A stretch of 64,000 bases of DNA. Source: Pseudomonadota bacterium (GTDB lineage Bacteria > Pseudomonadota > Alphaproteobacteria > UBA1280 > JAAZVW01). The notes beneath the pieces are model-generated. The model was given only the letters and a program-made list of their open reading frames with translations. It was not told the origin of the DNA and ran no database searches. Made by a program: the position numbers and the translations under genes. Shown piece after piece: positions 1-64,000 of this stretch; the stretch's first letter is position 1; every line of letters starts with the position of its first letter. The DNA lies in assembly GCA_018623135.1 (NCBI GenBank), contig JAAZVW010000003.1:977-64976 (forward strand), read 5' to 3'.

Positions 1-387
1 CGCAGTACCTACAGGTACTGTGGATTTATCAACAATTACAGTGAATTTATCACCTAGGTTTTTAGCGATAGATTCTGCTGCAGAAAGTACATATTGTAAG
101 TCTGCCGATCCATCTTCACCTTCAGGTGTACCAACAGCAATAAAAACAGCGTCAGACGTAGGTACTGAGTCACTCAAATTTGTTGTAAAATGTAGGCGAC
201 CTGCCTTTGTGTTTTCGGCAACCATTTCTTGCAATCCAGGCTCGTAAATAGGGATAAGACCTTGGTTGTTAAGTTTATCAATTTTACTTTGGTCTGTATC
301 TACACAAGTGACATTATGACCAAGTTCTGCAAAAATTGTACCCGATACAAGGCCCACATAGCCTGTACCAATCATCGTAATATTCAT
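1..387 (-). CDS. ugd: UDP-glucose 6-dehydrogenase, N-terminal part (gene runs off the window edge)
   Basis: My own translation of the minus strand from ATG at 387: [52 protein letters not shown]...[16 protein letters not shown]. It has the Rossmann GxGxxG and the typical Ugd N-terminus. The start overlaps the galU stop (ATGA). Not in the ORF track because no stop lies inside the window. Confidence 0.85.
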
Positions 388-1292
388 GATGCGTTATCCA
401 TTTTTGTTAGTTGTTTTGTATAGCCAAGTTCGGCAATAAATTCGGTAAGTTCTTGTTTGATTTCTTGGCGTTGCATGGCAAAAAAGAAGTTTGCTTTTTG
501 CATGCCGGCTTTGTCGCCACAGTCAAAACGGCGGCCATCAAGCACCCAAGCATTAAAGCCTTGCTGTTTAAGTAGCGTTGTCATGGCATCTGTAAGCTGA
601 ATTTCACCGCCTGCACCTGGTTTTTGCTTATCGAGCACATTCATAATTTCAGGTGTAAAAATATAACGACCAACACAGGCAAGATTTGATGGTGCGTTTT
701 CTTTTGGTTTTTCTACAAAGTTTTTTGCAACAATAGCACGTCCGCGCTGTGCCTCAATATCTACAATACCGTAACGATGGCAGTGTTCTTCTGGCACTTG
801 CATTGTTAGAGTAATAGATTGGCCTGTATCTTGGTAAAGGTTAATCATTTCCTCTAAAGGATTGTCGCCTTCTGAGTAAATAATATCATCTGGTAATAAT
901 ACGGCAAAAGGTTCGTTGCCGATAAGGGCTTTAGCGCAGTGTACAGCATGGCCTAGGCCTAAAGCTTCCCCTTGGCGAGTGTAAAATATACGTGCAGAAG
1001 CGGGAATGATATTTGTGACAATATCGTAGAGCTCTTCTTTTTGTCTATTTAAAAGGGTTTGCTCTAGTTCGTAAGATCTATCAAAGTGGTTTTCAATAGC
1101 TTCTTTTCCTCGACCTGTTACAAAAATAAATTCTTCGATACCAGCTTTTACAGCTTCTTCTACGGCATACTGAATAATGGGTTTGTCTACAACGGTAAGC
1201 ATTTCTTTAGGCATTGCTTTTGTTGCGGGTAAAAAACGCGTGCCTAGCCCAGCAACGGGGAAGACAGCTTTCCTGACTTTTGGAGGCATCAA
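384..1292 (-). CDS. galU: UTP--glucose-1-phosphate uridylyltransferase
   Basis: 302 aa. N-terminal [23 protein letters not shown] nucleotidyltransferase signature, and full-length resemblance to GalU. Confidence 0.9.
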
Positions 1293-1333
1293 TAAATTCC
1301 TTACTTTCTACTCTCTCATTGATAGGAAGGGCA

Positions 1334-2326
1334 TTATAGCTTTCTTTTAAGAAAAAATAAAGGTTTCCCTTCTAGGTACCTGATTCGTAAAGCAATTAAA
1401 GATAAAAAGCCGAGGCAATATGTAAAGTAAGATTTCCCGTAGCCGCTAAGACCAATAAGCGCACAGCTAAATAAAACAGCATTAATAAGCAGAGCTCTTT
1501 TAAAAATGGCATCATGACTCATGCCTAAGTTGTAACAACGATGGAACCAAAAATCCCGATGAGGAACCCAAGGTTTGTGTCCTTGTAAAGAACGTCTAAC
1601 GACAGAATGGCTAATATCTAGTGTAAATAAAAGTGTAAGAGTTAGGAATGAGAAGGCATTATGAATGGTCGCAACGCTTAGCATAAGCCCTGCAAGCATA
1701 AACCCAAGGTAAGTTGAGCCAATATCTCCCATAAAAAGAGAAGCTGGATGGTAGTTATGCCTTAAAAACCCCATGGTGGCACCGCAAATGATAAAAGCAA
1801 TAGGCGCAACAGGCGGAAAGAAAAGGGCGAGAAAAATACAGATAAATATACTCTGTTGACTTGCATAGCCATCTGTACCATCGGCAAAGTTAAATAAATT
1901 CACAAACCAAGCCCAGCCCAAAAGAATAAGAATTTTTTCTGCCCAAAGCGGCATAAATTCACCTAGAGTTTGTGGTGCAAAATAAAGGCAAATAGCAATA
2001 CTTATAAGATGCACAGCAAGACGCAGCTTTGCTGATAAGTTTTCTTGATCATCTTTCCAGCCAACATAGGCGACAGCTAAAGATGTGGTGAGCAGAGCAA
2101 TTAAAAAGTCTTTATGAGGTAAATCATATAAAAAGATAGCCAATAAGGCTAAGGGTGTGGTGACAAGTACAATAGAAAGGCCACCACCTACAGGTACGGG
2201 TTTTTGATGTAAAGACCTACTATTGACCTGAGCTACCATGCCCTTTTTTTTGCACAAATATGCCGAATAGGGGGCAAAAAAAAGCGCTACGAGTAAAAAG
2301 GGGATGATAACAAAAAGGCTATCCAT
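1334..2326 (-). CDS. Polyprenyl-phosphate sugar-1-phosphate transferase (glycosyltransferase family 4, WecA/WbpL/MraY-like)
   Basis: 330 aa polytopic membrane protein. NFADGTDG matches the NxxDGxDG motif of the MraY/WecA family. Sits inside a polysaccharide operon. Confidence 0.7.
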   Translation of the reverse strand: MDSLFVIIPFLLVALFFAPYSAYLCKKKGMVAQVNSRSLHQKPVPVGGGLSIVLVTTPLALLAIFLYDLPHKDFLIALLTTSLAVAYVGWKDDQENLSAKLRLAVHLISIAICLYFAPQTLGEFMPLWAEKILILLGWAWFVNLFNFADGTDGYASQQSIFICIFLALFFPPVAPIAFIICGATMGFLRHNYHPASLFMGDIGSTYLGFMLAGLMLSVATIHNAFSFLTLTLLFTLDISHSVVRRSLQGHKPWVPHRDFWFHRCYNLGMSHDAIFKRALLINAVLFSCALIGLSGYGKSYFTYCLGFLSLIALRIRYLEGKPLFFLKRKL

Positions 2327-3500
2327 CGTGGCTTATACCCATGAGCGTTTTTATTTTTGTGCTGTATCTGCTTGCTAATTTAGAGTGTAAAAAGTAAAAA
2401 CTCACAAAGGTTCTTGCATTGTTTCCAAGCTTTTCACAAACATCGGGTTGTTCAAGTAATGCGCTCACTGCCCTGCTCATAGAACCTTTATCGGCAGGCT
2501 TTACAAAAGCTGCGCATTTGGCACGTTCTAAAATCTCTCTTGATTCACCTTGTAACGAGCTAATAATAGGTTTGCCTGCGGCCATCATTTCAAACATATA
2601 GGCGCGTAAGCTACCTGTGTCTTGTTCTGATGCTGGTAATAAGCAAATATCTGCTAATGCATATATACCCCAAAGGTCGTTACCCTCAGGCAGGTCTGTA
2701 AAAAAGACATTAGGGTTGTTGGAGGCCATGCTTTCAATAACCCCACGCTTTGAGCCTTGTCCACAGAATAAAAACACAGTATCTGTTACATCTGTAATAA
2801 TGGAGGCTGTCTCTACAAGTGTTTCTAAACCTTCTTCAGGTTCAAAATCGCCTGCATATAGAATAACTTTTTTGTTTTTAGGAATACCAAGTTTTTCTTG
2901 CAGAGCTTCTTTTGTAAACTCATTATGCGCTTCTTTTGCTCGGGCAAGACAACTATCGCTAATACCGTTATAGACAATAGAAATTTTATCTTTAACAACG
3001 CCCATATTTTTAAGGTGCTGTGCCAGTGTTTTTGAGTTAACCACGCATAGATCAGCCTTTTGGGCAAGAAACTTCATCGATTTATGCCCCATACCTTCCG
3101 CAAAAGGTAGATGCTCTTGTAAAAAATATACCCAGTTACGGCGTATTTCTAAAACAAAAGGCACTTTATAGTATTTAGCCATGTAGTAAGCAGTAAAACA
3201 AGGTAAGATACGCGGGCTTGTTGCAATAATCACTTCGGGCTTTTCTTCTCTGTGAACAAAAGAACGTAATAAGCTTAAAGCAAAACTAATACTTTGTGCA
3301 AAAGGATGAAAGGGTAGTGCAAAGTGGTACCAAATCTCAAACCCTTTGTGGTGCTTCTTTTTAAAGCTAAAAGGTTCAGCCGAAGGGCTAGGTCTGAGTA
3401 AAAAAACATTATGGTTGGCAGCCCAATTTCTGGCAAAGCCTTGTATGCGTCTTTTACCAGGGGATGTTTCTAAATAAGCGCCAATAATCCAAATATTCAT
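2319..3500 (-). CDS. Glycosyltransferase, GT1-type (CAZy GT4-like) fold
   Basis: 393 aa. The C-terminal half has the typical GT-B pattern (ILYAGDFEPEEG...LLPASEQDTGSL...FEMMAAGKPII). Its 3' end overlaps the downstream gene by 8 nt. Confidence 0.75.
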   Translation of the reverse strand: MNIWIIGAYLETSPGKRRIQGFARNWAANHNVFLLRPSPSAEPFSFKKKHHKGFEIWYHFALPFHPFAQSISFALSLLRSFVHREEKPEVIIATSPRILPCFTAYYMAKYYKVPFVLEIRRNWVYFLQEHLPFAEGMGHKSMKFLAQKADLCVVNSKTLAQHLKNMGVVKDKISIVYNGISDSCLARAKEAHNEFTKEALQEKLGIPKNKKVILYAGDFEPEEGLETLVETASIITDVTDTVFLFCGQGSKRGVIESMASNNPNVFFTDLPEGNDLWGIYALADICLLPASEQDTGSLRAYMFEMMAAGKPIISSLQGESREILERAKCAAFVKPADKGSMSRAVSALLEQPDVCEKLGNNARTFVSFYFLHSKLASRYSTKIKTLMGISHDG

Positions 3501-3504
3501 CGTA

Positions 3505-4518
3505 TTAAAGCTTTAATATCTGTCCGTTCTCAAAATGAACTTCTTTAATTTCTACATCAGCAGAAACACCTAAGTTCCCTTTAAGGGCTGCCTCTATAAG
3601 GGCTGTTTCATCACTAAGCGGTTCAAAGTGAATATTGTATGTTTTTTCAACAAGCTGCGCAGGTGCAATAGGGTCTGTATCTAAGATCTGCTGTGCTTTA
3701 ATGTATTGCACACCTCGTTTAAGAACAATATCGCCCTTAATTTGAATAATTGTCTCTTCCGTAAGGTTTTCAAGGCCAATACCTACGAAGATATTACGAC
3801 CTTCACCCCAAGAACCTTCAGATGCAGAGGGTTCAGTTGTTGTTATTTTAAGGCTTTCTTTTATTTGTTGCTCTATGCGTGCTTTATAAAATTTTTCGCG
3901 CTCTTTGCGTAACGGCTCAAAAGAAGCTAAAAATTGAGCTAAATTCGGCAAAGAAGCAAGTTTTAAGCCTTCATCTGTTTCTTTAAAGCCAATAACAAGG
4001 TTATAAATGCGTTCAGGGTTTTCAGGGAAAGACATCTCCAAGCTTACATAAGGTTTGTCGTCTGTATTTTTAAGTTTGATTTTATAGACAACTTCTTCAG
4101 AACCTAAGGTTTCTGACCAAATACGCTCGACAAAAGATAAATTTTGTTGCCAAGGCGTTAACAAATCTCGTTGTTCAGGGTTGCTGACAATATCACGAAT
4201 TTGCACAGTAATGGCTTTTTTTAGGTCAGGCGCCATTTGTTGTAGCATAGAAAGAGAGTCTATATTTTCAATATTATCGGTGTTTTTAAACGCTTCTTTG
4301 TAGGCATTTGTAACAATATAGTCAGCTAAAGAGGGTACATCTACCACAGCTTCAAATTGAGCTAAGTCACCTTTTTGAGCAGCTGTCATTGCTTGTACAA
4401 CTAATGTTTTTGGTGTGCTATTTGTGCCTTGATGTTGCCAGTAAAGGTAAGAAAAACCAAAAAGAGCACTTAGTGCAACGATGAGCCAAATTAGATTGTT
4501 TTTTAGTTTTTGTGTCAT
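3505..4518 (-). CDS. Signal-anchored hypothetical protein (N-terminal region reminiscent of DUF2939)
   Basis: 337 aa with one N-terminal TM (LIWLIVALSALFGFSYLYW). The segment AAQKGDLAQFEAVVDVPSL resembles DUF2939-type proteins. Tightly packed between the heparinase-like gene and the GT gene (2 nt and 4 nt gaps). Confidence 0.45.
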   Translation of the reverse strand: MTQKLKNNLIWLIVALSALFGFSYLYWQHQGTNSTPKTLVVQAMTAAQKGDLAQFEAVVDVPSLADYIVTNAYKEAFKNTDNIENIDSLSMLQQMAPDLKKAITVQIRDIVSNPEQRDLLTPWQQNLSFVERIWSETLGSEEVVYKIKLKNTDDKPYVSLEMSFPENPERIYNLVIGFKETDEGLKLASLPNLAQFLASFEPLRKEREKFYKARIEQQIKESLKITTTEPSASEGSWGEGRNIFVGIGLENLTEETIIQIKGDIVLKRGVQYIKAQQILDTDPIAPAQLVEKTYNIHFEPLSDETALIEAALKGNLGVSADVEIKEVHFENGQILKL

Positions 4519-4520
4519 AT

Positions 4521-6236
4521 TTATTTATCCTTTACAAAGCGCAAGCCCCACTTAATCGTGGCCTTACCTTTTTCCCAGTTTGCACGTACAACTAAGGCGC
4601 GTCTATCTTTTTTTACACCAAAAACAGGGGCGTAAAGAGAGTCGCTATCATATAAATAACCACCAGAGACGCGAAACTCTAATTTCCAGCCTTGGCCTGT
4701 CTCAAGGATAGCAACTTTTTTGTTTTTTATCTGGTATGTGACATCAGGGTGCAAATGAAAATAGCTATGCACCAGCTGTTCTTTACTAGATGAAACAACA
4801 TCTTCAGCTCTAATATCTGTACCAGCATCATTCATAAAAATACGGCGTGTGTGTTTTGCTTTTTTAAAGCGCCAGCTATCATCCTGGGCTTCCACACCAA
4901 TGCCCATAGTTTCAACATCTTTAAGGCTGTAAGTGACTTTTTTTGTGCGCCTACCAAGCTGGAAAGGGGCAAGGAGCTCAGATGTATTATCATGGTTAAG
5001 GGTTATACTATTATGTGCTGCTGTGCGCCTAAAGACAGAACGCCACTTAGGTAAATAGCTAAAGCTACCAGAATTCATAATGACTTTTTCATGACCTATC
5101 GAAAGCTCAAAAGAAAGTGTATCCGCATGGGCAAAAGTATCGGGGGCATCTTTAGCAGCTGTGCCTGCGTTCATAATGAGGCACATTTGCCCACGGTGCA
5201 GACGTACAAAACCACCATAAGGAAGCTCAGAAGGTACGGTGTCGCTTAATCCGCAGCGTTTTAAAAGGTCATCTATTTCTAAGCCTTCAATGCAAGTTGC
5301 ACCGTCATTAAATAACGCAAGATTCCCATCTAAATGCCTAAAGAAGGCAAGAGCTAATGCCATCTTATCAATAGCTTCATCTAGTTGTGGCGGAGGTGTT
5401 TGTGACGCTTTAAGCATAATAGCGTGCATATCTAGCAAATCGAGCAAGATTTTAGCATGGTAAAAAGGACTGCGCTCAATATGGCAGCCATCTTTAAAAA
5501 TTTGCTCTTGCAGTTGGTCTTTTAAAAGTGCCACAGACTCTAAAAATGTGCTCTGGCGACTTGGTAAGCAAAGGCCTGTATAAATAAGCGCTTTAATATT
5601 TGCAAATAAAACAACACCACTGCCTTGCCAATCAATTGATTTTGGTAGTTGATTGGCTTGCCTGTTGATAAGAGTTGTTAAAATTTCTGCAAATTTAGGT
5701 GAAGCGCCATCTAATAACCATTTTGCATGGGTTAAAAAAGCGCTTTGCCTTCTTGAAAGCGTATAAGGTGCCCAAATATTCTTTTTAAAGTGACCATATT
5801 TATTTGCCCAGTCTTCAATAAGTTCGCGGGCTTTTAGGAGGGCTTCTCCAGTATTTAGAGCCTGTAAATGTTTAATCCACTCAAAGCTGTGTAGTTCAGT
5901 AATCCAAAACTCATCAGCTTCTTTAGGTTCCCATCTTGTTTGGTCGCTTAAGTGCAGTTCTCGGTTCAAAAAAGTAAAGCTGTTGTTTAAGATTTGCTGA
6001 CCTGCAATAGGGTTGCCACCCCAAAGTAAAGGCGCATGAAAATCGATACCTTCTTGGAAGGTCTCTTCTTCTAGAAATGTATAAAGAGGGCAGGCATAAT
6101 AAAAACTACGCAGTTTATAATCAAGCTGCGTTAAAAGTCGGCTATAGTCTTGGTAAGCAAGACGTTTAAAAGGCCGTATGAACTTTAGATAGTTAGGTTG
6201 TTTATTTTGCACCAAAATTAGTTTTGTCCCATGCAC
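4521..6236 (-). CDS. Heparinase II/III family protein
   Basis: 571 aa. Length and sequence pattern (HSFEWIKHL, FYHAKILLDLLD, LALFNDG, AAHNSITL) are typical of the conserved proteobacterial heparinase II/III-like proteins. Confidence 0.7.
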   Translation of the reverse strand: MHGTKLILVQNKQPNYLKFIRPFKRLAYQDYSRLLTQLDYKLRSFYYACPLYTFLEEETFQEGIDFHAPLLWGGNPIAGQQILNNSFTFLNRELHLSDQTRWEPKEADEFWITELHSFEWIKHLQALNTGEALLKARELIEDWANKYGHFKKNIWAPYTLSRRQSAFLTHAKWLLDGASPKFAEILTTLINRQANQLPKSIDWQGSGVVLFANIKALIYTGLCLPSRQSTFLESVALLKDQLQEQIFKDGCHIERSPFYHAKILLDLLDMHAIMLKASQTPPPQLDEAIDKMALALAFFRHLDGNLALFNDGATCIEGLEIDDLLKRCGLSDTVPSELPYGGFVRLHRGQMCLIMNAGTAAKDAPDTFAHADTLSFELSIGHEKVIMNSGSFSYLPKWRSVFRRTAAHNSITLNHDNTSELLAPFQLGRRTKKVTYSLKDVETMGIGVEAQDDSWRFKKAKHTRRIFMNDAGTDIRAEDVVSSSKEQLVHSYFHLHPDVTYQIKNKKVAILETGQGWKLEFRVSGGYLYDSDSLYAPVFGVKKDRRALVVRANWEKGKATIKWGLRFVKDK

Positions 6237-6277
6237 TCAAATTTATCCCCCATCCTAATGTATTATGAGCTTTTTGT

Positions 6278-6311
6278 AAAAAAAAATCGGCGAAAGAATC
6301 GCCGATTTTTA
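6278..6311 (-). terminator. Intrinsic terminator downstream of nhaA
   Basis: 8-bp stem atcggcga/tcgccgat (6286-6293 and 6299-6306) with loop aagaa. An A-run lies on the plus-strand 5' side, giving a T-run on the minus strand directly after the nhaA stop. Confidence 0.75.
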
Positions 6312-6329
6312 TGACTTGATTGAAGGTTA

Positions 6330-7598
6330 TTAGTCACCCTTGTAAGGCTGGTACCCTTCTTTTGCATGTTGTAGCATCGCATCATCTTCTTCTTTTACAG
6401 GAGATTTACGAGAAGCTAAGTGCAACACGAGTAAGCCGCCTAATGCTGAAATAAGCGAACCTAATAAGATACCAAGCTTAGCACTAGGTACGTAGCCTGC
6501 ACCTTCTGGGAAGGCAAGTGTTGTAATAAAGAGCGACATGGTAAAACCAATACCCGCAAGCATACTTACACCCCAAATATGACCCCAGGTTGCTTTGGCA
6601 GGCATTTTGGCTAATCCTGTTTTAACAGCAAGGAATGTTGCACCAAAAATACCTATTTGCTTACCTAAAAATAGGCCAACAATAACACCAAATGTTACAG
6701 GTTCTAGCAGTGTATTGAATGTAATACCATCTAAAGAAACACCAGCGTTTGCAAACGCAAAAATAGGTAAAATAATGTAGGCTACAGTCGGGTGAAGGTC
6801 ATGTTCCAACTGCATAAGTAGCGAACGTCGGTCGTTTTTAGTTTGTAGTGGAATACAAAAACCAACAAGTACACCAGCAAGAGTCGCGTGCACGCCAGAT
6901 TTGAGTACGCACACCCAAAGAGCAAGACCAAAGATAATATACCAAGAACCTTTGTTTACCTGAAGTACGTTTAATAGAATAAGAATCGCTAAGAAACCAC
7001 CAGCATAGTAAAACTGCATAACGTTAAGGCCGTGGTTATAGAACAGGCCGATAATTGTAATAGCCCCTAGGTCATCAATAATCGCAAGGGCAAGTAAAAA
7101 TACTTTTAAAGATGTTGGTAATCTTTTACCAATTAACGAGAAAATACCTAAAGCAAAGGCAATATCTGTGGCTGTTGGAATTGCCCAACCATGTAAAGCA
7201 ACTTCACTTTCTTTTGTAATAAAAGCATAGATAAGGCCAGGTACAGCCATACCGCCAATAGCGGCACAAACAGGCAGAATAATTTGAGATCTGCTTGAGA
7301 GCATGCCTTGTAAAATCTCACGCTTAATTTCTAAAGCGACAAGGAAGAAGAATACAGCCATAAGGCCATCATTAATCCATAAAATTAAGGGCTTTTTAAG
7401 CTCTAATGCGCCAACGGAAATTTGACCAATTGTTTCGTAAAGAATGCCGTTGTATAAGCCTTCTAGCGGAGAATTGGCAACAATCATTGCTAAAATTGCA
7501 CAAAACAGCAGAATAATACCAGCTGCTGCTTCTAATTTCATAAACTCACGGAAAAAGACCATCGGGCGGTAAAAGACAACGCTTTTCGCCTCCGGCAT
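6330..7598 (-). CDS. nhaA: Na+/H+ antiporter NhaA
   Basis: IIDDLGAITIIGLFY (the NhaA DD motif), about 12 TM segments, and N-terminal EAAAGIILLFCAILAMIVANSP resembling E. coli NhaA. The ORF is open to 7697. I place the start at the ATG at 7598 (MPEAK) because of a GAGGA Shine-Dalgarno about 8 nt upstream; the start remains uncertain (7625 and 7697 are alternatives). Confidence 0.9.
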   Translation of the reverse strand: MPEAKSVVFYRPMVFFREFMKLEAAAGIILLFCAILAMIVANSPLEGLYNGILYETIGQISVGALELKKPLILWINDGLMAVFFFLVALEIKREILQGMLSSRSQIILPVCAAIGGMAVPGLIYAFITKESEVALHGWAIPTATDIAFALGIFSLIGKRLPTSLKVFLLALAIIDDLGAITIIGLFYNHGLNVMQFYYAGGFLAILILLNVLQVNKGSWYIIFGLALWVCVLKSGVHATLAGVLVGFCIPLQTKNDRRSLLMQLEHDLHPTVAYIILPIFAFANAGVSLDGITFNTLLEPVTFGVIVGLFLGKQIGIFGATFLAVKTGLAKMPAKATWGHIWGVSMLAGIGFTMSLFITTLAFPEGAGYVPSAKLGILLGSLISALGGLLVLHLASRKSPVKEEDDAMLQHAKEGYQPYKGD

Positions 7599-7770
7599 TG
7601 GAAATTCCTCTCGTTTGATTGACATGGAAGTATGTACCTTTGTTGTTTTTCGTTTTTTACCATTATTAACCATAAGTAGCTTTTTGTCATTAATCAAGGC
7701 TGTCAGTAGGTTAAAGATATTCTTTTTTTATGAGCTGTGGCAAAATGGTTGTGTGTATGGGTGGTTATTT

Positions 7771-8172
7771 TTAATAACGAAACCATTTACCAAGAGGGTT
7801 TTTACAAGTTAATCCCTGCCATCTATCGTTTTGACCTTCATAAAGAGTTTCTGTGTAATAATAACGGCAGACCCCATGATCTTTTTGGTAAGATGTACGA
7901 CCAAACCAAACTTTAATACGTTTTGTTTTTTCATCATTTTCCCACATGGATTTTCTCTGACGCGCAATGGCTTTTTTCTGTTCGCTGTTAATCAGTCGTC
8001 TAAAATCACCATCAAAATGAGAAGGGACAGCATTAGGCCCTGAATCACTTGTTTTGACTAACCAACCTAATGTTAAAGCGCCTAAAATAAGAGCAAAGAT
8101 AGACCCAATAAGTGTGCGTCTTTGGTTGCGTATTTTTTTTTGTTGTGCTTGTGTTGCTGAGTTGTTTGGCAT
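7771..8172 (-). CDS. Small membrane-anchored surface-antigen-like protein (Cys-pair domain), paralog 1
   Basis: 133 aa with an N-terminal TM (LIGSIFALILGALTLGWLV). The C-terminal WENDEKTK...GVCRYYYTETLYEGQNDRWQGLTCKNPLGKW matches the W..N...G.CR.Y....G......CK/R.p.G.W pattern of COG4520-type surface antigens. Confidence 0.6.
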   Translation of the reverse strand: MPNNSATQAQQKKIRNQRRTLIGSIFALILGALTLGWLVKTSDSGPNAVPSHFDGDFRRLINSEQKKAIARQRKSMWENDEKTKRIKVWFGRTSYQKDHGVCRYYYTETLYEGQNDRWQGLTCKNPLGKWFRY

Positions 8173-8231
8173 TATCTGACTTTCCTTTTATATGTTTGTT
8201 TGTATAAATCTAGGGTCGTCTAAGATTTAAA

Positions 8232-8630
8232 TTACCAATTTTGGTTGGGCTTCTTACAATGTTTATCTTCCCAGTTTTTCATCTGTTTTTTATGGATAAT
8301 TCTAATGTGGTACACACCACAGACTTCACCTTTATGCTGGAACACACGCCGTGGTTTTATGCGCACATTCAATTTTAAACTGGTATCTTCCCATGTTACG
8401 GTTTTACCACTGTTTAGCGCCTCTGCTATGCTTTTACCAACAGCAATGCGTGCAACAGCCTGATGTCCTAAAGCAGCGTCTAAAGAATACTTAGGCCGTT
8501 CAAAATTAATACCTAAAGCAAGGGCAGCGCATATAAATAATATAATAATGATGACAGAGGCTTGCCATTCTTGCCCTTTTTTAATGTTATAATTATAATT
8601 ATTTGACATTGACCTGAGTCCATTTGCCAT
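8232..8630 (-). CDS. Small membrane-anchored surface-antigen-like protein, paralog 2
   Basis: 132 aa with a TM (ASVIIIILFICAALALGI). C-terminal TWEDTSLK...GEVCGVYHIRIIHKKQMKNWEDKHCKKPNQNW. The start is uncertain, since the ORF overlaps the upstream paralog by 32 nt. Confidence 0.55.
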   Translation of the reverse strand: MANGLRSMSNNYNYNIKKGQEWQASVIIIILFICAALALGINFERPKYSLDAALGHQAVARIAVGKSIAEALNSGKTVTWEDTSLKLNVRIKPRRVFQHKGEVCGVYHIRIIHKKQMKNWEDKHCKKPNQNW

Positions 8631-9018
8631 GGTTGTTTTTGCAAACCATATAATCGCTTACCCATTCATCTACACCAATACGTAAAGATTCCTGAATCAC
8701 GCGGCAGTACATATTGTGGTGCATCATGGTTGGCATAGGCTTTAAATGTAATGCAATATTATCTTTGTAAAAAACTTTGCCTTGGTTATCCATAAGCTCT
8801 TCATATACATAAAGTTGCTTATCTAGCATCCATAAGCGTTGTTCTTGAGTAAGCTTTTTATGCACCTTAATAGGCTTTAAGTGCTCTAATAGAGCTAAGT
8901 CAGGTTTATGAATGTATCCTGTTGCGTAAGTTGTCGCTTGCTGTTGCTCGGTTTTATAACTACAACCTGTTTGTATAAGTGTTGCTAACAGTATAAAAAT
9001 GATGTTCAAAAATTTCAT
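8599..9018 (-). CDS. Small lipoprotein-like surface-antigen-like protein, paralog 3
   Basis: 139 aa. The signal peptide ends LIQTGC (lipobox-like). C-terminal MYCRVIQESLRIGVDEWVSDYMVCKNNHGKW. The start codon overlaps the rpe stop (TAATG). Confidence 0.55.
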   Translation of the reverse strand: MKFLNIIFILLATLIQTGCSYKTEQQQATTYATGYIHKPDLALLEHLKPIKVHKKLTQEQRLWMLDKQLYVYEELMDNQGKVFYKDNIALHLKPMPTMMHHNMYCRVIQESLRIGVDEWVSDYMVCKNNHGKWTQVNVK

Positions 9019-9674
9019 TATTTTACCTCTGCCAATATTTGTTTAAAGCGCTGAATGTTTTTTTGAATATCCCCTTTTAAAAGTGCGGTGCCTGCTACAA
9101 AATTTGTAGCACCCGAAAGAGCCGCCTCTTTAAGGGTGTCATTATTAATGCCGCCATCTATTTGCAGCTCTACTTCTGGGAATAATTGCCTAATTTTTTG
9201 AGCACGTGTTAAAGCATCGGGCATAAATTTTTGTCCGCCTGCACCGGGTTCAACGCTCATGAGCAAAATAAGGTCTATCTGTTCTTTAAAGGGGATGAGA
9301 GCTTCAATATCTGTAGCTGGTTTAAGGCTTATTCCAGCTTTTAAATCAGAGTGCTTAATAAGGTTTAACGCTTTCAAAATTTCTTCCTGAGACCCCGCCT
9401 CTACATGTAGGGTTAACCCGTCTGCACCAGCGTCTATAAATTGGGGTATTTGTTTTAAGGGTTCAGAAACCATTAAATGTACATCTAAAAAGAAATCATA
9501 TTGGGTTTTTAAGTTTTTAACAAAAGGTGTACCAAAACTAATAGCAGGCACAAAATGACCATCCATCACATCTATATGTAAATGTTTAATACCAGCTTGT
9601 TTAAGCGCAGTTAATTGCTCTTTCAAGTCGGCAAAATTCGCTGCCAATAAAGATGGTGAAATTGTATAGTTCAT
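9018..9674 (-). CDS. rpe: Ribulose-phosphate 3-epimerase
   Basis: 218 aa with PSLLAANFADL, HIDVMDGHFVP, MSVEPGAGGQKF and QIDGGIN, all classic Rpe motifs. Confidence 0.92.
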   Translation of the reverse strand: MNYTISPSLLAANFADLKEQLTALKQAGIKHLHIDVMDGHFVPAISFGTPFVKNLKTQYDFFLDVHLMVSEPLKQIPQFIDAGADGLTLHVEAGSQEEILKALNLIKHSDLKAGISLKPATDIEALIPFKEQIDLILLMSVEPGAGGQKFMPDALTRAQKIRQLFPEVELQIDGGINNDTLKEAALSGATNFVAGTALLKGDIQKNIQRFKQILAEVK

Positions 9675-9760
9675 AAAGAGCCTCTTGTTTTTATTTAAAG
9701 CTTAAGGCTCCTATCAACTAGGTAACAAAGTGATTTCGCGATATTTATCCTTTGTAAGAC

Positions 9761-10372
9761 TTAAGCGTTGCCTTTAAAAATCTTAAGCAATAAAAGCATC
9801 GCTTTCAATTCTTTTGATAAAATTAACCTTTCCTCTTGTGCTTTTTGGTGCACATCTTTATACACATCTAATGTTTTTTTCTGTTCAGGGCTACTATAAG
9901 CAGCAATAAAAGCATGGTGCATATCTACCGAGGTATCTTGGTCTAATGGTAATTGAGAAAGCCCGCTTGTTACATGTATTGTTTTTAGTTCAGTATAAAT
10001 ATTAGGTTGAAAATGCCCTAGTGCTTGGTAAGCAAACTCTAAACTTTTGAGCTGTTTTGGGTCGCTGTATGAAAGAATCATAGAGTGGATGAGTGCTTTT
10101 TTAACTTCAATCTTATGGCCAGGCAAGGCACCTTCATCTATATACATATCTTCAGCAGAAATGTTTTTAAGTAAAAGCCCATAGGCTGATATTTTCTGCG
10201 CTGTTTCAGAAACTTCAGGCGCTTGAGTTAAAAGCTCCAAGAAAAAGCTCATTTGCGGCGCAATACTATGTAGCAATGCTGAAATATCATCCGATACATT
10301 TAATGCGCCTTGTGTTTTGTATTGATGAACAAGATTTGTCAGGTCTTGTATTTGTGTGTCGTTAATATGCAT
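9761..10372 (-). CDS. Hypothetical helical protein
   Basis: 203-aa ORF with no recognisable motif. It has its own terminator-bounded slot between rsmB and rpe. Confidence 0.4.
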   Translation of the reverse strand: MHINDTQIQDLTNLVHQYKTQGALNVSDDISALLHSIAPQMSFFLELLTQAPEVSETAQKISAYGLLLKNISAEDMYIDEGALPGHKIEVKKALIHSMILSYSDPKQLKSLEFAYQALGHFQPNIYTELKTIHVTSGLSQLPLDQDTSVDMHHAFIAAYSSPEQKKTLDVYKDVHQKAQEERLILSKELKAMLLLLKIFKGNA

Positions 10373-10418
10373 AGATGATCGTCCCCTATGTATTTTTGCT
10401 TAACTATTGTTGCAAATT

Positions 10419-10451
10419 AAAAAAACGACTCTTTAAATAGAGTCGCTTTTT
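10419..10451 (-). terminator. Intrinsic terminator about 140 nt downstream of rsmB
   Basis: Stem cgactct/agagtcg (10426-10432 and 10439-10445) with loop ttaaat, flanked by an A-run and a T-run. Confidence 0.65.
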
Positions 10452-10591
10452 GTTTCCAAACCCTCTTGTATCTCTCGTGTTAAGGTTTGTTTTTATCTCT
10501 CTATACTAATAAGTCTAGGTTCTATATTGTTCAGTTTAAATAACTAAAGAGTGGTAAATATGGTGTTTTTGTTTGATATTTATGGTGTTTT

Positions 10592-11782
10592 TTATAGCTT
10601 TTGGAGTAGAGCCACAAAAAAACCATCGCAAAACATAGCTGGTGTTGTGCGTAACATGCCTTGCTCATTTGCGTAAGAGGAGAGGGTGTCAAATCCAGAA
10701 AGATCAACAAGAGAAAAATCAGCATTTTTTTCCAGAAAACCTAATATTTGTTCTTCTGATTCGCTCTTAAATAAAGAACAGGTACTATAAAGTAAGTAAC
10801 CGCCTTTGTTAACAAGCTTTGCTGCCTGTGTAATCGCTTGCCGCTGTAAGTCTATTAAATTTGTAACGTCTGAAGCAGTTTGCCTAAAAAACACTTCGGG
10901 ATGTCGCCTGCTTGTTCCTGTTGCAGAGCAAGGTGCATCTAAACTTACAAAATCATAATTGCCTTTAAGCTTTAGCATGTCTGCCTGCTGGGTGGTAACA
11001 TTAAGGTTAAGGCGTTTTGCATTTTCCTGAAGCCTCTCTAAGCGTAGAGGATTAATATCCACGCCTAAAATATCACTTTCAGGGCAAATATCTTTAAAAT
11101 GAAAAAGTTTACCGCCAGGTGCACAGCAAATATCAATAATATTTTTCGGTGTTACCCCTGTTTTTGTAATAAGTTCTTTAAGTACAGTACCTGGTAATTG
11201 CGCAGCTTCATCTTGTACATAAAATTGCCCTTGGCTGTATCCAAGTAATTTTGTGATATCTTGCGGAGGAATTCTTACAGCACCATTTTCTTGTTTATCG
11301 CCTTTAAGGGCAAAACCTTCCCTTGGTCGCAAATCTATTTCAGGAATGTCGTAAAGATGGCCTATAATTTCTTCAGCATCTTCATAATCAGCAGAAATTT
11401 TGTCGAAAATCCACTGTGGAATTTTAGGTAAATTTATAGGGCGTTCTTGAAGATATTTTCTGAGCAAGGCATTTAAGGTGCCGGTTAAATGAAACGTTTT
11501 TTTGTTTTTCTTAAGTAGATTCACATTTTCGTAAATGGCTGCATGTTGGCTATCTGCTGAAATTTCTTCTATTTCTGCAATGGCCATAGCAAAGCAGAGC
11601 TTAAATTCAATTGCTTTTATGGGTTTCTTTAGCCAGCTCTTACAGAGTAATTCAGCCACATTTAGCTGTTGTATAGCGGCTTTATATAGCGCTTTTTCTT
11701 TATCTTGAAGAGCTGTTTGGTCTATATAATCTGCTATAAGTGTAGCTTTAAGCTGTTTTAAAACCTTTGCACGCCATGCCAT
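10592..11782 (-). CDS. rsmB: RsmB/Sun-family rRNA cytosine-C5 methyltransferase
   Basis: 396 aa with DICCAPGGK (SAM binding), LDAPCSATG and YSTCSL (catalytic Cys motifs). It lacks a long NusB-like N-terminus. Confidence 0.8.
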   Translation of the reverse strand: MAWRAKVLKQLKATLIADYIDQTALQDKEKALYKAAIQQLNVAELLCKSWLKKPIKAIEFKLCFAMAIAEIEEISADSQHAAIYENVNLLKKNKKTFHLTGTLNALLRKYLQERPINLPKIPQWIFDKISADYEDAEEIIGHLYDIPEIDLRPREGFALKGDKQENGAVRIPPQDITKLLGYSQGQFYVQDEAAQLPGTVLKELITKTGVTPKNIIDICCAPGGKLFHFKDICPESDILGVDINPLRLERLQENAKRLNLNVTTQQADMLKLKGNYDFVSLDAPCSATGTSRRHPEVFFRQTASDVTNLIDLQRQAITQAAKLVNKGGYLLYSTCSLFKSESEEQILGFLEKNADFSLVDLSGFDTLSSYANEQGMLRTTPAMFCDGFFVALLQKL

Positions 11783-12444
11783 TACCAGATTTCATCCTCA
11801 TCTTGGTATTGTGGTGGGCGATATTTAAAGAGTTTATTGGCAAGCTCTGTTTGGGTATCGACTTGCTTAAAACTTAAATATACTTTGTGCCCAAGTTGGT
11901 TTGTTGTTAGGATTTCTCTAAGCTGAAAAGGCGCCTTAGAAAAATTCAATGCAAGCTGCATCGCTTCTTCTTCATTTTGCATTTTCAAGAACAAATCAAT
12001 GCTGTCATCATTTTCCGTGATGTTGAGTATCTGCAACTTTTCCGTGTTTTTTAGGTTAATCTCTTTTTTAAGCAAAAGCTCCTCTAATAACGGATGACGT
12101 GGAAGCTGTGTTACCTGCCCATTGGCATCATCTACAAAGTAAATATCAGTGCCTGTGGCAATAATTTTATGGGTCTCTGGCTCTTGGTACTGCCATAAAA
12201 ATTTATAGGGCTTCTTTAGTTTGAAATCACCTTTTGCAAAGGGATGCCCTGCGCTGTACTGTTCAAATTTGGCAGAAAAATTATCAAAAGAGTTCAGGTA
12301 CTCTTCTATTTTTGTTAAAAGAGCCTCTCGTTTTTCTACAGAAGAGCTATCTAGCGGTTCAACAGCAATCATAGCCTCTTCGGCCTGTAAAACCGAGGCA
12401 TTCAAGATAAGTGCAAGTGCAATAATAATGTGTTTCATGAGCAA
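11782..12444 (-). CDS. lolA: LolA-like outer-membrane lipoprotein carrier protein
   Basis: 220 aa with a signal peptide (IIIALALILNASVLQAEEA). FSAKFEQ and WQYQEPETHKIIATGTDIYFVD resemble LolA. Its stop overlaps the rsmB start (TAATG). Confidence 0.65.
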   Translation of the reverse strand: MLMKHIIIALALILNASVLQAEEAMIAVEPLDSSSVEKREALLTKIEEYLNSFDNFSAKFEQYSAGHPFAKGDFKLKKPYKFLWQYQEPETHKIIATGTDIYFVDDANGQVTQLPRHPLLEELLLKKEINLKNTEKLQILNITENDDSIDLFLKMQNEEEAMQLALNFSKAPFQLREILTTNQLGHKVYLSFKQVDTQTELANKLFKYRPPQYQDEDEIW

Positions 12445-12568
12445 ATGTTACCTCAAAATAGGTTAAAACCCAAGCAAAAAGGCGTTTTTGTAAGTAAATG
12501 AATACTGACGAAAACGCACTTAAAGCAAGGTTGTTTGATTAAATCTGTAAAGTTAAACGGAAGAAAGG

Positions 12569-13936
12569 CTATTTTCCGTCGTAATAATTCCAAGGTGGGT
12601 ACTTAGCGGCACCGCGTTGGCGTGCATTGTACTCTTCTTGCTCAGAGTAGCCACGTGGTACACCTAAACGTTGACCAGGGTGGATTAAATCAGGGTCTTC
12701 AATCTGATCTCGGTTTGCATCCCATAATAACGGCCACAACTTCCAGTCGTTATAGATACGTGGCTTGTCAGAGATACCAGAAAGGCTATCACCAGGCACA
12801 ACAATATAACGATCATCGCCAGAATAAGGGTCCTGTATGTATGCTGTACCACCGCCTTGCGCAATGCCATTAGGGACATAGTTTGGCTGTACTGGCATTA
12901 CATTGTTGTTACTGTTTTGGTCGAGTACAACACGGCCTTGTTCAGGGCTAATACCAGCACCATACTGTTCTGGTTGTGGGTCAATTTGTTGGTTGTTGTA
13001 GTCGAATAAACCATTACCACGTTCTTGAATATTTGTTGGAACATAAGGACGAGGCTCAGCACGACGGTATTCTGGGTTTTGAGCCAGCGTATCGTGGTAT
13101 TTTTCCTGAATTTTATCCTGCCCTAATTTATGAACATTTGGTAGGTAAACGGTAGAACCTTCTTCCGGAATTGGTTTGCGCCAGCTATCTGGTACGCCAC
13201 GCTGGCCAATTTCTTGTCCTTTAGCTGCACGTGGGTCTTTAAACTTACGATTATCGTAATCTGAAATTCTAGTGCCATCTGGGTGAATTGGACGACCATG
13301 GTAAAGAGGGTCGTTACGGTAGTTATAGGCAGCATTAGGGTCATAGTTATAGTCACCCGGCTTAGGTGCTGTACCTAATGGGTCAAATTCTGGGCCTTTA
13401 TCTTTTGCATGTAGTTCAATTGTGCCTTTATGCTTTTTAGACTCTGACCATTCTTCAGGGATCATACCTGAATTGATTTCTTCGTCTGTAAGTGTACGGA
13501 ATCTTTTAGGCTCTTGAATTTTAAGTGCAAGATCATCATCATCATGTGCAAGACTAGGGTCTTTCACAAACTGTACATTATTTCTAATTTGAGTGATGTG
13601 GCGTTTTTCACGTAGTAAATTTGCGTATTCACGACGCTGTATCGCATCGTATAAGCCATCAGGACGCATAGAATAAGAAGCCGTTGCACCATCATTAAAA
13701 ATAGGGCGAGCTTCTAAGTCATCACGCGTGTAGTAATTTGAGCGTTGCTCAGAAATATCTTCTTCATAATAAACAACCGGCGGAAGACGATACTCTTCTC
13801 CGTTTTCTTGGCGCATATTATTTGGCATATCTCTTTCAAAATCATTCGATTTAAAGAAATCAAACCAAGCCGCATGAGCAGGCATGCTCACGGCTACAAA
13901 AAGCGCAATGAAAGATATTTGTAATTTTTGCTTCAT
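12569..13936 (-). CDS. Secreted low-complexity protein with a C-terminal LysM domain
   Basis: C-terminal YIVVPGDSLSGISDKPRIYNDWKLWPLLWDANRDQIEDPDLIHPGQRLGVP is a LysM fold signature. The likely start is MKQKLQISFIALFVAVSMPAHA (signal peptide) at 13936; the ORF is open to 13972. Confidence 0.7.
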   Translation of the reverse strand: MKQKLQISFIALFVAVSMPAHAAWFDFFKSNDFERDMPNNMRQENGEEYRLPPVVYYEEDISEQRSNYYTRDDLEARPIFNDGATASYSMRPDGLYDAIQRREYANLLREKRHITQIRNNVQFVKDPSLAHDDDDLALKIQEPKRFRTLTDEEINSGMIPEEWSESKKHKGTIELHAKDKGPEFDPLGTAPKPGDYNYDPNAAYNYRNDPLYHGRPIHPDGTRISDYDNRKFKDPRAAKGQEIGQRGVPDSWRKPIPEEGSTVYLPNVHKLGQDKIQEKYHDTLAQNPEYRRAEPRPYVPTNIQERGNGLFDYNNQQIDPQPEQYGAGISPEQGRVVLDQNSNNNVMPVQPNYVPNGIAQGGGTAYIQDPYSGDDRYIVVPGDSLSGISDKPRIYNDWKLWPLLWDANRDQIEDPDLIHPGQRLGVPRGYSEQEEYNARQRGAAKYPPWNYYDGK

Positions 13937-13966
13937 GGGCTTATTATGTGCTTTGAATAAGAACAA

Positions 13967-15475
13967 ATGCAAAGGTTAAAACAACGGATGACTTTTTTGA
14001 TCAATAGGGGTGTGGCAATTTTACTTTTTTTGGCTGTAAGTTTGCTACCTATAAAAGCAATGGCCATCTATATGGGTATGCAAACCTTACCTTCTGGGCT
14101 AGATAGTCGTTTAGAGGCATCGGCTTCCGCAGCACGTATTTTAAGGCTGGTTTCAGAAGGCTTAGTTTATTTAGATGATGATTTTACACCTAAAAGCCGC
14201 ATTGCTGAAATTGATTTAAATGAGCCAGAAAAGAAACTGCTGTTTCATCTTAAAAACCATCAATTTCACGATGGTTCGCAACTAACAGCTCCGCAGCTTG
14301 AACTTTTTTATAATGCGATTTTGCAAGATAAAATCCCCAGCCCATTAAAAGGTAGCTTTGCAGATATTCTTTCTATTAAAGCAGAAAACGATAAAACATT
14401 AACTGTGTATTATACCGAGTTAACCACAGGCTTGTGGGAAGCTCTACAATTACCTATTTTAAAACTTGATGAAGCCCTTGGCAGAGGCCAAATGCCAATA
14501 GGTTTAGGAGACTATAAAGTAGTTGCATTTGAGCCTAACCGCTACTTACGTTTAAAAGCCTATAAAAAAGGTATTGTGGATCAGTTAGAATTTAGCCTCA
14601 TTAAAGACCCTATGGTGCGTTTACTTAAGCTCCAAAAAGGTGAAATTGATATCATTCAAAACGATATGCCGGTTGAGCTTTATAATTATGGTATTCAGCA
14701 GGGGCTTAAAGGCTTAACCGCACCAAGCTTAAGCTACACGTATTTAGGGTTTAATCTGGAAGATAAACTAACAGGTAAAAAAGAATTACGTCACGCTCTT
14801 GCCTATGCTCTTAATGCGCAAAGTATTATAGATACGCTTTTACAGGGTTATGCAGAGCCTGCTGAATCTTTATTAAGTGAAAAACATCCATTTCATCATC
14901 CTGTGCCACAATTTGCTTATAACCCTAAAAAGGCAGAAGATTTATTAGATGAACTCGGCTACCCACGCCAAAAAAATGGCTACAGATTTAGCTTAGATTT
15001 TTCTACAACAAATAATCCCTTTATTTTGCGTGTTGCTCAAATTATGCAGCAACAGCTTAAAGAAGTTGGCATTAAAATGAATATTCATAACTCTGAATGG
15101 GGTACATTTTACGGTCAAATTAAAAAGGGGAATTTCCAGATGTATCTTCTGACTTGGGTTGGTCGCTTTCAGCAAGATATTTATAAAGTGCTTTTCCATT
15201 CGGATATGATTGTACCTCAGGGTGCAAACAGAGGGCGTTATCAATCTAATAAAGCAGATCAGCTTATTGATAACCTTGTGACTTACCCAACCCCGCAAAT
15301 TGCTCAACAGCTGCAAGAACTCATTCATAAAGAAGATATGGTGTATGTCCCGCTTTGGAAACGTCATCACCTTGTGCTGATGAACCCAAATTTAAAAGGC
15401 TATAGCGTAAACGAAGAGGGCGATTATTCGGGCCTTAAAGAGATAACACAGAAACACAAGGACAATGAAAAATGA
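13967..15475 (+). CDS. ABC-transporter substrate-binding protein, family 5 (peptide/nickel type)
   Basis: 502 aa with a signal peptide. LVYLDDDFTPKSRIAE, YLGFNLEDK and WVGRFQQD are typical of SBP_bac_5. No permease or ATPase genes are adjacent. Confidence 0.8.
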   Translation: MQRLKQRMTFLINRGVAILLFLAVSLLPIKAMAIYMGMQTLPSGLDSRLEASASAARILRLVSEGLVYLDDDFTPKSRIAEIDLNEPEKKLLFHLKNHQFHDGSQLTAPQLELFYNAILQDKIPSPLKGSFADILSIKAENDKTLTVYYTELTTGLWEALQLPILKLDEALGRGQMPIGLGDYKVVAFEPNRYLRLKAYKKGIVDQLEFSLIKDPMVRLLKLQKGEIDIIQNDMPVELYNYGIQQGLKGLTAPSLSYTYLGFNLEDKLTGKKELRHALAYALNAQSIIDTLLQGYAEPAESLLSEKHPFHHPVPQFAYNPKKAEDLLDELGYPRQKNGYRFSLDFSTTNNPFILRVAQIMQQQLKEVGIKMNIHNSEWGTFYGQIKKGNFQMYLLTWVGRFQQDIYKVLFHSDMIVPQGANRGRYQSNKADQLIDNLVTYPTPQIAQQLQELIHKEDMVYVPLWKRHHLVLMNPNLKGYSVNEEGDYSGLKEITQKHKDNEK

Positions 15476-16080
15476 AATCTCAGGTACTTAAAAAAGCCTT
15501 AAAATCCCATAAAGCTATAAACAGTAAAGAGCAACAAGATACAGAGTATCTGATTGCTTTTATCGATAAATATCAAGAACAAGCTTTTAATCGTAGGCAT
15601 GACCAAAGTTTAGAACACCCCGAATATGGTAATTTGCCTGGGCATTTAGTGGAAACAGCTTGGATTGTTGATCAATCAGAAGCAGAGCCACAGGTGTTGA
15701 TGATTCATCATAACTTTTTACAGCGTTGGTTGTCTCCGGGTGGGCATTGTGATTTAGAAGATATAAAGCCAGGGGATGCCGCTGTACGCGAAGCGATAGA
15801 AGAAACAGGCATTGATTTAGATATACAAAATATTACCCCCCGTTTGTGGGATGTGGATGTACACCCAATTCCTGCTAACCCAAATAAACAAGAGCCAGAA
15901 CACTTACACTTAAATACAAATTGGTATGTTGAAGCTTCAATAAAAGCACCCCTTAAGCTTGCTCTTGCAGAAGTTGCAGATTCCAAGTGGTTTAAATTAT
16001 CTGAAGTGCCTTTGTTGCTCAAAGATGGCGCTATTTCTCGTATGGTACAAAAAACCAAACAGCTCACACAAGCATGTTAA
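15472..16080 (+). CDS. Nudix hydrolase
   Basis: Intact Nudix box GGHCDLEDIKPGDAAVREAIEETGI. Its ATG overlaps the SBP stop (ATGA). Confidence 0.8.
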   Translation: MKSQVLKKALKSHKAINSKEQQDTEYLIAFIDKYQEQAFNRRHDQSLEHPEYGNLPGHLVETAWIVDQSEAEPQVLMIHHNFLQRWLSPGGHCDLEDIKPGDAAVREAIEETGIDLDIQNITPRLWDVDVHPIPANPNKQEPEHLHLNTNWYVEASIKAPLKLALAEVADSKWFKLSEVPLLLKDGAISRMVQKTKQLTQAC

Positions 16081-16098
16081 ATTTTACGCTGTAAGCCA

Positions 16099-16127
16099 TA
16101 AAAAAAGCCCCTTCCTTGGGGCTTTTG
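16099..16127. terminator. Bidirectional intrinsic terminator between convergent genes
   Basis: Stem gcccc/ggggc (16107-16111 and 16118-16122) with A/T extensions, an A-run upstream and a T-run downstream. Confidence 0.7.
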
Positions 16128-16128
16128 G

Positions 16129-16740
16129 TTATTCCTGCGCATTTTTTAATGCGTCAACCAAATCGCTAATATCCATGTTGCGGCCAAAGATGTCATTGGC
16201 TTTTTTCTGTAAGTTTTTCTCAACGTCACCAAACTCGTCATCTTTAACGCGATAAGCAAGGCGGAGAAATTCTTTACTTTCTGCCAGCACCTCTTCTTCT
16301 GTGGCTTTTGGTAATTGTTTTTTAACCATTTCAAAGGTGGCCACTTCAAAATCCGCATGGCGAATTTGTAAGTTAACCTGCAAACAGTTGTTAATCACAC
16401 GCTCAACAACCATCTTGGTTTGTTTTTCAATATTGCTGTCACAGTCTTCATAGCCGGCGGCCACAGCAGCTGCTTTGAGCTTTTCAGTGATTTGTCGGAT
16501 GTTCTCCAGCAGGTTGCGTTTTTGTTCTACGCTTTCACCATCTTGGTGATATTCAAACACAGCCTTGTAAATATCGTTCATGGCTTCAGAAAACGCAGAG
16601 CTCATAGCTGTGGATACGGTGTTTTTTATAACACCCATACGCAGTAATTTAATGTACTGCTTGTGCATAAAAGAAGACATTTTCAGGATGTCCTCTTGCG
16701 TAAAGTTAGAGAGCTTTTTTTCAGTTGTCATAGCGGTCAC
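16129..16740 (-). CDS. Hypothetical charged helical protein
   Basis: 203-aa ORF with no recognisable motif, followed by a terminator. Confidence 0.4.
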   Translation of the reverse strand: MTAMTTEKKLSNFTQEDILKMSSFMHKQYIKLLRMGVIKNTVSTAMSSAFSEAMNDIYKAVFEYHQDGESVEQKRNLLENIRQITEKLKAAAVAAGYEDCDSNIEKQTKMVVERVINNCLQVNLQIRHADFEVATFEMVKKQLPKATEEEVLAESKEFLRLAYRVKDDEFGDVEKNLQKKANDIFGRNMDISDLVDALKNAQE

Positions 16741-16911
16741 CTCATTTAGGTTGCTATTTCAAGAAACGGGGTTCTGTGTATACAGATGTGGCAGAATAAT
16801 GTCTTAAATAAAACCCGCGGTCAAGATAAATTTCCCACATTTGTATGATAAATCAAAAGCTTGCATTTTAAACTAGGGGCTGTACTCTGTTTGGCAAAAG
16901 GAGAATGAACC

Positions 16912-17295
16912 ATGTTAACACCTATGATGTATGCAAAATTACACCGTGCTACAGTCACACATGCTGACTTGGAATATGAAGGTAGTATCACAATAGATGA
17001 AAATCTACTTAAACTTGCTCAACTTAAAGAAAACCAGCAAGTTCATATTTATAACGTGAATAATGGGGAACGCTTTGAAACCTATATTATTAAAGGTAAG
17101 CCAGGTTCTGGTATTATTGCTATTAATGGTGCCGCCGCTCATAAAGCAAATGTGGGGGATAAAGTTATTATTGTTGCCTATGCTCATTTAAATGAGCAAG
17201 AAATAGCCACGCATAAGCCTTATATTGTCATACTTAAAGAAAGCAACGAAATTAAAGAACTTAAAAATATCGAAACCGAGCTTACAAAAGCTTAA
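16912..17295 (+). CDS. panD: Aspartate 1-decarboxylase
   Basis: 127 aa. [21 protein letters not shown] includes the Gly-Ser self-processing site. An AAAGGAGA Shine-Dalgarno lies upstream. Confidence 0.92.
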
Positions 17296-17300
17296 TTATT

Positions 17301-19463
17301 TTATTTGTCGGTTGCGTAAAATACACCGTCCCAGTCTTTTTCTGGCGGATTGTCTTCAAATTCTTTAATGCGTTGGCGGTATATGTCAACAAGCTTTCTA
17401 TGCTCAAGTACTTTGTCTAAGCATCGCTTAGCGGTTGTCCAGTCTTGGGCTCTAAAGGCATCAATAGCAGCAGATATGTTTAAAAGTTCTTCTACCTTAT
17501 TTTCAGGTATGCCATCGCCTAGCCAAATAAGCTCATAAACGTCTACAGGCTTTTGTTTCCCTTTTACAGCCACAAGGTCTAGTGGTACAAAATGGCCTTC
17601 TGGTACTTGGTTTTTAACGCTACCACTTACTACAATATCAACACCATAAAACTTACTTAAACCCTCTAAGCGAGAGGCAAGGTTAACGCCATCACCAATT
17701 ACAGTGTAGTTAAAACGCTGTTTAGAGCCCATATTACCAACAGAAACAATATCGGTATGAATACCAATACCAATTTTCATTTCAGGTAAATTATGTGCGA
17801 CAAAATATTTATTTAAATCGCTTAATTCTTGTAACATCTTAACAGCAGCTTTACAGGCTTGTTTGGCGTGTTCTTGCACGTCCATAGGAGCATTCCAAAA
17901 AGCCATAATGGCGTCACCAATGTATTTATCAATTGTACCTTTTGTGTGCTGTACAATTTCTGTCATTGGTGTGAGATAATGATTTAAGTAATCTGTAAGC
18001 TGTTTTGGGCTTAAATGTTCAGAAATTGTCGTAAAGGATCTAATATCTGTAAACATAAGCGTAAGTTCTTTGTTCTCGCCACCTAATGAAAGTTTTTCAG
18101 GTGCTTTTGAAAGTGTTTGTATCACTTCTGGCGCTAAATAATGCTGAAAGGCATGACGCACAGAACGTCTTTCTCGTTCTTCACGCGCAAAGCGTATGGT
18201 GTTTTGTACAATAAAGCTTAAGGTGATGGTTACAATAGGGTACATAATATCAAACAAATACCCGTAAGAGATATAAAGAATAATAGAAGTCCCAATTGTA
18301 AGGGCAATAAGCCATAGTGCACCTAAAAAGGCAAAAGTGGCTTTAAAGCGAGAGATGTATTTAATTAAGAACAAACCCGCAATAAGAATATAAAAAATTT
18401 CTACTGTATTGGCAAAAGAAGGCCTGTTTAAGTTTGTGCCAGTAAAAATTGTTTCTAGCATTTGCGCATGCACGTCTACCCCAGGTGTTACTGGGTTTAC
18501 AGGTGTCGCACGCATATCTAATAAACCAAGGGCAGAAGTACCCACAAGCAAAATAGCATCATCAAGCATGCCCTTTGGTAGCCTATTATGATACAAGTCA
18601 GTTGCAGAGATATAATTTAACCTATGGTAAGAACGATAGCGCACCCAAAATTGACCATGTTCATCTGTTGGTAAAACATATTTGCCCACTTTTACAGAAG
18701 AAACACCTGTTTGTTTATCTGTTTTAATAAAAAGCGGTGTTTTATCGCCCTGAAATAATCTAAGAGTTTCAACTACTAAAGAAGGGTAGAGCTGGTTTTG
18801 GTAGCTGCTAAAGGTATTAATTTTTCGGATGATATTATCGGAAGAGGGCACATAACCAAAACTACCAAATGATGAAAAAGAATCCTGAATTGTCGGTATA
18901 TTGGTAACGACGTGCTCGTAATTTGGTAACCATTCAGTGGCTAAAGCACCAATTTGGTTTACCGAAGATTTGTTTTTGAGCAAAGGAGATTTCCCTTGAG
19001 CATCCTGCGTAAATACAATACCTCCCACAACAGGGTATTCTTTTAAAAGCTCAGCAAAATGTTTATCGTGGTTTTTAAGGTTTTTTAAGCTTTCTTGCGT
19101 ATTGTAATCAAGGTTCCAGTATTCCATTGCTTGATCTGGGGATGTACGATCCACCTCTGCAAATACCATATCAAAGGCCATTACTTTTGTGCCTTGCTTA
19201 AAGGCTTTTTCAACAAGTTCAGCAACAAAGGTGCGTGGCCAAGGCCATTGGCCCATTTCGCTTAGACTTTTTTCATCAATATCAAGAATGAATACTTTTT
19301 CTGTAGGCGCTTTTTCACGTGGCCAAGCTTGCTGGTAGAGATCGAAAGATTTTAAACGAAGTGTCTGAATAAAATTAGGGTCAGCAATCCTAAGCAAAAT
19401 GAGTAAAAAGAGAATGGCAAATGGCACTAATTTAAGCACTATATTTTTATATGTAGCCGACAC
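17301..19463 (-). CDS. CHASE2-domain class III adenylate cyclase
   Basis: 720 aa with an N-terminal TM plus a periplasmic CHASE2-like region, three or more TM segments, and then a cyclase domain: FTDIRSFTTISE, DKYIGDAIMAFWNAP (Lys consistent with adenine specificity), YTVIGDGVNLASRLEG. Confidence 0.85.
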   Translation of the reverse strand: MSATYKNIVLKLVPFAILFLLILLRIADPNFIQTLRLKSFDLYQQAWPREKAPTEKVFILDIDEKSLSEMGQWPWPRTFVAELVEKAFKQGTKVMAFDMVFAEVDRTSPDQAMEYWNLDYNTQESLKNLKNHDKHFAELLKEYPVVGGIVFTQDAQGKSPLLKNKSSVNQIGALATEWLPNYEHVVTNIPTIQDSFSSFGSFGYVPSSDNIIRKINTFSSYQNQLYPSLVVETLRLFQGDKTPLFIKTDKQTGVSSVKVGKYVLPTDEHGQFWVRYRSYHRLNYISATDLYHNRLPKGMLDDAILLVGTSALGLLDMRATPVNPVTPGVDVHAQMLETIFTGTNLNRPSFANTVEIFYILIAGLFLIKYISRFKATFAFLGALWLIALTIGTSIILYISYGYLFDIMYPIVTITLSFIVQNTIRFAREERERRSVRHAFQHYLAPEVIQTLSKAPEKLSLGGENKELTLMFTDIRSFTTISEHLSPKQLTDYLNHYLTPMTEIVQHTKGTIDKYIGDAIMAFWNAPMDVQEHAKQACKAAVKMLQELSDLNKYFVAHNLPEMKIGIGIHTDIVSVGNMGSKQRFNYTVIGDGVNLASRLEGLSKFYGVDIVVSGSVKNQVPEGHFVPLDLVAVKGKQKPVDVYELIWLGDGIPENKVEELLNISAAIDAFRAQDWTTAKRCLDKVLEHRKLVDIYRQRIKEFEDNPPEKDWDGVFYATDK

Positions 19464-19503
19464 GTCCCTTTTTACCCCTTGCTTATATTATTTTTCTTAA
19501 AGG

Positions 19504-22272
19504 TTAGTTTTGTTTACCTATAAAAATACCACTTGCTGTATCAGCGCCTGCTGTAAAACCAAAGTTACCACCAGTTTCAACAGCATTTGGTCCAAAGAAC
19601 GCACCTTCTACGCTACCAGAACCACCACTTACATCAAACGTACCAGTAAAGACATTCTGACCCGAATCCCAGCCCATGTTACTATTGGCAAAGCTGTAAC
19701 CAGCAAAGCTAGAACTATCCATGCTTACATTGCGGGCATTAAAGTCTACAGCCATATTCAACACACCATTTTGTTGGATTACGCCATTATTTAAACTACC
19801 AATTAATGCGCCAGAGTATGTCGCTTGTACATTATTTGTTGCTAGCTGGTTTAAGTCTGTCGTTGTTGTAAGCTCACCTGCTACAAAGGCAGCATTGGCT
19901 TCTACAGAGCCGGCTTCTGCACCAGCATTTTCAAAAGTACCATTCCATAAGCCCCAGTGTACAAATTGGCAATCATTACAGCCGCCCGTTTGTCTTACAA
20001 GCTGGGCATTTTGAGCTGTTGTACTAAATGAACCTTTATCCGAATCCATATCACCAGTTAATGCGGTAGATGAACTAAAAGAAGTGATTTCTTTTTGTAC
20101 ACCAAAAGTACCGTCAGCTAGGCGAGGGGCAAAGTATAATTTACCACCTGCTGCTGTGTTACGGTTAATATATACGCCCTCAGCTGTGAGCTCAATTGCC
20201 AGCACATCTCCTGCTAAAATTTCAAAAGTTTTACTTAATTTATTTTTAGCTGCGTTAAATTGATAGAGTTCAATTTTGTTTGTATCTGTATTTGCAATTG
20301 CAAGCTGGTCACCTGCTAAAGATAGGTTTGCATTGCTACCCAAATCAAATTGCTGAATTGTGTTAAATGTTTGCGCATTTACAAGCTGTGTTTTACCGTT
20401 TGAATCTCGCAATACAATAAAGTTTTCATTCGCATCCATTTTTGCGAGTACAGAATTAAAGCCTGTTATTAAATTGACTGATCTATAGTTTGCTGTATCT
20501 GTAAGGTCAATTTCAAAAAGTTGCTTGCTGCTGTTTGTTGCCGCATATAGTTTATTGCCGACAACCTTAAATACATCACCAAATTTTTCATTCACTTGCA
20601 TGCCTGTTGGTTGCGTAATACTGCGTACAAATGTACCGCTATCATCAAATTCTAAAATAATACCAGCAAAACCAGATCCCCCATTCGCTGTATTATTATC
20701 AAATAGAGATAGACCTACAAAGGCATGGCCATTTTCTGCGATATCAACATAATTGTATTGGCCTGTATTGCCGTAAGAGCTAAAGCCTATATTTGGTAAG
20801 CTTAAGTCTGATTGTAATTGTGTGAGCACGCCTGTAAAGTTTAAGTTTGCTTTTGTGGCCCAAGCACCACCTGTGCGTTCATAAATAGTTATATAAGGCG
20901 CACTTGTATCAGAAGGTGTAGGTTTTGAAGAAACGGCAAAATTACCATTCATCGCTACAAGAGAATTATTTGCTGTTAAACCAATAGTCTCTGGCGTTTC
21001 TGCAAAGTTACGACTGTCGTAAAAGTTTAAATCACCATCTGCATTTCTTGCGATAAGTAATTCGTTCGATTGACGGAATGTATTAGATTGTTGATTAAGT
21101 GTATATTGCTCATCAAAAGTCATGCCTTCAGCCGTTGTTTTGAAAGCAGAATGGAACGAAGTACCATCTTCTGCGTAGGTGTTTACTTGTCCAAAAGCTT
21201 TGCCCTGGCTATTTGTTGCTAAATTCACCTTACCTTGAACCGCATCTGTAAATGCAGAGTTACCGCCTTGTTGCATAAACCCACCAACAAAGCCTCGTTT
21301 GCGGATATTAACATTCGTAGGTGCATTAAGTTGGTTATCGGTTACGCGTTGTTCTATTGTTTCTTGTGCGGCTGTTGTTAAGTCTACACGACGCTCTGCA
21401 GGTTGTCTTTGTTCAACAGCGTCGGCATCAGCAGGCGCTTGTGGTTTTGGTGCCTGCGCAACATCTTTAAATTTAGCAGCTACGGCAGCTTTTTTCTTTG
21501 GCTTTGCATCCGCTTTTTGCTCTTTATCAGTGTCGCCTTCTTCTGTTGGTGCTTTTTCTTGTGTTGCACCACCTTCTTCAGCAGGCGCTGTACCTTCTTG
21601 CTGTTCGGTTTCCTGTTCTTCGTTTTCAGCCGCTTCTTCACTGTCTGTAGAAAGCGCATCCTTTAACACAACAAGCTGTGCATTAGAAAAGGGCTTAGGC
21701 TCACTCGGCGCTGCACTCGGAGATGTGATCTCTGTAAAGAAGTTAGGTCTATCTAACGGCACAGAACCATTGTTATTCGACACATCTAAACAACAAACAG
21801 TTAAGCCTACAGTTGTCTGACCTGTGGGTTTTACTTCACCAATACCACCAGAACCACGTACACCAATTGTTGCAAACGGCGTATTTACTTTTACTTGGTC
21901 AGGGCGTTTTTTGGCAATTTTACCTGTAATGAATCTAAAAAAACCTTTGGTTACATTAATAACAGATTCACCTTCAGCACTCTTACTATCGTACACAAAT
22001 TTATCTAAAACAATTTCAGTATTGTGTCCAAGAGTAAAAATACTCTGGTCATTAAAAATAAGTTGAGCAGTACTCTCGCCCTCAGAAACTAGGGTTTGGT
22101 TTTCATAAACTTTATCTTTAACATCAAGCTTTGCTTTGTTGCTACCGTTTATCACAAAAACATCGCCCTTAATAGCGGCGACAATACCGATAGAATCTGC
22201 AGCTTGTGCAAGTTGGGATGTGACCGCCATTGCAAAAATAAAAATAGCTTTTTTAAATGTAGATGTCGTCAT
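19504..22272 (-). CDS. Secreted FecR-domain protein with an acidic/Lys-rich linker, a large central region and a C-terminal TbpB-like 8-strand beta-barrel domain
   Basis: 922 aa. SPI-type signal peptide (AMAVTSQLAQA-AD, no lipobox Cys). FecR-like region IKGDVFVINGS...TKGFFRFITGK...TPFATIGVRGSGG. Low-complexity residues about 208-295. C-terminus ATYSGALIGS...MAVDFNARNVS...GTFDVSGGSGSVEGAFFGPNAVETGGNFGF...SGIFIGKQN matches the TbpB/hemophilin-type barrel pattern. Confidence 0.7.
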   Translation of the reverse strand: MTTSTFKKAIFIFAMAVTSQLAQAADSIGIVAAIKGDVFVINGSNKAKLDVKDKVYENQTLVSEGESTAQLIFNDQSIFTLGHNTEIVLDKFVYDSKSAEGESVINVTKGFFRFITGKIAKKRPDQVKVNTPFATIGVRGSGGIGEVKPTGQTTVGLTVCCLDVSNNNGSVPLDRPNFFTEITSPSAAPSEPKPFSNAQLVVLKDALSTDSEEAAENEEQETEQQEGTAPAEEGGATQEKAPTEEGDTDKEQKADAKPKKKAAVAAKFKDVAQAPKPQAPADADAVEQRQPAERRVDLTTAAQETIEQRVTDNQLNAPTNVNIRKRGFVGGFMQQGGNSAFTDAVQGKVNLATNSQGKAFGQVNTYAEDGTSFHSAFKTTAEGMTFDEQYTLNQQSNTFRQSNELLIARNADGDLNFYDSRNFAETPETIGLTANNSLVAMNGNFAVSSKPTPSDTSAPYITIYERTGGAWATKANLNFTGVLTQLQSDLSLPNIGFSSYGNTGQYNYVDIAENGHAFVGLSLFDNNTANGGSGFAGIILEFDDSGTFVRSITQPTGMQVNEKFGDVFKVVGNKLYAATNSSKQLFEIDLTDTANYRSVNLITGFNSVLAKMDANENFIVLRDSNGKTQLVNAQTFNTIQQFDLGSNANLSLAGDQLAIANTDTNKIELYQFNAAKNKLSKTFEILAGDVLAIELTAEGVYINRNTAAGGKLYFAPRLADGTFGVQKEITSFSSSTALTGDMDSDKGSFSTTAQNAQLVRQTGGCNDCQFVHWGLWNGTFENAGAEAGSVEANAAFVAGELTTTTDLNQLATNNVQATYSGALIGSLNNGVIQQNGVLNMAVDFNARNVSMDSSSFAGYSFANSNMGWDSGQNVFTGTFDVSGGSGSVEGAFFGPNAVETGGNFGFTAGADTASGIFIGKQN

Positions 22273-22287
22273 TATTTTACCCTTACC

Positions 22288-23553
22288 CTAGAAACGCCAA
22301 CCTAAATTTGCACTAATACGTTCATTATCGTACGTATAGTTTGTAATGTTAGAGTTCACGTCTCTCCATATATAACTCATTGACGCGCTCAGCTTGCCAA
22401 AGGTTTTACCTACCGTTATTTGTGAGCCTCGTTCCGTTTCTTCACGTATCGTAGAAGGGTCAACAAAGCTGTCTACATTCTTATAGTCAGTGGCTTTAAT
22501 ATAAAAATTGACAGAGGCAAATAAACTTGGCGTAAACATACGTGTATAGCTAAAAGCGGCCATGTTTTGGTTGTAGCTATAATAAGCGCGACGTGCTTTT
22601 TCTTTCTGATGCTTATAGCTTAAGCTTAGTAAATCTTTAGGAGTAAAGGCGTATTTTACATCAAATAAAGCATAAAAAGCGTCACCATTACGCTCAGAAA
22701 GTGTGCGACTGTCAGCAGAATTAAAATAATGTTTGTTTTCCCAGCCTAATGTGGTGCTCAATGCTGTCTTTTTATTAAGCTGCTTGGCAACTTCTATGCT
22801 CAAAGTTGCGGCTTCTTGATAAGGTTTTTTACCTAAATCAATAAAGTTATACCCCACTTTAGGAGAAATACGCACACCACTTTTCGGGAAGTTAAGCACA
22901 GGCCCAGTAGACAAACTATGGAAGGTTAAATCAAGCTCTTCTAAACTGGCTTGTTTGGTCTTGTAAAAATTGTATTGGCTCTTCCATTGGTTCCCATCTT
23001 GGTCATGGAACATATATCTATGAGAAATACTTAAGCCAAAAGAGCGTGCATCGTCTTGCTGCCCCTTAGAGGCATCATCAAGCGGAATATCAATACCTTG
23101 AAAGGTCACTTCACCTGCAGCAGAAGCAGAATTTGCATTAGAATCCGTATGTAATCCTAAAGAAAGCGCACCAGAAACAAAATGTTTTTTCTGCTGTTCC
23201 TGTATTTTTTCTAGCAAAGCGTTAATATTGGCGATAACTTGCTGTGGCGGGTCCGCTTCTAGTACCTCAGTAAATAATTCTTTCGCTAACTCAAAATTAC
23301 CTAAAGAAACATGCAAAGCTGCTAAGTCCAGTTTAATACGTGGTAAATCTGGGTTTACAATAAGCATACGTTCATATGTTGCCATAGCGGCATCATAATC
23401 TTCTAGTTCTATGGCTTTGTTTGCATATTCAAAATTGAGGTCTAAATTAGTAGGGTCGTCCATTAAGCGTGCAAAAATAGCATCTAAGTCACTAGCGCTT
23501 GCATTTAAGCAAAGCAGGCAAATGAGTGTACTTAGTATAAACTGCTTTTTCAC
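22288..23553 (-). CDS. Slam-like outer-membrane protein (N-terminal TPR plus DUF560-like beta-barrel; type XI secretion candidate)
   Basis: 421 aa with a signal peptide (LCLNASASD). TPR-like helices cover about residues 30-120 (FEYANKAIELEDYDAAMATYERML...). The C-terminal roughly 290 aa has an alternating beta pattern and ends NSNITNYTYDNERISANLGWRF with a terminal Phe. Confidence 0.6.
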   Translation of the reverse strand: MKKQFILSTLICLLCLNASASDLDAIFARLMDDPTNLDLNFEYANKAIELEDYDAAMATYERMLIVNPDLPRIKLDLAALHVSLGNFELAKELFTEVLEADPPQQVIANINALLEKIQEQQKKHFVSGALSLGLHTDSNANSASAAGEVTFQGIDIPLDDASKGQQDDARSFGLSISHRYMFHDQDGNQWKSQYNFYKTKQASLEELDLTFHSLSTGPVLNFPKSGVRISPKVGYNFIDLGKKPYQEAATLSIEVAKQLNKKTALSTTLGWENKHYFNSADSRTLSERNGDAFYALFDVKYAFTPKDLLSLSYKHQKEKARRAYYSYNQNMAAFSYTRMFTPSLFASVNFYIKATDYKNVDSFVDPSTIREETERGSQITVGKTFGKLSASMSYIWRDVNSNITNYTYDNERISANLGWRF

Positions 23554-23579
23554 ATCTAATCCCTTAAGCGTTATTTTTA

Positions 23580-24140
23580 TTAAGCTGATAGTTTTTCTTT
23601 AAGAGCACAACGCTCAATAATCAAGCCTATAACAGGCATTAAATCTTTCGCATCATCCAAATGTTCTAGTTTAAAAGCGGTAATGTCGTTCTTTTCAATA
23701 TCAAAATGGTTAATCAGCTGAACCACGCCAATAACTGTGCCTTCAATATTTTTTAAAGGAAAGCTCAGCATAGATTTAGAGTGGTAATTATTTTCACGAT
23801 CAAAAGAAGGGTTAAAGCTATAAGGTACCGAAGCATCTAAAGCATAGAGGTTATCAATTTCAAGAAACTCACCCGTTGTTGCAACATAACCAGCAATAGA
23901 ACTTTCGTTTTGCGGGATACTAAAACGCTGTGGATCCACATTTATTTTATCGTTCTGGATAGAATAACAAACCAAATTATCTTCAGGTGTAGGGTCTACT
24001 AAATTTTCCACCATAAAAATACTGCCAGCTTCAGCAATGGTATGGCGACGTAGTTTTGCAAGAATAAGTTCCACAAGCTTATGCGTGTCTAACTGACCTT
24101 TAATAGAGATGGTATGCACAAATTCTTCGATAAGACTCAT
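23580..24140 (-). CDS. Stand-alone GAF-domain protein
   Basis: 186 aa. AEAGSIFMVEN...SIAGYVATTGEFLEIDNLY...SKSMLSFPLKNIEGTVIGVVQLINH is a canonical GAF pattern. No other domain is present. Confidence 0.75.
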   Translation of the reverse strand: MSLIEEFVHTISIKGQLDTHKLVELILAKLRRHTIAEAGSIFMVENLVDPTPEDNLVCYSIQNDKINVDPQRFSIPQNESSIAGYVATTGEFLEIDNLYALDASVPYSFNPSFDRENNYHSKSMLSFPLKNIEGTVIGVVQLINHFDIEKNDITAFKLEHLDDAKDLMPVIGLIIERCALKEKLSA

Positions 24141-24273
24141 GGTGTATTGCCCTTAATTTAGCGTTTTTCTTTTTATACTAGGGCAAAAAATGGGCTTTAT
24201 GCAAATGTAAGGGGTTAAAGGTCATACTTTATTCACAACCCCTGTTGCTTATATGCTTAGTTTATAAAGAGGC

Positions 24274-26046
24274 TTAAAATGGCCAAATTTTAGGAATGTA
24301 ATAAATAGAAATCACCATAAATATCAGGTTTAAAGGTAAACCTATTTTTAAGTAATCTGTATATTTATAAGCACCTGGGCCATGTACCATTGCGTTTGTT
24401 TGGTAGCCTACTGGTGTTGTAAAACAGGTAGAGGCGGCAAAAGTAATCGCAATTAAAAAGGGCTTAGGGTCTACCCCAAGAGTTGAACCTGTAACAAGGG
24501 CAATTGGTGCTAATAAAATAGCTGTTGCAGTGTTAGAAAGCACGGCCGTAAGCACCATGGTAATAGCATATAAAGCCCCTAATATATAAACAGGTTCTGT
24601 ATGACCTATAGAATCCATAATTGTACGAACAAATCCTTCTGCCACACCAGTTGAATTCATTGCCGCACCTAACGGAATTAAACAGCCGAGTAAAATAATA
24701 ACCTTACGATCAATAGCATCATAAGCTTGCTGAATACTTAAGCAACCTGTTAATAGCATGGCCGCAACACCCATTAAAGAGGCTTGGAAAATAGATGTAA
24801 GACCTAAAGCAGAAGCACCAACAACCGCCATCATAATAAAAATAGCTGTCAACGCACGGTGGTTACGCAAGCGTAAATCGGGGTGTTCTTTTAAAAGTAA
24901 AAAGTCGCGTTGATTGTTAAGATGCTCTAAATCTTCTCTATGGCCTTGTAATAAAAGTGTATCGCCAGTTGCTAGCTCTGTTTGTCCAATACGCTCCTTA
25001 AGCTGTGTGCCGTTACGTTTTATTGCAAGTACGGCGGCGTGGTAGCGCCAGTAAAAATCAACTTGCTTAAGGGTACGACCAACCATACGACTGTTATTAG
25101 GTACAATAACTTCCAAAAGTTCAATATCAGAAGATTTCTGATGTGTTTCATTAAGCTTACGCTCTGCCCAGTTTTCAAGTTTTAAGCTATCGGCATCTTC
25201 TAAAATACGGCTTACGTTACCGCGTATAACTAAAATGTCATTTTCTCTAATTTGTGTAGAAGCAGGTGCCCATAATACATGCTTATCACGTATTATTTCC
25301 ATAAGTTGGGCGTTTTCAAAGGTTTCTAGATTCATATCATTAAAGGCAACATCAATAAGTTTTGAGCCTTTGAGTACTTTAAGCTCTGTTAAATAATCGT
25401 TTAATTCGTAGCCTTCTTCTAGGCTTTTTTTAGCACGTTCAGGTAACATGAATTGCCCAATAAGCATTAAATAAACCATGCCCACAGCTAGGCAAATAAG
25501 CCCAAGCTGTGCAAATTCAAACATATTAAAAGCTGCATAACCCGCCTCTTGAGCAATTTCACTTACAAGTAAGTTGGTAGATGTACCCACCAAAGTACAA
25601 ACCCCACCAAATTGTGCAGCAAAAGATAACGGCATAAGCACTTTAGAGGGGTTCACCATGCGGTCACGGCAAATGGCAAGTGTTACGGGTAAAAGCACCG
25701 CTACAATGGCAGTGTTATTTACAAAGGCAGAAAGAAAGGCACAGGTGATACCTAATACAACAATCATACGCCAAGGCTTATGTCCAACAAGAGGTTTTAA
25801 GTGATGACCAATAAAACGTACAACGCCTGTACGCTGTAACCCGCCCGATAAAATAAACATAGCAGCAATGGTAACGGTAACAGGGTTCGCAAAACCAGAA
25901 AGAGATTCTTCAGTGGTCACAAGGCCGGTGCTTAGTAAGGCAACAAGCACTAAAAAAGCAACCATATCAATCGGTAGCTTCTCTGTGATAAACAACACAA
26001 GAGACACACCAATAATTAAAGAAAGTAAAAGGCTAGGCTCTAGCAT
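24274..26046 (-). CDS. SLC13/DASS-family permease with central TrkA-C-like domains
   Basis: 590 aa with two membrane halves separated by a soluble region of about 200 aa (LKVLKGSKLIDVAFNDMNL...; LLEVIVPNNSRMVGRTLKQVDF...). This is typical of the CitT/ArsB superfamily with an RCK_C pair. Confidence 0.8.
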   Translation of the reverse strand: MLEPSLLLSLIIGVSLVLFITEKLPIDMVAFLVLVALLSTGLVTTEESLSGFANPVTVTIAAMFILSGGLQRTGVVRFIGHHLKPLVGHKPWRMIVVLGITCAFLSAFVNNTAIVAVLLPVTLAICRDRMVNPSKVLMPLSFAAQFGGVCTLVGTSTNLLVSEIAQEAGYAAFNMFEFAQLGLICLAVGMVYLMLIGQFMLPERAKKSLEEGYELNDYLTELKVLKGSKLIDVAFNDMNLETFENAQLMEIIRDKHVLWAPASTQIRENDILVIRGNVSRILEDADSLKLENWAERKLNETHQKSSDIELLEVIVPNNSRMVGRTLKQVDFYWRYHAAVLAIKRNGTQLKERIGQTELATGDTLLLQGHREDLEHLNNQRDFLLLKEHPDLRLRNHRALTAIFIMMAVVGASALGLTSIFQASLMGVAAMLLTGCLSIQQAYDAIDRKVIILLGCLIPLGAAMNSTGVAEGFVRTIMDSIGHTEPVYILGALYAITMVLTAVLSNTATAILLAPIALVTGSTLGVDPKPFLIAITFAASTCFTTPVGYQTNAMVHGPGAYKYTDYLKIGLPLNLIFMVISIYYIPKIWPF

Positions 26047-26129
26047 TGATATTATACCTTTTTTGGGGTTATTATTAGGTTTACAAGTTTGCCAGATTAA
26101 TCATAAGCACAAAAGTAATAAAACACAAG

Positions 26130-26555
26130 ATGTCAACAACCAGAAAACGTAAAAACCAAGCGCCAGAGCTACCACCTCTTAAAAAGAAAAAGCGCTTAAA
26201 AGGAAAGTCAGAAACCTCCGTTAAACGCCTAATTTTTATTTGGTGTGCCTTATTTGGCTGTGCAATCATTTTCATGATTCAAAAAGGGGATATAGATCTT
26301 TCGGTTTTAAGCACTCAAACAGAAAAGCTCAGCACAAAAATAAAAACAAACAAACTTTCAGAAGTTTTTGGTCATGGCGTTATTTTAAAAGATACATATT
26401 TAAGACAAAATATGTTGGCTGATAGCCCAATCCTTGCCCAACTTTATTTAGGGCAAGAGGTTAATGTATTAGGTAAAGATGCAGCTTGGGCATTAATAGA
26501 AACAGAGGATCAGAAAGGCTATGTAGCAATAGAAGCCCTGATGATTGAGCAATAA
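26130..26555 (+). CDS. Signal-anchored bacterial SH3-domain protein
   Basis: 141 aa with a polybasic N-terminus and a TM (LIFIWCALFGCAIIFMI). C-terminal GVILKDTYLRQNMLADSPILAQLYLGQEVNVLGKDAAWALIETEDQKGYVAIEAL is SH3b-like. Confidence 0.55.
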   Translation: MSTTRKRKNQAPELPPLKKKKRLKGKSETSVKRLIFIWCALFGCAIIFMIQKGDIDLSVLSTQTEKLSTKIKTNKLSEVFGHGVILKDTYLRQNMLADSPILAQLYLGQEVNVLGKDAAWALIETEDQKGYVAIEALMIEQ

Positions 26556-26625
26556 ATAATAAAGTAAAAATATAAATTAAATTACAGATTATAAAAATAA
26601 GTAAGAAATAAGGAAGAGATAAATC

Positions 26626-27258
26626 ATGTTACTTCAAGGCCCGTCACTTATTCCAGAAGGCGCAATCCGCCAAATCGTTATTCTTTTGCACGGTTTTGGT
26701 TCCGATGGGCAAGATCTCATCTCTCTTGCACCCTATTTGGCAGAAAAAATGCCACAAACAGCCTTTTATGCACCAAATGGGCCGCAAAAAACACCTATCG
26801 GTCAAGGCTACCAATGGTTTTCAGATGCAGGGTGGACATTTCATGACAAGCCAGGTATTGATGCAGCTAAAAATTTGCTAGAAGATTTTATTAAAGAAAA
26901 AGCCAAGTTCCATGAACTAGATGCTGAAGAAACAATCCTTATGGGTTTTTCACAAGGTACGATGACATCTCTTTATGCACAGCCACGCCTGTCTTTCCCA
27001 GTAAAAGCTGTGGTTGGTTTTTCGGGTCGTATGGTGTTTCAAGATGAGTTCCCTAAGGTTTATCCAAAAGTCCCTCTACTACTTATTCATGGTGAGGCAG
27101 ATGATGTCGTTCCTTTTGAACAAACACTGGTTGCTGCCAAAATATTCCAAGAAAAGGGGTATCAGGTTCAAACAAAAATTATCCCATTTTTAACACATGG
27201 TATAGATGAACAAGCTATCGCATCTGCCACAACTTTTGTGAAAGAGTTGTCTAAATAA
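26626..27258 (+). CDS. Phospholipase/carboxylesterase-family alpha/beta hydrolase
   Basis: 210 aa with LLHGFGSDGQDL, a GFSQG nucleophile elbow, HGEADDVVP and a late His (LTHGI). Confidence 0.8.
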   Translation: MLLQGPSLIPEGAIRQIVILLHGFGSDGQDLISLAPYLAEKMPQTAFYAPNGPQKTPIGQGYQWFSDAGWTFHDKPGIDAAKNLLEDFIKEKAKFHELDAEETILMGFSQGTMTSLYAQPRLSFPVKAVVGFSGRMVFQDEFPKVYPKVPLLLIHGEADDVVPFEQTLVAAKIFQEKGYQVQTKIIPFLTHGIDEQAIASATTFVKELSK

Positions 27259-27309
27259 GATAAACTTGCTATTATTCGGCTAGTTTACCTAACCTCTTAG
27301 GAGGTTGAT

Positions 27310-27525
27310 ATGCATTTTCTGCGTTATATAAATGAGCTTTATTGGCTTGCTAAATTAAAGTATTATTTGGCTTTAGCCGAAAAAGCTCAGCGCAATAAAA
27401 CACAATGCCCAGCAGTACCTGTAGTGCTTGAACAAAAACACCCACGGGTGTTTTTAGCCTTAAAGCTAGAAAATGCTATTGTTGCGAAACGGCATGTCAA
27501 ATTCCCAAAACTCTTGAAAAAATAG
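27310..27525 (+). CDS. Hypothetical small protein (weak call)
   Basis: 71-aa ORF preceded by AGGAGG (27299-27304). No recognisable motif. Confidence 0.3.
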   Translation: MHFLRYINELYWLAKLKYYLALAEKAQRNKTQCPAVPVVLEQKHPRVFLALKLENAIVAKRHVKFPKLLKK

Positions 27526-27584
27526 GTTCTATATCTATTTATTTATTCAACTCATATACCAGCCCTGCGGAGGGGCGATGCCTT

Positions 27585-28127
27585 ATGAAACAGATCAAAA
27601 TCATTCTGTTTGCCTTGCTCACCCTGTTAATCTCAACAGGTACTTTAGCCATTGAGGTGGATAAAGAGCGCCTTTCCAATAATTGGGAAGAAACGAAAAA
27701 GCTCTTTCGTTGGGGTAAAGAAGAAGTAAAAGAAAAGTATAAACAAAAACGCATCGAGCGCGATAGTGCAGGTCTCTGCCAAATACGCTTTGGTGAAGAT
27801 AATGCAGATAGCCGATATATGGCTAGCTTAGCAAGAGATCTTCAAGATTTTTTTGGTATCACAACACACCGCTATGCTAGAGGTGTTAGTTACGATTACT
27901 TCAAAAAAATCGCCTATGGCGAAGCAGAAGCCGCAAGCTTAAGCCGTTACCCTCAGGATTTTGGGGTGAAACTGGTCGCACGTCTGCAGCTTAATATTAA
28001 AGACAAAGTGACTCTTTGTTGGTCGGAAGAATTCCGCACACAAATAGAAGCTTTTGAAACGTACACCAAGCGCGAAGGAAAAGAGTTGTATAAAACTTTC
28101 CAAAACGCTTTTCCACCGCATGAATAA
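27585..28127 (+). CDS. Hypothetical secreted protein
   Basis: 180 aa with a signal peptide (IILFALLTLLISTGTLA) and two Cys. No recognisable family. Confidence 0.45.
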   Translation: MKQIKIILFALLTLLISTGTLAIEVDKERLSNNWEETKKLFRWGKEEVKEKYKQKRIERDSAGLCQIRFGEDNADSRYMASLARDLQDFFGITTHRYARGVSYDYFKKIAYGEAEAASLSRYPQDFGVKLVARLQLNIKDKVTLCWSEEFRTQIEAFETYTKREGKELYKTFQNAFPPHE

Positions 28128-28137
28128 GGAGGTCACT

Positions 28138-28311
28138 ATGACTGACTTAACCGTATCTCGAGAAGAGGTTGACGCATACGTTGCCCGCCGCAAGGCTGAG
28201 CAGGAGCGTCTCGAAAAACAGAAAAAGCAAGAAGATGCAACCAAGGCCAACCAACAGCAGTTGGAACAGCAGGCAAAAAGCTTCAACGCTTTTTTCTCAC
28301 ATAAGCGATAA
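28138..28311 (+). CDS. Small coiled-coil protein (57 aa)
   Basis: ATG at 28138 is preceded by a strong AAGGAGG Shine-Dalgarno (28127-28133). The sequence is MTDLTVSREEVDAYVARRKAEQERLEKQKKQEDATKANQQQLEQQAKSFNAFFSHKR. The track's longer ORF (from 28054) overlaps the upstream gene and is less likely. Confidence 0.45.
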   Translation: MTDLTVSREEVDAYVARRKAEQERLEKQKKQEDATKANQQQLEQQAKSFNAFFSHKR

Positions 28312-28315
28312 AATT

Positions 28316-28348
28316 AAAAAGCCAGCAGATTTCTGCTGGCTTCTTTTT
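28316..28348. terminator. Intrinsic terminator (usable in both directions) between convergent genes
   Basis: 8-bp stem gccagcag/ctgctggc (28321-28328 and 28333-28340) with an A-run upstream and ttcttttt downstream. Confidence 0.8.
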
Positions 28349-28351
28349 GTG

Positions 28352-28621
28352 CTACAAGCGCCCAAGTTGCGCATGTTTTGCATGGGGTAGGTGGCTTACA
28401 TCACCACACCATCTGCGCATGCTATCTAAAATACTTTGCAGTTCATCTTCTGTATAAGTTGTATGGATTTTGTAAAGAGGTTCTGGGTACTGCACAGCAA
28501 TTTCATCTAGAACCTGTGCATGCAAACCGCTTGGGTACATGCGTGTTGCCACAAGTTCTTCACCTGTTTTGGTGTTCTGAATAAAAATAATATAGCGTTC
28601 ACGGATTTGTAAGCGCGGCAT
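28352..28621 (-). CDS. Hypothetical protein
   Basis: 89-aa ORF with no recognisable motif. Located downstream of the RND operon terminator. Confidence 0.4.
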   Translation of the reverse strand: MPRLQIRERYIIFIQNTKTGEELVATRMYPSGLHAQVLDEIAVQYPEPLYKIHTTYTEDELQSILDSMRRWCGDVSHLPHAKHAQLGRL

Positions 28622-28689
28622 GCTTTTACCCCTTTATTAATATTGTATTCATTTATTTTATACCTATCGGTAACGGCTGTCAAATAAGC

Positions 28690-28724
28690 AAAGCCCTCTA
28701 TCTATTCAGGAGTAGAGGGCTTTG
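28690..28724 (-). terminator. Hairpin downstream of the RND transporter gene
   Basis: 8-bp stem gccctcta/tagagggc (28693-28700 and 28713-28720) with a 12-nt loop and a weak T-tract on the minus strand. Confidence 0.5.
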
Positions 28725-28740
28725 TTGTTGCATTGTATCA

Positions 28741-31700
28741 CTATTGTTGTTTGGCTTGCTTACGTTCTTGCTTAAGCTGATTACGCGCAATCATACAAGG
28801 CGTTACAATAAGTGTAAGTACGGTAGCAAAGGCAAGGCCAAAAGCAATTGAGCTTGCAAGCTGGTCCCACCATTGTGTCGAAGGTGCGTTGTACTGAACA
28901 CCTCTGTTAATCAGGTCAATATTAAGCTTAAGTGCCATAGGCATAAGGCCAACAATTGTTGTAAAAGCGGTCAACACCACAGGGCGTAAACGTAAACGAC
29001 CTGTTTCAATCAGCGCCTCTTTCCACGGCATGGTTTTAACAAGCTTATTAAAGGTATCAATAAGTACAATGTTATTGTTTACGACAATACCTGCAAGGGC
29101 AATAATTCCTAAACCACTCATTACAATACCAAAAGGTTTACCCATAACCATATGGCCAATAAGTACACCTGCGGTAGAAAGCACAATGGCAGAAAGAATA
29201 ATACCTGCTTGGTAAAAACGGTCAAATTGCATCACCAAAATAAGGAACATAGAACCCACTGTAATTAAAAAGGCTACCCCCAAAAAGTCTTGTGTTTCTT
29301 TTTGGTCTTCATCTTGGCCTTCAAAACTTACCATAATACCATCTGGTAGTTCTTTATCTTTGAGGCGTGTTTTAAGCTCTTTAATCACATCAGCCGCAAG
29401 CACACCTTTTTTAACATCCGCTTCTAAGGTAACAGTTGTTTTACGGTCAATACGCGTAATGGCTGTGACTTTAGGTTCTGCTTTGCGTTCCATAAAATGA
29501 CTAATCGGAATATTACCTTGGCTTGTGGAAACAACTAAGTCATCAATAGCAGAAATAGAGCGCTTTTGTTCTGCAAAACGTGCGGTAATATCCCACTCGT
29601 CGTTAGAATCATCAGGCCTATATGTACCCACAATAACACCCGTTGTTGCCATACGAATGGCAGCGCCAACTTCAGCTAAAGAGGCACCCGATTTTGTTGC
29701 TTCATCACGGTTAATATCCATAGACCACTGAATACCTGGCTCAGGTAAAGAATCATCTACACCTGTTGTACCAGGGATGGATTCTAATTCTTTACGTAAA
29801 GCAATAACAACAGGCGTTATTTCTTCATAAGTTGGTCCTGAGATGTTAAGCGCAATAGGTTTACCCTGAGAAGGCCCTTCTTTTTCTTCCGAAACTTCAA
29901 CCTGTACACCATAAATATCGGCTGTGCGCTGTTCTATTTCATCTAACACATCAAAAACGGAGCGATCACGCACTTCCCAATCGTGGAATTCAAGAGTAAA
30001 GCGACCAATCACATCATCAGGTGCACCACGGTTTGTAGAACCTGCATTGGCATAAAATATTTTAACTTCAGGTATGTCTAAAATACGTTTTTCAACTTCT
30101 GCAGTAATTTTATCTTTTTCGTAAATAGAAAGATCACCAAGCGCATGGATTTTAATTTCAGCGCGCTCAGGTTCAATACGTGGGAAGAATTCAACCCCTT
30201 TACTAAATATACTAAAAGTAAATACTGTTAACACAAAAGCGGCAATTGTTGTCAGTAATACTTTACCTGGTACTTCAAGGAGCTTTGTAAGTAAATCCGT
30301 ATATTTTTTAGTTATTTTAGCGCCAGTATCTCCCACATGAGGCGATGCTTTACCAATTTTAGCCCCTAAAGCTGGCATAAAAATAACAGCCATAATAAAG
30401 GAACCCGTAAGCGTCGCAATGAGGGTAATAGGCATAAATTTCATAAACTCACCCATAACCCCCGGCCAAAAGAGCAATGGAACAAAGGCAGCTAGCGTTG
30501 TTGCTGTAGAAGCCGCAATCGGCCATGCCATGTATTTAGCAGCTTCTAGGTAAGCTTCTTTTCTATCCATACCGTCTTCTTGCATATGTTTATCTGCAAG
30601 TTCGGTTACAACAATAGCACCATCAACGAGCATCCCCACAGAAAGGATTAAAGCGAATAATACGACAATATTAGTTGTATAGCCCATTGCATAAAGGCTA
30701 ATAATCCCAAGTAAAAAAGCACCAGGAATTGACATCGCCACAAGTAAAGATGTACGACGTCCTAAAGATGCTAAAATAACAATCATCACCAAAATAACAG
30801 AAATGAGTACGTTGTTTTCGAGATCCGTTAACATATCACGAATCTGAATAGATTCATCAGATGTATAACTAATAGACAAGTTTTCAGGAAATAGCGGACG
30901 TGCACGATCAATAATCGCCTTTACCTGATCCACCGTATCAATCACGTTTTCACCAATACGCTTTTTCACATCAATAGTTACAGCAGGCTCACCGTTGACA
31001 CGTGTAATGGTTACAGGGTCTTTAAAGGTAAGGCTTACCGTACCAATGTCACGCATTTTAATACTGCGTGTGCCGTCTGAATAAATTGGTAGATTATAAA
31101 TTTCTTCTGCAGATTTAAAAAGACCTGGCACTTTTACAGCGTAACGCCCCGCAGGCATTTCAAGAGCCCCCGCTGCCACAAGTAAGTTATTACGACTTAC
31201 CGCATCAATAAGTGTTTGCTGTGTTAAGTTGTAAGATTCTAATTTTGCACGATCAATTTCAATAATCACCTGCGCTTCACGGGTACCGTAAATTTCAGTT
31301 TCAAGTACACCCGTAATGGTTTCGATTTCGTCTTGTAAATCTTCTGCAATTTTTTTCAAAGTACGCTCAGGTAAGTCACCAGAAAGAATCACCGTTAAAA
31401 TCGGGAATGTCGCAATATTAATTTCCGTAACTGTTGGCTCGTCTGCCTCAGTTGGTAATTCCGCTTTGGCCATATCAACTTTTTCGCGTACATCGGTAAT
31501 AGCTTGGTCGTTATCAAGCCCTGCATCAAATTCAAGCTGAATAGAAGCACCGCCTTCGTAGGCATTGGCTGTCATGGTGTCTAAGCCATCTAAGGCTTTA
31601 AGTTCAGTTTCGAGCGGTTTAATAAGTAAGTTTACAGCATCTTCAGGTGAGATCCCCTCATGGTGCACACTTACGTAAGCCACAGGAATTGGGATATCAG

Positions 31701-31815
31701 GGCTAGATTCTTTCGGAATAGCAGAATAAGAAATAATCCCCGCTACAAAAATAAAAACCAGTAATAAAAAGGTGGTTCTAAAGCGTTCAATAGCGGCAGA
31801 AATAAGAGCATTCAT
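28741..31815 (-). CDS. RND efflux transporter, AcrB/HAE family inner-membrane subunit
   Basis: 1024 aa with 12-TM pseudo-repeat architecture and two large periplasmic loops. AcrB-like N-terminus (AIERFRTTFLLLVFIFVAGIISY). Confidence 0.9.
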   Translation of the reverse strand: MNALISAAIERFRTTFLLLVFIFVAGIISYSAIPKESSPDIPIPVAYVSVHHEGISPEDAVNLLIKPLETELKALDGLDTMTANAYEGGASIQLEFDAGLDNDQAITDVREKVDMAKAELPTEADEPTVTEINIATFPILTVILSGDLPERTLKKIAEDLQDEIETITGVLETEIYGTREAQVIIEIDRAKLESYNLTQQTLIDAVSRNNLLVAAGALEMPAGRYAVKVPGLFKSAEEIYNLPIYSDGTRSIKMRDIGTVSLTFKDPVTITRVNGEPAVTIDVKKRIGENVIDTVDQVKAIIDRARPLFPENLSISYTSDESIQIRDMLTDLENNVLISVILVMIVILASLGRRTSLLVAMSIPGAFLLGIISLYAMGYTTNIVVLFALILSVGMLVDGAIVVTELADKHMQEDGMDRKEAYLEAAKYMAWPIAASTATTLAAFVPLLFWPGVMGEFMKFMPITLIATLTGSFIMAVIFMPALGAKIGKASPHVGDTGAKITKKYTDLLTKLLEVPGKVLLTTIAAFVLTVFTFSIFSKGVEFFPRIEPERAEIKIHALGDLSIYEKDKITAEVEKRILDIPEVKIFYANAGSTNRGAPDDVIGRFTLEFHDWEVRDRSVFDVLDEIEQRTADIYGVQVEVSEEKEGPSQGKPIALNISGPTYEEITPVVIALRKELESIPGTTGVDDSLPEPGIQWSMDINRDEATKSGASLAEVGAAIRMATTGVIVGTYRPDDSNDEWDITARFAEQKRSISAIDDLVVSTSQGNIPISHFMERKAEPKVTAITRIDRKTTVTLEADVKKGVLAADVIKELKTRLKDKELPDGIMVSFEGQDEDQKETQDFLGVAFLITVGSMFLILVMQFDRFYQAGIILSAIVLSTAGVLIGHMVMGKPFGIVMSGLGIIALAGIVVNNNIVLIDTFNKLVKTMPWKEALIETGRLRLRPVVLTAFTTIVGLMPMALKLNIDLINRGVQYNAPSTQWWDQLASSIAFGLAFATVLTLIVTPCMIARNQLKQERKQAKQQ

Positions 31816-31822
31816 CTAAAAT

Positions 31823-32938
31823 CTACTCCTTATTTTCTTCTGATTGTTCGTACATTTTTTCTTCATCTTCCTGAACAATATCTGTACGAATCATACCACC
31901 ATCAACAACATAAGATTGCCCCAATGTAATCAAATGCACTTTCTCATCAAGACCACGCACCCAAATACCTTCACGGTCATCTGTAATGTAGTCAATTTCT
32001 ACAAATTTAGCTTTGTTACCTTCGGCAATCATAACACCCATGTGCCCGTCATTATTTAAAACAAGGCTAGAGTGCGGAATATAGTGCGCCTGTTCAGTTG
32101 GTGTAGGTACTTTTAGGGTTGCAGTCATACCACTTGGTACAAACTGGCCCTCATCAACAAGCATTTCTACAGGGAATGTTTTTGTTTTTTCATCAGCTTC
32201 CGATGCTAAAAATTGAATCACACCCGTTACTTCTTTGCCGTTAATAAGTTTTGCCGTTGCTTTTTGCCCTACAGCAACAAGGTCTCTTTTTTGTTGAGAA
32301 ATATAACCCACAATTAAAAAGCGATTTGTACCCATAACACGCACTAAAGCTTGCTGAGGTGCCACATAATCACCTTCATCTATTGTTACATCTTGTACAA
32401 TGCCAGAAATAGAACTGCGTAGAGTTGATTTCTCGTAAGCTTCACGTGCTTCAGCGTAAGAGGCGCGGGCCTCAGCAAGATTTGCCTCTTCTGTTGCTAA
32501 TGCTGTAGATGATTTAAAGCCTTTTTTGTTTAACGAAACTGCCGCTTTTTGCAAAGCAAGTGCTTCATCTAATTTGGCTTTAGCTTCTTGCATCTTTTCT
32601 TTACGTGTACGTAAGTCAATGGTTAAAAGCGCTTGGCCTTTTTTAACAGTATCACCGTTTGTGACATAAATTTTTGTAATTGTGCCATCTACCTCAGCGG
32701 CAATGTTCGCTGCTGTATCAGCTTTTGTTGTGCCGATAATATCAATATATCTTGTAAACTCTTGTGCATCAGATGCGACTGCGCGCACTTTAACTGCAAC
32801 TTGTTTGCTTTGCGTTTCTGGTAAGCTTGGCGCAGGGGAAAATATACCAGTAAGCATCCATAAAACAACAATGCCCATCACAATAACTGCAAGTCTCAGG
32901 TTTGCGGGTAGGCTTTTAAACTTTCTAAGTAGAGGCAT
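31823..32938 (-). CDS. RND efflux periplasmic adaptor (membrane fusion protein)
   Basis: 371 aa with an N-terminal anchor, biotinyl-lipoyl-like GTITKIYVTNGDTVKKGQALLTID, a coiled-coil hairpin and a beta-barrel region. It lies 7 nt upstream of the RND gene. Confidence 0.85.
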   Translation of the reverse strand: MPLLRKFKSLPANLRLAVIVMGIVVLWMLTGIFSPAPSLPETQSKQVAVKVRAVASDAQEFTRYIDIIGTTKADTAANIAAEVDGTITKIYVTNGDTVKKGQALLTIDLRTRKEKMQEAKAKLDEALALQKAAVSLNKKGFKSSTALATEEANLAEARASYAEAREAYEKSTLRSSISGIVQDVTIDEGDYVAPQQALVRVMGTNRFLIVGYISQQKRDLVAVGQKATAKLINGKEVTGVIQFLASEADEKTKTFPVEMLVDEGQFVPSGMTATLKVPTPTEQAHYIPHSSLVLNNDGHMGVMIAEGNKAKFVEIDYITDDREGIWVRGLDEKVHLITLGQSYVVDGGMIRTDIVQEDEEKMYEQSEENKE

Positions 32939-33019
32939 CGTTTTTTAGGTCCTTATTTTAACAGTGTTGTTATCTACTATTTATTGTTATGATGATTAAT
33001 CTAACAAAAAACGAGACTC

Positions 33020-33718
33020 ATGAGTATGAAAATGCGATATTTTACACTTTTTTTTATTATTACAGAAATAATTTTGCTCAGTTTAACATCTTGGCAATTC
33101 TTGCGCCATCAAGAAAAACAGCACCTAGAGCAACAAATGAACTCCCGATTGGCAAAACCAGCGGTTGATTGGCAACAGGTAGATCTATCACAAAGTTTCT
33201 ATCATACAAAGCTTGAAGGCTCTTTTGACCATAGCCGCTCTCAGCTTGTGGCGCATCAGCGTTTGGGGGCGCAAAACGGGTTCAGGCTTTTCACGCCATA
33301 TCTGTTGAAAGATCATAAAACAGAAGTGATTGTAGACCGTGGTTTTGTACCTATGCAAAAACTGACAGAATCTCTTATGGAAAGCTTAAAACCTTATCCT
33401 TCTTTACAATCACAGCCGTTATTAGCCGTGGTTAAATATTATCAGCCTAAACAGAGCTTTTTTAAAGCACCAGATATCTTTAAAAGAGATGAGCTCATGG
33501 TGCAAATGAAAGCAGACCCAAGCCAAATTAAGCAAAAAAAAGGTATAAATAGGCTTAAGTTTTATGTTCAGCTAGATTACCCAACAGCAGATAATCTTAT
33601 CGCATCGGTTACACCGCCAAGGGCGCAAATACCGCATTTGCAATATGCGCTTACTTGGTTAAGCCTCTTTGTTCTTATTGGGGCGCTTTATTTTGCTTTA
33701 CGACGGAGCAAAGCATAA
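33020..33718 (+). CDS. SURF1-family cytochrome oxidase assembly protein
   Basis: 232 aa with LTSWQFLRHQEKQHL, VDRGFVP and HLQYALTWLSLFV, which are SURF1 hallmarks, and two TM segments at the termini. Confidence 0.85.
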   Translation: MSMKMRYFTLFFIITEIILLSLTSWQFLRHQEKQHLEQQMNSRLAKPAVDWQQVDLSQSFYHTKLEGSFDHSRSQLVAHQRLGAQNGFRLFTPYLLKDHKTEVIVDRGFVPMQKLTESLMESLKPYPSLQSQPLLAVVKYYQPKQSFFKAPDIFKRDELMVQMKADPSQIKQKKGINRLKFYVQLDYPTADNLIASVTPPRAQIPHLQYALTWLSLFVLIGALYFALRRSKA

Positions 33719-35229
33719 AGGTTAAGGACTTTAAAAAAGTGTAAGCTTGCTAAAAAGCCAGCACCAGCAATGGCCATTGTTATCATAAGCCAAATAAGTC
33801 GTGGCATTTTATCTTCAGGATAAAAATAATGGGCAATAAGTACGGTAAAGAGTACCCAAAGTGCGCAAATAAAGGCAATGCTGTTCTTTTTCATAAAATG
33901 TTTAAAGCTTAATTCTTGCAAATAGTTTTTGTGCTTAAGGACATATAATTGCGCCATAAGGTTTGCCCAAGCAGCAATGGCTGTTGCTAAAGCAAGGCCT
34001 GCATGTGCTAAAGGGCCAATAAGAATAAAGTTAAAACTAATATTAACAAGAACCGAAAAAATACCAAATTTAACAGGTGTTTTTGTGTCTCCAGAAGCGT
34101 AGAACACTGTCGTTGTGACTTTTAGTAAAATAAAAGCAGGTAAACCTAAGGCAAACATTTGCAAAGCTTTAGCGGCTTCTGTACCCGCTTGGGGGCTAAA
34201 TTCACCACGTACAAATAAAATATGCATTAAGGGTTCTGCTAAAACAGCAAGGGCGGCCGCAGCTGCAAAACCAATGGAAAGACTTCCGCTAAAGGCCTGT
34301 GTAAAACTTTCTGCACCCTGTTTGTGGTCATCTTTACTTAACGCGTGGCTTAAGTGAGGTAAAAGAGCAGTACCAATAGCAATACCAATAAGCCCTAATG
34401 GCAGTTGGTTTAACCTGTCTGCATAATAAAGGTACGAAATAGCACCTGTCGCAAGTGTGGAGGCAAGTAGTGTATCAATTAAAATATTAATTTGCTGTGC
34501 GCCAACACCTACCATGGCAGGGCCCATGCGTTTAAGCAATAAACCAATGCTAGGGTGTGAAATGTTTTTGGCAAAACGCAATCTAAATCCAGATCGTTTT
34601 AATGCAAAAAACATTAAAATAAGTTGCGCTAAACCTGCAAGCGGTACGGCATAGCTTATTAAATATTCAGTAGGTATATCAATATATAAAGAAGAACATA
34701 AGCTTAAAATAAATATTAAATTAAGTAGTGTAGGCGCCGCCGCGGCGGCTGCAAAAAAGCGCAACGAGTTTAAAATACTGCCACAAAAACTCACAAACGT
34801 AATAAACATTAAGTAAGGAAATGTAATACGCGCCAAAGCAACGGTTAGCTCAAATTGTGCCTGCGCAAAACCAGGGGCGAGCATTTTAATAAGGTAAGGC
34901 ATAAAAATTTCTGCAAGTAGAGTTACGCCTAACAGCGTCAAGAAAAGTGCAACAAAAGTTTTACCTGCAAACAGCTCTGTTTCTTTTTGTCCATCGTTAT
35001 TAAGATGCTTGCTTAGTAGCGGCACAAAAACCACATGAAAAGCACCTTCAGCAAAGATGGAGCGAAACATATTCGGGAATCTAAAAGCGACAAAAAAGGC
35101 TTCAGCAGCGGCAGATGCCCCTAAAAATCGTGCAATTAAAAGATCACGCACAAAGCCAAGCAGACGGGAGCAAAGCGTAAAAAAACTAACAGTCACAGAT
35201 GATTTAAGTAAAGACACGTTACGCGGCAC
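33688..35229 (-). CDS. murJ: Lipid II flippase MurJ
   Basis: 513 aa with N-terminal LLKSSVTVSFFTLCSRLLGFVRDLLIARFLGAS and a 14-TM pattern. Confidence 0.9.
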   Translation of the reverse strand: MPRNVSLLKSSVTVSFFTLCSRLLGFVRDLLIARFLGASAAAEAFFVAFRFPNMFRSIFAEGAFHVVFVPLLSKHLNNDGQKETELFAGKTFVALFLTLLGVTLLAEIFMPYLIKMLAPGFAQAQFELTVALARITFPYLMFITFVSFCGSILNSLRFFAAAAAAPTLLNLIFILSLCSSLYIDIPTEYLISYAVPLAGLAQLILMFFALKRSGFRLRFAKNISHPSIGLLLKRMGPAMVGVGAQQINILIDTLLASTLATGAISYLYYADRLNQLPLGLIGIAIGTALLPHLSHALSKDDHKQGAESFTQAFSGSLSIGFAAAAALAVLAEPLMHILFVRGEFSPQAGTEAAKALQMFALGLPAFILLKVTTTVFYASGDTKTPVKFGIFSVLVNISFNFILIGPLAHAGLALATAIAAWANLMAQLYVLKHKNYLQELSFKHFMKKNSIAFICALWVLFTVLIAHYFYPEDKMPRLIWLMITMAIAGAGFLASLHFFKVLNLYALLRRKAK

Positions 35230-35246
35230 TCTCTTTTGTTGTTATG

Positions 35247-36065
35247 TTATTTTTTACATATATATTCTTGTAAAGCAGGCATATTCACAAGCTCATCAAT
35301 AAGATTATTGGTAGCTGTATTTTCAGTATCTGCAGAGTCTAAATGAATATCTTTTTCAAGTTTTTGCCCACATTGAACCAACTGCTCATCATAGCCAAAA
35401 GCCTTAGCCAGGCGCCTTCTAAATAGCAGTTCATTTTCTGGTCCTGCGCCTAAAATATGCTTAATGCCCGAGGCATTTTCTATAATAAGCTTGCTTAATT
35501 CTAGGCTAAAATCATCTATGGAGATATGATTTTGTGTTAAATTATCAGGGAAATAAAGTGCCTCACCAGCTTGTAGATAACTTAAAAAGTCAGTTGTTCT
35601 GGTATTTTTGTGTGGTGCAACACCATGGCAAGAACCTGTACGCACCAATAAATGACCCGCTTTTGTGTTTAACAGTTTTTCGCAAGAGGCTTTAAATTGC
35701 CCGTAACGAGATTTAGCCTTTGCCTCTGCTTTTTCTGTTTTGTCGGCACTGCGCTCTAAGCTTGCAGCGGTCGAAACATACACATATTTAAAAGCACCTT
35801 CATCAGCACTTTTGCAAAGCTGTGCATGTAGCCTAAAGGCATCGTCTGTTAAACCTTCTAATGCATTTACAACAACATCAGGCTGCCAAATTTTTATAAA
35901 TTTATATAAAGGTTCAGGCATCATTTGGTTAAATTGCACACCTTTAACGGGGTGCGGAGGCATGGTATGGCACCATGAACCTGCAACATCCACACCTTTT
36001 GTTTGTAAGCGTGTGTGCAAGCTACTGCCAATCCAACCACTAATGCCTAAAATAAGTACCTTCAT
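35247..36065 (-). CDS. NAD(P)-binding sugar-nucleotide epimerase/reductase-like protein (RmlD-substrate-binding-like)
   Basis: 272 aa. MKVLILGISGWIGSSL gives a Rossmann GxxGxxG. The product is otherwise uncertain. Confidence 0.5.
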   Translation of the reverse strand: MKVLILGISGWIGSSLHTRLQTKGVDVAGSWCHTMPPHPVKGVQFNQMMPEPLYKFIKIWQPDVVVNALEGLTDDAFRLHAQLCKSADEGAFKYVYVSTAASLERSADKTEKAEAKAKSRYGQFKASCEKLLNTKAGHLLVRTGSCHGVAPHKNTRTTDFLSYLQAGEALYFPDNLTQNHISIDDFSLELSKLIIENASGIKHILGAGPENELLFRRRLAKAFGYDEQLVQCGQKLEKDIHLDSADTENTATNNLIDELVNMPALQEYICKK

Positions 36066-36069
36066 AATG

Positions 36070-38649
36070 CTAATTCATCAAACCTTTAAGTTCGTACAAA
36101 AACTGATGCGCCTGCCTTGGCGTCATATCATCAGGGTTTGTTAAATTTAAGCGTTCCTCAACTTCAGAAGGGTCTGGTTCTGCTTGCATAGGTGCTTCAA
36201 AAAAGGAAAGTTGCTCCGTTTTTTCTGGCACAGAATGCTGGTTGCCTTGCTCAAGATTCAACAAAATCTGTTCTGCACGTCGTGTTACTTTTTCAGGTAG
36301 GCCAGCAAGTTTACCTACGTGTACACCGTAAGATCTTGGGCTTGCCCCTTTTTTAACCTGATGTAAAAAGACAATATCTTTTTGCCATTCTTTTACAGCA
36401 ACATGGTAACATAAAATATTCGGCTCTTCTTTTTCTAGTACCGTAAGTTCATGGTAGTGCGTTGCAAATAAGGCACGACATTTGGTTTCTTGGCTTAAAT
36501 GTTCCACACAGCTCCAAGCGATAGAAAGCCCGTCATAGGTAGCTGTTCCTCGGCCAATTTCGTCAAGAATCACAAAGCTTCTCGCTGTGGCATTGTTTAG
36601 GATATTGGCTGTTTCCACCATTTCTACCATAAAAGTAGACTGCCCACGTGCAAGGTCGTCGGAGGCGCCAATACGTGTAAAAATGCGGTCAATCACACCA
36701 ATTTTTGCTGAAGTCGCAGGTATATAAAACCCCATATGTGCCATTAAGCAAATAAGAGCATTCTGGCGCAAAAAGGTAGATTTACCTGCCATATTAGGGC
36801 CTGTAATGAGCCAAAGCTTACCACCAGAAAGTTCCGCATTATTGGCAATAAAATTTTCAACGCTTTGTTCAACAACAGGGTGGCGACCGTCCATAATCTC
36901 TAAAGATTTATCGGAGGTGATTTCAGGGCGTGTGTACTGTCGTTCTACCGCAATTTCTGCCGCAGAGGTTAATACATCAAGCTCCGCTAAGCTTTCTGCT
37001 GCTGTAAGTAGTTCTGTCGCTTGTTGGTTTACTAAAATTAAGAGCTCTTTATAAATTTTTTCTTCTAAGGCTAAAGCTTGCTGACCTGCAGAAGCAATAC
37101 GACGCTCCAAATCCATTAACTCAGAAGTAGAAAATCTCTGAGCATTTGCCGTTGTTTGGCGATGAATATAATGCTCAGGCACTTTATCTGCATTTAATTT
37201 GGTGATTTCTATAAAATAACCCCAAACTTTGTTGTATTTGATTTTAAGGGATGAAACACCTAGTTTTTCTGCTTCTTCACGTTCCATTTTTTGTAAAACA
37301 GTTAAAGCATCTTGGTTTAACGCTTTAAGTTCATCCAGTTCAGCGTTATAGCCTTGGGCAATAAAACCACCATCGCGCACAAGTAATGGCAGGTCATCTG
37401 CCTTCAAGGCAGAATCTAGTTCTATATTTAAACTGTCAAACCCTTTAAAGTTTTGGGCGATTTCTGTAAGTAGGTCGCTATTAAAGCGTTCTAGCCCTTG
37501 GCTTAAAGTTGGTAAAAGTTTTAAGGTAATACGTAGCGCGTTCATATCTCGTGGGCCACCACGTTCCAGTGTTAAACGAGAAAGAGCGCGACTCATATCC
37601 GCAGCGCCTTTTAAGAACTGACGCAAATCATCGCGTGCTTGCGGGTTGTTTATAAAGGTTTCTACCGCATTTAAACGGTTATTTATTTCTGCTTCTTGCT
37701 GAAGCGGCGCTGTAATCCATTGGCTTAATTTACGGGTACCGAATGCTGTTACGCAGCGGTTAAGCGCATGTAAAAGAGACCCTTTAAATTCACCGCGTAA
37801 GGTCTGTGTCAGCTCAAGGTTTGCACGGGTGGCTAAATCAAGCTGCATGTAACTTTGGCTGGCTTCAACTTTAGGTCTATTTAGTTGCGGAATTTTACCC
37901 ACTTGCGTTTGCATAAGGTAAGCAAATAAAGCACCCGAGGCACTTATTTCGGCTTCTGTTGTTAAACCAAAAGCAGTTAAGTCTTTTACATCGTAATATG
38001 TGCTTAAATCACGTTTGGCAGTGTCTGTATCAAAAAGAGTTTCGGGTACAATGCTTAAAAAGTCTTGCCAAGGTAAAAGCTCCGTTTGTAAATCATCAGC
38101 GCTTTGACTTGTTAAAATAAGCTCGGATGGATTTAAACGTGTCAGTAAGCTTTGCACCTCATGCTTTTTGCAGTTGCGCATAGAAAACTCACCCGTAGAA
38201 AGATCAGCCCAGGCTAAGGCAATTTGTCCGTTATAAATTGTTAACGCCACAAGATAGTTGTTTTCTTCAGCTTTAAGCATAGATTCTTCAGTAAGTGTAC
38301 CACCTGTATAAAGGCGCACAACTTCTCGCTTTACCAAAGCTTTAGAACCACGTAATTTTTTAGCCTCTTTAGGGTCTTCTGTTTGCTCACAGAGTGCGAC
38401 TTTAAAACCCTCTTTAATAAGTTTAGCAATATAATTTTCTGCAGCATGGAAGGGTACACCGCACATGGGCACGCCTTCAACCTCTTTAGAGCTACGGCGT
38501 TGTGTTAAGGTAATATTTAAGCTTTCGGCAGCTTGCTTGGCATCTTCTCCAAATAGCTCATAAAAATCTCCCATTCTGTAAAAAAGCAAAAAATCAGGGT
38601 ATTCAGATTTTATGTCTAAGTATTGTTGCATCATAGGAGTGACAGCCAT
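36070..38649 (-). CDS. mutS: DNA mismatch repair protein MutS
   Basis: 859 aa with TPMMQQYLDIK...FYRMGDFYELF, Walker A GPNMAGKST, DEIGRGT and FATHYHEL. Confidence 0.96.
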   Translation of the reverse strand: MAVTPMMQQYLDIKSEYPDFLLFYRMGDFYELFGEDAKQAAESLNITLTQRRSSKEVEGVPMCGVPFHAAENYIAKLIKEGFKVALCEQTEDPKEAKKLRGSKALVKREVVRLYTGGTLTEESMLKAEENNYLVALTIYNGQIALAWADLSTGEFSMRNCKKHEVQSLLTRLNPSELILTSQSADDLQTELLPWQDFLSIVPETLFDTDTAKRDLSTYYDVKDLTAFGLTTEAEISASGALFAYLMQTQVGKIPQLNRPKVEASQSYMQLDLATRANLELTQTLRGEFKGSLLHALNRCVTAFGTRKLSQWITAPLQQEAEINNRLNAVETFINNPQARDDLRQFLKGAADMSRALSRLTLERGGPRDMNALRITLKLLPTLSQGLERFNSDLLTEIAQNFKGFDSLNIELDSALKADDLPLLVRDGGFIAQGYNAELDELKALNQDALTVLQKMEREEAEKLGVSSLKIKYNKVWGYFIEITKLNADKVPEHYIHRQTTANAQRFSTSELMDLERRIASAGQQALALEEKIYKELLILVNQQATELLTAAESLAELDVLTSAAEIAVERQYTRPEITSDKSLEIMDGRHPVVEQSVENFIANNAELSGGKLWLITGPNMAGKSTFLRQNALICLMAHMGFYIPATSAKIGVIDRIFTRIGASDDLARGQSTFMVEMVETANILNNATARSFVILDEIGRGTATYDGLSIAWSCVEHLSQETKCRALFATHYHELTVLEKEEPNILCYHVAVKEWQKDIVFLHQVKKGASPRSYGVHVGKLAGLPEKVTRRAEQILLNLEQGNQHSVPEKTEQLSFFEAPMQAEPDPSEVEERLNLTNPDDMTPRQAHQFLYELKGLMN

Positions 38650-38809
38650 AGCATGTTAACCTTCTTAAAATAAGTATTTATATGTATTTTGTGATATTAA
38701 AGCTTGCATATCATAACACAAATAGGGGCTAAAACTCAATTTTATTGGTAGTTTTTACCCCCTTATTGTACACTAAATACTCATCACAATAAGAGTACGG
38801 AATAAGCCT

Positions 38810-39631
38810 ATGAATTACAGTCACACCCAAGAACGAGAATTGATCGAAAAAATTGTTGAAGAAGCAGCCGCACTTTGTGTGGAATACCAGCGTAAAGGCT
38901 TTAAAACAGAAGATAAAAAGACAGGACAAGCAACGGATTTTCATCAAGCAAAAGCCGAAGGTTTTTTTGGCGATTATGTGACTGAAGCAGACTTAGCTGT
39001 TGATAAGCTTCTGCACGATAAACTTTTAGCCGAACGACCAGATTATGGCTGGCTGTCGGAAGAATCTGTTACAGAAGATAATTGGAAATCTAAAACAAGC
39101 TTTTATGTTGTAGATCCAATTGATGGTACTTCTCAATTTGTATCTGGCGGTTCTTATTCTGTTTCTGTGGCATTAGTGCGTGATGGGAAAATTGTTGCAT
39201 CTGCTATTGCAACACCTAGCGAAAATATTATGGTTTCTGCCGCTTTGGGTGAAGGTGTGTTTTTAAATAAACAAAAAGTAATTCTTGAAGATACAGCGTT
39301 TAAAGACCAAGTTGTTGCTGTTTCTTGTTCTGAATATCGTAAAAACAAATGGGAGCCTTACGAAGAAGATTTAAATGTGCGACCTGTTGGTTCTATTGCA
39401 AATAAGCTTGCTCACGTTGCTGTTGATAAAGAGCAAATGCTCGTTGTCCGCCATCCTTTAAGTTCTTGGGATGTTGCCGCTGGTGTTCTTATGGTAGAAG
39501 AGCAAGGTTTAAAAGTTGTGGATGCCCAAGGTGTGGATTTTGATTTAATGAAGTATTTGGATACGGAATTTAAAGGGCTATATGTCGGTGATGACGCCTC
39601 TTTAAAAAAACTTATAGATATTATTAATTAA
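38810..39631 (+). CDS. Inositol monophosphatase-family phosphatase
   Basis: 273 aa with WLSEES, VVDPIDGTSQF and SSWDVAAG motifs. Confidence 0.8.
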   Translation: MNYSHTQERELIEKIVEEAAALCVEYQRKGFKTEDKKTGQATDFHQAKAEGFFGDYVTEADLAVDKLLHDKLLAERPDYGWLSEESVTEDNWKSKTSFYVVDPIDGTSQFVSGGSYSVSVALVRDGKIVASAIATPSENIMVSAALGEGVFLNKQKVILEDTAFKDQVVAVSCSEYRKNKWEPYEEDLNVRPVGSIANKLAHVAVDKEQMLVVRHPLSSWDVAAGVLMVEEQGLKVVDAQGVDFDLMKYLDTEFKGLYVGDDASLKKLIDIIN

Positions 39632-39636
39632 CTATT

Positions 39637-39665
39637 TAAAAAGCAGCCAATAGGCTGCTTTTTTA
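39637..39665. terminator. Bidirectional intrinsic terminator
   Basis: Stem agcagcc/ggctgct (39642-39648 and 39653-39659) with loop aata, flanked by an A-run and a T-run, between convergent genes. Confidence 0.75.
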
Positions 39666-39685
39666 CGGATGATTCATTAAGCTCT

Positions 39686-40183
39686 TTAAGATTTAAGAAA
39701 ATCAGGATATATAATTTCACCGCCTTGAGTTTTATGAATTTCAAGAGCCATTAGCACAGCATCTGCTACATCAATGTTAGACTTTAAGTTTAGGTCTTCA
39801 GCTTTTTTAAAGCCGTAGGGCGCGTACATCTCTTCGCTACCATAAACAACAACTGTATTAAAGCTGCTTTCTTTTACTTTAAGAATCACTTCTTTTAAAA
39901 AGTTTTCTACATCAACTGTTTCATCTAATGTATCAATTGCAAGAGGTGTCAACAGAAGTGTTTTTTCTGAGCTGTCTTTAATGTCTAACGGTGTAAACAA
40001 AGCATATGCTTTTGCATGGCCTTCTGCTTCTGCAATAAAGCCTAAAGAATCTTTATTTAAATCTCTTAATTGACCGGCAACTTCGATAGTGCGGGCGCCT
40101 GCACCCATGTAGGTACGTGCAATAAGGGTTGCAATCTCTGTGCGATCTTCTGGTTTTTCTGGTCGAATATTAAGAGTTGTCAT
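39686..40183 (-). CDS. GNAT-like protein (divergent; COG3153-like)
   Basis: 165 aa. N-terminal IRPEKPEDRTEIATLIARTY resembles small GNAT acetyltransferases. The usual Q/RxxGxG/A acetyl-CoA motif is not evident. Confidence 0.4.
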   Translation of the reverse strand: MTTLNIRPEKPEDRTEIATLIARTYMGAGARTIEVAGQLRDLNKDSLGFIAEAEGHAKAYALFTPLDIKDSSEKTLLLTPLAIDTLDETVDVENFLKEVILKVKESSFNTVVVYGSEEMYAPYGFKKAEDLNLKSNIDVADAVLMALEIHKTQGGEIIYPDFLKS

Positions 40184-40270
40184 TCTTGTTTCTTCTTTAT
40201 TTGTTTTTCACTTGTCGCATCTTGCGGCTTTCGGTTAAGCTTACACTAACTTAAGGATGAAAGACAAGCC

Positions 40271-41026
40271 ATGAAGCCACTTATTTTAAGCTTAATAATT
40301 TCTTTGTTTACTTTCAATGCTTTTGCATTGGAGGTGATTGTTTCAGATGTTTTTGATGGCGATACCTTTGTGACCAAACAAGGTGAGAAGGTGCGCCTAT
40401 TAAGTATTAATACGCCTGAAATTTCTCATAATAACTATCCTTCTGAGCCATTTGCAGTTGAAGCCAAAAAATATTTAAAGGCGCAGGTTAAGGGTAAAAA
40501 AGTTTCTTTAATATTCTCAAACGAGAAAAAAGACCGTTATGGGCGTTTATTAGCCCATGTTTATTTAGGTGATAGATGGATAAATAAAGAGTTGGTAGAA
40601 GAAGGTTTGGCACATGTTTATTCTTTTCCTGATTCTACGATTAAGGCGCTTGTTCTTGAGCTTATAGAAGCAGAAAACAAAGCTCGAAAGCACAAAAAAC
40701 TTATATGGTCAGACACAACATTTAAAACTTTAAATGCGACTAAAAAAATAGAAGATTGGCGTATTGGTAAGTTTCAGGTAGTAGAAGGTGTCGTGCTTAA
40801 GCAGCATAAATCTAAAAATCGCTTTTATTTAAATTTTGGTGAAAATTGGCGGAATGACTTTTCTGTAGAAATACCACGAAAATATTGGGATAAATTTACT
40901 GATATGCAAAAAATGTATATGGATAAAAAAATACGTATTCGTGGTGTGCTCAAGCCTGTAAATGGCGTGTTAATTACAGTAACTCATCCTGAACAAATTG
41001 AAGTTTTAGATAGCCTAAAGAATTAA
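40271..41026 (+). CDS. Secreted thermonuclease (SNase)-family protein
   Basis: 251 aa with a signal peptide. DGDTFVTKQGEKVRLLSINTPE, KKDRYGRLLAHVY and NKELVEEGLAHVY are staphylococcal nuclease fold motifs. It has an extra C-terminal region of about 100 aa. Confidence 0.8.
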   Translation: MKPLILSLIISLFTFNAFALEVIVSDVFDGDTFVTKQGEKVRLLSINTPEISHNNYPSEPFAVEAKKYLKAQVKGKKVSLIFSNEKKDRYGRLLAHVYLGDRWINKELVEEGLAHVYSFPDSTIKALVLELIEAENKARKHKKLIWSDTTFKTLNATKKIEDWRIGKFQVVEGVVLKQHKSKNRFYLNFGENWRNDFSVEIPRKYWDKFTDMQKMYMDKKIRIRGVLKPVNGVLITVTHPEQIEVLDSLKN

Positions 41027-41052
41027 GGTTTGCTATAAACAAATAAATTTAT

Positions 41053-41128
41053 GGCCTTATAGTTTAACAGGATAAAACAAGTGCCTCCTAAGCATTAGAT
41101 CCAGGTTCGAGTCCTGGTAGGGTCACCA
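41053..41128 (+). tRNA. tRNA-Arg (anticodon CCU)
   Basis: Hand-folded 76-nt cloverleaf. Acceptor GGCCTTA/TAGGGTC (two G-U pairs). D arm GTTT/AAAC with GG in the loop. Anticodon stem AGTGC/GCATT with loop CT-CCT-AA. T arm CCAGG-TTCGAGT-CCTGG. Discriminator A and an encoded CCA. Confidence 0.85.
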
Positions 41129-41264
41129 TTATTCTATTCATCCCATCTTAAATGTATGTTGAATCCTCCCAAAAGGGAAGTAGTTTCTTTTTTATATGCT
41201 TTAGTCTTGGCAAAGGCTAAAGCTCTGATTAGACTTAAGGTATGTCTAACAGGAGCCTTTATTT

Positions 41265-41741
41265 ATGAAAAAAACAGTCCTTATGCTTGCCCTTGGTGAG
41301 AAGAAATCGTTACAGGAAGAAAAAGAGTTTTTTTGTTCTGTGCTAAAATCTTATCGTGCTTATAATCATGCTGGTTATAGGGTATTGCTTGCAACGCCTA
41401 GAGGGTTACCTTTGGCTAAAAATGTAGCAGATTTAGTGGATCCTTTTCATGGCGTTAACTTTCCTCTTGATGCGCAGACCCTGCCAATAGAAGATGCTCA
41501 TAAGTTTAGAGCAATTTATGTTTTAAGTGATGCAGATACTGTTGATGATTTGATGCAGATGCCTCTTTTTATGAAGTTAAGGAAGGTGAGTGAAGAGCTC
41601 GGTCTGCTTTTAGCGCTCCAAACGAAAGACAGTACAAGAATTTGGAATTGTGATGTTTTGAATAACCCAGAGATAGATCACGTACAGGATGCTTATGAGC
41701 AATACACAAAATCTATTATTGATGTCATATCTGCTGATTAA
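41265..41741 (+). CDS. Hypothetical protein
   Basis: 158-aa ORF with AGGAG upstream. There is a faint resemblance to the DJ-1/PfpI-like fold, but no catalytic motif is recognised. Confidence 0.4.
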   Translation: MKKTVLMLALGEKKSLQEEKEFFCSVLKSYRAYNHAGYRVLLATPRGLPLAKNVADLVDPFHGVNFPLDAQTLPIEDAHKFRAIYVLSDADTVDDLMQMPLFMKLRKVSEELGLLLALQTKDSTRIWNCDVLNNPEIDHVQDAYEQYTKSIIDVISAD

Positions 41742-41758
41742 CAAGGTATAATGAAGCA

Positions 41759-41787
41759 TAAAAAAACCGCCATTTGGCGGTTTTTTC
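41759..41787. terminator. Bidirectional intrinsic terminator (infC versus the convergent hypothetical gene)
   Basis: Stem ccgcc/ggcgg (41767-41771 and 41776-41780) with a long A-run upstream and a T-run downstream. Confidence 0.75.
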
Positions 41788-41799
41788 GTTCTTTTTCTG

Positions 41800-42357
41800 T
41801 TAGACCTTTTTAGGTGCTAACGGAGAAAGTAGAATGTGCATTTGACGACCTTCTGCTTTTGGCTGAACATCCATCTTGCCATATTCAACAAGATCATGCC
41901 CAATGCGTTTGAGCATTTCAACACCTGCTTCTTTGTTGCCAAGTTCACGGCCACGGAAGCGGATTGTTGCTTTTACTTTATCGCCTTTTTCAAGGAATTC
42001 TTTCATCTTACGTAATTTAATCTGGTAATCATTTTCTTCAGTACCAGGGCGCAATGTAATTTCTTTAACAGTAACTTTTACTTGTTTCTTACGTGCGTCG
42101 GCAGCTTTTTTCTGCGCTTGGTATTTAAATTTACCATAATCTAAAATTTTACATACAGGAGGTTCTGCATTTGGAGAAACTTCCACAAGGTCTAAACCAG
42201 CATCCATTGCACGTTCAAGTGCTTCTTTTGTGTTTACAACGCCAAGCTGTTCGCCATTTTCGTCGACTAGGCGTACTTTAGGCACACGAATTTCTTCGTT
42301 TGTACGTGCTTCTTCTTTCTTATTACGTTGGTTGCGTAAATGCGGTGGTATAGCTAT
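41800..42357 (-). CDS. infC: Translation initiation factor IF-3, with a probable non-AUG (AUA) start
   Basis: The conserved IF-3 sequence (NEEIRVPKVRLVDENGEQLG...) extends upstream of the first canonical start (GTG at 42285). The frame is open back to a TAA at 42388-42390 and contains only ATA (42357) and ATT (42384) as near-cognate starts. ATA has GAAAGGA about 7 nt upstream. Confidence 0.88.
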   Translation of the reverse strand: MAIPPHLRNQRNKKEEARTNEEIRVPKVRLVDENGEQLGVVNTKEALERAMDAGLDLVEVSPNAEPPVCKILDYGKFKYQAQKKAADARKKQVKVTVKEITLRPGTEENDYQIKLRKMKEFLEKGDKVKATIRFRGRELGNKEAGVEMLKRIGHDLVEYGKMDVQPKAEGRQMHILLSPLAPKKV

Positions 42358-42502
42358 TGTTTTATCCTTTCGGTGTGTAAAAATTTTTTAAACGTAAAAT
42401 CATTTTTAACAAAGAAAGGCTGTAAAATCAAAGCCAAAAGTATACTTTAACCGTAAAATGCTTAAAAAAAGGCTTTAATGTGATGTTTTTGTGCCATCTT
42501 TA

Positions 42503-42538
42503 CAAAAAAGAAGCCACAGAAAAGACTGCGGCTTCTTG
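42503..42538 (-). terminator. Intrinsic terminator between thrS and infC
   Basis: On the minus strand the sequence is aagaagccgcag-tcttttc-tgtggcttctt followed by tttt. This gives a 12-bp stem with one mismatch (42508-42519 and 42526-42537). Confidence 0.7.
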
Positions 42539-42559
42539 AATAGGCGATAAACTCTGGGT

Positions 42560-44506
42560 TTACTCTGCCATTGGCGGAAGTGCTTTTGTGACCACTTCTT
42601 CCTGCATTTTGGCAATAAGCTCTTCAACTTTATAGGTTGTTGTTTTGTTGCCTTCACCTAAGCGACGGATTGTAACGGTACCTTCTTCGATTTCACGGTC
42701 ACCAATAATCGCCATGTAAGGGATTTTTTGGTGCGCCATTTCACGAATCTTGTAGTTAATTTTCTCGTTGCGCGGGTCAACAAAGGTAGAAAAGCCAGCC
42801 TCTTCAAATTGTTTGGCAAGTTTGTACGCATGCTCGTTATGTTTTTCGATAACACCAGAAAAACCAATTTGCACAGGTGCAAGCCATAGCGGGAAGTGCC
42901 CGGCAAAGTTTTCAATAAGAATACCTGTGAAACGCTCCAAAGAACCAAGTAGGGCACGGTGGATCATAACAGGGTGTTCTTTTTCGCCTTGCTCGTTAAT
43001 GTACGTTGCACCTAAGCGACCTGGCATGTTGAAATCCATTTGGATTGTACCGCATTGCCAGTCTCGACCGATGCAGTCTTTTAGAACAAACTCAAGTTTA
43101 GGGCCATAAAAAGCGCCTTCTCCAGGGTTTAAAGTCCATGTAAGGCCTGCGGCATCGCAAGCATCTTTAAGGGCTTGCTCGGCAGCATCCCATACGTCGT
43201 CAGAGCCTACGCGCATTTCTGGGCGATCAGAGAATTTAACAACAATATCGTTAAACCCGAAATCCCCATAAATGTCTTTAATGAGCTCACAAAGGAGCAC
43301 AACTTCTGATTCAATTTGCTGTGGAGTACAGAAGATATGCGCGTCATCTTGTGTCATAGAGCGCACACGTAGTAGACCATTTAATGAACCAGATGATTCG
43401 TTACGCATACAGCAACCAAATTCAGCCATACGCAAAGGTAAATCACGGTACGACTTAAGACCAGTGTTAAAAATTTGTACATGGCAAGGGCAGTTCATCG
43501 GTTTAAGAGCTGAAAGCTTAGTTTCAGATTCTTTCACTTCAAAAATTTCACCATGAGAGAATTTTTCCCAGTGACCGCTTTTGATATACAAAGAGTGGTC
43601 AACAAGTTGAGGGGTGTTCACTTCTTGGTAATTATGCGCTGCAAGTTTGTTACGGATGTAGTCTTGTAATGTTAGGAAGAGTTTCCAACCTTTGTCGTGC
43701 CAAAAAACCTGTCCTTGCGCTTCTTCTTGAAAATGGAATAAATCTAAAGCTGGACCAACTTTACGATGGTCGCGCTTTTCAGCTTCTTCCATCATGCGTA
43801 AGTATGCTTTAAGTTCTTTTTCTGTTTTAAAAGCTGTACCATAGATACGTGTAAGCATCTCATTTTTAGCATCGCCACGCCAGTAAGCACCAGCAACAGA
43901 AAGCAATTTAAACGCACCAACTTTTTTAATAGATGTTAAGTGAGGACCGCGGCATAAGTCATAAAAAACACCATCGCCTTGCTCATAAATACCAAAATGT
44001 GTTTCACTTTCTGGTGTGTCATTAATAATTTCTATCTTAAAAGGCTCATTGCGTGATTCAAACAGCTTAATAGCTTCGTCACGTGTGTATTCTTTACGTG
44101 TAATGTCTAAACCTTCGCCAACAATTTTACGCATTTCAGCTTCGATTTTATCTAAATCTTCAGTAGTGATTTTTTCTTCAGTTGATATATCGTAGTAAAA
44201 GCCACTATCAATTGTGGGGCCAATAGCAAGTTTTGCTGAAGGATATAGGTTTTTAAGTGCACGTGCTAAAACCTGCGCCGTTACTGTGTGGCGCATAATT
44301 TCCAAGCCTTCATCGGTAGAATTGGTGATAATACTAACTTCAGAATCTTTGGTGATGGTGGTGGTGATGTCCTTTTGGGTGCCGTCTAGCGTAATTGCTA
44401 CAGCAGCCTTTTTAAGACCTTCACCAATAGAGCCTGCAAGCTCCAAACCAGTTACAGGAGCGTCGAACGAGCGTACGCTACCGTCAGGAAGTGTAATATT
44501 CACCAT
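42560..44506 (-). CDS. thrS: Threonine--tRNA ligase
   Basis: 648 aa with an N-terminal TGS domain (ITLPDGSVRSF), class II core motifs (FRNESSGSLNGLLRVRSMTQDDAHIF; HRALLGSLERF) and a C-terminal anticodon-binding domain. Confidence 0.96.
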   Translation of the reverse strand: MVNITLPDGSVRSFDAPVTGLELAGSIGEGLKKAAVAITLDGTQKDITTTITKDSEVSIITNSTDEGLEIMRHTVTAQVLARALKNLYPSAKLAIGPTIDSGFYYDISTEEKITTEDLDKIEAEMRKIVGEGLDITRKEYTRDEAIKLFESRNEPFKIEIINDTPESETHFGIYEQGDGVFYDLCRGPHLTSIKKVGAFKLLSVAGAYWRGDAKNEMLTRIYGTAFKTEKELKAYLRMMEEAEKRDHRKVGPALDLFHFQEEAQGQVFWHDKGWKLFLTLQDYIRNKLAAHNYQEVNTPQLVDHSLYIKSGHWEKFSHGEIFEVKESETKLSALKPMNCPCHVQIFNTGLKSYRDLPLRMAEFGCCMRNESSGSLNGLLRVRSMTQDDAHIFCTPQQIESEVVLLCELIKDIYGDFGFNDIVVKFSDRPEMRVGSDDVWDAAEQALKDACDAAGLTWTLNPGEGAFYGPKLEFVLKDCIGRDWQCGTIQMDFNMPGRLGATYINEQGEKEHPVMIHRALLGSLERFTGILIENFAGHFPLWLAPVQIGFSGVIEKHNEHAYKLAKQFEEAGFSTFVDPRNEKINYKIREMAHQKIPYMAIIGDREIEEGTVTIRRLGEGNKTTTYKVEELIAKMQEEVVTKALPPMAE

Positions 44507-44750
44507 TTTATTTCCTTAAAGTTAGTTTGATTTGTTTTTATAAATAATAGCAATAAACTTAAGATAAATAGCCATTTTTAGCAAGTATTTATCCGCATAA
44601 ATACATAATTTTTATTTCCTGCAAAATACTTCCTAATAGAGTGTCAATAATATTTAATATCTATTTTTGGTTGTATATCATAAGGATATTGAATGGATTG
44701 AAGTAATAACTTTGTAATGAAACCCAATCTTAGTAGGGAGCGATTGGAAA

Positions 44751-45113
44751 ATGACAACCTCGACGAATATGATGACGATTCATATAAAAACGCCGAAGGG
44801 CTTACATCTTCCGTTACATTTTGATTTAAATGACTTTCAACAAAGTCAGGAATATGATTTGGTTTATCAGGCCCTCAATTGCCCTGTAAATGGCCATAAG
44901 CTTCATACCGATTTAGCACAGCAGCTTGAGATTTTTAAATTCCGATGCCGTCGAGAATTTGAAATAGCACTATTAGAAAATGAAACGCGTTGCCCGCCTA
45001 TGTTTACATCAGACAGGGAATATAAAAAGCATAAACAAAAACAGCAGTTTTTAGTGGATGAGGCGGTGCATAAAGTTGCAAGTTATTGGCTATATGCGCG
45101 TAGATTGCTGTAA
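44751..45113 (+). CDS. Hypothetical protein
   Basis: 120-aa ORF with no recognisable motif, flanked by long AT-rich intergenic regions. Confidence 0.4.
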   Translation: MTTSTNMMTIHIKTPKGLHLPLHFDLNDFQQSQEYDLVYQALNCPVNGHKLHTDLAQQLEIFKFRCRREFEIALLENETRCPPMFTSDREYKKHKQKQQFLVDEAVHKVASYWLYARRLL

Positions 45114-45312
45114 AAAGTAGTTAATGAGCATGTGCAGAGTTATGCAGATCAGCAGACTGAAGAGGGCGCATCGGAAGGGGTGCCCGCTTCTTGAAATAGC
45201 TATTTTTATCCCTGTCAGTTAATTGCATATATTCATTAATAGATACGTACATAAATAATTATCCTAAAGCGAACGCAATGTTTGTTTAGGTTGTGAATAA
45301 GGTAATAATGAA

Positions 45313-45885
45313 ATGGGTATTGATAGGGGATTCAACACAATGAGCTATACAAATGAACATATCAAAACAGTAAGTTTTAAGGGGCATGATTTAGAAGGCA
45401 AGCCAGCTGTGCGTTTGGTGAACTTTGATACACGTGATAAAAAACAAGAAATGGTGTACCAGGCTTTAAAACAAGAGCTTAAGACGGGCGGCAAAACAGA
45501 GCAAGAAATTTTACAAGCGCAAAAATTCCAAAATAATATGGTTAAATCTATGGATTTGGAAGTGGCGGAACGTGCTATTACAAAACAAATGAATAATGAA
45601 GCCAAAGAGCGTATGCATAATAAGTTTGATGCGAAGCAGCACCAAGTTTATGACGTGCAGAACCAAGAGATGGTCAAGGTAGATGCAAAAAACCACATTC
45701 AAGCTAAGCAAGAAGTTGCAAATATGCCAGCAGTAGATGCACGAGGTTTTAATGACATGATGCAAGATTCTGCCCGTGCAGCAATGAGAGACATGGAAGA
45801 ACCTGTTAAAGCTGTCAGCACAGAAGAGATTGAGCAGCGTTTAGCGCAAGAGCTGAATCAGCTTGAAGAAGAATACACACGCTAA
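45313..45885 (+). CDS. Hypothetical charged Gln/Lys/Glu-rich protein
   Basis: 190-aa ORF (an alternative start MSYTNEH lies at 45340) with no recognisable motif, followed by a terminator. Confidence 0.4.
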   Translation: MGIDRGFNTMSYTNEHIKTVSFKGHDLEGKPAVRLVNFDTRDKKQEMVYQALKQELKTGGKTEQEILQAQKFQNNMVKSMDLEVAERAITKQMNNEAKERMHNKFDAKQHQVYDVQNQEMVKVDAKNHIQAKQEVANMPAVDARGFNDMMQDSARAAMRDMEEPVKAVSTEEIEQRLAQELNQLEEEYTR

Positions 45886-45906
45886 GGTTAACATGTTTGC
45901 CTATAC

Positions 45907-45937
45907 AAAAAAGCTCCTTATTTAAAGGAGCTTTTTT
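45907..45937. terminator. Bidirectional intrinsic terminator
   Basis: 8-bp stem agctcctt/aaggagct (45912-45919 and 45925-45932) with an A-run upstream and a T-run downstream, between convergent genes. Confidence 0.8.
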
Positions 45938-45948
45938 ATGCTGTGTTG

Positions 45949-46869
45949 TTATAACTTAAGCGCTTCTAAAACATCTTTTACGCTATTGTCATCTATTTTT
46001 TTCTGGTGAATAACGCTAAAACCTTTGGCTTTTGGGGCGCATCTGCGCCAATTACTGCCTGGACTTTCTTCGCCAAATATAGTGAGTCCTTTAGGGCATA
46101 AAGAGGCAGCAGCAATGTGCATTGGCCCTGTATCGTTACCTATAGCGCAAGCAGATTTTTGGAAAAGATCAATAAGCTCTCCGATAGATGTTTGGTTGCA
46201 CAAATTAAGAGCTTTTGTTTGTTTGGCGATGTTGTTTAAGTCTTGTTCTTCTGCTTTTGTGCCAACAAGTACGGTTGGTATATTTTTTTGCTCAAGTTCT
46301 TTAATAAGCTCAACATACTTACCCCAGCGTTTTTTAGGGTGCTGTGGTGAGCAACCTGCAACAATTACAGCGTAGGTACCTTTTTTTAGGTTGTGCTTTT
46401 TCAAAATGGGGCTGGCATTTTCTTGGGCATATGTCACATCTGGCTTGTGAGAGGTATTTATGTTTGCCTGTTTCAGCTGGTCCTCAATACGATCAAGGTT
46501 ATGTAAAGCTCTTCTATCTTCTAAAATTTGAGGATGAGAGCAGCCTTTTGCAATGCCAGACCATTTAGGCTTGCCAGCAAGTTTAAAATACCAATTTGTG
46601 CGGTCATTATTTTGTAAGTCGTACACCATATCAAATTCTTTTAGAAATTTTTTAAGAGTGCACATGTTTTTTAATTGCCAAAACTTAGGTTTGGGGTCTA
46701 TTGCAATTTGGTTAAAAGCGGGGTGTTTTTCAGCTAAAAACATCATAGGTTTAGATGTCATAAGGGTTATTTCAGCATGAGGATGTGCGGCACGAATGTC
46801 ATTAAAAACACCTGTAGCCTGAATAAAATCACCCAATGCGCTTAATTTAATAACTAAAACACGTTCCAT
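45949..46869 (-). CDS. Glycosyltransferase family 9 (LPS heptosyltransferase-like)
   Basis: 306 aa with VLVIKLSALGDFIQATGVFNDIRAAHPHAEITLMT and C-terminal IGNDTGPMHIAAA, typical of RfaF/RfaC-type enzymes. Confidence 0.8.
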   Translation of the reverse strand: MERVLVIKLSALGDFIQATGVFNDIRAAHPHAEITLMTSKPMMFLAEKHPAFNQIAIDPKPKFWQLKNMCTLKKFLKEFDMVYDLQNNDRTNWYFKLAGKPKWSGIAKGCSHPQILEDRRALHNLDRIEDQLKQANINTSHKPDVTYAQENASPILKKHNLKKGTYAVIVAGCSPQHPKKRWGKYVELIKELEQKNIPTVLVGTKAEEQDLNNIAKQTKALNLCNQTSIGELIDLFQKSACAIGNDTGPMHIAAASLCPKGLTIFGEESPGSNWRRCAPKAKGFSVIHQKKIDDNSVKDVLEALKL

Positions 46870-46870
46870 A

Positions 46871-48016
46871 CTAAGCGCTTTCTGTTGTGTTGTTTAATAC
46901 ATCTAAATAAACCGAAAACTCGGCAGCGCACATTTTATCTACGGTGAATTCTGGTGCCCAATCTAAGCATTTTTGGCTCATGGTTTTATAAGTGGCATCA
47001 TCCATACGTAAGGCTATTTCAAGCTTTTTACTTAAGTCTTCTTTATCTTTAGGAATAAAGTGTAAGCCTGTTTGCTTATCTTTAACCGTTTCTAATGCTC
47101 CGCCGTGGGCTGCCGCAATAACGGGTTTGCCCATGGCTTGTGCTTCTACTAAAGTGCGGCCAAAGGCTTCAGGGTCTAAAGCTGCTGATATCATAAAGTC
47201 ACCTGCAGCGTAAACAGAAGCCATGTCTGTATGGCTGCCTGCAAAAATAATTTTATCTTCTAGGTTTAGCTCTTTAATACGTGCTTCTAAACGCTCTTTA
47301 AAGGCTTGTTTTTTACCGCCAGCTGTGCCACCTATAAAAATAGCTTTGTAGGGTTGTTTAATATCTGCAAGAGCTTCAATAAATAAGCTCTGACCTTTCC
47401 AGCCTGTGATGCGACCAGGGAAGAGTAAAACCTTGTCATCTTCTTTAATCTGCCACTGCTTACGTAGTTCCGTTACTTTGTCTTTGTTGATTTTTGTAAG
47501 GTTAAAGCGTTGTGGGTCGTAACAACGTTTGGCAATGCTTACTTTTTGCATATCTACATCGTAATTTTTTTGGATATGATCGTAAATAAATTGCGAAATG
47601 GCAATAATACGCGCCCCTTTAAGCATGCAGGCGTTATATGTTTTTTTAAGGCTGTTTTGTAAGCCATAGGTACCGTGGAAAGTGCTGATCCATGGGGTTT
47701 GTGTAAGGGCGCATGCAAGCCTAACAGACCAAGCTGGTGCGCGAGAGCGTACATGCACAAGGTCAACTTGCTGTTCTTTAATGATGTTTTTAAGTGCAAA
47801 AGCATTCTTAATAAGTGTTACAGGGTTCTTTTTGTGTAGGGGTAAGCAAAAGTGCTCAGAACTTTCTTCTTCTAATTTACTTACAAGTCCACCGCCGTTG
47901 GATGCCACTAAAGAGCGCCAGCCCTGCTCAATAATATATGCGCCCATTTCTAAGGTGCCGATTTCAACACCGCCTTGTTCTAGTGCTGGGGTAACTTGTA
48001 AAATGGTCTTGCGCAT
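46871..48016 (-). CDS. Glycosyltransferase, GT1-type (CAZy GT4-like)
   Basis: 381 aa with GGVEIGTLEM, LLFPGRITGWKG and EAFGRTLVEAQAMGKPVIA (the EX7E region). It lies 1 nt upstream of the GT9 gene. Confidence 0.8.
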   Translation of the reverse strand: MRKTILQVTPALEQGGVEIGTLEMGAYIIEQGWRSLVASNGGGLVSKLEEESSEHFCLPLHKKNPVTLIKNAFALKNIIKEQQVDLVHVRSRAPAWSVRLACALTQTPWISTFHGTYGLQNSLKKTYNACMLKGARIIAISQFIYDHIQKNYDVDMQKVSIAKRCYDPQRFNLTKINKDKVTELRKQWQIKEDDKVLLFPGRITGWKGQSLFIEALADIKQPYKAIFIGGTAGGKKQAFKERLEARIKELNLEDKIIFAGSHTDMASVYAAGDFMISAALDPEAFGRTLVEAQAMGKPVIAAAHGGALETVKDKQTGLHFIPKDKEDLSKKLEIALRMDDATYKTMSQKCLDWAPEFTVDKMCAAEFSVYLDVLNNTTESA

Positions 48017-48083
48017 TTTTAGGGGCTCTCTTATAGTTAAAGTCTTCTTAATATGTTTAGTAAATAACAGGGATTATAAACCG

Positions 48084-48866
48084 ATGTCAAATGAGTTGCC
48101 ACAAAAGAATCCATCCTTTTTAAAAACAGACATAGGTCGCATTGCTTATGAATATGTAGCAGGGGATGAAAGCTATCCAACCGTTGTTTTTTTACACGGT
48201 TTACATTCAGATATGTATGGCACAAAAATTGTTGAAATCATTCCTCATTTAAAAGCGCTTAATATTCCTTATTTGCGCCTTGAATATTTTGGTCATGGTG
48301 ATTCAGATGGCGAGTTTGAGTTTTTTACAATCTCTAAAGCAGTAGAAAGTGCCCAAAGTGTTATTAAACATTTAGGGCTTAAAAATATTGTTTGTTCGGG
48401 TGCTTCTACGGGTGGTTGGGTAACGCTTTTATTGGCTAAAAAATTGCCAGAAGTAAAAGGGATTCTTACAATTGCAGCTGCACCTGATTTTACAGAAGAT
48501 TTATATTGGGCGCCTTTGCCAAAAGAAGAACAACAAGATTGGCAAGAAAAAGGCGTACGTATTGAAGATGGCTTTGAGGAAGGTCAAACTTTCCGTATTG
48601 GTTTTGATCTTATAGAAGATGGTCGTAAAAACTTTTTGATCCGTAACGATGACATTGAAAATATTTATACCCCTGCACGTATTTTGCATGGTATGTCCGA
48701 TGATGTTGTGCCTTATGAAACCTCCCAACTTATTGCAGAGCGTATAGGTTCTGCCGATGTTCAATTGCATCTTATCAAAGAAGCAGATCATAGATTTTCA
48801 GATGAAGAAGCTCTAAAGGTTTACAAATTCCATCTTTTAGGCCTTTTAAATCAGCTTAAAGCTTGA
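48084..48866 (+). CDS. Alpha/beta hydrolase, tandem copy 1
   Basis: Starts at MSNELPQKN (ATG at 48084). VVFLHGLHSDMYG, nucleophile elbow GASTGG, HGMSDDVVP and ADHRF. The track's longer ORF (from 47682) is antisense to the GT gene. Confidence 0.7.
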   Translation: MSNELPQKNPSFLKTDIGRIAYEYVAGDESYPTVVFLHGLHSDMYGTKIVEIIPHLKALNIPYLRLEYFGHGDSDGEFEFFTISKAVESAQSVIKHLGLKNIVCSGASTGGWVTLLLAKKLPEVKGILTIAAAPDFTEDLYWAPLPKEEQQDWQEKGVRIEDGFEEGQTFRIGFDLIEDGRKNFLIRNDDIENIYTPARILHGMSDDVVPYETSQLIAERIGSADVQLHLIKEADHRFSDEEALKVYKFHLLGLLNQLKA

Positions 48867-48966
48867 TTTTACTTAAAATATAGTCATATAAATAAGGATT
48901 GCTCACTGCTGAATTATTCAGCCTTTTCTTTTTATAGCTAAGGGTAACTGCCCTTAAGGATATTTT

Positions 48967-49731
48967 ATGTCTTCCACTTCTTACGAAGTTCTGGAAACCC
49001 CTCGTGGGGATATCGCCTATGATTACCATATGGGTGATCATGGCGCACCGGTTGTTCTTTTCATTCATGGTCTGGAGGCAGACATGAATGGTGATAAAAT
49101 CACCACATGGATGCCAGAACTAAAAAACCAGGGTTATGGCATTTTACGCCTTGATCTTAATGGTCATGGTGTAAGCTACGGAGATCTTGAAAACTTCAAG
49201 ATCGGCCATGCGGTTGCAGATATTTGCGACCTCTTGGATGAGTTAAAGCTGGAAAAGGTGTTGCTGTTAGCTTCATCTGTAGGTGCTTGGGCTGGCATGC
49301 TGGTCGCAAAAAAACGACCAGAGATTAAAGGAATGATTGCTTTGGCACCTGCGGTGAATGCCTTGGATGAGGTGTTTTTAAAACCTCAACTGGCATGTAA
49401 TCCGTCGCTGGAGGCAGATTGGCAAGCTAAGGGTTATTTAGTAACCCAGCATTTTGTACCAGGCAAAGAGCTGAAACTGCCATATGATATGGTGGTAGAT
49501 GCCCGTAAACATGATCTGCTTAAGGCTGATGTGTTGGCAAAAATACAGCAACCGGTCATTATTATTCATGGTATGGATGATGATGTTGTCCCGCTTGATC
49601 TCTCTAAGCGCTTGGCAGCAGATTTGCCAAATGCTCAGTTGAAGCAGCTTGCGGGAGTTGATCATCAGCTCGGATCCAATTTGGTTTTCAAGCTGGTGGA
49701 GTTCCACCTAGGAGAAATGTATCGAAACTAA
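48967..49731 (+). CDS. Alpha/beta hydrolase, tandem copy 2
   Basis: 254 aa with VVLFIHGLEADMNG, an ASSVGA elbow, HGMDDDVVP and VDHQL. Collinear with copy 1. Confidence 0.7.
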   Translation: MSSTSYEVLETPRGDIAYDYHMGDHGAPVVLFIHGLEADMNGDKITTWMPELKNQGYGILRLDLNGHGVSYGDLENFKIGHAVADICDLLDELKLEKVLLLASSVGAWAGMLVAKKRPEIKGMIALAPAVNALDEVFLKPQLACNPSLEADWQAKGYLVTQHFVPGKELKLPYDMVVDARKHDLLKADVLAKIQQPVIIIHGMDDDVVPLDLSKRLAADLPNAQLKQLAGVDHQLGSNLVFKLVEFHLGEMYRN

Positions 49732-49758
49732 AAAAAGGCGACTTCGGTCGCCTTTTTT
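49730..49758. terminator. Bidirectional intrinsic terminator
   Basis: Stem ggcgac/gtcgcc (49737-49742 and 49747-49752) with a ttcg tetraloop, flanked by an A-run and a T-run, between convergent genes. Confidence 0.8.
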
Positions 49759-49763
49759 ATGGG

Positions 49764-50636
49764 TTACATACCTAAAACAAATCCTAATGTTGCAATAAGC
49801 CCTGCAAGTGCTGTGCGCCTAAAGGTAAGGCGTGCGGTTTGCTTTTCTTCTAACTGAATGCCGTAGTAAGCATGAGATAGAATACCCTGAGCAAGCATAA
49901 GAGCTGCATAGTAAAGCCCGTTCGCATCTTTAACGATGCCTGTTAAAATAAGTAGAATTTGCGTTAAAATAAAGCAACCAGACATAAACGGGATGCGATA
50001 TTCCCCAAGCATAAGAATAATGGATTTTAAATCTGCACGGCTATCTTGCGCAACTTTAATATCGGCACGTAAGGTTTCAATACCTGTCACCCAGAAAAAG
50101 CCTACTGCAAAAAGCACAATGGCAGAAGGTGTCATCTCGCCGCCTATGGCTTGGCCAATAAGCACAGGTAAACCACCAAAAATAAGCCCTGCGTAAAATT
50201 GCGGGAACCAAGTAACTTTGTATAAATAAGGGTAGCCGACAACTAAAATACCCCATAAAATAACCATCAGTAAAACTTCTGTGCCAATAGCATGTGCTAA
50301 TGCAACTGTGGCAATGCTTAATGCAAAAAGCGCTAAAACAGAAGGTTGGGGTGCTTCTTCAGTAGGTGCATAAGGGTCGGGGTTAAGTTCAATATTTTTA
50401 TTGCTTAGATCTTCATAGAGTAAAGAGGCGCCACGCATGGCAATAATAAGTGCAATAGCAGGAATAAGTGCAAAAATAGTGCCGCCATTTGCAGTGAAAA
50501 ACCCCCAAAGCATAGGCCAAAGCATCATTAGTAAAGAAGCTGGGCGGTTCATGCGCAGGCTTATCATCATCTCACGTACTTTGGGAGGTAGCTTAAAGCT
50601 TTTAAGGTAAGAGAAAGCTTTGTGTAATTGTTGCAT
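49764..50636 (-). CDS. UbiA-superfamily membrane protein with a degenerate first Asp-rich motif
   Basis: 290 aa and polytopic. LRMNRPASLLMMLWPMLWG resembles the UbiA N-terminus, and ETLRADIKVAQDSRADLKSIILMLGE resembles the second UbiA motif region. Where NDxxDxxxD is expected, the sequence reads LLYEDLSNKNIE. Confidence 0.55.
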   Translation of the reverse strand: MQQLHKAFSYLKSFKLPPKVREMMISLRMNRPASLLMMLWPMLWGFFTANGGTIFALIPAIALIIAMRGASLLYEDLSNKNIELNPDPYAPTEEAPQPSVLALFALSIATVALAHAIGTEVLLMVILWGILVVGYPYLYKVTWFPQFYAGLIFGGLPVLIGQAIGGEMTPSAIVLFAVGFFWVTGIETLRADIKVAQDSRADLKSIILMLGEYRIPFMSGCFILTQILLILTGIVKDANGLYYAALMLAQGILSHAYYGIQLEEKQTARLTFRRTALAGLIATLGFVLGM

Positions 50637-50709
50637 CTTTTATTCCTTTAAGATCCTTTATTGTTAAGGTATAGTATGCCCTAAATTGATGAGAAGATAA
50701 AGTTACAAT

Positions 50710-51390
50710 ATGTTAAAGCAATTTTATGTAAAAGAGAGTTTAACGGCTCAAACTCTATTTAAACCAGCAGAATCTTTAAGTAAGCGTTTAAGTCGTGTAT
50801 TGCGTCTTAAGGCTTGCGATAAAATAGCCTTGTTTAACGAAGCTGGCTTGTTTGAGGCAGAACTTAAAGATGATAAAGCAAAAGAGCTGTGGATAAGCCA
50901 AAGGCTAAAAGCGCCAGTGCGACCAGAACCTGTGACACTGTTGATTTGTATGCCTAAAAAGGATGCGATGGATCGTATTTTAAGGCAAGCGACAGAAATG
51001 GGGGTAAAAGCAATTCAGCCATTGGTTTCTGATTTTACGGTAAAAGATAAGTTTAACATAGAGCGTGCTGAGCTTATTGTTGTAGAAGCAGCCGAACAGT
51101 GCGAGCGCTTATCTGTACCTGTTATTCATAAAGTTCGTACATTAAAAGAAGCTGTGCTTGAGCACTCGCAAATTTGTTGGTGTGCAGAACGTACCGATGC
51201 AAAATTTGGTGAGCCGCATTTAATGGATGAGGCGGCCTTACTTGTTGGCCCAGAAGGCGGGTTTTCAGATGTTGAAAAAGAGTATCTGCTTGCGCAAGAA
51301 CATGTTGTTCCTGTAGGTTTGGGGCGCTTTGTTTTAAGGGCAGATACAGCAGTTGTAGCGGGCTTAAGTAGGTTGCTTAATCAGCTTTAG
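50710..51390 (+). CDS. rsmE: 16S rRNA (uracil1498-N3)-methyltransferase RsmE
   Basis: 226 aa with a SPOUT C-terminus, LVGPEGGFSDVE and LGRFVLRADTA. Confidence 0.8.
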   Translation: MLKQFYVKESLTAQTLFKPAESLSKRLSRVLRLKACDKIALFNEAGLFEAELKDDKAKELWISQRLKAPVRPEPVTLLICMPKKDAMDRILRQATEMGVKAIQPLVSDFTVKDKFNIERAELIVVEAAEQCERLSVPVIHKVRTLKEAVLEHSQICWCAERTDAKFGEPHLMDEAALLVGPEGGFSDVEKEYLLAQEHVVPVGLGRFVLRADTAVVAGLSRLLNQL

Positions 51391-51440
51391 AAGTTAAAAT
51401 TTGCTTAGTTAGAATGTGTAATAAATTATTAGGGAAAAAT

Positions 51441-52496
51441 ATGCGTATATTAATGGTTGGCGGGTTTCAGTTTAAAAATGATGCTGCGCGTTATTATGAT
51501 TATAATCGTAAACTTATCAACGGATTTACCAAGCTTGGGCATCAGGTGATGACATTTTCTGATCGTGATGTGGCGCGTATGAGCAATATTTTTAAATCAC
51601 GCAAGGCAGGTATTAAGCCTTGTAATGAAAAGCTTATGGATTATATCCACCGTTTTAAACCTCATTTGGTGGTTTTTAAGCACGCAGATGTGATTACCCA
51701 AGAAACCATTCTAGAAATTAAGCATAAATATCCGCACACTAAATTGGCGCAATTAAATATTGATGCGTTGTTTAACCCGGATAATGTGGCGCGTATTAAT
51801 CATAAATCTGGTCTTATGGACGCCAATTATGTCACAACTTATGGGGAGTCTCTTTATAAAATATGCCAAAACAATGTGCCTGTTTATTATATTCCTAATA
51901 TAGTAGATAGAGCTGTAGAGGCAGGCCGAGCTTTTGAAGGTGAAAATAAAGCAGATCTTTTCTTGGCATATGGAAATGCAGCGCCAGATGATTCACGCTA
52001 TATTACCGCGCACCGTATTTTAGATGAAGCACCTGATGTATGTTTTTCGTATCATGTTTCAGCACAAGGCACAGGTCTTTGGGGTGCTGATTATATGGAT
52101 AGGTTAGCGGAGTGCGCTATGGGTCTTAATCTTTCTCGTAAAGAAGAAAAGGGCCGAGGTGGTGATATGAATGACTTATTTATGTATTCATCGGATAGGC
52201 TTGCTCATTATATGGGTAATGGCCTTCTCACTTTTTCTGATCGTGATTTTTCATTGGATGAATTGTATGAAGAAGATAAAGAAATGATCTTTTACAGCTC
52301 GGTTGATGAGCTTATTGATAAACTTAAGTATTATAAAGAACATGATGATGTTCGCCGAAAAATTGCGCAAGCAGGGTGGCAAAAAGCCCATACTGCCCAC
52401 AATGAAACATATGCAGCGCAGTTTATGTTAGAAACGCTATTTGAAAGTAAAATTTCAGACTATCAGTGGCCAACAAAGCCTTATATGAAAAGTTAA
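51441..52496 (+). CDS. CgeB-like / Glyco_trans_1_2-type glycosyltransferase-like protein
   Basis: Starts at MRILMVGGF with AGGGA upstream. C-terminal IFYSSVDELIDKLKYYKEHDDVRRKIAQAGWQKAHTAHNETY is typical of CgeB-family proteins. Confidence 0.5.
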   Translation: MRILMVGGFQFKNDAARYYDYNRKLINGFTKLGHQVMTFSDRDVARMSNIFKSRKAGIKPCNEKLMDYIHRFKPHLVVFKHADVITQETILEIKHKYPHTKLAQLNIDALFNPDNVARINHKSGLMDANYVTTYGESLYKICQNNVPVYYIPNIVDRAVEAGRAFEGENKADLFLAYGNAAPDDSRYITAHRILDEAPDVCFSYHVSAQGTGLWGADYMDRLAECAMGLNLSRKEEKGRGGDMNDLFMYSSDRLAHYMGNGLLTFSDRDFSLDELYEEDKEMIFYSSVDELIDKLKYYKEHDDVRRKIAQAGWQKAHTAHNETYAAQFMLETLFESKISDYQWPTKPYMKS

Positions 52497-52597
52497 AACC
52501 TCGGGGTTGTTGTTTTTAAAGGTTTTGCGTCTTATATAAAATTAAGGTAAGCTTTAAGCCAAATTTAATAATAAAAAATAGATAAAGGCTTTTGTAG

Positions 52598-53392
52598 ATG
52601 AAAATCTTAGCATTAGTTTTCGCTTTAGTCGTAACAGCAATGCCTGCTTTTGCAGGTACAGTACACCCATTTGGGTTCCCTGAACCAGCAACCGATTTAG
52701 GTGAAAAAATTGATGGTGTTTATACTTTCTTGTTTTGGATTGTGTTTGGTGTATTTGTTATTGTTGAAGCAGGATTGTTGTTTATGATATGGCGCTTTAG
52801 AAAGAGCCGCCAAGCAAAAGCTGCAACTTTTTCTCATAATACAATGATTGAAGTTATTTGGACAATTATCCCATCTATTATCTGTTTATCAATTGCATGG
52901 AAGTCTTATGAGGTTTTGGCGTACGCCCGTACAATGCCACAAAAAGGCATTCAAGTAGAAGCGCTTGCTTATCAATTTGGTTGGGATTTTAACTTCCCAG
53001 ATGCAGAATTTAGCGCGCCAGAAGCAGAAGGCCCAGACCCGCAGCTATCTATACCGGGTAAAGAGCGTTTTGTGAAAGATCTTGTTGTGCCTGTAAACAC
53101 AAATATTAAAGTATTGGTATCTTCTAAAGATGTGATTCATGCTTTTTATGTGCCGGGCTTAGGTACAAAAATTGATGCTATTCCTGGTCGTATTAATTAC
53201 CTTTGGTTTAATGCTAAGGAAGAAGGCTTGTTTGTAGGTCAATGTGCTGAGCTTTGTGGCTCTGCCCATGGTGAGATGTTCTTTAATGTTAAAGTTGTTT
53301 CTCAAAGTGAATGGTTAGCCTGGGCAAATAAACAGCGCCAAGAAAATGATCTGCCAGCACTTACTCAAGAAAAATTCCAAGAACTACTTTAA
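52598..53392 (+). CDS. coxB: Cytochrome c oxidase subunit II (aa3-type)
   Basis: 264 aa with a signal peptide plus two TM segments. CuA site HAFYVP...CAELCGSAHGEM. No fused cytochrome c domain. Confidence 0.92.
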   Translation: MKILALVFALVVTAMPAFAGTVHPFGFPEPATDLGEKIDGVYTFLFWIVFGVFVIVEAGLLFMIWRFRKSRQAKAATFSHNTMIEVIWTIIPSIICLSIAWKSYEVLAYARTMPQKGIQVEALAYQFGWDFNFPDAEFSAPEAEGPDPQLSIPGKERFVKDLVVPVNTNIKVLVSSKDVIHAFYVPGLGTKIDAIPGRINYLWFNAKEEGLFVGQCAELCGSAHGEMFFNVKVVSQSEWLAWANKQRQENDLPALTQEKFQELL

Positions 53393-53398
53393 TATATT

Positions 53399-54361
53399 AT
53401 GACTCTAGATACACAATCAAAAGCATATAAAAGTATGCGAGGCTTAAGCCTCGCTGCTATGCTTATTACCTTCATTCTTATTGTTGTAGGTGCCACAGTC
53501 CGTGTTTACGATGCAGGGATGAGCTGCCCAGACTGGCCTAAATGTTATGGCCTTTGGTGGCCGTTTCCTGTGCCAGCAGGTTCAGAGTATTCTAATTTTG
53601 AAGTGTTTTTGGAGTGGGTACATAGGCTTATTGCAATGATTGTAGGCTTTATTATGCTGCCTCTTTTATATTTAGCTGTTAAAAACCGCAAATCCTTCCC
53701 CGCCTTTTTTAAGGTAACAATTCTGTCTTTTATTCTTCTTTTTAGCCAAGTAAAAATGGGCGCAGTTACGGTATGGTTCTCTAACATTAATTGGTCTGTT
53801 GCTTTGCACTTGGGTAACGCTATGTTGTTTTTAGCAACTTTAGTGGTATTACGTATGCTTACAAGTAGGCCTGTCAATCCACAAGGGATTCAGGTGTCGC
53901 GCGGTTTTAAAGGTATGTTGCATGGTTTTACCTTTGTTTTATTTTGTACGATGATTATGGGTGCTATGGTTTCTAGCTCATACGCTGGTGGTGTTTGTGG
54001 CGGATTATTTAGTTGCCAAGGCCAGTGGTGGCCAAGCGTAACAACAGAGCAGCTACATATGCTACACAGAGCCCTTGCCTTAATAACAATTTTGTTAGCG
54101 CTTGCATTGCATCAAAAATCTAAAAAGGAAGAAGAGACAATACGTACTTCCGTTAGTCGTTTAGATAAGATGGTTGGTGGTCAACTTCTGTTAGGATTGA
54201 TTACTCTTTATAGTTTTGAATATTATCCAGAATATTATCAGCTTTTAAGTGTAACGCATTTAGCTTGGGGTACGTTGCTTTTTGTTGTTGCTGTTACTAT
54301 TATTGGCAAAACATATTTAGGCCCCAAAGTGCAACATAGTAAATATTTCCCGGGACATTAA
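53399..54361 (+). CDS. ctaA: Heme A synthase (CtaA/COX15 family)
   Basis: 320 aa with 8 TM segments. His ligand motifs EWVHR, ALHLGNA, HMLHR and VTHLAWG. Cys pairs CPDWPKC and CGGLFSC lie in the two outer loops. Confidence 0.85.
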   Translation: MTLDTQSKAYKSMRGLSLAAMLITFILIVVGATVRVYDAGMSCPDWPKCYGLWWPFPVPAGSEYSNFEVFLEWVHRLIAMIVGFIMLPLLYLAVKNRKSFPAFFKVTILSFILLFSQVKMGAVTVWFSNINWSVALHLGNAMLFLATLVVLRMLTSRPVNPQGIQVSRGFKGMLHGFTFVLFCTMIMGAMVSSSYAGGVCGGLFSCQGQWWPSVTTEQLHMLHRALALITILLALALHQKSKKEEETIRTSVSRLDKMVGGQLLLGLITLYSFEYYPEYYQLLSVTHLAWGTLLFVVAVTIIGKTYLGPKVQHSKYFPGH

Positions 54362-54364
54362 TAG

Positions 54365-55225
54365 ATGTTAGGTGACTTTCTTCAGCTTATGAAGCCGCGT
54401 ATTTTAGTGCTTTTGGTTATTACCTGTTTTTGTGCCATGTTGGTTGCTTCTGGTGGTGACTTGTCTTTAGTTACATGGGATCTTGTTGTGGTTACTTGTT
54501 TAGGCTTAGCTGTTTCTGCTGGTGGTGCCAATGCTATTAATATGTGGTTTGACCAAGATATAGATAAGCTTATGGAGCGCACAAAAAAACGCCCAGTACC
54601 AGCAGGTCGACTTTCTGCAAACACAGCCCTTGTTTTTGGTGTTTTGTGCGGTGTTGTTAGTTTTGCGGCTCTTTATTTTTATGTTAACCCACTTACAGCT
54701 TATATGTCGCTTTCTGGCTATTTGTTTTATGTATTAATTTATACGATGCTGCTAAAGCGCCGTACAACACAAAATATAGTTATTGGTGGCGCGGCAGGTG
54801 CTTTCCCGCCGCTTGTGGGTTGGGCTGCTGTACAAGATGAGCTTTCTTTAGCTGCTTGGGCGATGTTTGGTATTATCTTTTTTTGGACACCGCCGCATTT
54901 TTGGGCTTTAGCACTCAAAAAAAATACAGATTATACAAAAGCTAAAGTGCCGATGCTTCCTGTTATTAAAGGAGAGGCAGAGACTAAGCTGCAAATTGTC
55001 TATTATTTACTTATTTTGATTCCAATCACTCTTGGTATGGCTATTTTTAATGGGTTTGGATTTATTTATCTTGTTTCGGCAGCTGTTTTAGGTGGCTACT
55101 GGCTGTATATTTCGGTTCAGTTGATGAAGTCTAAAACAATAGAGTTAGCGATGCCTTGTTTTAAATTTTCATTGTACTACCTTGCCTTTTTATTTTTGGC
55201 AATGGTCGTTGATACTTTTATCTAG
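54365..55225 (+). CDS. ctaB: Protoheme IX farnesyltransferase (heme O synthase)
   Basis: 286 aa with NMWFDQDIDKLMERTKKRP (the UbiA-superfamily Asp-rich motif) and WTPPHFWALA. Confidence 0.92.
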   Translation: MLGDFLQLMKPRILVLLVITCFCAMLVASGGDLSLVTWDLVVVTCLGLAVSAGGANAINMWFDQDIDKLMERTKKRPVPAGRLSANTALVFGVLCGVVSFAALYFYVNPLTAYMSLSGYLFYVLIYTMLLKRRTTQNIVIGGAAGAFPPLVGWAAVQDELSLAAWAMFGIIFFWTPPHFWALALKKNTDYTKAKVPMLPVIKGEAETKLQIVYYLLILIPITLGMAIFNGFGFIYLVSAAVLGGYWLYISVQLMKSKTIELAMPCFKFSLYYLAFLFLAMVVDTFI

Positions 55226-55237
55226 AAAGTTAAACCG

Positions 55238-55774
55238 ATGACAAAAAAACTCAGGTTATTTATTATTCTTTTGGCACTAGGTGTAGGTATGTTGGGTGTA
55301 TCTTATGCTTTTGTGCCTCTTTATAATATGTTTTGTCAGGTGTTAGGTATTCCTCAGGCTCGTTTGTTAACGGATGAAGATAAAACTCAGCAAGAATATG
55401 TTGTTGATGAAACGCGTATGATTACGGTGCGTTTTACAGGCCTTGCAGATAAAAATATGCCTGTAGAGTTTACACGTAAAGCACAACGGGTAGATTTGCC
55501 CGTTGGCCAACCGACTCTTACAGGCTATTTAGCAAAAAATCCATTGGCTGAAGATGTGCAGGGTATTGCTATTCATCAGGCACTGGGCTTCGGTGCAAAG
55601 GGTGAGAGGGATGTACTTGAGCATATTGATTTAATCGAGTGTTTTTGTTTTGATGAATATACTTATCCTGCGCAAAAAGAGGTCGCTCTTCCCTTAAGCT
55701 TTACAATTAAATCTTCTTTACCTCAAGATATTCATACCATTACATTTTCTTATACATTATATAAAGTTGACTAA
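55238..55774 (+). CDS. ctaG: Cytochrome c oxidase copper-assembly protein CtaG/COX11
   Basis: 178 aa with an N-terminal TM, VPLYNMFCQVLG and the CFCF copper-binding motif (ECFCFDEY). Confidence 0.85.
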   Translation: MTKKLRLFIILLALGVGMLGVSYAFVPLYNMFCQVLGIPQARLLTDEDKTQQEYVVDETRMITVRFTGLADKNMPVEFTRKAQRVDLPVGQPTLTGYLAKNPLAEDVQGIAIHQALGFGAKGERDVLEHIDLIECFCFDEYTYPAQKEVALPLSFTIKSSLPQDIHTITFSYTLYKVD

Positions 55775-55981
55775 ATTTGTTGTCTAATCGCCACATGTAT
55801 AAGCTATTGATGTGCTCAAAAAGTCTGTTTTTGTAGACAATCTTTAAATATCTCATTTAAAATCCAAAGAAAAATAAAAATATAAGTTCAAGATTTAAGT
55901 AAAATCAAAAACGCAGATAAGGCTTAGGTAAAGCCTTGTATATATTTTGTTGTGCAATAATAAAAAATAAAAGGCAACATA

Positions 55982-56893
55982 ATGCGCACCTTTATTGAAA
56001 AAGATTTTTATGCAAAAGGGTTTGAGGGCTATTACCTTAAATCTATAAACAAGCAAATGCAAACTGTGGAGACTCAGCGTCTTTCTGCATTAAGAGATTT
56101 TGTACTATTGAGCATGGCCTCGGTTGCGGCGGCGCTTGCGTCTTGGGGCTTGGGGTTATCAAGCTTTTGGGCTTTGGTTCTTTTTGTTGTAACCTTTATG
56201 CTTAGTTTACAACCACTTGTGCGTTATCAAAGTGAAAGTAAAGTCCAATTAATGCCAGAAGTTATGCGCTATTTTGGCGATGCTTATTCTTACCAATACT
56301 CTGGACGTAATCATCATTTATATTTGCCACTGCCACATCTGTTAGATCAAGGCCAAAAATTCGCAGCAACGCGTACGCTAAAAGGTGTTTATAAAGAAGC
56401 ACCGATAGAGGTACATCAAGGTGCTGTGGAATCTGCTGATGGTAAATTAGAATCAGCTTATCTTCTGCGTTTTAACCTTAAAGAAGTTTTTGATGGTACA
56501 ACCGTTGTTGATTATAAAATGGAAGAGCTTAAGCGTTTAAGAAGTGCAGACATTGCACCTGTTATTTTAGCGGCTGCTTTTGATATGGATATGCAAGGCT
56601 TACATGCTTATGCCCGACATATTCATGAAGCAAATAAAATTATTGGTGCCCCTTTGTTAACGCAATTTAAACGCCTTATTAAAAGCTTTAAGGCGAAAAA
56701 AGCAACATTAGTTGTACACGACAATACATTAAATATTTTATTGTACTCAGATGCCCGTATGATGGGTCTTCCGCTTTTATCTACGGTGTCTCGTGCACAG
56801 GTGCTTAAGCCATTGGTGCAATCTGTAACATCGATGATTTCTGTAATTGATGCTTTAAGAATGCAAGAATCTTACTTACATAATAAAAGGTAA
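55982..56893 (+). CDS. Hypothetical two-TM membrane protein inserted in the cox cluster (possibly DUF3137-like)
   Basis: 303 aa with a hairpin TM pair (FVLLSMASVAAALASWGLGL / FWALVLFVVTFMLSL) and then a soluble domain. The DUF3137 assignment is from memory only. Confidence 0.45.
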   Translation: MRTFIEKDFYAKGFEGYYLKSINKQMQTVETQRLSALRDFVLLSMASVAAALASWGLGLSSFWALVLFVVTFMLSLQPLVRYQSESKVQLMPEVMRYFGDAYSYQYSGRNHHLYLPLPHLLDQGQKFAATRTLKGVYKEAPIEVHQGAVESADGKLESAYLLRFNLKEVFDGTTVVDYKMEELKRLRSADIAPVILAAAFDMDMQGLHAYARHIHEANKIIGAPLLTQFKRLIKSFKAKKATLVVHDNTLNILLYSDARMMGLPLLSTVSRAQVLKPLVQSVTSMISVIDALRMQESYLHNKR

Positions 56894-56994
56894 GACAAGG
56901 AAATATTTTTTGTCAATTTGCTCTCTGTCTGGTAGAGTTTTGTGTGAGCATTTTATGCGTAACCTAATTTAAAAATAAAAAGAGTGAAAAAATA

Positions 56995-58551
56995 ATGGCA
57001 ACAGAAACAGCTAAAAAAGGTTTTCTTCATTACCTAACAACTGTGGATCATAAAGAAATTGGTAAGATGTATCTTATCTCTGCGCTTATCTTCTTCTTTA
57101 TTGGTGGTGCAATGGCGTGGATGATCCGTTTGGAATTGTTCGAGCCGGGGCAGCAACTTATCTCACCTGATGTTTTTAATCAGATGACGGCAATGCATGC
57201 AACTTTTATGATTTTCTTTGCGATTATTCCAGGGCTTGTCGGGTTTGGTAACTATTTTGTGCCGATTATGGTGGGCTCACCAGATATGGCTTTTCCGCGT
57301 TTAAATAACTGGTCTTTCTGGGTGATGCCTTTTGCAGGTGCGCTTATGTTAGGTTCTTTATTTGTTGAAGGGGGCTCTAATGCCGCAGGTTGGACTATAT
57401 ACCCACCACTGACGGATAAGCTTTATTCACCAGGTGTTGGTGTTGATATGTGGATTCTTGGTGTGCATTTAGCAGGTGCCTCTTCAATTTTAGGAGCTAT
57501 TAACTTTATTGTAACAATTTTAAATATGCGTGCACCTGGTATGTCGTTATTTAAAATGCCTCTTTTTGTTTGGTCTTGGTTGGTAACAGCTTGGCTTATG
57601 CTTATTGCAACACCTGTTTTAGCGGGTGCTATTACAATGTTGTTAACAGACCGTAATTTTGGCACATCTTTCTTTAATATGGCAGGTGGCGGCGACCCTG
57701 TACTCTTCCAACATATCTTCTGGTTCTATTCTCACCCAGCTGTATATATTATGATTTTACCAGCCTTTGGCATGATTTCAGAAATTATACCAACATTTTC
57801 ACGTAAGAAACTTTTTGGTTATTCGGCAATGGTTTACTCTATGGCCACTATTGCAGCCTTAGGCCTTATTGTATGGGCGCACCATATGTACACCGTTGGT
57901 ATGGATTTAGTGGCGCAAACAATTTTCATGTCAATGACCATGCTTATTGCGGTGCCGACAGGGGTTAAAGTCTTCTCTTGGATGGCAACCATGTGGGGAG
58001 GTCGATTAGAGTTCACCGTTGCGATGAAGTATGCTATTGGCTTTATTGCTTTATTTACATTAGGTGGTCTTTCAGGTGTTATGCTTGCTGCTGTCCCTGT
58101 GGATTACATGGTGCATGATACATATTTTGTTGTGGCTCATATCCATTATGTATTTGTTGCGGGTTCATTTATGGGGCTTATGGCAGGTCTATATTATTGG
58201 TTCCCTAAAATGTCGGGTCGTAAGCTTTGTGAAAAATTAGGTAACTGGCATTTTTGGTTAACTTTTGTAACCCTTAATTTAACATTCTTCCCAATGCACT
58301 TTTTAGGGCTTATGGGTATGCCGCGCCGTATTGCAGACTATAACCCAATTTGGACAGATATGAACCAAATTGCAACAATTGGCGCTATTGGTTTTGGTTT
58401 AGTTCAATTGCTTATGGTTTATAATGTTATCCGCGCTTCTAAAAAAGGAGCAGTTGCAGGTGATAATCCTTGGGAAGGTGATACGCTAGAGTGGACAATT
58501 AGCTCCCCTCCAACAGCGCATAACTTTGAAAAATTGCCGGTTGTAAAATAA
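56995..58551 (+). CDS. ctaD: Cytochrome c oxidase subunit I
   Basis: 518 aa with WFYSHPAVYIMILPAFG, WAHHMYTVGMD and HDTYFVVAHIHYV, which are the heme-copper oxidase ligand motifs. Confidence 0.96.
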   Translation: MATETAKKGFLHYLTTVDHKEIGKMYLISALIFFFIGGAMAWMIRLELFEPGQQLISPDVFNQMTAMHATFMIFFAIIPGLVGFGNYFVPIMVGSPDMAFPRLNNWSFWVMPFAGALMLGSLFVEGGSNAAGWTIYPPLTDKLYSPGVGVDMWILGVHLAGASSILGAINFIVTILNMRAPGMSLFKMPLFVWSWLVTAWLMLIATPVLAGAITMLLTDRNFGTSFFNMAGGGDPVLFQHIFWFYSHPAVYIMILPAFGMISEIIPTFSRKKLFGYSAMVYSMATIAALGLIVWAHHMYTVGMDLVAQTIFMSMTMLIAVPTGVKVFSWMATMWGGRLEFTVAMKYAIGFIALFTLGGLSGVMLAAVPVDYMVHDTYFVVAHIHYVFVAGSFMGLMAGLYYWFPKMSGRKLCEKLGNWHFWLTFVTLNLTFFPMHFLGLMGMPRRIADYNPIWTDMNQIATIGAIGFGLVQLLMVYNVIRASKKGAVAGDNPWEGDTLEWTISSPPTAHNFEKLPVVK

Positions 58552-58563
58552 GGGATAAAATTT

Positions 58564-58674
58564 ATGGAAAACCAAGTACAATCATTTAGTGAACAACGCC
58601 GTAAAAAGAATATTATTTTAGGCGCTAGCCTCTTTGGTTTTTCGGTTTTAGTGGCACTTTCTGTGCTTCTTTAA
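58564..58674 (+). CDS. Candidate 36-aa single-TM protein (below the ORF-track cutoff)
   Basis: My own translation gives MENQVQSFSEQRRKKNIILGASLFGFSVLVALSVLL. It starts 12 nt after the ctaD stop and has a basic patch followed by one TM, like small oxidase subunits or assembly peptides. Confidence 0.35.
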   Translation: MENQVQSFSEQRRKKNIILGASLFGFSVLVALSVLL

Positions 58675-58692
58675 AGATAAAGGTTAAAGGTA

Positions 58693-58962
58693 ATGACAAC
58701 AACAAAACGCCGCCATTATTCTGTACGTAAGTTAGAGGAAGAATATTCTAATACTTACGGTAAAATGATCAAATTAGGTGCCTTGGTTATCTTATTTGGT
58801 TTGGTGTACTTTTTTGCAATGCTTATTTATTTAGGTCAAACAGGGCAAACAAAGTATGCGCCTTTTGTTGAGCAATTTGGCGATGAGGTTGAGCTGGAGT
58901 ATGGTGGCTCTCGCGTGCCAGAAGCCGATATTCAAAAAGGTATTGAAGCAGGTCAAAAATAA
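58693..58962 (+). CDS. Hypothetical single-TM protein in the cox cluster
   Basis: 89 aa with a basic N-terminus, a TM (LGALVILFGLVYFFAMLIYL) and an acidic C-terminus. AAAGG lies upstream. Confidence 0.4.
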   Translation: MTTTKRRHYSVRKLEEEYSNTYGKMIKLGALVILFGLVYFFAMLIYLGQTGQTKYAPFVEQFGDEVELEYGGSRVPEADIQKGIEAGQK

Positions 58963-58990
58963 TTTGGCTTGATAATGTAAGGGAAAAAAG

Positions 58991-59791
58991 ATGTCACATA
59001 CTCAAGATCACGATTTTCACGTACCTAAACCAAGTATTTGGCCGCCGGTTTCTTGCCTAGGTGCAGGTTTAATGGCTTTTGCTTTTGTGATGATGGTAGC
59101 AACTAAGTCTGCTGATATGCCATGGGGTGCACTATATGCACAAATTACAATGGTTGTAGGTTTGTTAACACTTGTTTTAGGTGCAGGTAAGTGGTGGTGC
59201 ATGCTCATTAAAGAAAGCCGTGAGCGTGGCTATGATAAAGTACCTAAGGTGCTAGATTTGGCAAACCGTTATGGTATGGTCTTCTTTATTGCATCAGAAG
59301 TTATGTTCTTTGCTGCATTCTTTATTGCATATTTTTATGCAAGTACATTTAATATTGTTTGGCCACCTTCTAATATTGAAGTGCTTTCTATTGAGTTGCC
59401 AGTTATTAATACGTTATTGTTACTCTCTTCAGGCGCAACAATTAGCTGGGCGCACCACGCGCTTATTAAGGGTGATCGTAAAACCCTTGTGCGTTACACG
59501 TTACTTACAGCCGTGTTAGGTTTTATTTTCTTAGGCTTGCAAATGCTAGAATATTCTCATGCTGCTTTTGCTTTTGATAGCGGTATTTATGGTTCTGCAT
59601 TTTACTTATTAACAGGTTTTCATGGCTTCCATGTGTTTGTGGGTTCGGTTATGTTGCTTGTTTTGTATAAACGACTCAAAAAAGGTGACTTTAGCCAAAA
59701 GCACCATTTTTACTTTGAAGGTGCCGCTTGGTATTGGCACTTTGTAGATGTTGTTTGGATAGGTTTATTTTTATTTGTTTACGCACTATAA
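58991..59791 (+). CDS. ctaE: Cytochrome c oxidase subunit III
   Basis: 266 aa with 7 TM segments. FFIASEVMFFAAFF, GFHGFHVFVG and AWYWHFVDVVW are typical. Confidence 0.92.
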   Translation: MSHTQDHDFHVPKPSIWPPVSCLGAGLMAFAFVMMVATKSADMPWGALYAQITMVVGLLTLVLGAGKWWCMLIKESRERGYDKVPKVLDLANRYGMVFFIASEVMFFAAFFIAYFYASTFNIVWPPSNIEVLSIELPVINTLLLLSSGATISWAHHALIKGDRKTLVRYTLLTAVLGFIFLGLQMLEYSHAAFAFDSGIYGSAFYLLTGFHGFHVFVGSVMLLVLYKRLKKGDFSQKHHFYFEGAAWYWHFVDVVWIGLFLFVYAL

Positions 59792-59796
59792 GTTTT

Positions 59797-59823
59797 AAAA
59801 GCCCCTTAATTGGGGCTTTTTTT
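59797..59823 (+). terminator. Intrinsic terminator at the end of the cox cluster
   Basis: Stem gcccc/ggggc (59801-59805 and 59812-59816) followed by a run of 7 T. Confidence 0.75.
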
Positions 59824-59939
59824 ACGGGTGTCAGGAATTTATTAAAATGCACTGTATACTTTTTATGCGGCGCAACATAAATAAGTAGAGCACAAAGGTT
59901 ACCCTGAGCAAGTAACCAACAAATGAAGAGGACAAAAAA

Positions 59940-60110
59940 ATGTTTACTTTTGAAAACGTAATTGCAGACAAAGAAAATAAAAAGCGCCAAGAGCAAAAAG
60001 ATGAGCGTTCTCATCTTTGGCAAGAGCAAATTGCGCAGGAAGAATTTTCAGAGCAGATGCCAGAAAAAGGTCAACGCACTGAAAAAACAGAAGTGGTTGT
60101 AGAGCTGTAA
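59940..60110 (+). CDS. Candidate small acidic protein (56 aa)
   Basis: My own translation gives MFTFENVIADKENKKRQEQKDERSHLWQEQIAQEEFSEQMPEKGQRTEKTEVVVEL. It lies between two terminators, and no convincing Shine-Dalgarno was seen. Confidence 0.3.
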   Translation: MFTFENVIADKENKKRQEQKDERSHLWQEQIAQEEFSEQMPEKGQRTEKTEVVVEL

Positions 60111-60134
60111 CCCTTCTATTTTGTTTAGAGAACG

Positions 60135-60165
60135 AAAAAGCCGCCCTTTAAAAGGGCGGCTTTTT
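60135..60165. terminator. Bidirectional intrinsic terminator
   Basis: 9-bp stem gccgccctt/aagggcggc (60140-60148 and 60152-60160), flanked by an A-run and a T-run. Confidence 0.8.
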
Positions 60166-60180
60166 ATGCTCCATATTGTT

Positions 60181-61014
60181 TTAAGCGTGGTCGATAATTT
60201 CTTGTAGCACACGAGCAGCTTTGGTGCCATGTGGCGGGTTGGGGTTCGGGTTGTTGCCTGTATCTTGGAACAGTTCCTTGATACAACCAATAAGCACCAG
60301 TTCACCAAAATAGTCAAAGTGGTTAAAAATACCAGAATGACCACTGCCTGCAGGGTTGAAAGTATGGCGATTGGAGTACTCAATATTACGAGCACGGGTA
60401 GAGTTCCCATTATAACCTCGTTTGCCCATATCACCCCAAGGGCGCGCATTAAACTGGTAAAAGGTGAGCCAGCTAATAACTTTTGCCCAGCTTACCACAT
60501 CGTCATCTTGCGTATGCCACACATGGAAGGATTCAACCTTTTTGGGTGCCAAATTACTGCGCAATGCCGGGTTTAGGTAACTATACATATTTGCATAGTA
60601 GCCTGCAGTTAATCGGCTTGCCATATCCATAATTGCACAGCCGTTGGAATGCCCAATCACCGCTACTTTTTTTCCGTTAGAGGCATGGTAGCTTATGCGT
60701 TTTGCCAAATATTTAGCAATCCGCTTATTGGTGAAAGAGGGCAGACCCACCCAACGGTAACCAATAACTTCACCCCAAATTTTTAAATGGGGTGCGTATT
60801 TTTGCGTTGGTAGTAACTGCAAGAATTTAGCAGTGGTGTCTGCACCTGCGTCGGTAACGTTGATACCATGAATCATCAACACAACCATGTCCGAACTTTC
60901 GTAAGAGTAAGGCGCTTTTTGGCTGAAGTTATGATTCATGTTTTTTGCTTCTTTTTTGCCATCCCAAAGGTCGGCAAAATTTTTAATTTTTGGCAGATAT
61001 TTTGAAAGACCCAT
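60181..61014 (-). CDS. Alpha/beta-hydrolase (lipase/esterase-like) protein
   Basis: 277 aa. VVLMIHGI and a GHSNG nucleophile elbow, with later Asp and His candidates (WHTQDDDVV; SGHSGIFNHFDY). Confidence 0.6.
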   Translation of the reverse strand: MGLSKYLPKIKNFADLWDGKKEAKNMNHNFSQKAPYSYESSDMVVLMIHGINVTDAGADTTAKFLQLLPTQKYAPHLKIWGEVIGYRWVGLPSFTNKRIAKYLAKRISYHASNGKKVAVIGHSNGCAIMDMASRLTAGYYANMYSYLNPALRSNLAPKKVESFHVWHTQDDDVVSWAKVISWLTFYQFNARPWGDMGKRGYNGNSTRARNIEYSNRHTFNPAGSGHSGIFNHFDYFGELVLIGCIKELFQDTGNNPNPNPPHGTKAARVLQEIIDHA

Positions 61015-61132
61015 AAGGCCCCCTTAATTAAGAATGGTAAAAAGGGAATTTGCCTAAATCTAAAATAGATTTAGAGGTAATGTTGGGTTAGTATAAGTAT
61101 CAAATACTAAAAAACAAGATTGAATCCATAAA

Positions 61133-61630
61133 ATGTATGAACTTAAAGATTGCGATTTTGCGCCTATCCCCAATATTGTAACTCTAAACGTAGGTGCCGA
61201 TTTGCCAGATATTAGCCTTATTACGGCTTGCTTTACCCTTGTTTTTAATACCAAGGGGCAAATTCTTTTAGTGACACAAGATAAGAAAGGCTGGCATTTA
61301 CCTGCAGGTAGGCCAGAAGGAGGCGAGTCGCCTGCTGAAACAGCCAGTAAAGGCGTCTGGGAAATGTCTTCTGTAAGTACAGATACGCTAACGCTTATTG
61401 CCAATAGGCATGTGCAAATAAATGCGGATTGCCCAAGCGATTATTACGAGCCTTACCCCGAACAATATCATTGCTTTTTTGTATCGCAAGTTTTAGATGC
61501 TCAGGTACCTGAACCAGTTGAAGGGCAAACACATCTTGCAAAGTTTTTTGACCCAGAGGATGCCCTAAAAGCCCTTTTTGATGAGCAAAAGAAGCTGCTT
61601 GTTGAAACAATGATTAAGTATTTTGGTTAA
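61133..61630 (+). CDS. Nudix-fold protein with a degenerate Nudix box
   Basis: 165 aa. GWHLPAGRPEGGESPAETASKGVWEMSSV aligns to Gx5Ex7REUxEExGU, but KG replaces RE and EM replaces EE. Confidence 0.5.
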   Translation: MYELKDCDFAPIPNIVTLNVGADLPDISLITACFTLVFNTKGQILLVTQDKKGWHLPAGRPEGGESPAETASKGVWEMSSVSTDTLTLIANRHVQINADCPSDYYEPYPEQYHCFFVSQVLDAQVPEPVEGQTHLAKFFDPEDALKALFDEQKKLLVETMIKYFG

Positions 61631-61650
61631 GGTAAAACAGGAGAAAGCCA

Positions 61651-63021
61651 ATGCAGTATCTTAGTACAAGAGATTACGGCCCAGTTTCTTTTGATCAGGT
61701 ACTGGCAGATGGCTTAGCACCAGATGGTGGCTTGTATTTGCCGATTGATTATCCACAAATAAGCCCTGACCAGCAGAAAATCTTCCAAAATAAAAGCTAT
61801 ATAGAAATAGCCTTTGATATTATCTACCCCTATGTATCTCAAGCATATGAAGCTCAACAGCTTAAGGATATGCTGGAAAAAGCTTATGCAAATTTTGATA
61901 CAGCAGAAATTACACCCTTAAAAAAAATCTCAGAAAATTGTTATTTTTTAGAACTCTTCCATGGACCAACTCTTGCGTTTAAGGATGTAGCTTTGCAATT
62001 GTTGGGGCTTTTTTATGAAGCCTTATTAAAAAAATCAGATTCGTTTAAAACCGTTTTAGGCGCCACATCAGGTGATACAGGCCCTGCTGCTATAGAGGGG
62101 CTTAAAAATTGCGATAAGGTGCGTATTTATATGCTGTATCCTTACGGTAGAATTAGCGATATTCAGCGCAAGCAAATGACAACGGTTGCTGCAAAAAATG
62201 TCGTACCAGTTGCTGTTGAAGGTAGCTTTGATGATTGCCAAAATTTAGTAAAAGAAGCCTTTTCAGATGCTAATTTTAGGAAAGAAATGCACCTAACGGC
62301 TGTTAATTCTATATCTTGGGCGCGTCTGTTGCCGCAAATTGTTTATTATTTTTATGCGCAAAGCCGTTTAAATCTACAACAAGGGCAGGTGCCTCACTTT
62401 GTCGTGCCAACGGGTAATTTTGGTGATATTTTTGCAGGTTTTGTTGCTCGCTATATGGGCTTGGAGGCTGATTTTACTTTAGCTGCAAATCAAAATGATA
62501 TTTTGAGCCGTTTAGTGAACAATAATGACTATTCTCAAAAAGAAGTGAGAGCAAGCCAAAGCCCAAGTATAGATATTCAAGTTGCCTCTAATTTTGAACG
62601 TTATTTGTTTGAGCTCAATGGACGAGATGCACAACAAACGGCACAAATGATGCATGATTTTAAACAAAGGGGTTTGCTTGAATTACCTACAGATACTTAT
62701 GAGCAGCTTCAGCTAGAAGTTTCTGCCGCCGCGGTATCAGAAGTAGAGACAACAAAAACAATCACCAATATTTATAAAAAACACGGATATATGATAGATC
62801 CACACACAGCCGTTGCGGTAAAAGCAGCAGAAAAATTAAAGCTAAAACAAATGGTTTGTTTGGCAACTGCGCATCCTGCAAAATTTCCCAAAGCGGTGGC
62901 GGCGGCTATAAATATATTTCCGGATCTACCACAGAAACAACAGCATATTTTACAAAAAGAAGAACGCTTCGTTAAAATTGCACCAGAACTTACAGCCCTT
63001 AAAGAACTGATGCGCCAATAA
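61651..63021 (+). CDS. thrC: Threonine synthase
   Basis: 456 aa with YLSTR at the N-terminus, the PLP-lysine motif FHGPTLAFKD and SGDTGPAA. Confidence 0.92.
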   Translation: MQYLSTRDYGPVSFDQVLADGLAPDGGLYLPIDYPQISPDQQKIFQNKSYIEIAFDIIYPYVSQAYEAQQLKDMLEKAYANFDTAEITPLKKISENCYFLELFHGPTLAFKDVALQLLGLFYEALLKKSDSFKTVLGATSGDTGPAAIEGLKNCDKVRIYMLYPYGRISDIQRKQMTTVAAKNVVPVAVEGSFDDCQNLVKEAFSDANFRKEMHLTAVNSISWARLLPQIVYYFYAQSRLNLQQGQVPHFVVPTGNFGDIFAGFVARYMGLEADFTLAANQNDILSRLVNNNDYSQKEVRASQSPSIDIQVASNFERYLFELNGRDAQQTAQMMHDFKQRGLLELPTDTYEQLQLEVSAAAVSEVETTKTITNIYKKHGYMIDPHTAVAVKAAEKLKLKQMVCLATAHPAKFPKAVAAAINIFPDLPQKQQHILQKEERFVKIAPELTALKELMRQ

Positions 63022-63093
63022 ATTGCTATTTTCTTGACCTAAAAGGATAATTTCCTGTACAAGAGGAGAATATTGAGTTCGAAAGGAATACAA

Positions 63094-64000
63094 ATGTTTC
63101 AATTAACAACACTAGAAAATGGCCTTACCATTGCAACAGATAGCTATAACACGGTAGAAACCCTATCCTTAGGTGTTTTTGTGCGCACAGGTTCTAGGGC
63201 AGAAACATTAGAAAACCATGGCGTTTCTCACTTTTTAGAGCATATGGCGTTTAAAGGAACTCAAAAGAAAACGGCTTTTGAACTTATGGCTGCCATTGAA
63301 GATGTTGGCGGCGATTTAGATGCCTATACAAGCCGAGATAGCACAGTTTATCTTTCAAAAGTTCTGAAAGAGGATATGCCTCTCGCTGTTGATTTACTGG
63401 CAGATATTGTACAAAACTCTAAATTAGCAGAAGAAGATATTGCTAAAGAATGCCAAGTTATCCTTCAAGAATTTAAAGAAGCGCAAGATACACCAAGTGA
63501 TATTTTATTTGAAGACTTGCAGGAACTTTGTTACCCCAATCATCCTTTAGGACGTTCTATTTTAGGTACAGAAGAGAGCATCAAGAGCATTACTTCTGAA
63601 AAATTAAGGGCTTATATTAAAGAGCATTACACGGCAGAAAATATGATGATTTGTGCCGCAGGTAATGTAGATCATGAGCACTTTGTGGCGGAAGTAACCA
63701 AAGCCTTTGCATCCCTACCTGCTGGTAAACCGCTAGAGGTGGAAGTGGCGATTTATGTTGGTGGCACAAAGCATAGAAGCAGACCAGAAATTCAGCAAGC
63801 GCATTCTGTAATCGCATACGAAGGCATGCATTATAATCACCCGCTTTATTACGCGTCTCAAATTTGGAACAATATTATTGGTGGTAGCATGACAAGTCGC
63901 ATGTTCCAAAAAATTAGAGAAGAGCAGGGGCTTGCATATGCCATTAATTCTTTTGTAAATGTGTATAAAGACACGGCTACTTTTGGTGTTTATGCAGCCA
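63094..64000 (+). CDS. M16-family zinc peptidase (mitochondrial-processing-peptidase-like), 5' part; runs off the window edge
   Basis: My own translation from ATG at 63094 gives MFQLTTLENGLTIATD...GSRAETLENHGVSHFLEHMAFKGT (inverted zinc motif HxxEH). No stop lies inside the window, so it is absent from the ORF track. Confidence 0.85.
   Translation, partial: MFQLTTLENGLTIATDSYNTVETLSLGVFVRTGSRAETLENHGVSHFLEHMAFKGTQKKTAFELMAAIEDVGGDLDAYTSRDSTVYLSKVLKEDMPLAVDLLADIVQNSKLAEEDIAKECQVILQEFKEAQDTPSDILFEDLQELCYPNHPLGRSILGTEESIKSITSEKLRAYIKEHYTAENMMICAAGNVDHEHFVAEVTKAFASLPAGKPLEVEVAIYVGGTKHRSRPEIQQAHSVIAYEGMHYNHPLYYASQIWNNIIGGSMTSRMFQKIREEQGLAYAINSFVNVYKDTATFGVYAA

Follow-up and report, generated by a model that had tools for sequence, protein, structure and literature searches.

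A Slam-family outer-membrane protein, a FecR-domain cargo and a CHASE2 adenylate cyclase encoded in one operon: a candidate signal-perception pathway around a type XI secretion pair

The locus analyzed here raises the question of why an outer-membrane protein of the Slam family and its apparent cargo should be encoded together with a receptor adenylate cyclase. According to published surveys, verified cargo of the type XI secretion system (T11SS) are all adhesins, haemophores or metal-binding proteins. These surveys cover SSN clusters 1 and 3 only, leave CHASE2, cyclase and GAF domains unmentioned, and contain no cargo with a FecR or signalling architecture.

Within the window, that is the complete 64,000-nucleotide stretch of DNA that was analyzed, four ORFs lie on the minus strand with an intergenic spacing of only 26, 15 and 40 nt. 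In 5' to 3' order they encode a GAF-only protein, a TPR-barrel protein, a 922-aa FecR cargo and a CHASE2 cyclase, and an AAGGG-type Shine-Dalgarno sequence is found 6-10 nt 5' of every one of them. None of the three gaps contains a terminator-like site, and the number of such sites in the region (10, versus 6.7 +/- 3.1 in shuffled sequences) is not raised. These results bear out the four co-directional genes, the gaps and the C-termini described in an earlier reading made from the sequence alone (henceforth the sequence-only reading), as well as its statement that hairpin terminators are absent between the genes. The transcriptional unit is composed as follows.

24141..24273, minus strand: probable operon promoter region, inferred only from its being the sole sizeable 5' non-coding gap (133 nt, intergenic, 5' of the GAF gene)
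23580..24140, minus strand: gene for the GAF protein (186 aa, stand-alone, cytoplasmic; PF01590)
22288..23553, minus strand: gene for the Slam/DUF560-family outer-membrane protein (421 aa; signal peptide, TPR, 14-strand barrel)
19504..22272, minus strand: cargo gene (922 aa; Sec-exported, non-lipidated)
17301..19463, minus strand: gene for the CHASE2 receptor adenylate cyclase (720 aa; CHASE2 and Guanylate_cyc matches)

An origin of the operon from a mobile element or island was rejected because its flanks are housekeeping genes and its composition is unshifted.

All six domain assignments of the sequence-only reading were confirmed by Pfam HMM searches combined with a family profile of the cargo. 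The outer-membrane protein, which ends in ...NSNITNYTYDNERISANLGWRF as had been quoted, scores 42.7 bits against SlipAM/PF04575 (E 6.9e-11, cutoff 22) in an alignment spanning profile positions 6-288 of 288, and three orthologues (L002, L004, L007) carry SlipAM in precomputed Pfam calls too. Its AF2 model (mean pLDDT 89.7) comprises two parts.

23191..23490, minus strand: periplasmic TPR domain of six helices, aa 22-121 (TPR_19, 44.8 bits; weak TPR_Slam match)
22294..23184, minus strand: 14-strand beta-barrel, aa 124-420 (fourteen long strands in the AF2 model)

The helices are modelled at aa 22-32, 37-49, 53-66, 71-84, 87-99 and 104-121. The best-superposing PDB folds for the barrel are the 14-strand OmpG (TMt 0.63-0.68) and CymA (0.52-0.55), with no solved Slam structure among the PDB fold matches of the model, and a C-terminal ...RF beta-signal is kept throughout the family. 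Having, like T11SS outer-membrane proteins, a TPR domain followed by a 14-strand barrel and a PF04575 score above the cutoff, the protein is by profile and predicted fold of the T11SS/Slam type. The wider clade to which it belongs is a large one, with 1,339 representative clusters at E <= 1e-30, and mostly annotated just as 'tetratricopeptide repeat protein'; most of its members, including distant relatives, fail PF04575.

The cargo gene lies directly 3' of the barrel gene, as do the genes of the known T11SS/Slam cargo TbpB, LbpB, fHbp, HpuA, hemophilin/HrpC, NilC and Pls. The signal peptide of its product, MTTSTFKKAIFIFAMAVTSQLAQA|AD (ending LAQA|AD), has no lipobox Cys as read from the sequence, and its orthologues have similar AxA cleavage sites; non-lipidated T11SS cargo has a precedent in the hemophilin-type proteins (PMC12282271). 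Four parts can be distinguished in the mature protein.

21673..22194, minus strand: FecR-type beta-sandwich, aa 27-200 (PF04773, 35.8 bits; pLDDT > 90)
21223..21660, minus strand: disordered linker of ~145 aa, aa 205-350 (pLDDT 26-52)
20068..21222, minus strand: beta-propeller-like middle domain, aa ~351-735 (all-beta, pLDDT 55-88)
19507..20004, minus strand: CxxC motif, handle hairpin, helix and TbpB-type 8-strand barrel, aa 757-922 (pLDDT 83-96)

Within the cargo family, conservation is highest in the FecR domain, which has a nearly invariant vicinal pair Cys160-Cys161. In giant Rhodospirillaceae proteins, a FecR domain of this subtype is joined to RTX repeats. RTX repeats mark T1SS-exported proteins, so the FecR module does occur on exported proteins. 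The linker is rich in Ala, Glu, Gln, Lys and Thr. For the middle domain, the best Foldseek matches of the cargo model are propellers (AztD, BamB, WD40), and FG-GAP_2 repeats are present in relatives.

Because a Foldseek search of the full-length model against the PDB returned propeller matches only, it is uninformative on the C-terminal barrel, for which eight strands are modelled between aa 816 and 921. The cargo C-terminus, ...GAFFGPNAVETGGNFGF...GIFIGKQN as quoted in the sequence-only reading, scores against TbpB_B_D below the cutoff of 26 (19.9 bits for the whole protein, 24.2 for the isolated domain). A family profile of cargo C-termini (A4), searched against the PDB, retrieved NHBA (3.5e-8) and TbpB (6e-6), further matches being fHbp, hemophilin, LbpB, HpuA and one unrelated entry at E 1.7. 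Of the 19 members of the cargo family, 16 have a TbpB_B_D match at E <= 1 and 11 have one to FHBP_C, the member at L009 exceeding the FHBP_C cutoff (28.4 vs 28.1). At family level, profile and model secure the assignment of the cargo C-terminus as a TbpB-type 8-strand barrel. The predicted strand counts, 14 in the barrel protein and 8 in the cargo C-terminus, are those expected from the sequence-only reading, and both barrel models together with the A4 profile support its view of the two middle genes as Slam and cargo. The protein thereby resembles T11SS cargo in its Sec signal and its 8-strand C-terminal barrel with the motif G-x-F-[FY]-G-P-x-A-x-E...G-[IV]-F-x-G, and differs from the ten cargo architectures of PMC12282271 in its effector end, which consists of FecR and a beta-propeller.

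The last gene encodes a protein matching CHASE2 (165.7 bits, Pfam match aa 18-364) and Guanylate_cyc (80.6 bits), in which a hydropathy scan places TM1 (aa ~10-33) and TM2-4 (aa 349-419) on either side of the sensor domain.

18420..19364, minus strand: periplasmic CHASE2 sensor domain, aa ~34-348 (hydropathy scan)
17544..18071, minus strand: class IIIb catalytic domain, aa 465-640 (alignment and motif positions)

The catalytic domain aligns to Pseudomonas aeruginosa CyaB (1.4e-29) and Spirulina CyaC, and all catalytic residues are present (D473, K513, D517, T587, N594, R598). A Lys-Thr pair in class IIIb cyclases indicates ATP specificity. These sequence criteria identify the protein as a class IIIb adenylate cyclase of the CHASE2 receptor type with a complete predicted active site.

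The GAF protein (PF01590, 38.6 bits) shows no signal peptide or TM segment in a hydropathy and sequence scan. Its top 10 PDB matches are all GAF domains of PDEs or cyclases, led by PDE2A GAF-B (5.4e-8) and followed by PDE5, CyaB2 and PDE10; its closest solved relatives are thus cNMP-binding GAFs throughout, and by eye only a degenerate N-H...F...D-D remnant of an NKFDE-type pocket is seen. These relatives support the earlier proposal that the protein is a candidate cyclic-nucleotide (cAMP) binder. Its orthologues head the cassette at L002, L004, L007, L008, L014, L015, L017 and L095, within this sub-lineage only, which makes the GAF protein a lineage-specific accessory and not, as previously held, part of the conserved core. 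Other lineages have accessory genes for an MBL-fold hydrolase plus DUF6901, or for a GAF-PP2C (GAF-SpoIIE) phosphatase. These accessories are cyclic-nucleotide related, which fits a GAF protein working on the cAMP side. A single query, a weak test, found no CRP-like cNMP-binding protein in the window.

The four genes recur in identical order at L002/3, L004/5, L007 (=L016), L008, L015, L017 and L095, and partly at L001 and L014. The best genome matches, 41-46% identical, are MAGs of Alphaproteobacteria or unclassified Pseudomonadota. Since the cassette is found in the same order at at least 8 other distinct loci, with at least 4 different flanking contexts, the arrangement is far beyond chance. 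A neighbourhood survey, proposed with the sequence-only reading and started from the barrel, revealed the same linkage more widely: a FecR gene lies immediately 3' of the barrel gene in 21 of 24 loci and a CHASE2 sensor gene adjoins in 16 of 18, while the pairing of barrel and cargo genes is retained in 10 of the 12 loci with cargo-type proteins. Linkage of barrel, FecR and CHASE2 spans Alphaproteobacteria, Magnetococcales, Betaproteobacteria, Omnitrophota, Elusimicrobia, Planctomycetia and Nitrospirota, where the genes are found in altered order and between differing flanks. POTRA/ShlB families are absent from the 12 neighbourhoods L001-L012 (precomputed Pfam calls) and from that of L066; the earlier suggestion that a ShlB/FhaC-type transporter had been replaced at this locus thus finds no support in these neighbourhoods.

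The coupling is frequent, not obligatory. Barrel-plus-cargo pairs occur free of a cyclase at L009 and L012, and cargo-type genes lack an adjoining barrel gene at L006 and L013. The cyclase-free pairs, along with the zinc chaperone AztD at the top of the Foldseek list, would suit an ordinary T11SS pair for nutrient or metal scavenging that is coincidentally adjacent to, or merely co-regulated with, a separate cyclase-GAF unit. We consider this very improbable given the linkage across the lineages named above, with their altered gene orders and differing flanks; moreover, the AztD match is generic for propellers (TMt about 0.4), and the neighbourhoods examined contain no gene for a TonB-dependent receptor, TonB or metal uptake near the cassette. 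Unlike T11SS scavenging pairs, the pair thus has no TonB-dependent receptor, metal or haem context and resides inside a CHASE2-cyclase operon. At L022, a locus found from the FecR side, barrel and FecR genes stand beside a CHASE2 histidine kinase instead of a cyclase, an indication that the coupling concerns CHASE2 and not the cyclase domain. The proposed functional link to the CHASE2 cyclase is supported by conserved synteny, although what is conserved is the tie to CHASE2 and not to cAMP as such.

A second arrangement, layout B (L010, L011, L078), combines genes for a TPR-barrel protein, a FecR protein, a CHASE2 cyclase and an MBL-fold hydrolase with DUF6901. Its FecR proteins have a low-complexity linker in the same position as that of the cargo. 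Their short C-termini (A5) align to A4 with an hhalign probability of 7%, and a profile search of the PDB gave nothing relevant; given this value, a TbpB-type barrel is not claimed for them. As these partners have no detectable TbpB-type barrel, the secretion relationship is not generalizable to the whole clade. Layout B is most likely what has been described in Campylobacterota as a four-gene cluster of a CHASE2 cyclase, a phosphodiesterase, a FecR 'outer membrane protein' as well as a TPR-containing protein (PMC9239204, 2022). That cluster shares the core logic of the operon, with a phosphodiesterase in place of the GAF-only protein, and was described as a gene cluster without a Slam/T11SS reading or an analysis of a cargo barrel. 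The supposition that the present architecture is uncharacterized accordingly stands as far as the T11SS surveys are concerned, from which it is absent, but has to be qualified by this similar cluster.

A functional parallel among outer-membrane proteins encoded beside a CHASE2 cyclase is Sinorhizobium meliloti NsrA, an outer-membrane-associated protein needed to activate the CHASE2 cyclases CyaK and CyaD1/D2 (PMC7529298; PMC13001267), and required for the path from external signal to cAMP. It is a barrel protein of which the barrel loops alone are surface-exposed (PMC7529298). By analogy, the Slam-type protein could be an NsrA-like outer-membrane (co)receptor or anchor instead of a translocon, with the FecR protein a wholly periplasmic adaptor between TPR and CHASE2, and the 8-strand barrel of the cargo simply a binding or ligand domain. 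The failure of most of the wider barrel clade to match PF04575, the layout-B partners and loci of the L093 type, where only a small TPR protein, a FecR protein and a cyclase are encoded, are all consistent with such an arrangement. We nevertheless regard it as unlikely for the present operon, where both partners bear T11SS signatures (the full-length PF04575 match and the TbpB-type profile) in the canonical barrel-then-cargo order. Compared by description, NsrA also differs from the Slam-cargo pair in being a single protein that extends over ~1,200 aa and includes a barrel of its own at aa 600-1200.

FecR proteins have been seen near CHASE2 sensors before. In S. meliloti a FecR gene adjoins a CHASE2 cyclase gene (PMC5498481). 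We confirmed this adjacency with our own profiles. The cyclase in question is presumably SMc02177/cyaD1. The 'BiofilmReg' operon of Burkholderia encodes a LysM-FecR protein and a CHASE2 histidine kinase (PMC5192318); as here, the gene for a secreted FecR protein is directly 5' of that for a CHASE2 sensor, whereas an outer-membrane barrel gene is missing, the output is two-component and LysM takes the place of propeller and barrel. In the FecA-FecR system of Escherichia coli, too, a periplasmic FecR domain relays a signal from an outer-membrane barrel to an inner-membrane signalling protein. E. coli FecR, however, is an inner-membrane anti-sigma regulator contacting a TonB-dependent transducer, while the operon has its FecR domain on a soluble exported protein, a Slam-type barrel and cAMP as output.

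Our preferred explanation, to which we give a probability of about 55%, is a signal-perception pathway that spans the envelope, is encoded by the operon and has a type XI secretion pair at its centre. The TbpB-type C-terminal barrel is a known T11SS targeting domain, and through it the partner would be recognized by the barrel protein, which would then position the partner's barrel and propeller part either at the outer membrane or across it. The FecR domain, a module for protein-protein interactions in the periplasm, would engage the cyclase's CHASE2 domain, which is periplasmic as well, so that cAMP synthesis may be set by the partner's location, its ligand occupancy or its export state. The GAF protein may bind the resulting cAMP as a receptor, buffer or feedback element.

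The sequence-only reading had cast a surface-exposed or released FecR protein as the CHASE2 ligand, which poses a topology problem: CHASE2 is located in the periplasm, between TM1 and TM2-4, and a released FecR protein can therefore not reach it in cis. Likewise, if the cargo were moved to the surface in its entirety, as TbpB is, the FecR domain would be unable to reach CHASE2. One form of the secretion-coupled idea that would work is a FlgM-like partner switch, in which a periplasmic FecR protein activates or inhibits CHASE2 until the Slam barrel removes it by complete secretion, with cAMP reporting T11SS activity or the state of the outer membrane. This is conceivable, if rather doubtful. 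The same domain and synteny evidence applies to it as to the preferred explanation, from which sequence data cannot separate it; the cargo known for the T11SS, non-lipidated hemophilin-type proteins among it, is either fully exposed on the surface or released (PMC12282271), and the FecR-RTX fusions are in keeping with complete export. It leaves a large conserved beta-propeller and a long linker without a role.

A bolder and rather unlikely possibility is that the FecR protein acts as a trans-outer-membrane tether, with its FecR domain on CHASE2 in the periplasm, the linker running through or alongside the Slam barrel, and the propeller and C-terminal barrel displayed as a ligand-binding head. 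Sec-exported and already folded, the FecR domain would be held in the periplasm. Such a topology would resemble that of LapA, as in T1SS adhesins the N-terminus is periplasmically retained.

To our knowledge, the ligand and activation mode of CHASE2 have remained unanswered for more than 20 years after the description of the domain, and the literature is sparse. A linked FecR partner, outer-membrane barrel and CHASE2 sensor offer a concrete three-protein system in which these questions are testable. Should the tether exist, it would constitute a TonB-independent wire from the outside to a periplasmic CHASE2 domain and would be the first case of type XI secretion serving in signalling; as a corollary, T11SS-type machinery would no longer be confined to Proteobacteria, given the Slam-like clade of Omnitrophota, Elusimicrobia, Planctomycetia and Nitrospirota. 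The barrel clade does reach phyla without a described T11SS. If the preferred explanation is true, signal transduction would be added to the functions of the T11SS, and the operon suggests that type XI secretion has been put to use in envelope-to-cAMP signalling, beyond nutrient capture.

The locus pairs a Slam-family barrel with its cargo, both dedicated to a CHASE2 receptor; in this case the receptor is an adenylate cyclase accompanied by an accessory GAF protein. The four minus-strand open reading frames (ORFs) of the sequence-only reading were reproduced at exactly the same positions, with intergenic gaps of 26, 15 and 40 nt:

23580-24140, minus strand: GAF protein, 186 aa (ORF call)
22288-23553, minus strand: barrel protein, 421 aa (ORF call)
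19504-22272, minus strand: cargo, 922 aa (ORF call)
17301-19463, minus strand: cyclase, 720 aa (ORF call)

Each of the four genes is preceded by an AAGGG-type ribosome-binding site 6-10 nt 5' of the start codon. As had been claimed, no terminator-like site occurs in any of the three gaps; such sites are few, weak and located within coding sequence, and their number (10, versus a shuffle expectation of 6.7 ± 3.1) is not in excess. A non-coding stretch of 133 nt lies 5' of the GAF gene, and at the other end the stop codon of the convergent panD gene is 5 nt from that of the cyclase gene. The operon neighbours are housekeeping genes (MutS, MurJ, ThrRS, LolA, RsmB, Rpe and an AcrB-type efflux system) and no composition shift was found at the operon, which is therefore considered resident chromosomal; an island origin is ruled out on the same grounds. 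Two nearby ORFs have no Pfam match: a helical, charged-residue-rich protein of 203 aa between panD and a NUDIX gene (16129-16740, minus strand) and a 180-aa protein (27585-28127, plus strand).

The predicted CHASE2-transmembrane class III cyclase was borne out by Pfam matches to CHASE2 (165.7 bits) and Guanylate_cyc (80.6 bits). This inner membrane protein consists of one transmembrane helix, a periplasmic CHASE2 domain, three transmembrane helices and a catalytic domain closest to those of class IIIb adenylate cyclases (Pseudomonas aeruginosa CyaB, 1.4e-29; Spirulina CyaC). The catalytic machinery is intact, with the metal-binding residues D473 and D517, the adenine-specifying pair K513 and T587, and the transition-state residues N594 and R598 all present. 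The last ~15 residues (window 17301-17330; …PP·K·WDG·F·AT·K), outside the catalytic domain, are conserved across L001-L011, even in the distant Omnitrophota and JGI cyclases. The cytoplasmic GAF protein (Pfam GAF, 38.6 bits) lacks a signal peptide and transmembrane segments. Its ten best solved relatives are all cyclic-nucleotide-binding GAF domains, including PDE2A GAF-B (5.4e-8), PDE5, CyaB2 and PDE10, in agreement with its proposed role as candidate cyclic-nucleotide binder.

The DUF560/Slam assignment of the outer membrane protein likewise holds: it matches TPR_19 (44.8 bits) and passes SlipAM/PF04575 (42.7 bits, cutoff 22), covering model positions 6-288 of 288. Its structure model (mean pLDDT 89.7) comprises six TPR-like helices (aa 22-121) followed by 14 long strands, exactly the number anticipated. 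The best-superposing solved folds, in a comparison set without a Slam structure, are the 14-strand barrels OmpG and CymA.

The cargo, located in the periplasm or at the surface, carries a Sec type I signal peptide (…LAQA before the cleavage site, AD after it) without a lipobox cysteine, as do its orthologues; in being non-lipidated it resembles hemophilin-type substrates of type XI secretion (T11SS; PMC12282271). FecR is matched at aa 61-153 (35.8 bits). From the N- to the C-terminus, the protein (minus strand) is organized as follows:

aa 27-200: FecR domain, confidently modelled (pLDDT > 90)
after the FecR domain: linker of ~145 aa, rich in Ala, Glu, Gln, Lys and Thr, disordered in the model
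between linker and C-terminal unit: all-beta middle region, PDB matches being beta-propellers
C-terminus: hairpin, helix and eight strands, confidently modelled (pLDDT 83-96)

The eight strands are those expected of a TbpB-type barrel. By itself, however, the window protein does not reach the Pfam cutoff for TbpB_B_D at its extreme C-terminus (19.9 bits, cutoff 26). For this reason a profile of the C-terminal domain (A4) was built from 19 cargo-family members and searched against all PDB sequences. At family level the assignment stands: A4 retrieved NHBA/GNA2132 (3.5e-8) and TbpB (6e-6), then fHbp, hemophilin, LbpB and HpuA, thus essentially TbpB-type barrels alone, with a single unrelated entry at E 1.7. 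Consistently, 16/19 members match TbpB_B_D at E ≤ 1 and 11/19 match FHBP_C, one of them above the FHBP_C cutoff. Homologues are rare and annotated as 'hypothetical' or 'FecR domain-containing'. The 922 residues include exactly four cysteines, in a vicinal pair within the FecR domain (Cys160-Cys161, window 21790-21795) and in a CxxC just before the C-terminal barrel ('CxxCxxxHWGxW', Cys765 and Cys768, window 19969-19980). Since both pairs are nearly invariant across the family, they suggest disulfide bonds, a metal site or a redox site.

The gene order GAF, Slam, FecR::barrel, CHASE2 cyclase is repeated in L002/L003 (Proteobacteria MAG, flanks resembling those of the window), L004/L005 (alphaproteobacterial MAG, different flanks), L007 (yet another set of flanks) and L008. 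A FecR-first scan of species-representative genomes recovered this FecR subtype at 522 or more loci; scoring the best 79 with the profiles built here added full cassettes from two MAGs, one of Magnetococcales (L015) and one alphaproteobacterial (L017). Barrel and cargo genes also occur as a pair lacking a cyclase (L009, L012), and some cargo-type genes have no barrel gene next to them (L006, L013). Two further arrangements were found. In Omnitrophota, Elusimicrobia, Planctomycetia and Nitrospirota (layout B), a Slam-like gene precedes a short FecR gene (450-600 aa) and the CHASE2 cyclase lies on the opposite strand, its companions being either DUF6901 plus an MBL-fold hydrolase or a GAF-SpoIIE phosphatase; in Betaproteobacteria (layout C), the order is cyclase, Slam-like, FecR. 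In one Elusimicrobia MAG (L022:4411-6462), the CHASE2 protein encoded next to the Slam-like gene and its FecR partner is a histidine kinase rather than a cyclase; the envelope module hence does not depend on the output domain.

To remove the search bias on the FecR side, metagenome contigs were scanned starting from the barrel. A FecR gene lies directly downstream in 21/24 loci with at least 700 nt 3' of the barrel gene, the three exceptions being short, frameshifted or partial, and a CHASE2 sensor is present in 16 of the 18 loci with sufficient flanking DNA. The TbpB-type barrel profile is matched by 9/17 complete FecR partners; a further three have matches below threshold at the extreme C-terminus, two of which span the full TbpB_B_D profile. 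The GAF gene is confined to the sub-lineage of the window. Of the proposed four-gene unit, therefore, the barrel, FecR partner and CHASE2 sensor constitute the conserved core, while the cytoplasmic accessory differs between lineages.

An exhaustive profile search placed 1,339 representative clusters in the barrel clade (E ≤ 1e-30), mostly annotated just as 'TPR protein'. Distant relatives of the barrel do not pass PF04575, and no relation to TbpB-type barrels was detected for the conserved C-terminal domain of the short layout B FecR proteins (hhalign probability 7%). Both partners thus clearly bear T11SS signatures in the lineage of the window and in a set of mid-size relatives, but not clade-wide.

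Among the accessories, a GAF-SpoIIE (PP2C phosphatase) fusion adjoins the CHASE2 cyclase in Omnitrophota (L024:4649-5956, L062:10654-11946), in the position of the GAF-only protein, which suggests that the cAMP output there runs to a phosphatase. DUF6901 (PF21842) is invariably accompanied by an MBL-fold hydrolase immediately next to the CHASE2 cyclase (L010:10436-13354, L011:11936-13536, L078:11595-13174); in L010 the two are additionally fused. DUF6901 is possibly a regulatory partner of a cyclic-nucleotide phosphodiesterase.

We infer that the Slam barrel would handle the FecR protein via its C-terminal barrel, that the FecR domain would be the element facing CHASE2, and that the GAF protein may read or buffer cAMP. 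FecR genes recur beside CHASE2 sensors regardless of output domain or FecR fusion partner. In Sinorhizobium meliloti, a FecR gene adjoins the gene for a CHASE2 cyclase that we take to be SMc02177/cyaD1; the adjacency was confirmed with the profiles built here. In strain Ak57 (L092, CP090106.1 2205106-2208412), the CHASE2 cyclase gene, presumably the cyaD1 equivalent, is convergent with a FecR-domain gene and apparently frameshifted, its cyclase domain being split over two ORFs and absent from the gene table. Although labelled 'pSymB', the record is 3.7 Mb long, a size suggestive of a chromosome. On an Ensifer sp. PDNC004 plasmid (L093, NZ_CP070354.1 753260-767772), a cyclase and MBL hydrolase are divergent from 104-aa TPR and 220-aa FecR proteins, with genes for NHLP-type bacteriocin export and for a cNMP-binding protein next in line, a context that connects the module with peptide export on this plasmid. 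In Burkholderia, a LysM-FecR protein gene adjoins a CHASE2 kinase gene (PMC5192318). Activation of CHASE2 cyclases by a protein signal from outside requires the outer-membrane protein NsrA (PMC7529298, PMC13001267), which provides an experimental precedent. Recurrent adjacency, the L022 kinase pairing and this precedent support FecR-CHASE2 coupling.

The original proposal of a released FecR protein as CHASE2 ligand is at odds with the topology, CHASE2 being periplasmic. Three versions are workable: a tether, in which FecR stays periplasmic while the propeller and barrel are outside; an export switch, the FecR protein being active in the periplasm until exported; and a purely periplasmic adaptor anchored by the barrel. 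In the cargo, a folded FecR domain, a long disordered linker and a domain targeting the outer membrane form a conserved combination, which favours a design with the cargo's two ends working at different envelope layers. The occurrence of this FecR subtype fused to RTX modules in a giant Rhodospirillaceae protein (L066:7641-14660, Caenispirillum salinarum) points the same way. RTX calcium-binding repeats mark type I secretion substrates. One N-terminal module thus appears with varied C-terminal export modules. No Slam-like or CHASE2 gene was found within 8 kb of this giant gene. Giant proteins (800-2,970 aa) with the FecR subtype at the N-terminus are encoded in ~50 loci among L018-L091, RTX being seen in L066, the one examined.

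Two T11SS surveys, whose analysis is limited to network clusters 1 and 3, describe roughly ten architectures of cargo, and FecR is part of none of them; there, FecR is a neighbourhood domain only, with ECF sigma-factor domains in a classical iron-uptake context, and no mention of CHASE2, cyclase or GAF was found in the text and available supplements (PMC8406197, PMC12282271). Nor was a FecR/CHASE2-cyclase/GAF link found in Hooda 2017. [quoted passage not shown] This cluster most likely has the layout B arrangement. The ShlB/FhaC-type transporters put forward as neighbours of FecR-CHASE2 genes were not seen in the annotated neighbourhoods (L001-L012, L066). The observation made from sequence alone is thus confirmed and its interpretation partly supported. 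The barrel-FecR-CHASE2 system is widespread, essentially unannotated and directly testable.

What the first reader, a model, noticed from the sequence alone, without database searches (positions are those of the whole stretch)
19504..22272. Chimeric 922-aa cargo: SPI signal peptide, FecR domain, acidic linker, a roughly 470-aa unknown central region and a TbpB-like barrel, with no lipobox
Most classical Slam substrates are lipoproteins. This protein has a signal peptide ending AQA-AD and no Cys near the cleavage site, so it would be a non-lipidated, hemophilin-style substrate. The FecR-like module (residues about 30-140) normally acts in the periplasm next to anti-sigma or sensor proteins, and placing it on a putative surface-exported protein is an unusual topology. 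The central region (residues about 300-765) matches no motif I recognise. It is rich in N, G, T, S and aromatic residues, which suggests a beta-rich, possibly propeller-like fold. A CNDC Cys pair immediately precedes the terminal barrel (coding about 19507-19980).
Basis: partly seen in the sequence, partly recalled or inferred. Interest (0 to 1): 0.6.

Follow-up and report, generated by a model that had tools for sequence, protein, structure and literature searches.

The report
FecR-headed Slam cargo wired to cyclase
This 922-residue exported protein joins a FecR signalling domain to the barrel tag recognised by Slam (type 11) secretion pores, and lies between such a pore gene and the genome's only cAMP-making sensor, so it is probably the sensing arm of a relay from the cell surface to cAMP rather than an ordinary secreted cargo.

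Summary
ORF 19504-22272 (-) encodes 922 aa:
- a type-I signal peptide (AQA|AD, no lipobox; first Cys at 160);
- a FecR domain (Pfam E 1.2e-8, above cut-off);
- a 104-aa acidic disordered linker;
- a 455-aa region with homologues in only two other protein clusters;
- a CNDC pair, then an 8-stranded C-terminal barrel. Its family profile matches TbpB at E 1.6e-20, and also NHBA, LbpB, fHbp and hemophilin.

It is not a one-off chimera. The layout FecR, variable middle, TbpB-like barrel recurs widely, mostly in Alphaproteobacteria. A Slam-like gene lies close upstream in 59 of 80 related loci, and a CHASE2 cyclase is adjacent in 17.

This genome holds one Slam, one FecR, one TbpB-like barrel, one CHASE2 and one class III cyclase, all in this operon.

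Between syntenic orthologues the FecR domain keeps pace with the cyclase, the barrel with Slam, and the middle diverges fastest. The middle models, at low confidence, as a beta-propeller.

Best reading: a split analogue of the Sinorhizobium NsrA-CyaK relay. The topology across the outer membrane is inferred, not shown.

The cyclase/FecR/TPR cluster has been noted in Campylobacterota. I found no paper linking it to type 11 secretion. This scan has noted the same module in at least 32 other genomes.

The parts
22201..22272 (-). Signal peptide, residues 1-24 (MTTSTFKKAIFIFAMAVTSQLAQA|AD). Type I, no lipobox.
   Evidence: Read from the sequence. The first Cys is at residue 160. Only 3 of 41 family members have a lipobox-like motif.
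21658..22200 (-). FecR domain, residues 25-205 (Pfam core 61-153), with a vicinal Cys pair at C160-C161.
   Evidence: PF04773 E 1.2e-8, above cut-off. AF2 pLDDT about 80. 77% and 55% identical in the two syntenic orthologues, close to the cyclase at 73% and 45%.
21346..21657 (-). Disordered acidic A/E/Q/K-rich linker, residues 206-309; proposed tether.
   Evidence: Net charge -12. pLDDT about 25. Most family members have a 30-150 aa low-hydrophobicity linker at this position, with unrelated compositions.
19981..21345 (-). Lineage-specific central region, residues 310-764.
   Evidence: Only P0002 and P0003 cover it among 1.84 billion representatives and in a small family database. 32% identity to P0003 where the flanking cyclase is 73%; no homology in the syntenic P0004.
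20086..20964 (-). Beta-propeller-like core of the central region, residues about 437-729 (low-confidence model).
   Evidence: AF2 gives repeated four-strand units; pLDDT mostly 41-80 (10-residue block means), highest over 619-729. Foldseek finds 862 hits at E<=1e-3, and all of the top 50 shown are propellers (WDR4, BamB, Tako8, lactonase), TM 0.3-0.4. No significant internal sequence repeat.
19969..19980 (-). CNDC Cys pair, residues 765-768, directly before the barrel's [YF]-x-x-W-G-x-W start.
   Evidence: A C-x(1-4)-C motif lies before WGxW in 36 of 41 family members.
19507..19980 (-). C-terminal eight-stranded TbpB-like barrel, residues 765-922, ending GIFIGKQN; the putative Slam (T11SS) recognition domain.
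   Evidence: The family profile matches TbpB E 1.6e-20, NHBA 7e-17, fHbp 8e-9 and hemophilin 2e-7. Eight strands in AF2. Foldseek finds TbpB, fHbp and NHBA. It is the only such barrel in the genome.
22288..23553 (-). Slam / T11SS outer-membrane protein, 421 aa: signal peptide, TPR, 14-strand-type SlipAM barrel. Its stop lies 15 bp before the cargo start.
   Evidence: PF04575 E 6.9e-11 above cut-off, plus TPR families. Only copy in the genome.
17301..19463 (-). CHASE2 class III adenylate/guanylate cyclase, 720 aa, starting 40 bp after the cargo stop.
   Evidence: PF05226 E 1.9e-48 and PF00211 E 1.5e-22. It is the only CHASE2 and the only class III cyclase in the genome.
23580..24140 (-). Stand-alone GAF protein, 186 aa, first gene of the cluster.
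   Evidence: PF01590 E 1.9e-9. The same position is conserved in the syntenic locus L006. A GAF gene lies beside the cyclase in L020 and L031.

Best explanation
The protein is the dedicated partner of the adjacent Slam-family (type 11 secretion) outer-membrane protein. At the same time it is the periplasmic input of the adjacent CHASE2 cyclase. Together the three form an outer-membrane-to-cAMP relay, a split analogue of Sinorhizobium NsrA-CyaK.

Proposed course:
1. Sec export and cleavage at AQA|AD (read from the sequence).
2. The C-terminal TbpB-type barrel is recognised by Slam, as in known cargo (inferred from homology and gene adjacency).
3. Translocation runs from the C-terminus. The barrel and the fast-evolving propeller-like region come to lie at or outside the outer membrane as the ligand-binding part (inferred).
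4. The FecR domain stays in the periplasm on the 104-aa flexible linker and contacts the CHASE2 domain of the cyclase (inferred from conserved gene pairing and from the architecture of NsrA).
5. Ligand binding outside changes cyclase output. The cAMP or cGMP is read by the GAF protein and by two small cNMP-binding proteins encoded elsewhere (inferred).
For: - The barrel belongs to the TbpB/NHBA/fHbp/hemophilin superfamily (supported). The Slam gene lies 15 bp upstream.
- The genome has one Slam, one FecR, one such barrel, one CHASE2 and one class III cyclase, all in this operon.
- Slam -> FecR/barrel -> CHASE2 cyclase recurs in distant relatives: L003/L004 at 30% identity, L006, and Paracoccus pAMI5.
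- A Slam-like gene lies close upstream of the FecR protein in 59 of 80 loci, and a cyclase is adjacent in 17.
- In Elusimicrobia, Omnitrophota, Planctomycetia, Acidobacteria and Dongia the same slot holds FecR proteins without the barrel. So the FecR domain, not the barrel, is the constant of the module.
- The 1190-aa ORF overlapping cyaK on pSymB is FecR + TPR + outer-membrane barrel. NsrA is needed for CyaK/CyaD1/D2 to sense an external protein signal (PMC7529298, PMC13001267).
- Identity between syntenic orthologues: FecR 77/55% against cyclase 73/45%; barrel 50/27% against Slam 35%; central region 32% and then none.
- A linker of 30-150 aa with unrelated compositions follows FecR in most family members.
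- Slam moves unfolded cargo and recognises a C-terminal motif first (PMC9090332). A folded or bound N-terminal domain could therefore be left behind.
Against: - No localisation, interaction or expression data exist for this or any family member.
- Every known T11SS cargo is fully translocated, and Slam takes unfolded chains, so the FecR domain could be exported too.
- Only 17 of 80 related loci have the cyclase next door, so the Slam-FecR pair can exist without an adjacent cyclase. Five of five such genomes tested do carry CHASE2 cyclases elsewhere.
- The NsrA barrel is not detectably homologous to the Slam barrel; only the TPR part matches. The precedent is an analogy.
- I identified that ORF as NsrA by its position and size, not from the original paper, which is not held.
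- The central-region models are low-confidence, pLDDT 43-47.
Confidence: 0.55

Rival explanations
1. Ordinary, fully exported T11SS cargo. The whole protein, FecR domain included, is passed through Slam and released or displayed, like hemophilin/HphA. It acts outside the cell as a binding protein. The cyclase is linked only by co-regulation.
For: Signal peptide without lipobox. TbpB-type barrel. Adjacent Slam. Slam translocates unfolded chains whole in the published model. An NCBIfam hit names a FecR-domain Leptospira protein, Lsa33, as a surface adhesin. 63 of 80 related loci have no adjacent cyclase.
Against: It does not explain why the FecR domain keeps pace with the cyclase. It does not explain why barrel-less FecR proteins occupy the same slot beside Slam-like and CHASE2 genes. 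It does not explain why FecR proteins pair with CHASE2 sensors without any Slam, or why NsrA places FecR in front of TPR repeats that would be periplasmic by analogy with Slam.
Confidence: 0.2
2. Wholly periplasmic adaptor. The barrel docks on the periplasmic TPR or mouth of the Slam-like protein without being translocated. The Slam-like protein is itself the outer-membrane sensor or pore, as the NsrA barrel is thought to be. The 922-aa protein bridges it to the CHASE2 cyclase.
For: Barrel-less FecR proteins still pair with Slam-like outer-membrane proteins. In NsrA only the barrel loops are said to be surface-exposed (PMC7529298). Many of these Slam-like proteins are divergent: only 11 of 25 reach PF04575 at E<=0.01.
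Against: The barrel belongs to a family whose characterised members are all translocated. The fast-evolving, lineage-specific middle fits an exposed ligand-binding surface better than an internal adaptor.
Confidence: 0.17
3. Chance neighbourhood. The cargo and Slam form a secretion pair, and the cyclase and GAF genes are unrelated neighbours.
For: Gene adjacency alone is not function. The promoter and terminator scans are uninformative.
Against: The trio recurs at 30% identity and across phyla. The gaps between genes are 15-40 bp. All the relevant domains are single-copy in this genome and sit here.
Confidence: 0.04

Closest known systems
Type 11 secretion (Slam) soluble cargo: hemophilin/HphA/HrpC; and lipidated TbpB, LbpB, fHbp, NHBA
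   Same: Sec signal; C-terminal eight-stranded barrel of the same superfamily; encoded next to a DUF560/SlipAM outer-membrane protein; non-lipidated, like hemophilins.
   Different: The N-terminal FecR domain, long tether and propeller-like middle are not among the roughly ten cargo architectures catalogued in PMC12282271. There is no TonB-dependent receptor or haem/iron genes nearby. It is linked to a CHASE2 cyclase. Neither T11SS survey searched for the terms mentions FecR, CHASE2 or cyclase; two T11SS preprints mention FecR only as a neighbouring regulator.
Sinorhizobium meliloti NsrA with CHASE2 adenylate cyclases CyaK/CyaD1/CyaD2
   Same: A FecR-domain envelope protein is encoded directly upstream of a CHASE2 cyclase. 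An outer-membrane component is needed for the cyclase to sense an external macromolecule. TPR plus barrel are present.
   Different: In NsrA the FecR domain, TPR and a roughly 600-aa barrel form one polypeptide. Here TPR plus barrel is a separate Slam protein, and the FecR protein carries a soluble TbpB-type barrel. The two barrels are not detectably homologous.
[quoted passage not shown]
   Same: The same set of domains was noted as a probable single pathway. Several representative hits with FecR plus barrel have the short, AT-rich-type signal peptides one might expect in that group, but no organism names were available to check this.
   Different: In the passages I read, that paper does not identify the TPR protein as Slam/T11SS or the FecR protein as cargo-like. 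This locus has a GAF protein rather than a phosphodiesterase.
FecA-FecR-FecI cell-surface signalling
   Same: The logic is the same: an outer-membrane protein passes a signal to a FecR-domain protein in the periplasm and on to a cytoplasmic output.
   Different: There is no transmembrane anti-sigma part, no ECF sigma factor and no TonB-dependent transducer. The output is a nucleotide cyclase.
LysM-FecR protein with CHASE2 histidine kinase ('BiofilmReg' operon of Burkholderia, PMC5192318)
   Same: A secreted FecR-domain protein is encoded next to a CHASE2 sensor.
   Different: That system has no Slam and no TbpB-type barrel. It has a peptidoglycan-binding LysM domain instead, and its output is a two-component system.

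Membership tests
T11SS (Slam-dependent) cargo | [quoted passage not shown] | tested here: met
   The family profile matches TbpB at E 1.6e-20, NHBA at 7e-17, fHbp at 8e-9 and hemophilin at 2e-7. AF2 gives eight strands. Foldseek finds TbpB, fHbp and NHBA. The single sequence against Pfam scores only 19.9 bits, below the cut-off of 26.
T11SS (Slam-dependent) cargo | Sec signal peptide (lipoprotein or soluble type) | tested here: met
   A type-I signal with A-x-A is read from the sequence, and there is no Cys before residue 160. No SignalP run was possible.
T11SS (Slam-dependent) cargo | Encoded beside a DUF560/SlipAM outer-membrane protein | tested here: met
   A PF04575 protein, above cut-off, lies 15 bp upstream. 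The same holds in 59 of 80 related loci.
T11SS (Slam-dependent) cargo | Slam-dependent appearance on the cell surface or in the medium | not testable with these tools
   Needs co-expression and protease-shaving or secretion assays.
FecR-type anti-sigma factor | Periplasmic FecR domain (PF04773) | tested here: met
   E 1.2e-8, 35.8 bits against a cut-off of 24.
FecR-type anti-sigma factor | N-terminal cytoplasmic anti-sigma domain and one transmembrane helix; partner ECF sigma factor and TonB-dependent transducer | tested here: not met
   The domain follows a cleavable signal peptide directly. No sigma factor or TonB-dependent receptor is among the neighbours.
NsrA-type outer-membrane receptor | FecR domain, TPR repeats and a large outer-membrane barrel in one polypeptide | tested here: not met
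   Here the parts are split over two genes. The NsrA barrel shows no similarity to the Slam barrel or to this protein beyond the FecR and TPR parts.
NsrA-type outer-membrane receptor | Encoded next to, and required by, a CHASE2 adenylate cyclase | tested here: inconclusive
   Adjacency is met. The functional requirement cannot be tested here.
Beta-propeller (central region) | Repeated four-stranded blades arranged around an axis | tested here: inconclusive
   The AF2 model is low-confidence (pLDDT 43), yet Foldseek returns only propellers among the top hits, at TM 0.3-0.4. There is no significant Pfam hit and no internal sequence repeat.

The most novel reading that the evidence does not exclude
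A type 11 secretion pore is used here not to release a protein but to hold one permanently threaded through the outer membrane. A fast-evolving propeller plus barrel sits outside as the receptor. A disordered tether runs through or past the Slam channel. A FecR head in the periplasm switches the CHASE2 cyclase. This would be a new mode of cell-surface signalling, and it would give a first handle on what CHASE2 domains respond to.
Probability: 0.3. Interest if true: 0.85.

Novelty: new variant of a known kind. Interest (0 to 1): 0.62.

Why it matters
What CHASE2 sensor domains detect is not known (so stated in the 2016 paper PMC5192318). The only studied case, NsrA-CyaK in rhizobia, needs an outer-membrane partner whose mechanism is unresolved.

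Type 11 secretion is so far described only as a one-way exporter of nutrient-scavenging and adhesin proteins. If this family is Slam cargo that stays connected to a periplasmic FecR head, then T11SS also builds trans-envelope sensors, and the cyclase input becomes testable with defined parts.

This genome is a convenient minimal case. It is about 1.5 Mb and has a single Slam, a single cargo, a single CHASE2 and a single class III cyclase.

The hypervariable middle suggests that each lineage senses a different external ligand.

Tried and rejected
- Homologues of the central region alone. Only P0002 and P0003 cover it in 1.84 billion representatives. jackhmmer over all family ORFs found nothing more, even at E<=1.
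- Internal repeats in the central region. hhalign of the region against itself gave nothing significant; the best alternative alignment had E 0.43.
- Pfam on central sub-fragments at E<=10. Only a WDR36 propeller fragment at E 0.017-0.027, far below its cut-off.
- Is the NsrA barrel a Slam barrel? BLAST and profile comparison matched only the TPR part. Rejected: the relation is analogy, not fusion of the same parts.
- Is the propeller an insertion into a TbpB-like handle-barrel lobe? A family lobe profile matches residues 649-921 strongly. It aligns the upstream G-F-x-G-G-F motif (residue 327) only at i-E 33. This is a hint, not a result.
- Two AF2 runs, full length with 10 sequences and residues 310-922 with 2 sequences. 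Both left the middle at low confidence.
- The original NsrA paper (PMC5952392) is not held. I identified the NsrA ORF from its position upstream of cyaK and its size.
- Promoter and terminator scan: the counts were no different from shuffled sequence.
- The word-indexed search with Slam gave only six relatives and no names.
Full report
**1. The observation**

The minus-strand ORF 19504..22272 encodes 922 aa.

- *Signal peptide.* The N-terminus reads MTTSTFKK-AIFIFAMAVT-SQLAQA|ADS. That is a basic n-region, a ten-residue hydrophobic core and A-x-A at -3/-1. The protein has only four cysteines, at 160, 161, 765 and 768. A lipobox is therefore excluded by direct reading. No SignalP or LipoP tool was available.
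- *FecR domain.* Pfam places FecR (PF04773) at 61-153 with E 1.2e-8, above its cut-off. AlphaFold2 models residues 25-205 as a confident all-beta domain with pLDDT about 80.
- *Linker.* Residues 206-309 are A/E/Q/K-rich with net charge -12 and are modelled as disordered.
- *Central region.* Residues 310-764 match no Pfam or NCBIfam model.
- *Barrel.* CNDC at 765-768 directly precedes QFVHWGLW and the C-terminal domain. As a single sequence the C-terminus reaches only 19.9 bits against TbpB_B_D, whose cut-off is 26. A profile of 20 members of its own domain family matches solved TbpB C-lobes at E 1.6e-20, NHBA at 7e-17, LbpB at 1e-10, fHbp at 8e-9 and hemophilin at 2e-7. The AF2 model has eight strands between 772 and 921. 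Foldseek returns TbpB, fHbp and NHBA.

**2. Surroundings**

The gene sits in a tight minus-strand cluster:

- a stand-alone GAF protein (23580-24140);
- a 421-aa Slam protein with TPR repeats and a SlipAM/DUF560 barrel (22288-23553; PF04575 above cut-off);
- this gene, 15 bp downstream of Slam;
- 40 bp further on, a 720-aa CHASE2 class III nucleotide cyclase (17301-19463).

GC content is uniform across the region, 0.37-0.43. The assembly is 1.52 Mb and 85% complete. It holds exactly one SlipAM, one FecR domain, one TbpB-like barrel, one CHASE2 domain and one class III cyclase domain, all in this cluster. Two small cNMP-binding proteins lie in tandem on another contig.

**3. The protein is one of a family**

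A word-indexed search found 11 relatives. Two of them (P0003, P0009) carry both FecR and TbpB_B_D in the precomputed Pfam annotation.

An exhaustive HMMER scan with residues 301-922 gave 130 representative clusters. Only P0002 (98% identical) and P0003 (39% over this region) cover the central region. All the others match the last 160 or so residues, nearly always at their own C-terminus. Of the 140 proteins then in hand, 59 also have an N-terminal FecR domain.

A scan of one genome per species found 248 relatives. Those matching both ends of the query are mostly Alphaproteobacteria: Stellaceae, Ferrovibrio, Rhodospirillaceae, Hyphomicrobiales and Methyloceanibacter.

I called ORFs in the 80 fetched loci and searched them with jackhmmer profiles seeded from this operon:

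- a Slam-like gene lies close upstream of the FecR protein, usually directly adjacent, in 59 of 80 loci;
- FecR and barrel lie in one ORF in 39 loci;
- a CHASE2 cyclase is adjacent in 17 loci.

The full order Slam -> FecR/barrel -> cyclase is seen in metagenomic relatives at 30% identity (L003, L004), in the syntenic locus L006 and on Paracoccus aminophilus plasmid pAMI5. L002 shows cargo followed by cyclase, but the contig ends before the Slam position.

A C-x(1-4)-C motif before [YF]-x-x-W-G-x-W is present in 36 of 41 family members. A lipobox-like motif is present in only 3 of 41.

**4. The constant of the module is FecR, not the barrel**

In Elusimicrobia, Omnitrophota, Planctomycetia, Acidobacteria and Dongia, a Slam-like protein with a barrel homologous to this one precedes a shorter FecR protein (277-548 aa). 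That protein lacks the TbpB-like barrel, and outside Dongia a CHASE2 cyclase lies next to it.

CHASE2 cyclases elsewhere in alphaproteobacterial genomes have their own short FecR-only neighbours. A LysM-FecR protein accompanies a CHASE2 histidine kinase in Burkholderia (PMC5192318).

In S. meliloti pSymB, the 1190-aa ORF whose stop overlaps the cyaK start is FecR (66-160) + TPR repeats (378-587) + a C-terminal outer-membrane barrel. By position and size it is NsrA, whose published barrel portion is 'amino acids 600-1200'. This identification is my inference, because the original paper is not held. NsrA is required for CyaK and CyaD1/D2 to respond to an external protein signal (PMC7529298, PMC13001267).

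The type 11 secretion papers I could search do not mention FecR as a cargo domain, nor CHASE2, nor cyclases. FecR appears there only as a neighbouring anti-sigma regulator.

**5. Domain-wise divergence**

Percent identity to the two syntenic orthologous loci:

| Part | vs P0003 locus (L002) | vs P0004 locus (L006) |
|---|---|---|
| FecR domain | 77 | 55 |
| Linker | 36 | no alignment |
| Central region | 32 | no homology (E 0.065) |
| Barrel | 50 | 27 |
| Cyclase | 73 | 45 |
| Slam | not on the contig | 35 |
| GAF | n/a | 46 |
| CitMHS transporter | n/a | 57 |
| PanD | 74 | n/a |

The FecR domain changes at the pace of the cyclase, the barrel at the pace of Slam, and the middle is by far the fastest and is replaced outright between lineages. 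This fits FecR contacting the cyclase, the barrel contacting Slam, and the middle facing something variable. It rests on three loci and is suggestive only.

A low-hydrophobicity linker of 30-150 aa follows the FecR domain in most family members. Its composition varies widely: A/E/K here, P/T/G collagen-like in Paracoccus, and Q/G/P, poly-P or G-rich elsewhere. That pattern is what a spacer selected for length and flexibility would show.

**6. The central region**

It has no homologues beyond P0002 and P0003, even within the family, and no significant internal repeat.

AF2 with 10 sequences and with 2 sequences gave low confidence, with mean pLDDT 47 and 43. The second model shows regular four-strand units over about 437-729. 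There pLDDT runs mostly 41-80 (10-residue block means) and is highest over 619-729. Foldseek returned 862 matches at E<=1e-3. All of the top 50 listed are beta-propellers (WDR4, designed Tako8, BamB, tetrathionate hydrolase, lactonase) at TM 0.3-0.4. A propeller of seven or eight blades is the best guess but is not established.

A family 'handle plus barrel' profile matches 649-921 strongly (E 6e-54). It aligns the G-F-x-G-G-F motif at 327 only insignificantly (i-E 33). This hints, no more, that the propeller-like part is inserted into a TbpB-like lobe.

**7. Mechanism**

*Shown or directly read:* a Sec-type signal without a lipobox; a FecR domain; a TbpB-superfamily barrel; Slam and CHASE2 cyclase as immediate neighbours; single-copy status of all parts; recurrence of the trio across phyla.

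*Inferred:* Slam recognises the barrel. In the published model, translocation starts from a C-terminal specificity motif on an unfolded chain (PMC9090332). The barrel and middle fold outside. The FecR domain remains in the periplasm on the tether and acts on the CHASE2 domain. Binding of an external ligand changes cAMP or cGMP synthesis.

I put 0.55 on this relay reading as a whole and about 0.3 on the specific threaded topology.

Rivals:
- full export as ordinary cargo, 0.2;
- a wholly periplasmic adaptor docking on a Slam-like sensor, 0.17;
- unrelated neighbours, 0.04.

**8. Comparison and novelty**

As a family member, the protein meets the three testable criteria for T11SS cargo; the fourth, Slam-dependent export, cannot be tested here. 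It carries a FecR domain but is not a FecR anti-sigma factor: it has no transmembrane or anti-sigma part, no sigma factor and no TonB-dependent transducer. It works like NsrA but is not built like it, and the barrels are not detectably related.

The gene cluster has been seen at the domain level in Campylobacterota. The identification of its two envelope parts as a T11SS pore and a T11SS-type cargo was not found in the literature I could search. I therefore class it as a new variant of a known kind.

Earlier notes of this scan describe the same module in at least 32 other genomes, with similar readings. I reached the NsrA comparison independently and recorded it, my first look-up of earlier notes. 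Those notes are not counted as evidence.

**9. Limits**

- The organism is an unnamed metagenome-assembled genome in an order with only six species genomes.
- The loci in section 3 were chosen by similarity to this protein, so the neighbourhood frequencies describe this family, not FecR proteins in general.

Noticed in passing
G000 contig 13, about 13555-14429 (L111, L112): Two small cNMP-binding proteins (open frames of 183 and 199 aa) lie in tandem. They are the only PF00027 hits in the genome and are candidate readers of the single cyclase's product.
   Followed up: no
window 17301-19463: The CHASE2 cyclase is the only class III nucleotide cyclase found in the 85%-complete genome. All cNMP signalling of this organism may therefore depend on this operon.
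   Followed up: partly
L019, L020, L021, L023, L027, L031, L038: In Elusimicrobia, Omnitrophota, Planctomycetia and one uncultured, unclassified bacterium, FecR proteins next to Slam-like genes lack the TbpB barrel (a CHASE2 cyclase was found beside all but L023). They share another C-terminal pattern, roughly F-x-x-G-x-G-x-A-[IV]-F ... N-x-x-G-x-I. This may be a second kind of Slam-recognised domain.
   Followed up: no
L017:5904-7871 (Paracoccus aminophilus pAMI5): The FecR/TbpB-barrel protein has a 140-aa P/T/G-rich linker that hits the Pfam collagen triple-helix repeat at E 3.7e-4, in the position of the acidic linker here.
   Followed up: no
L010, L054, L085, L094: Two FecR+barrel genes lie in tandem in these loci, behind a single Slam-like gene in L054, L085 and L094 (in L010 the upstream outer-membrane gene showed only TPR hits). 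This suggests paralogous sensors sharing one pore.
   Followed up: no
window residues 160-161 and 765-768 (21790-21795; 19969-19980): The mature protein has only four Cys, as two close pairs: CC inside the FecR domain (also in P0003, P0004 and P0075) and CNDC before the barrel (a family-wide CxnC). Their role, whether disulfide, metal or redox, is unexplained.
   Followed up: partly
P0011, P0012: FecR domains also occur on large proteins with RTX (HemolysinCabind) repeats. The FecR domain may therefore be attached to substrates of more than one export route.
   Followed up: no
window 21299-21820 (+) and 21403-21666 (+): Long antisense ORFs (173 and 87 aa) overlap the low-complexity linker. They are almost certainly artefacts of its composition.
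   Followed up: no
L002:358-3825 (P0003): The closest distinct orthologue is 233 aa longer. It carries an extra module between the linker and the shared central region, so the middle evolves by module gain and loss as well as by substitution.
   Followed up: no
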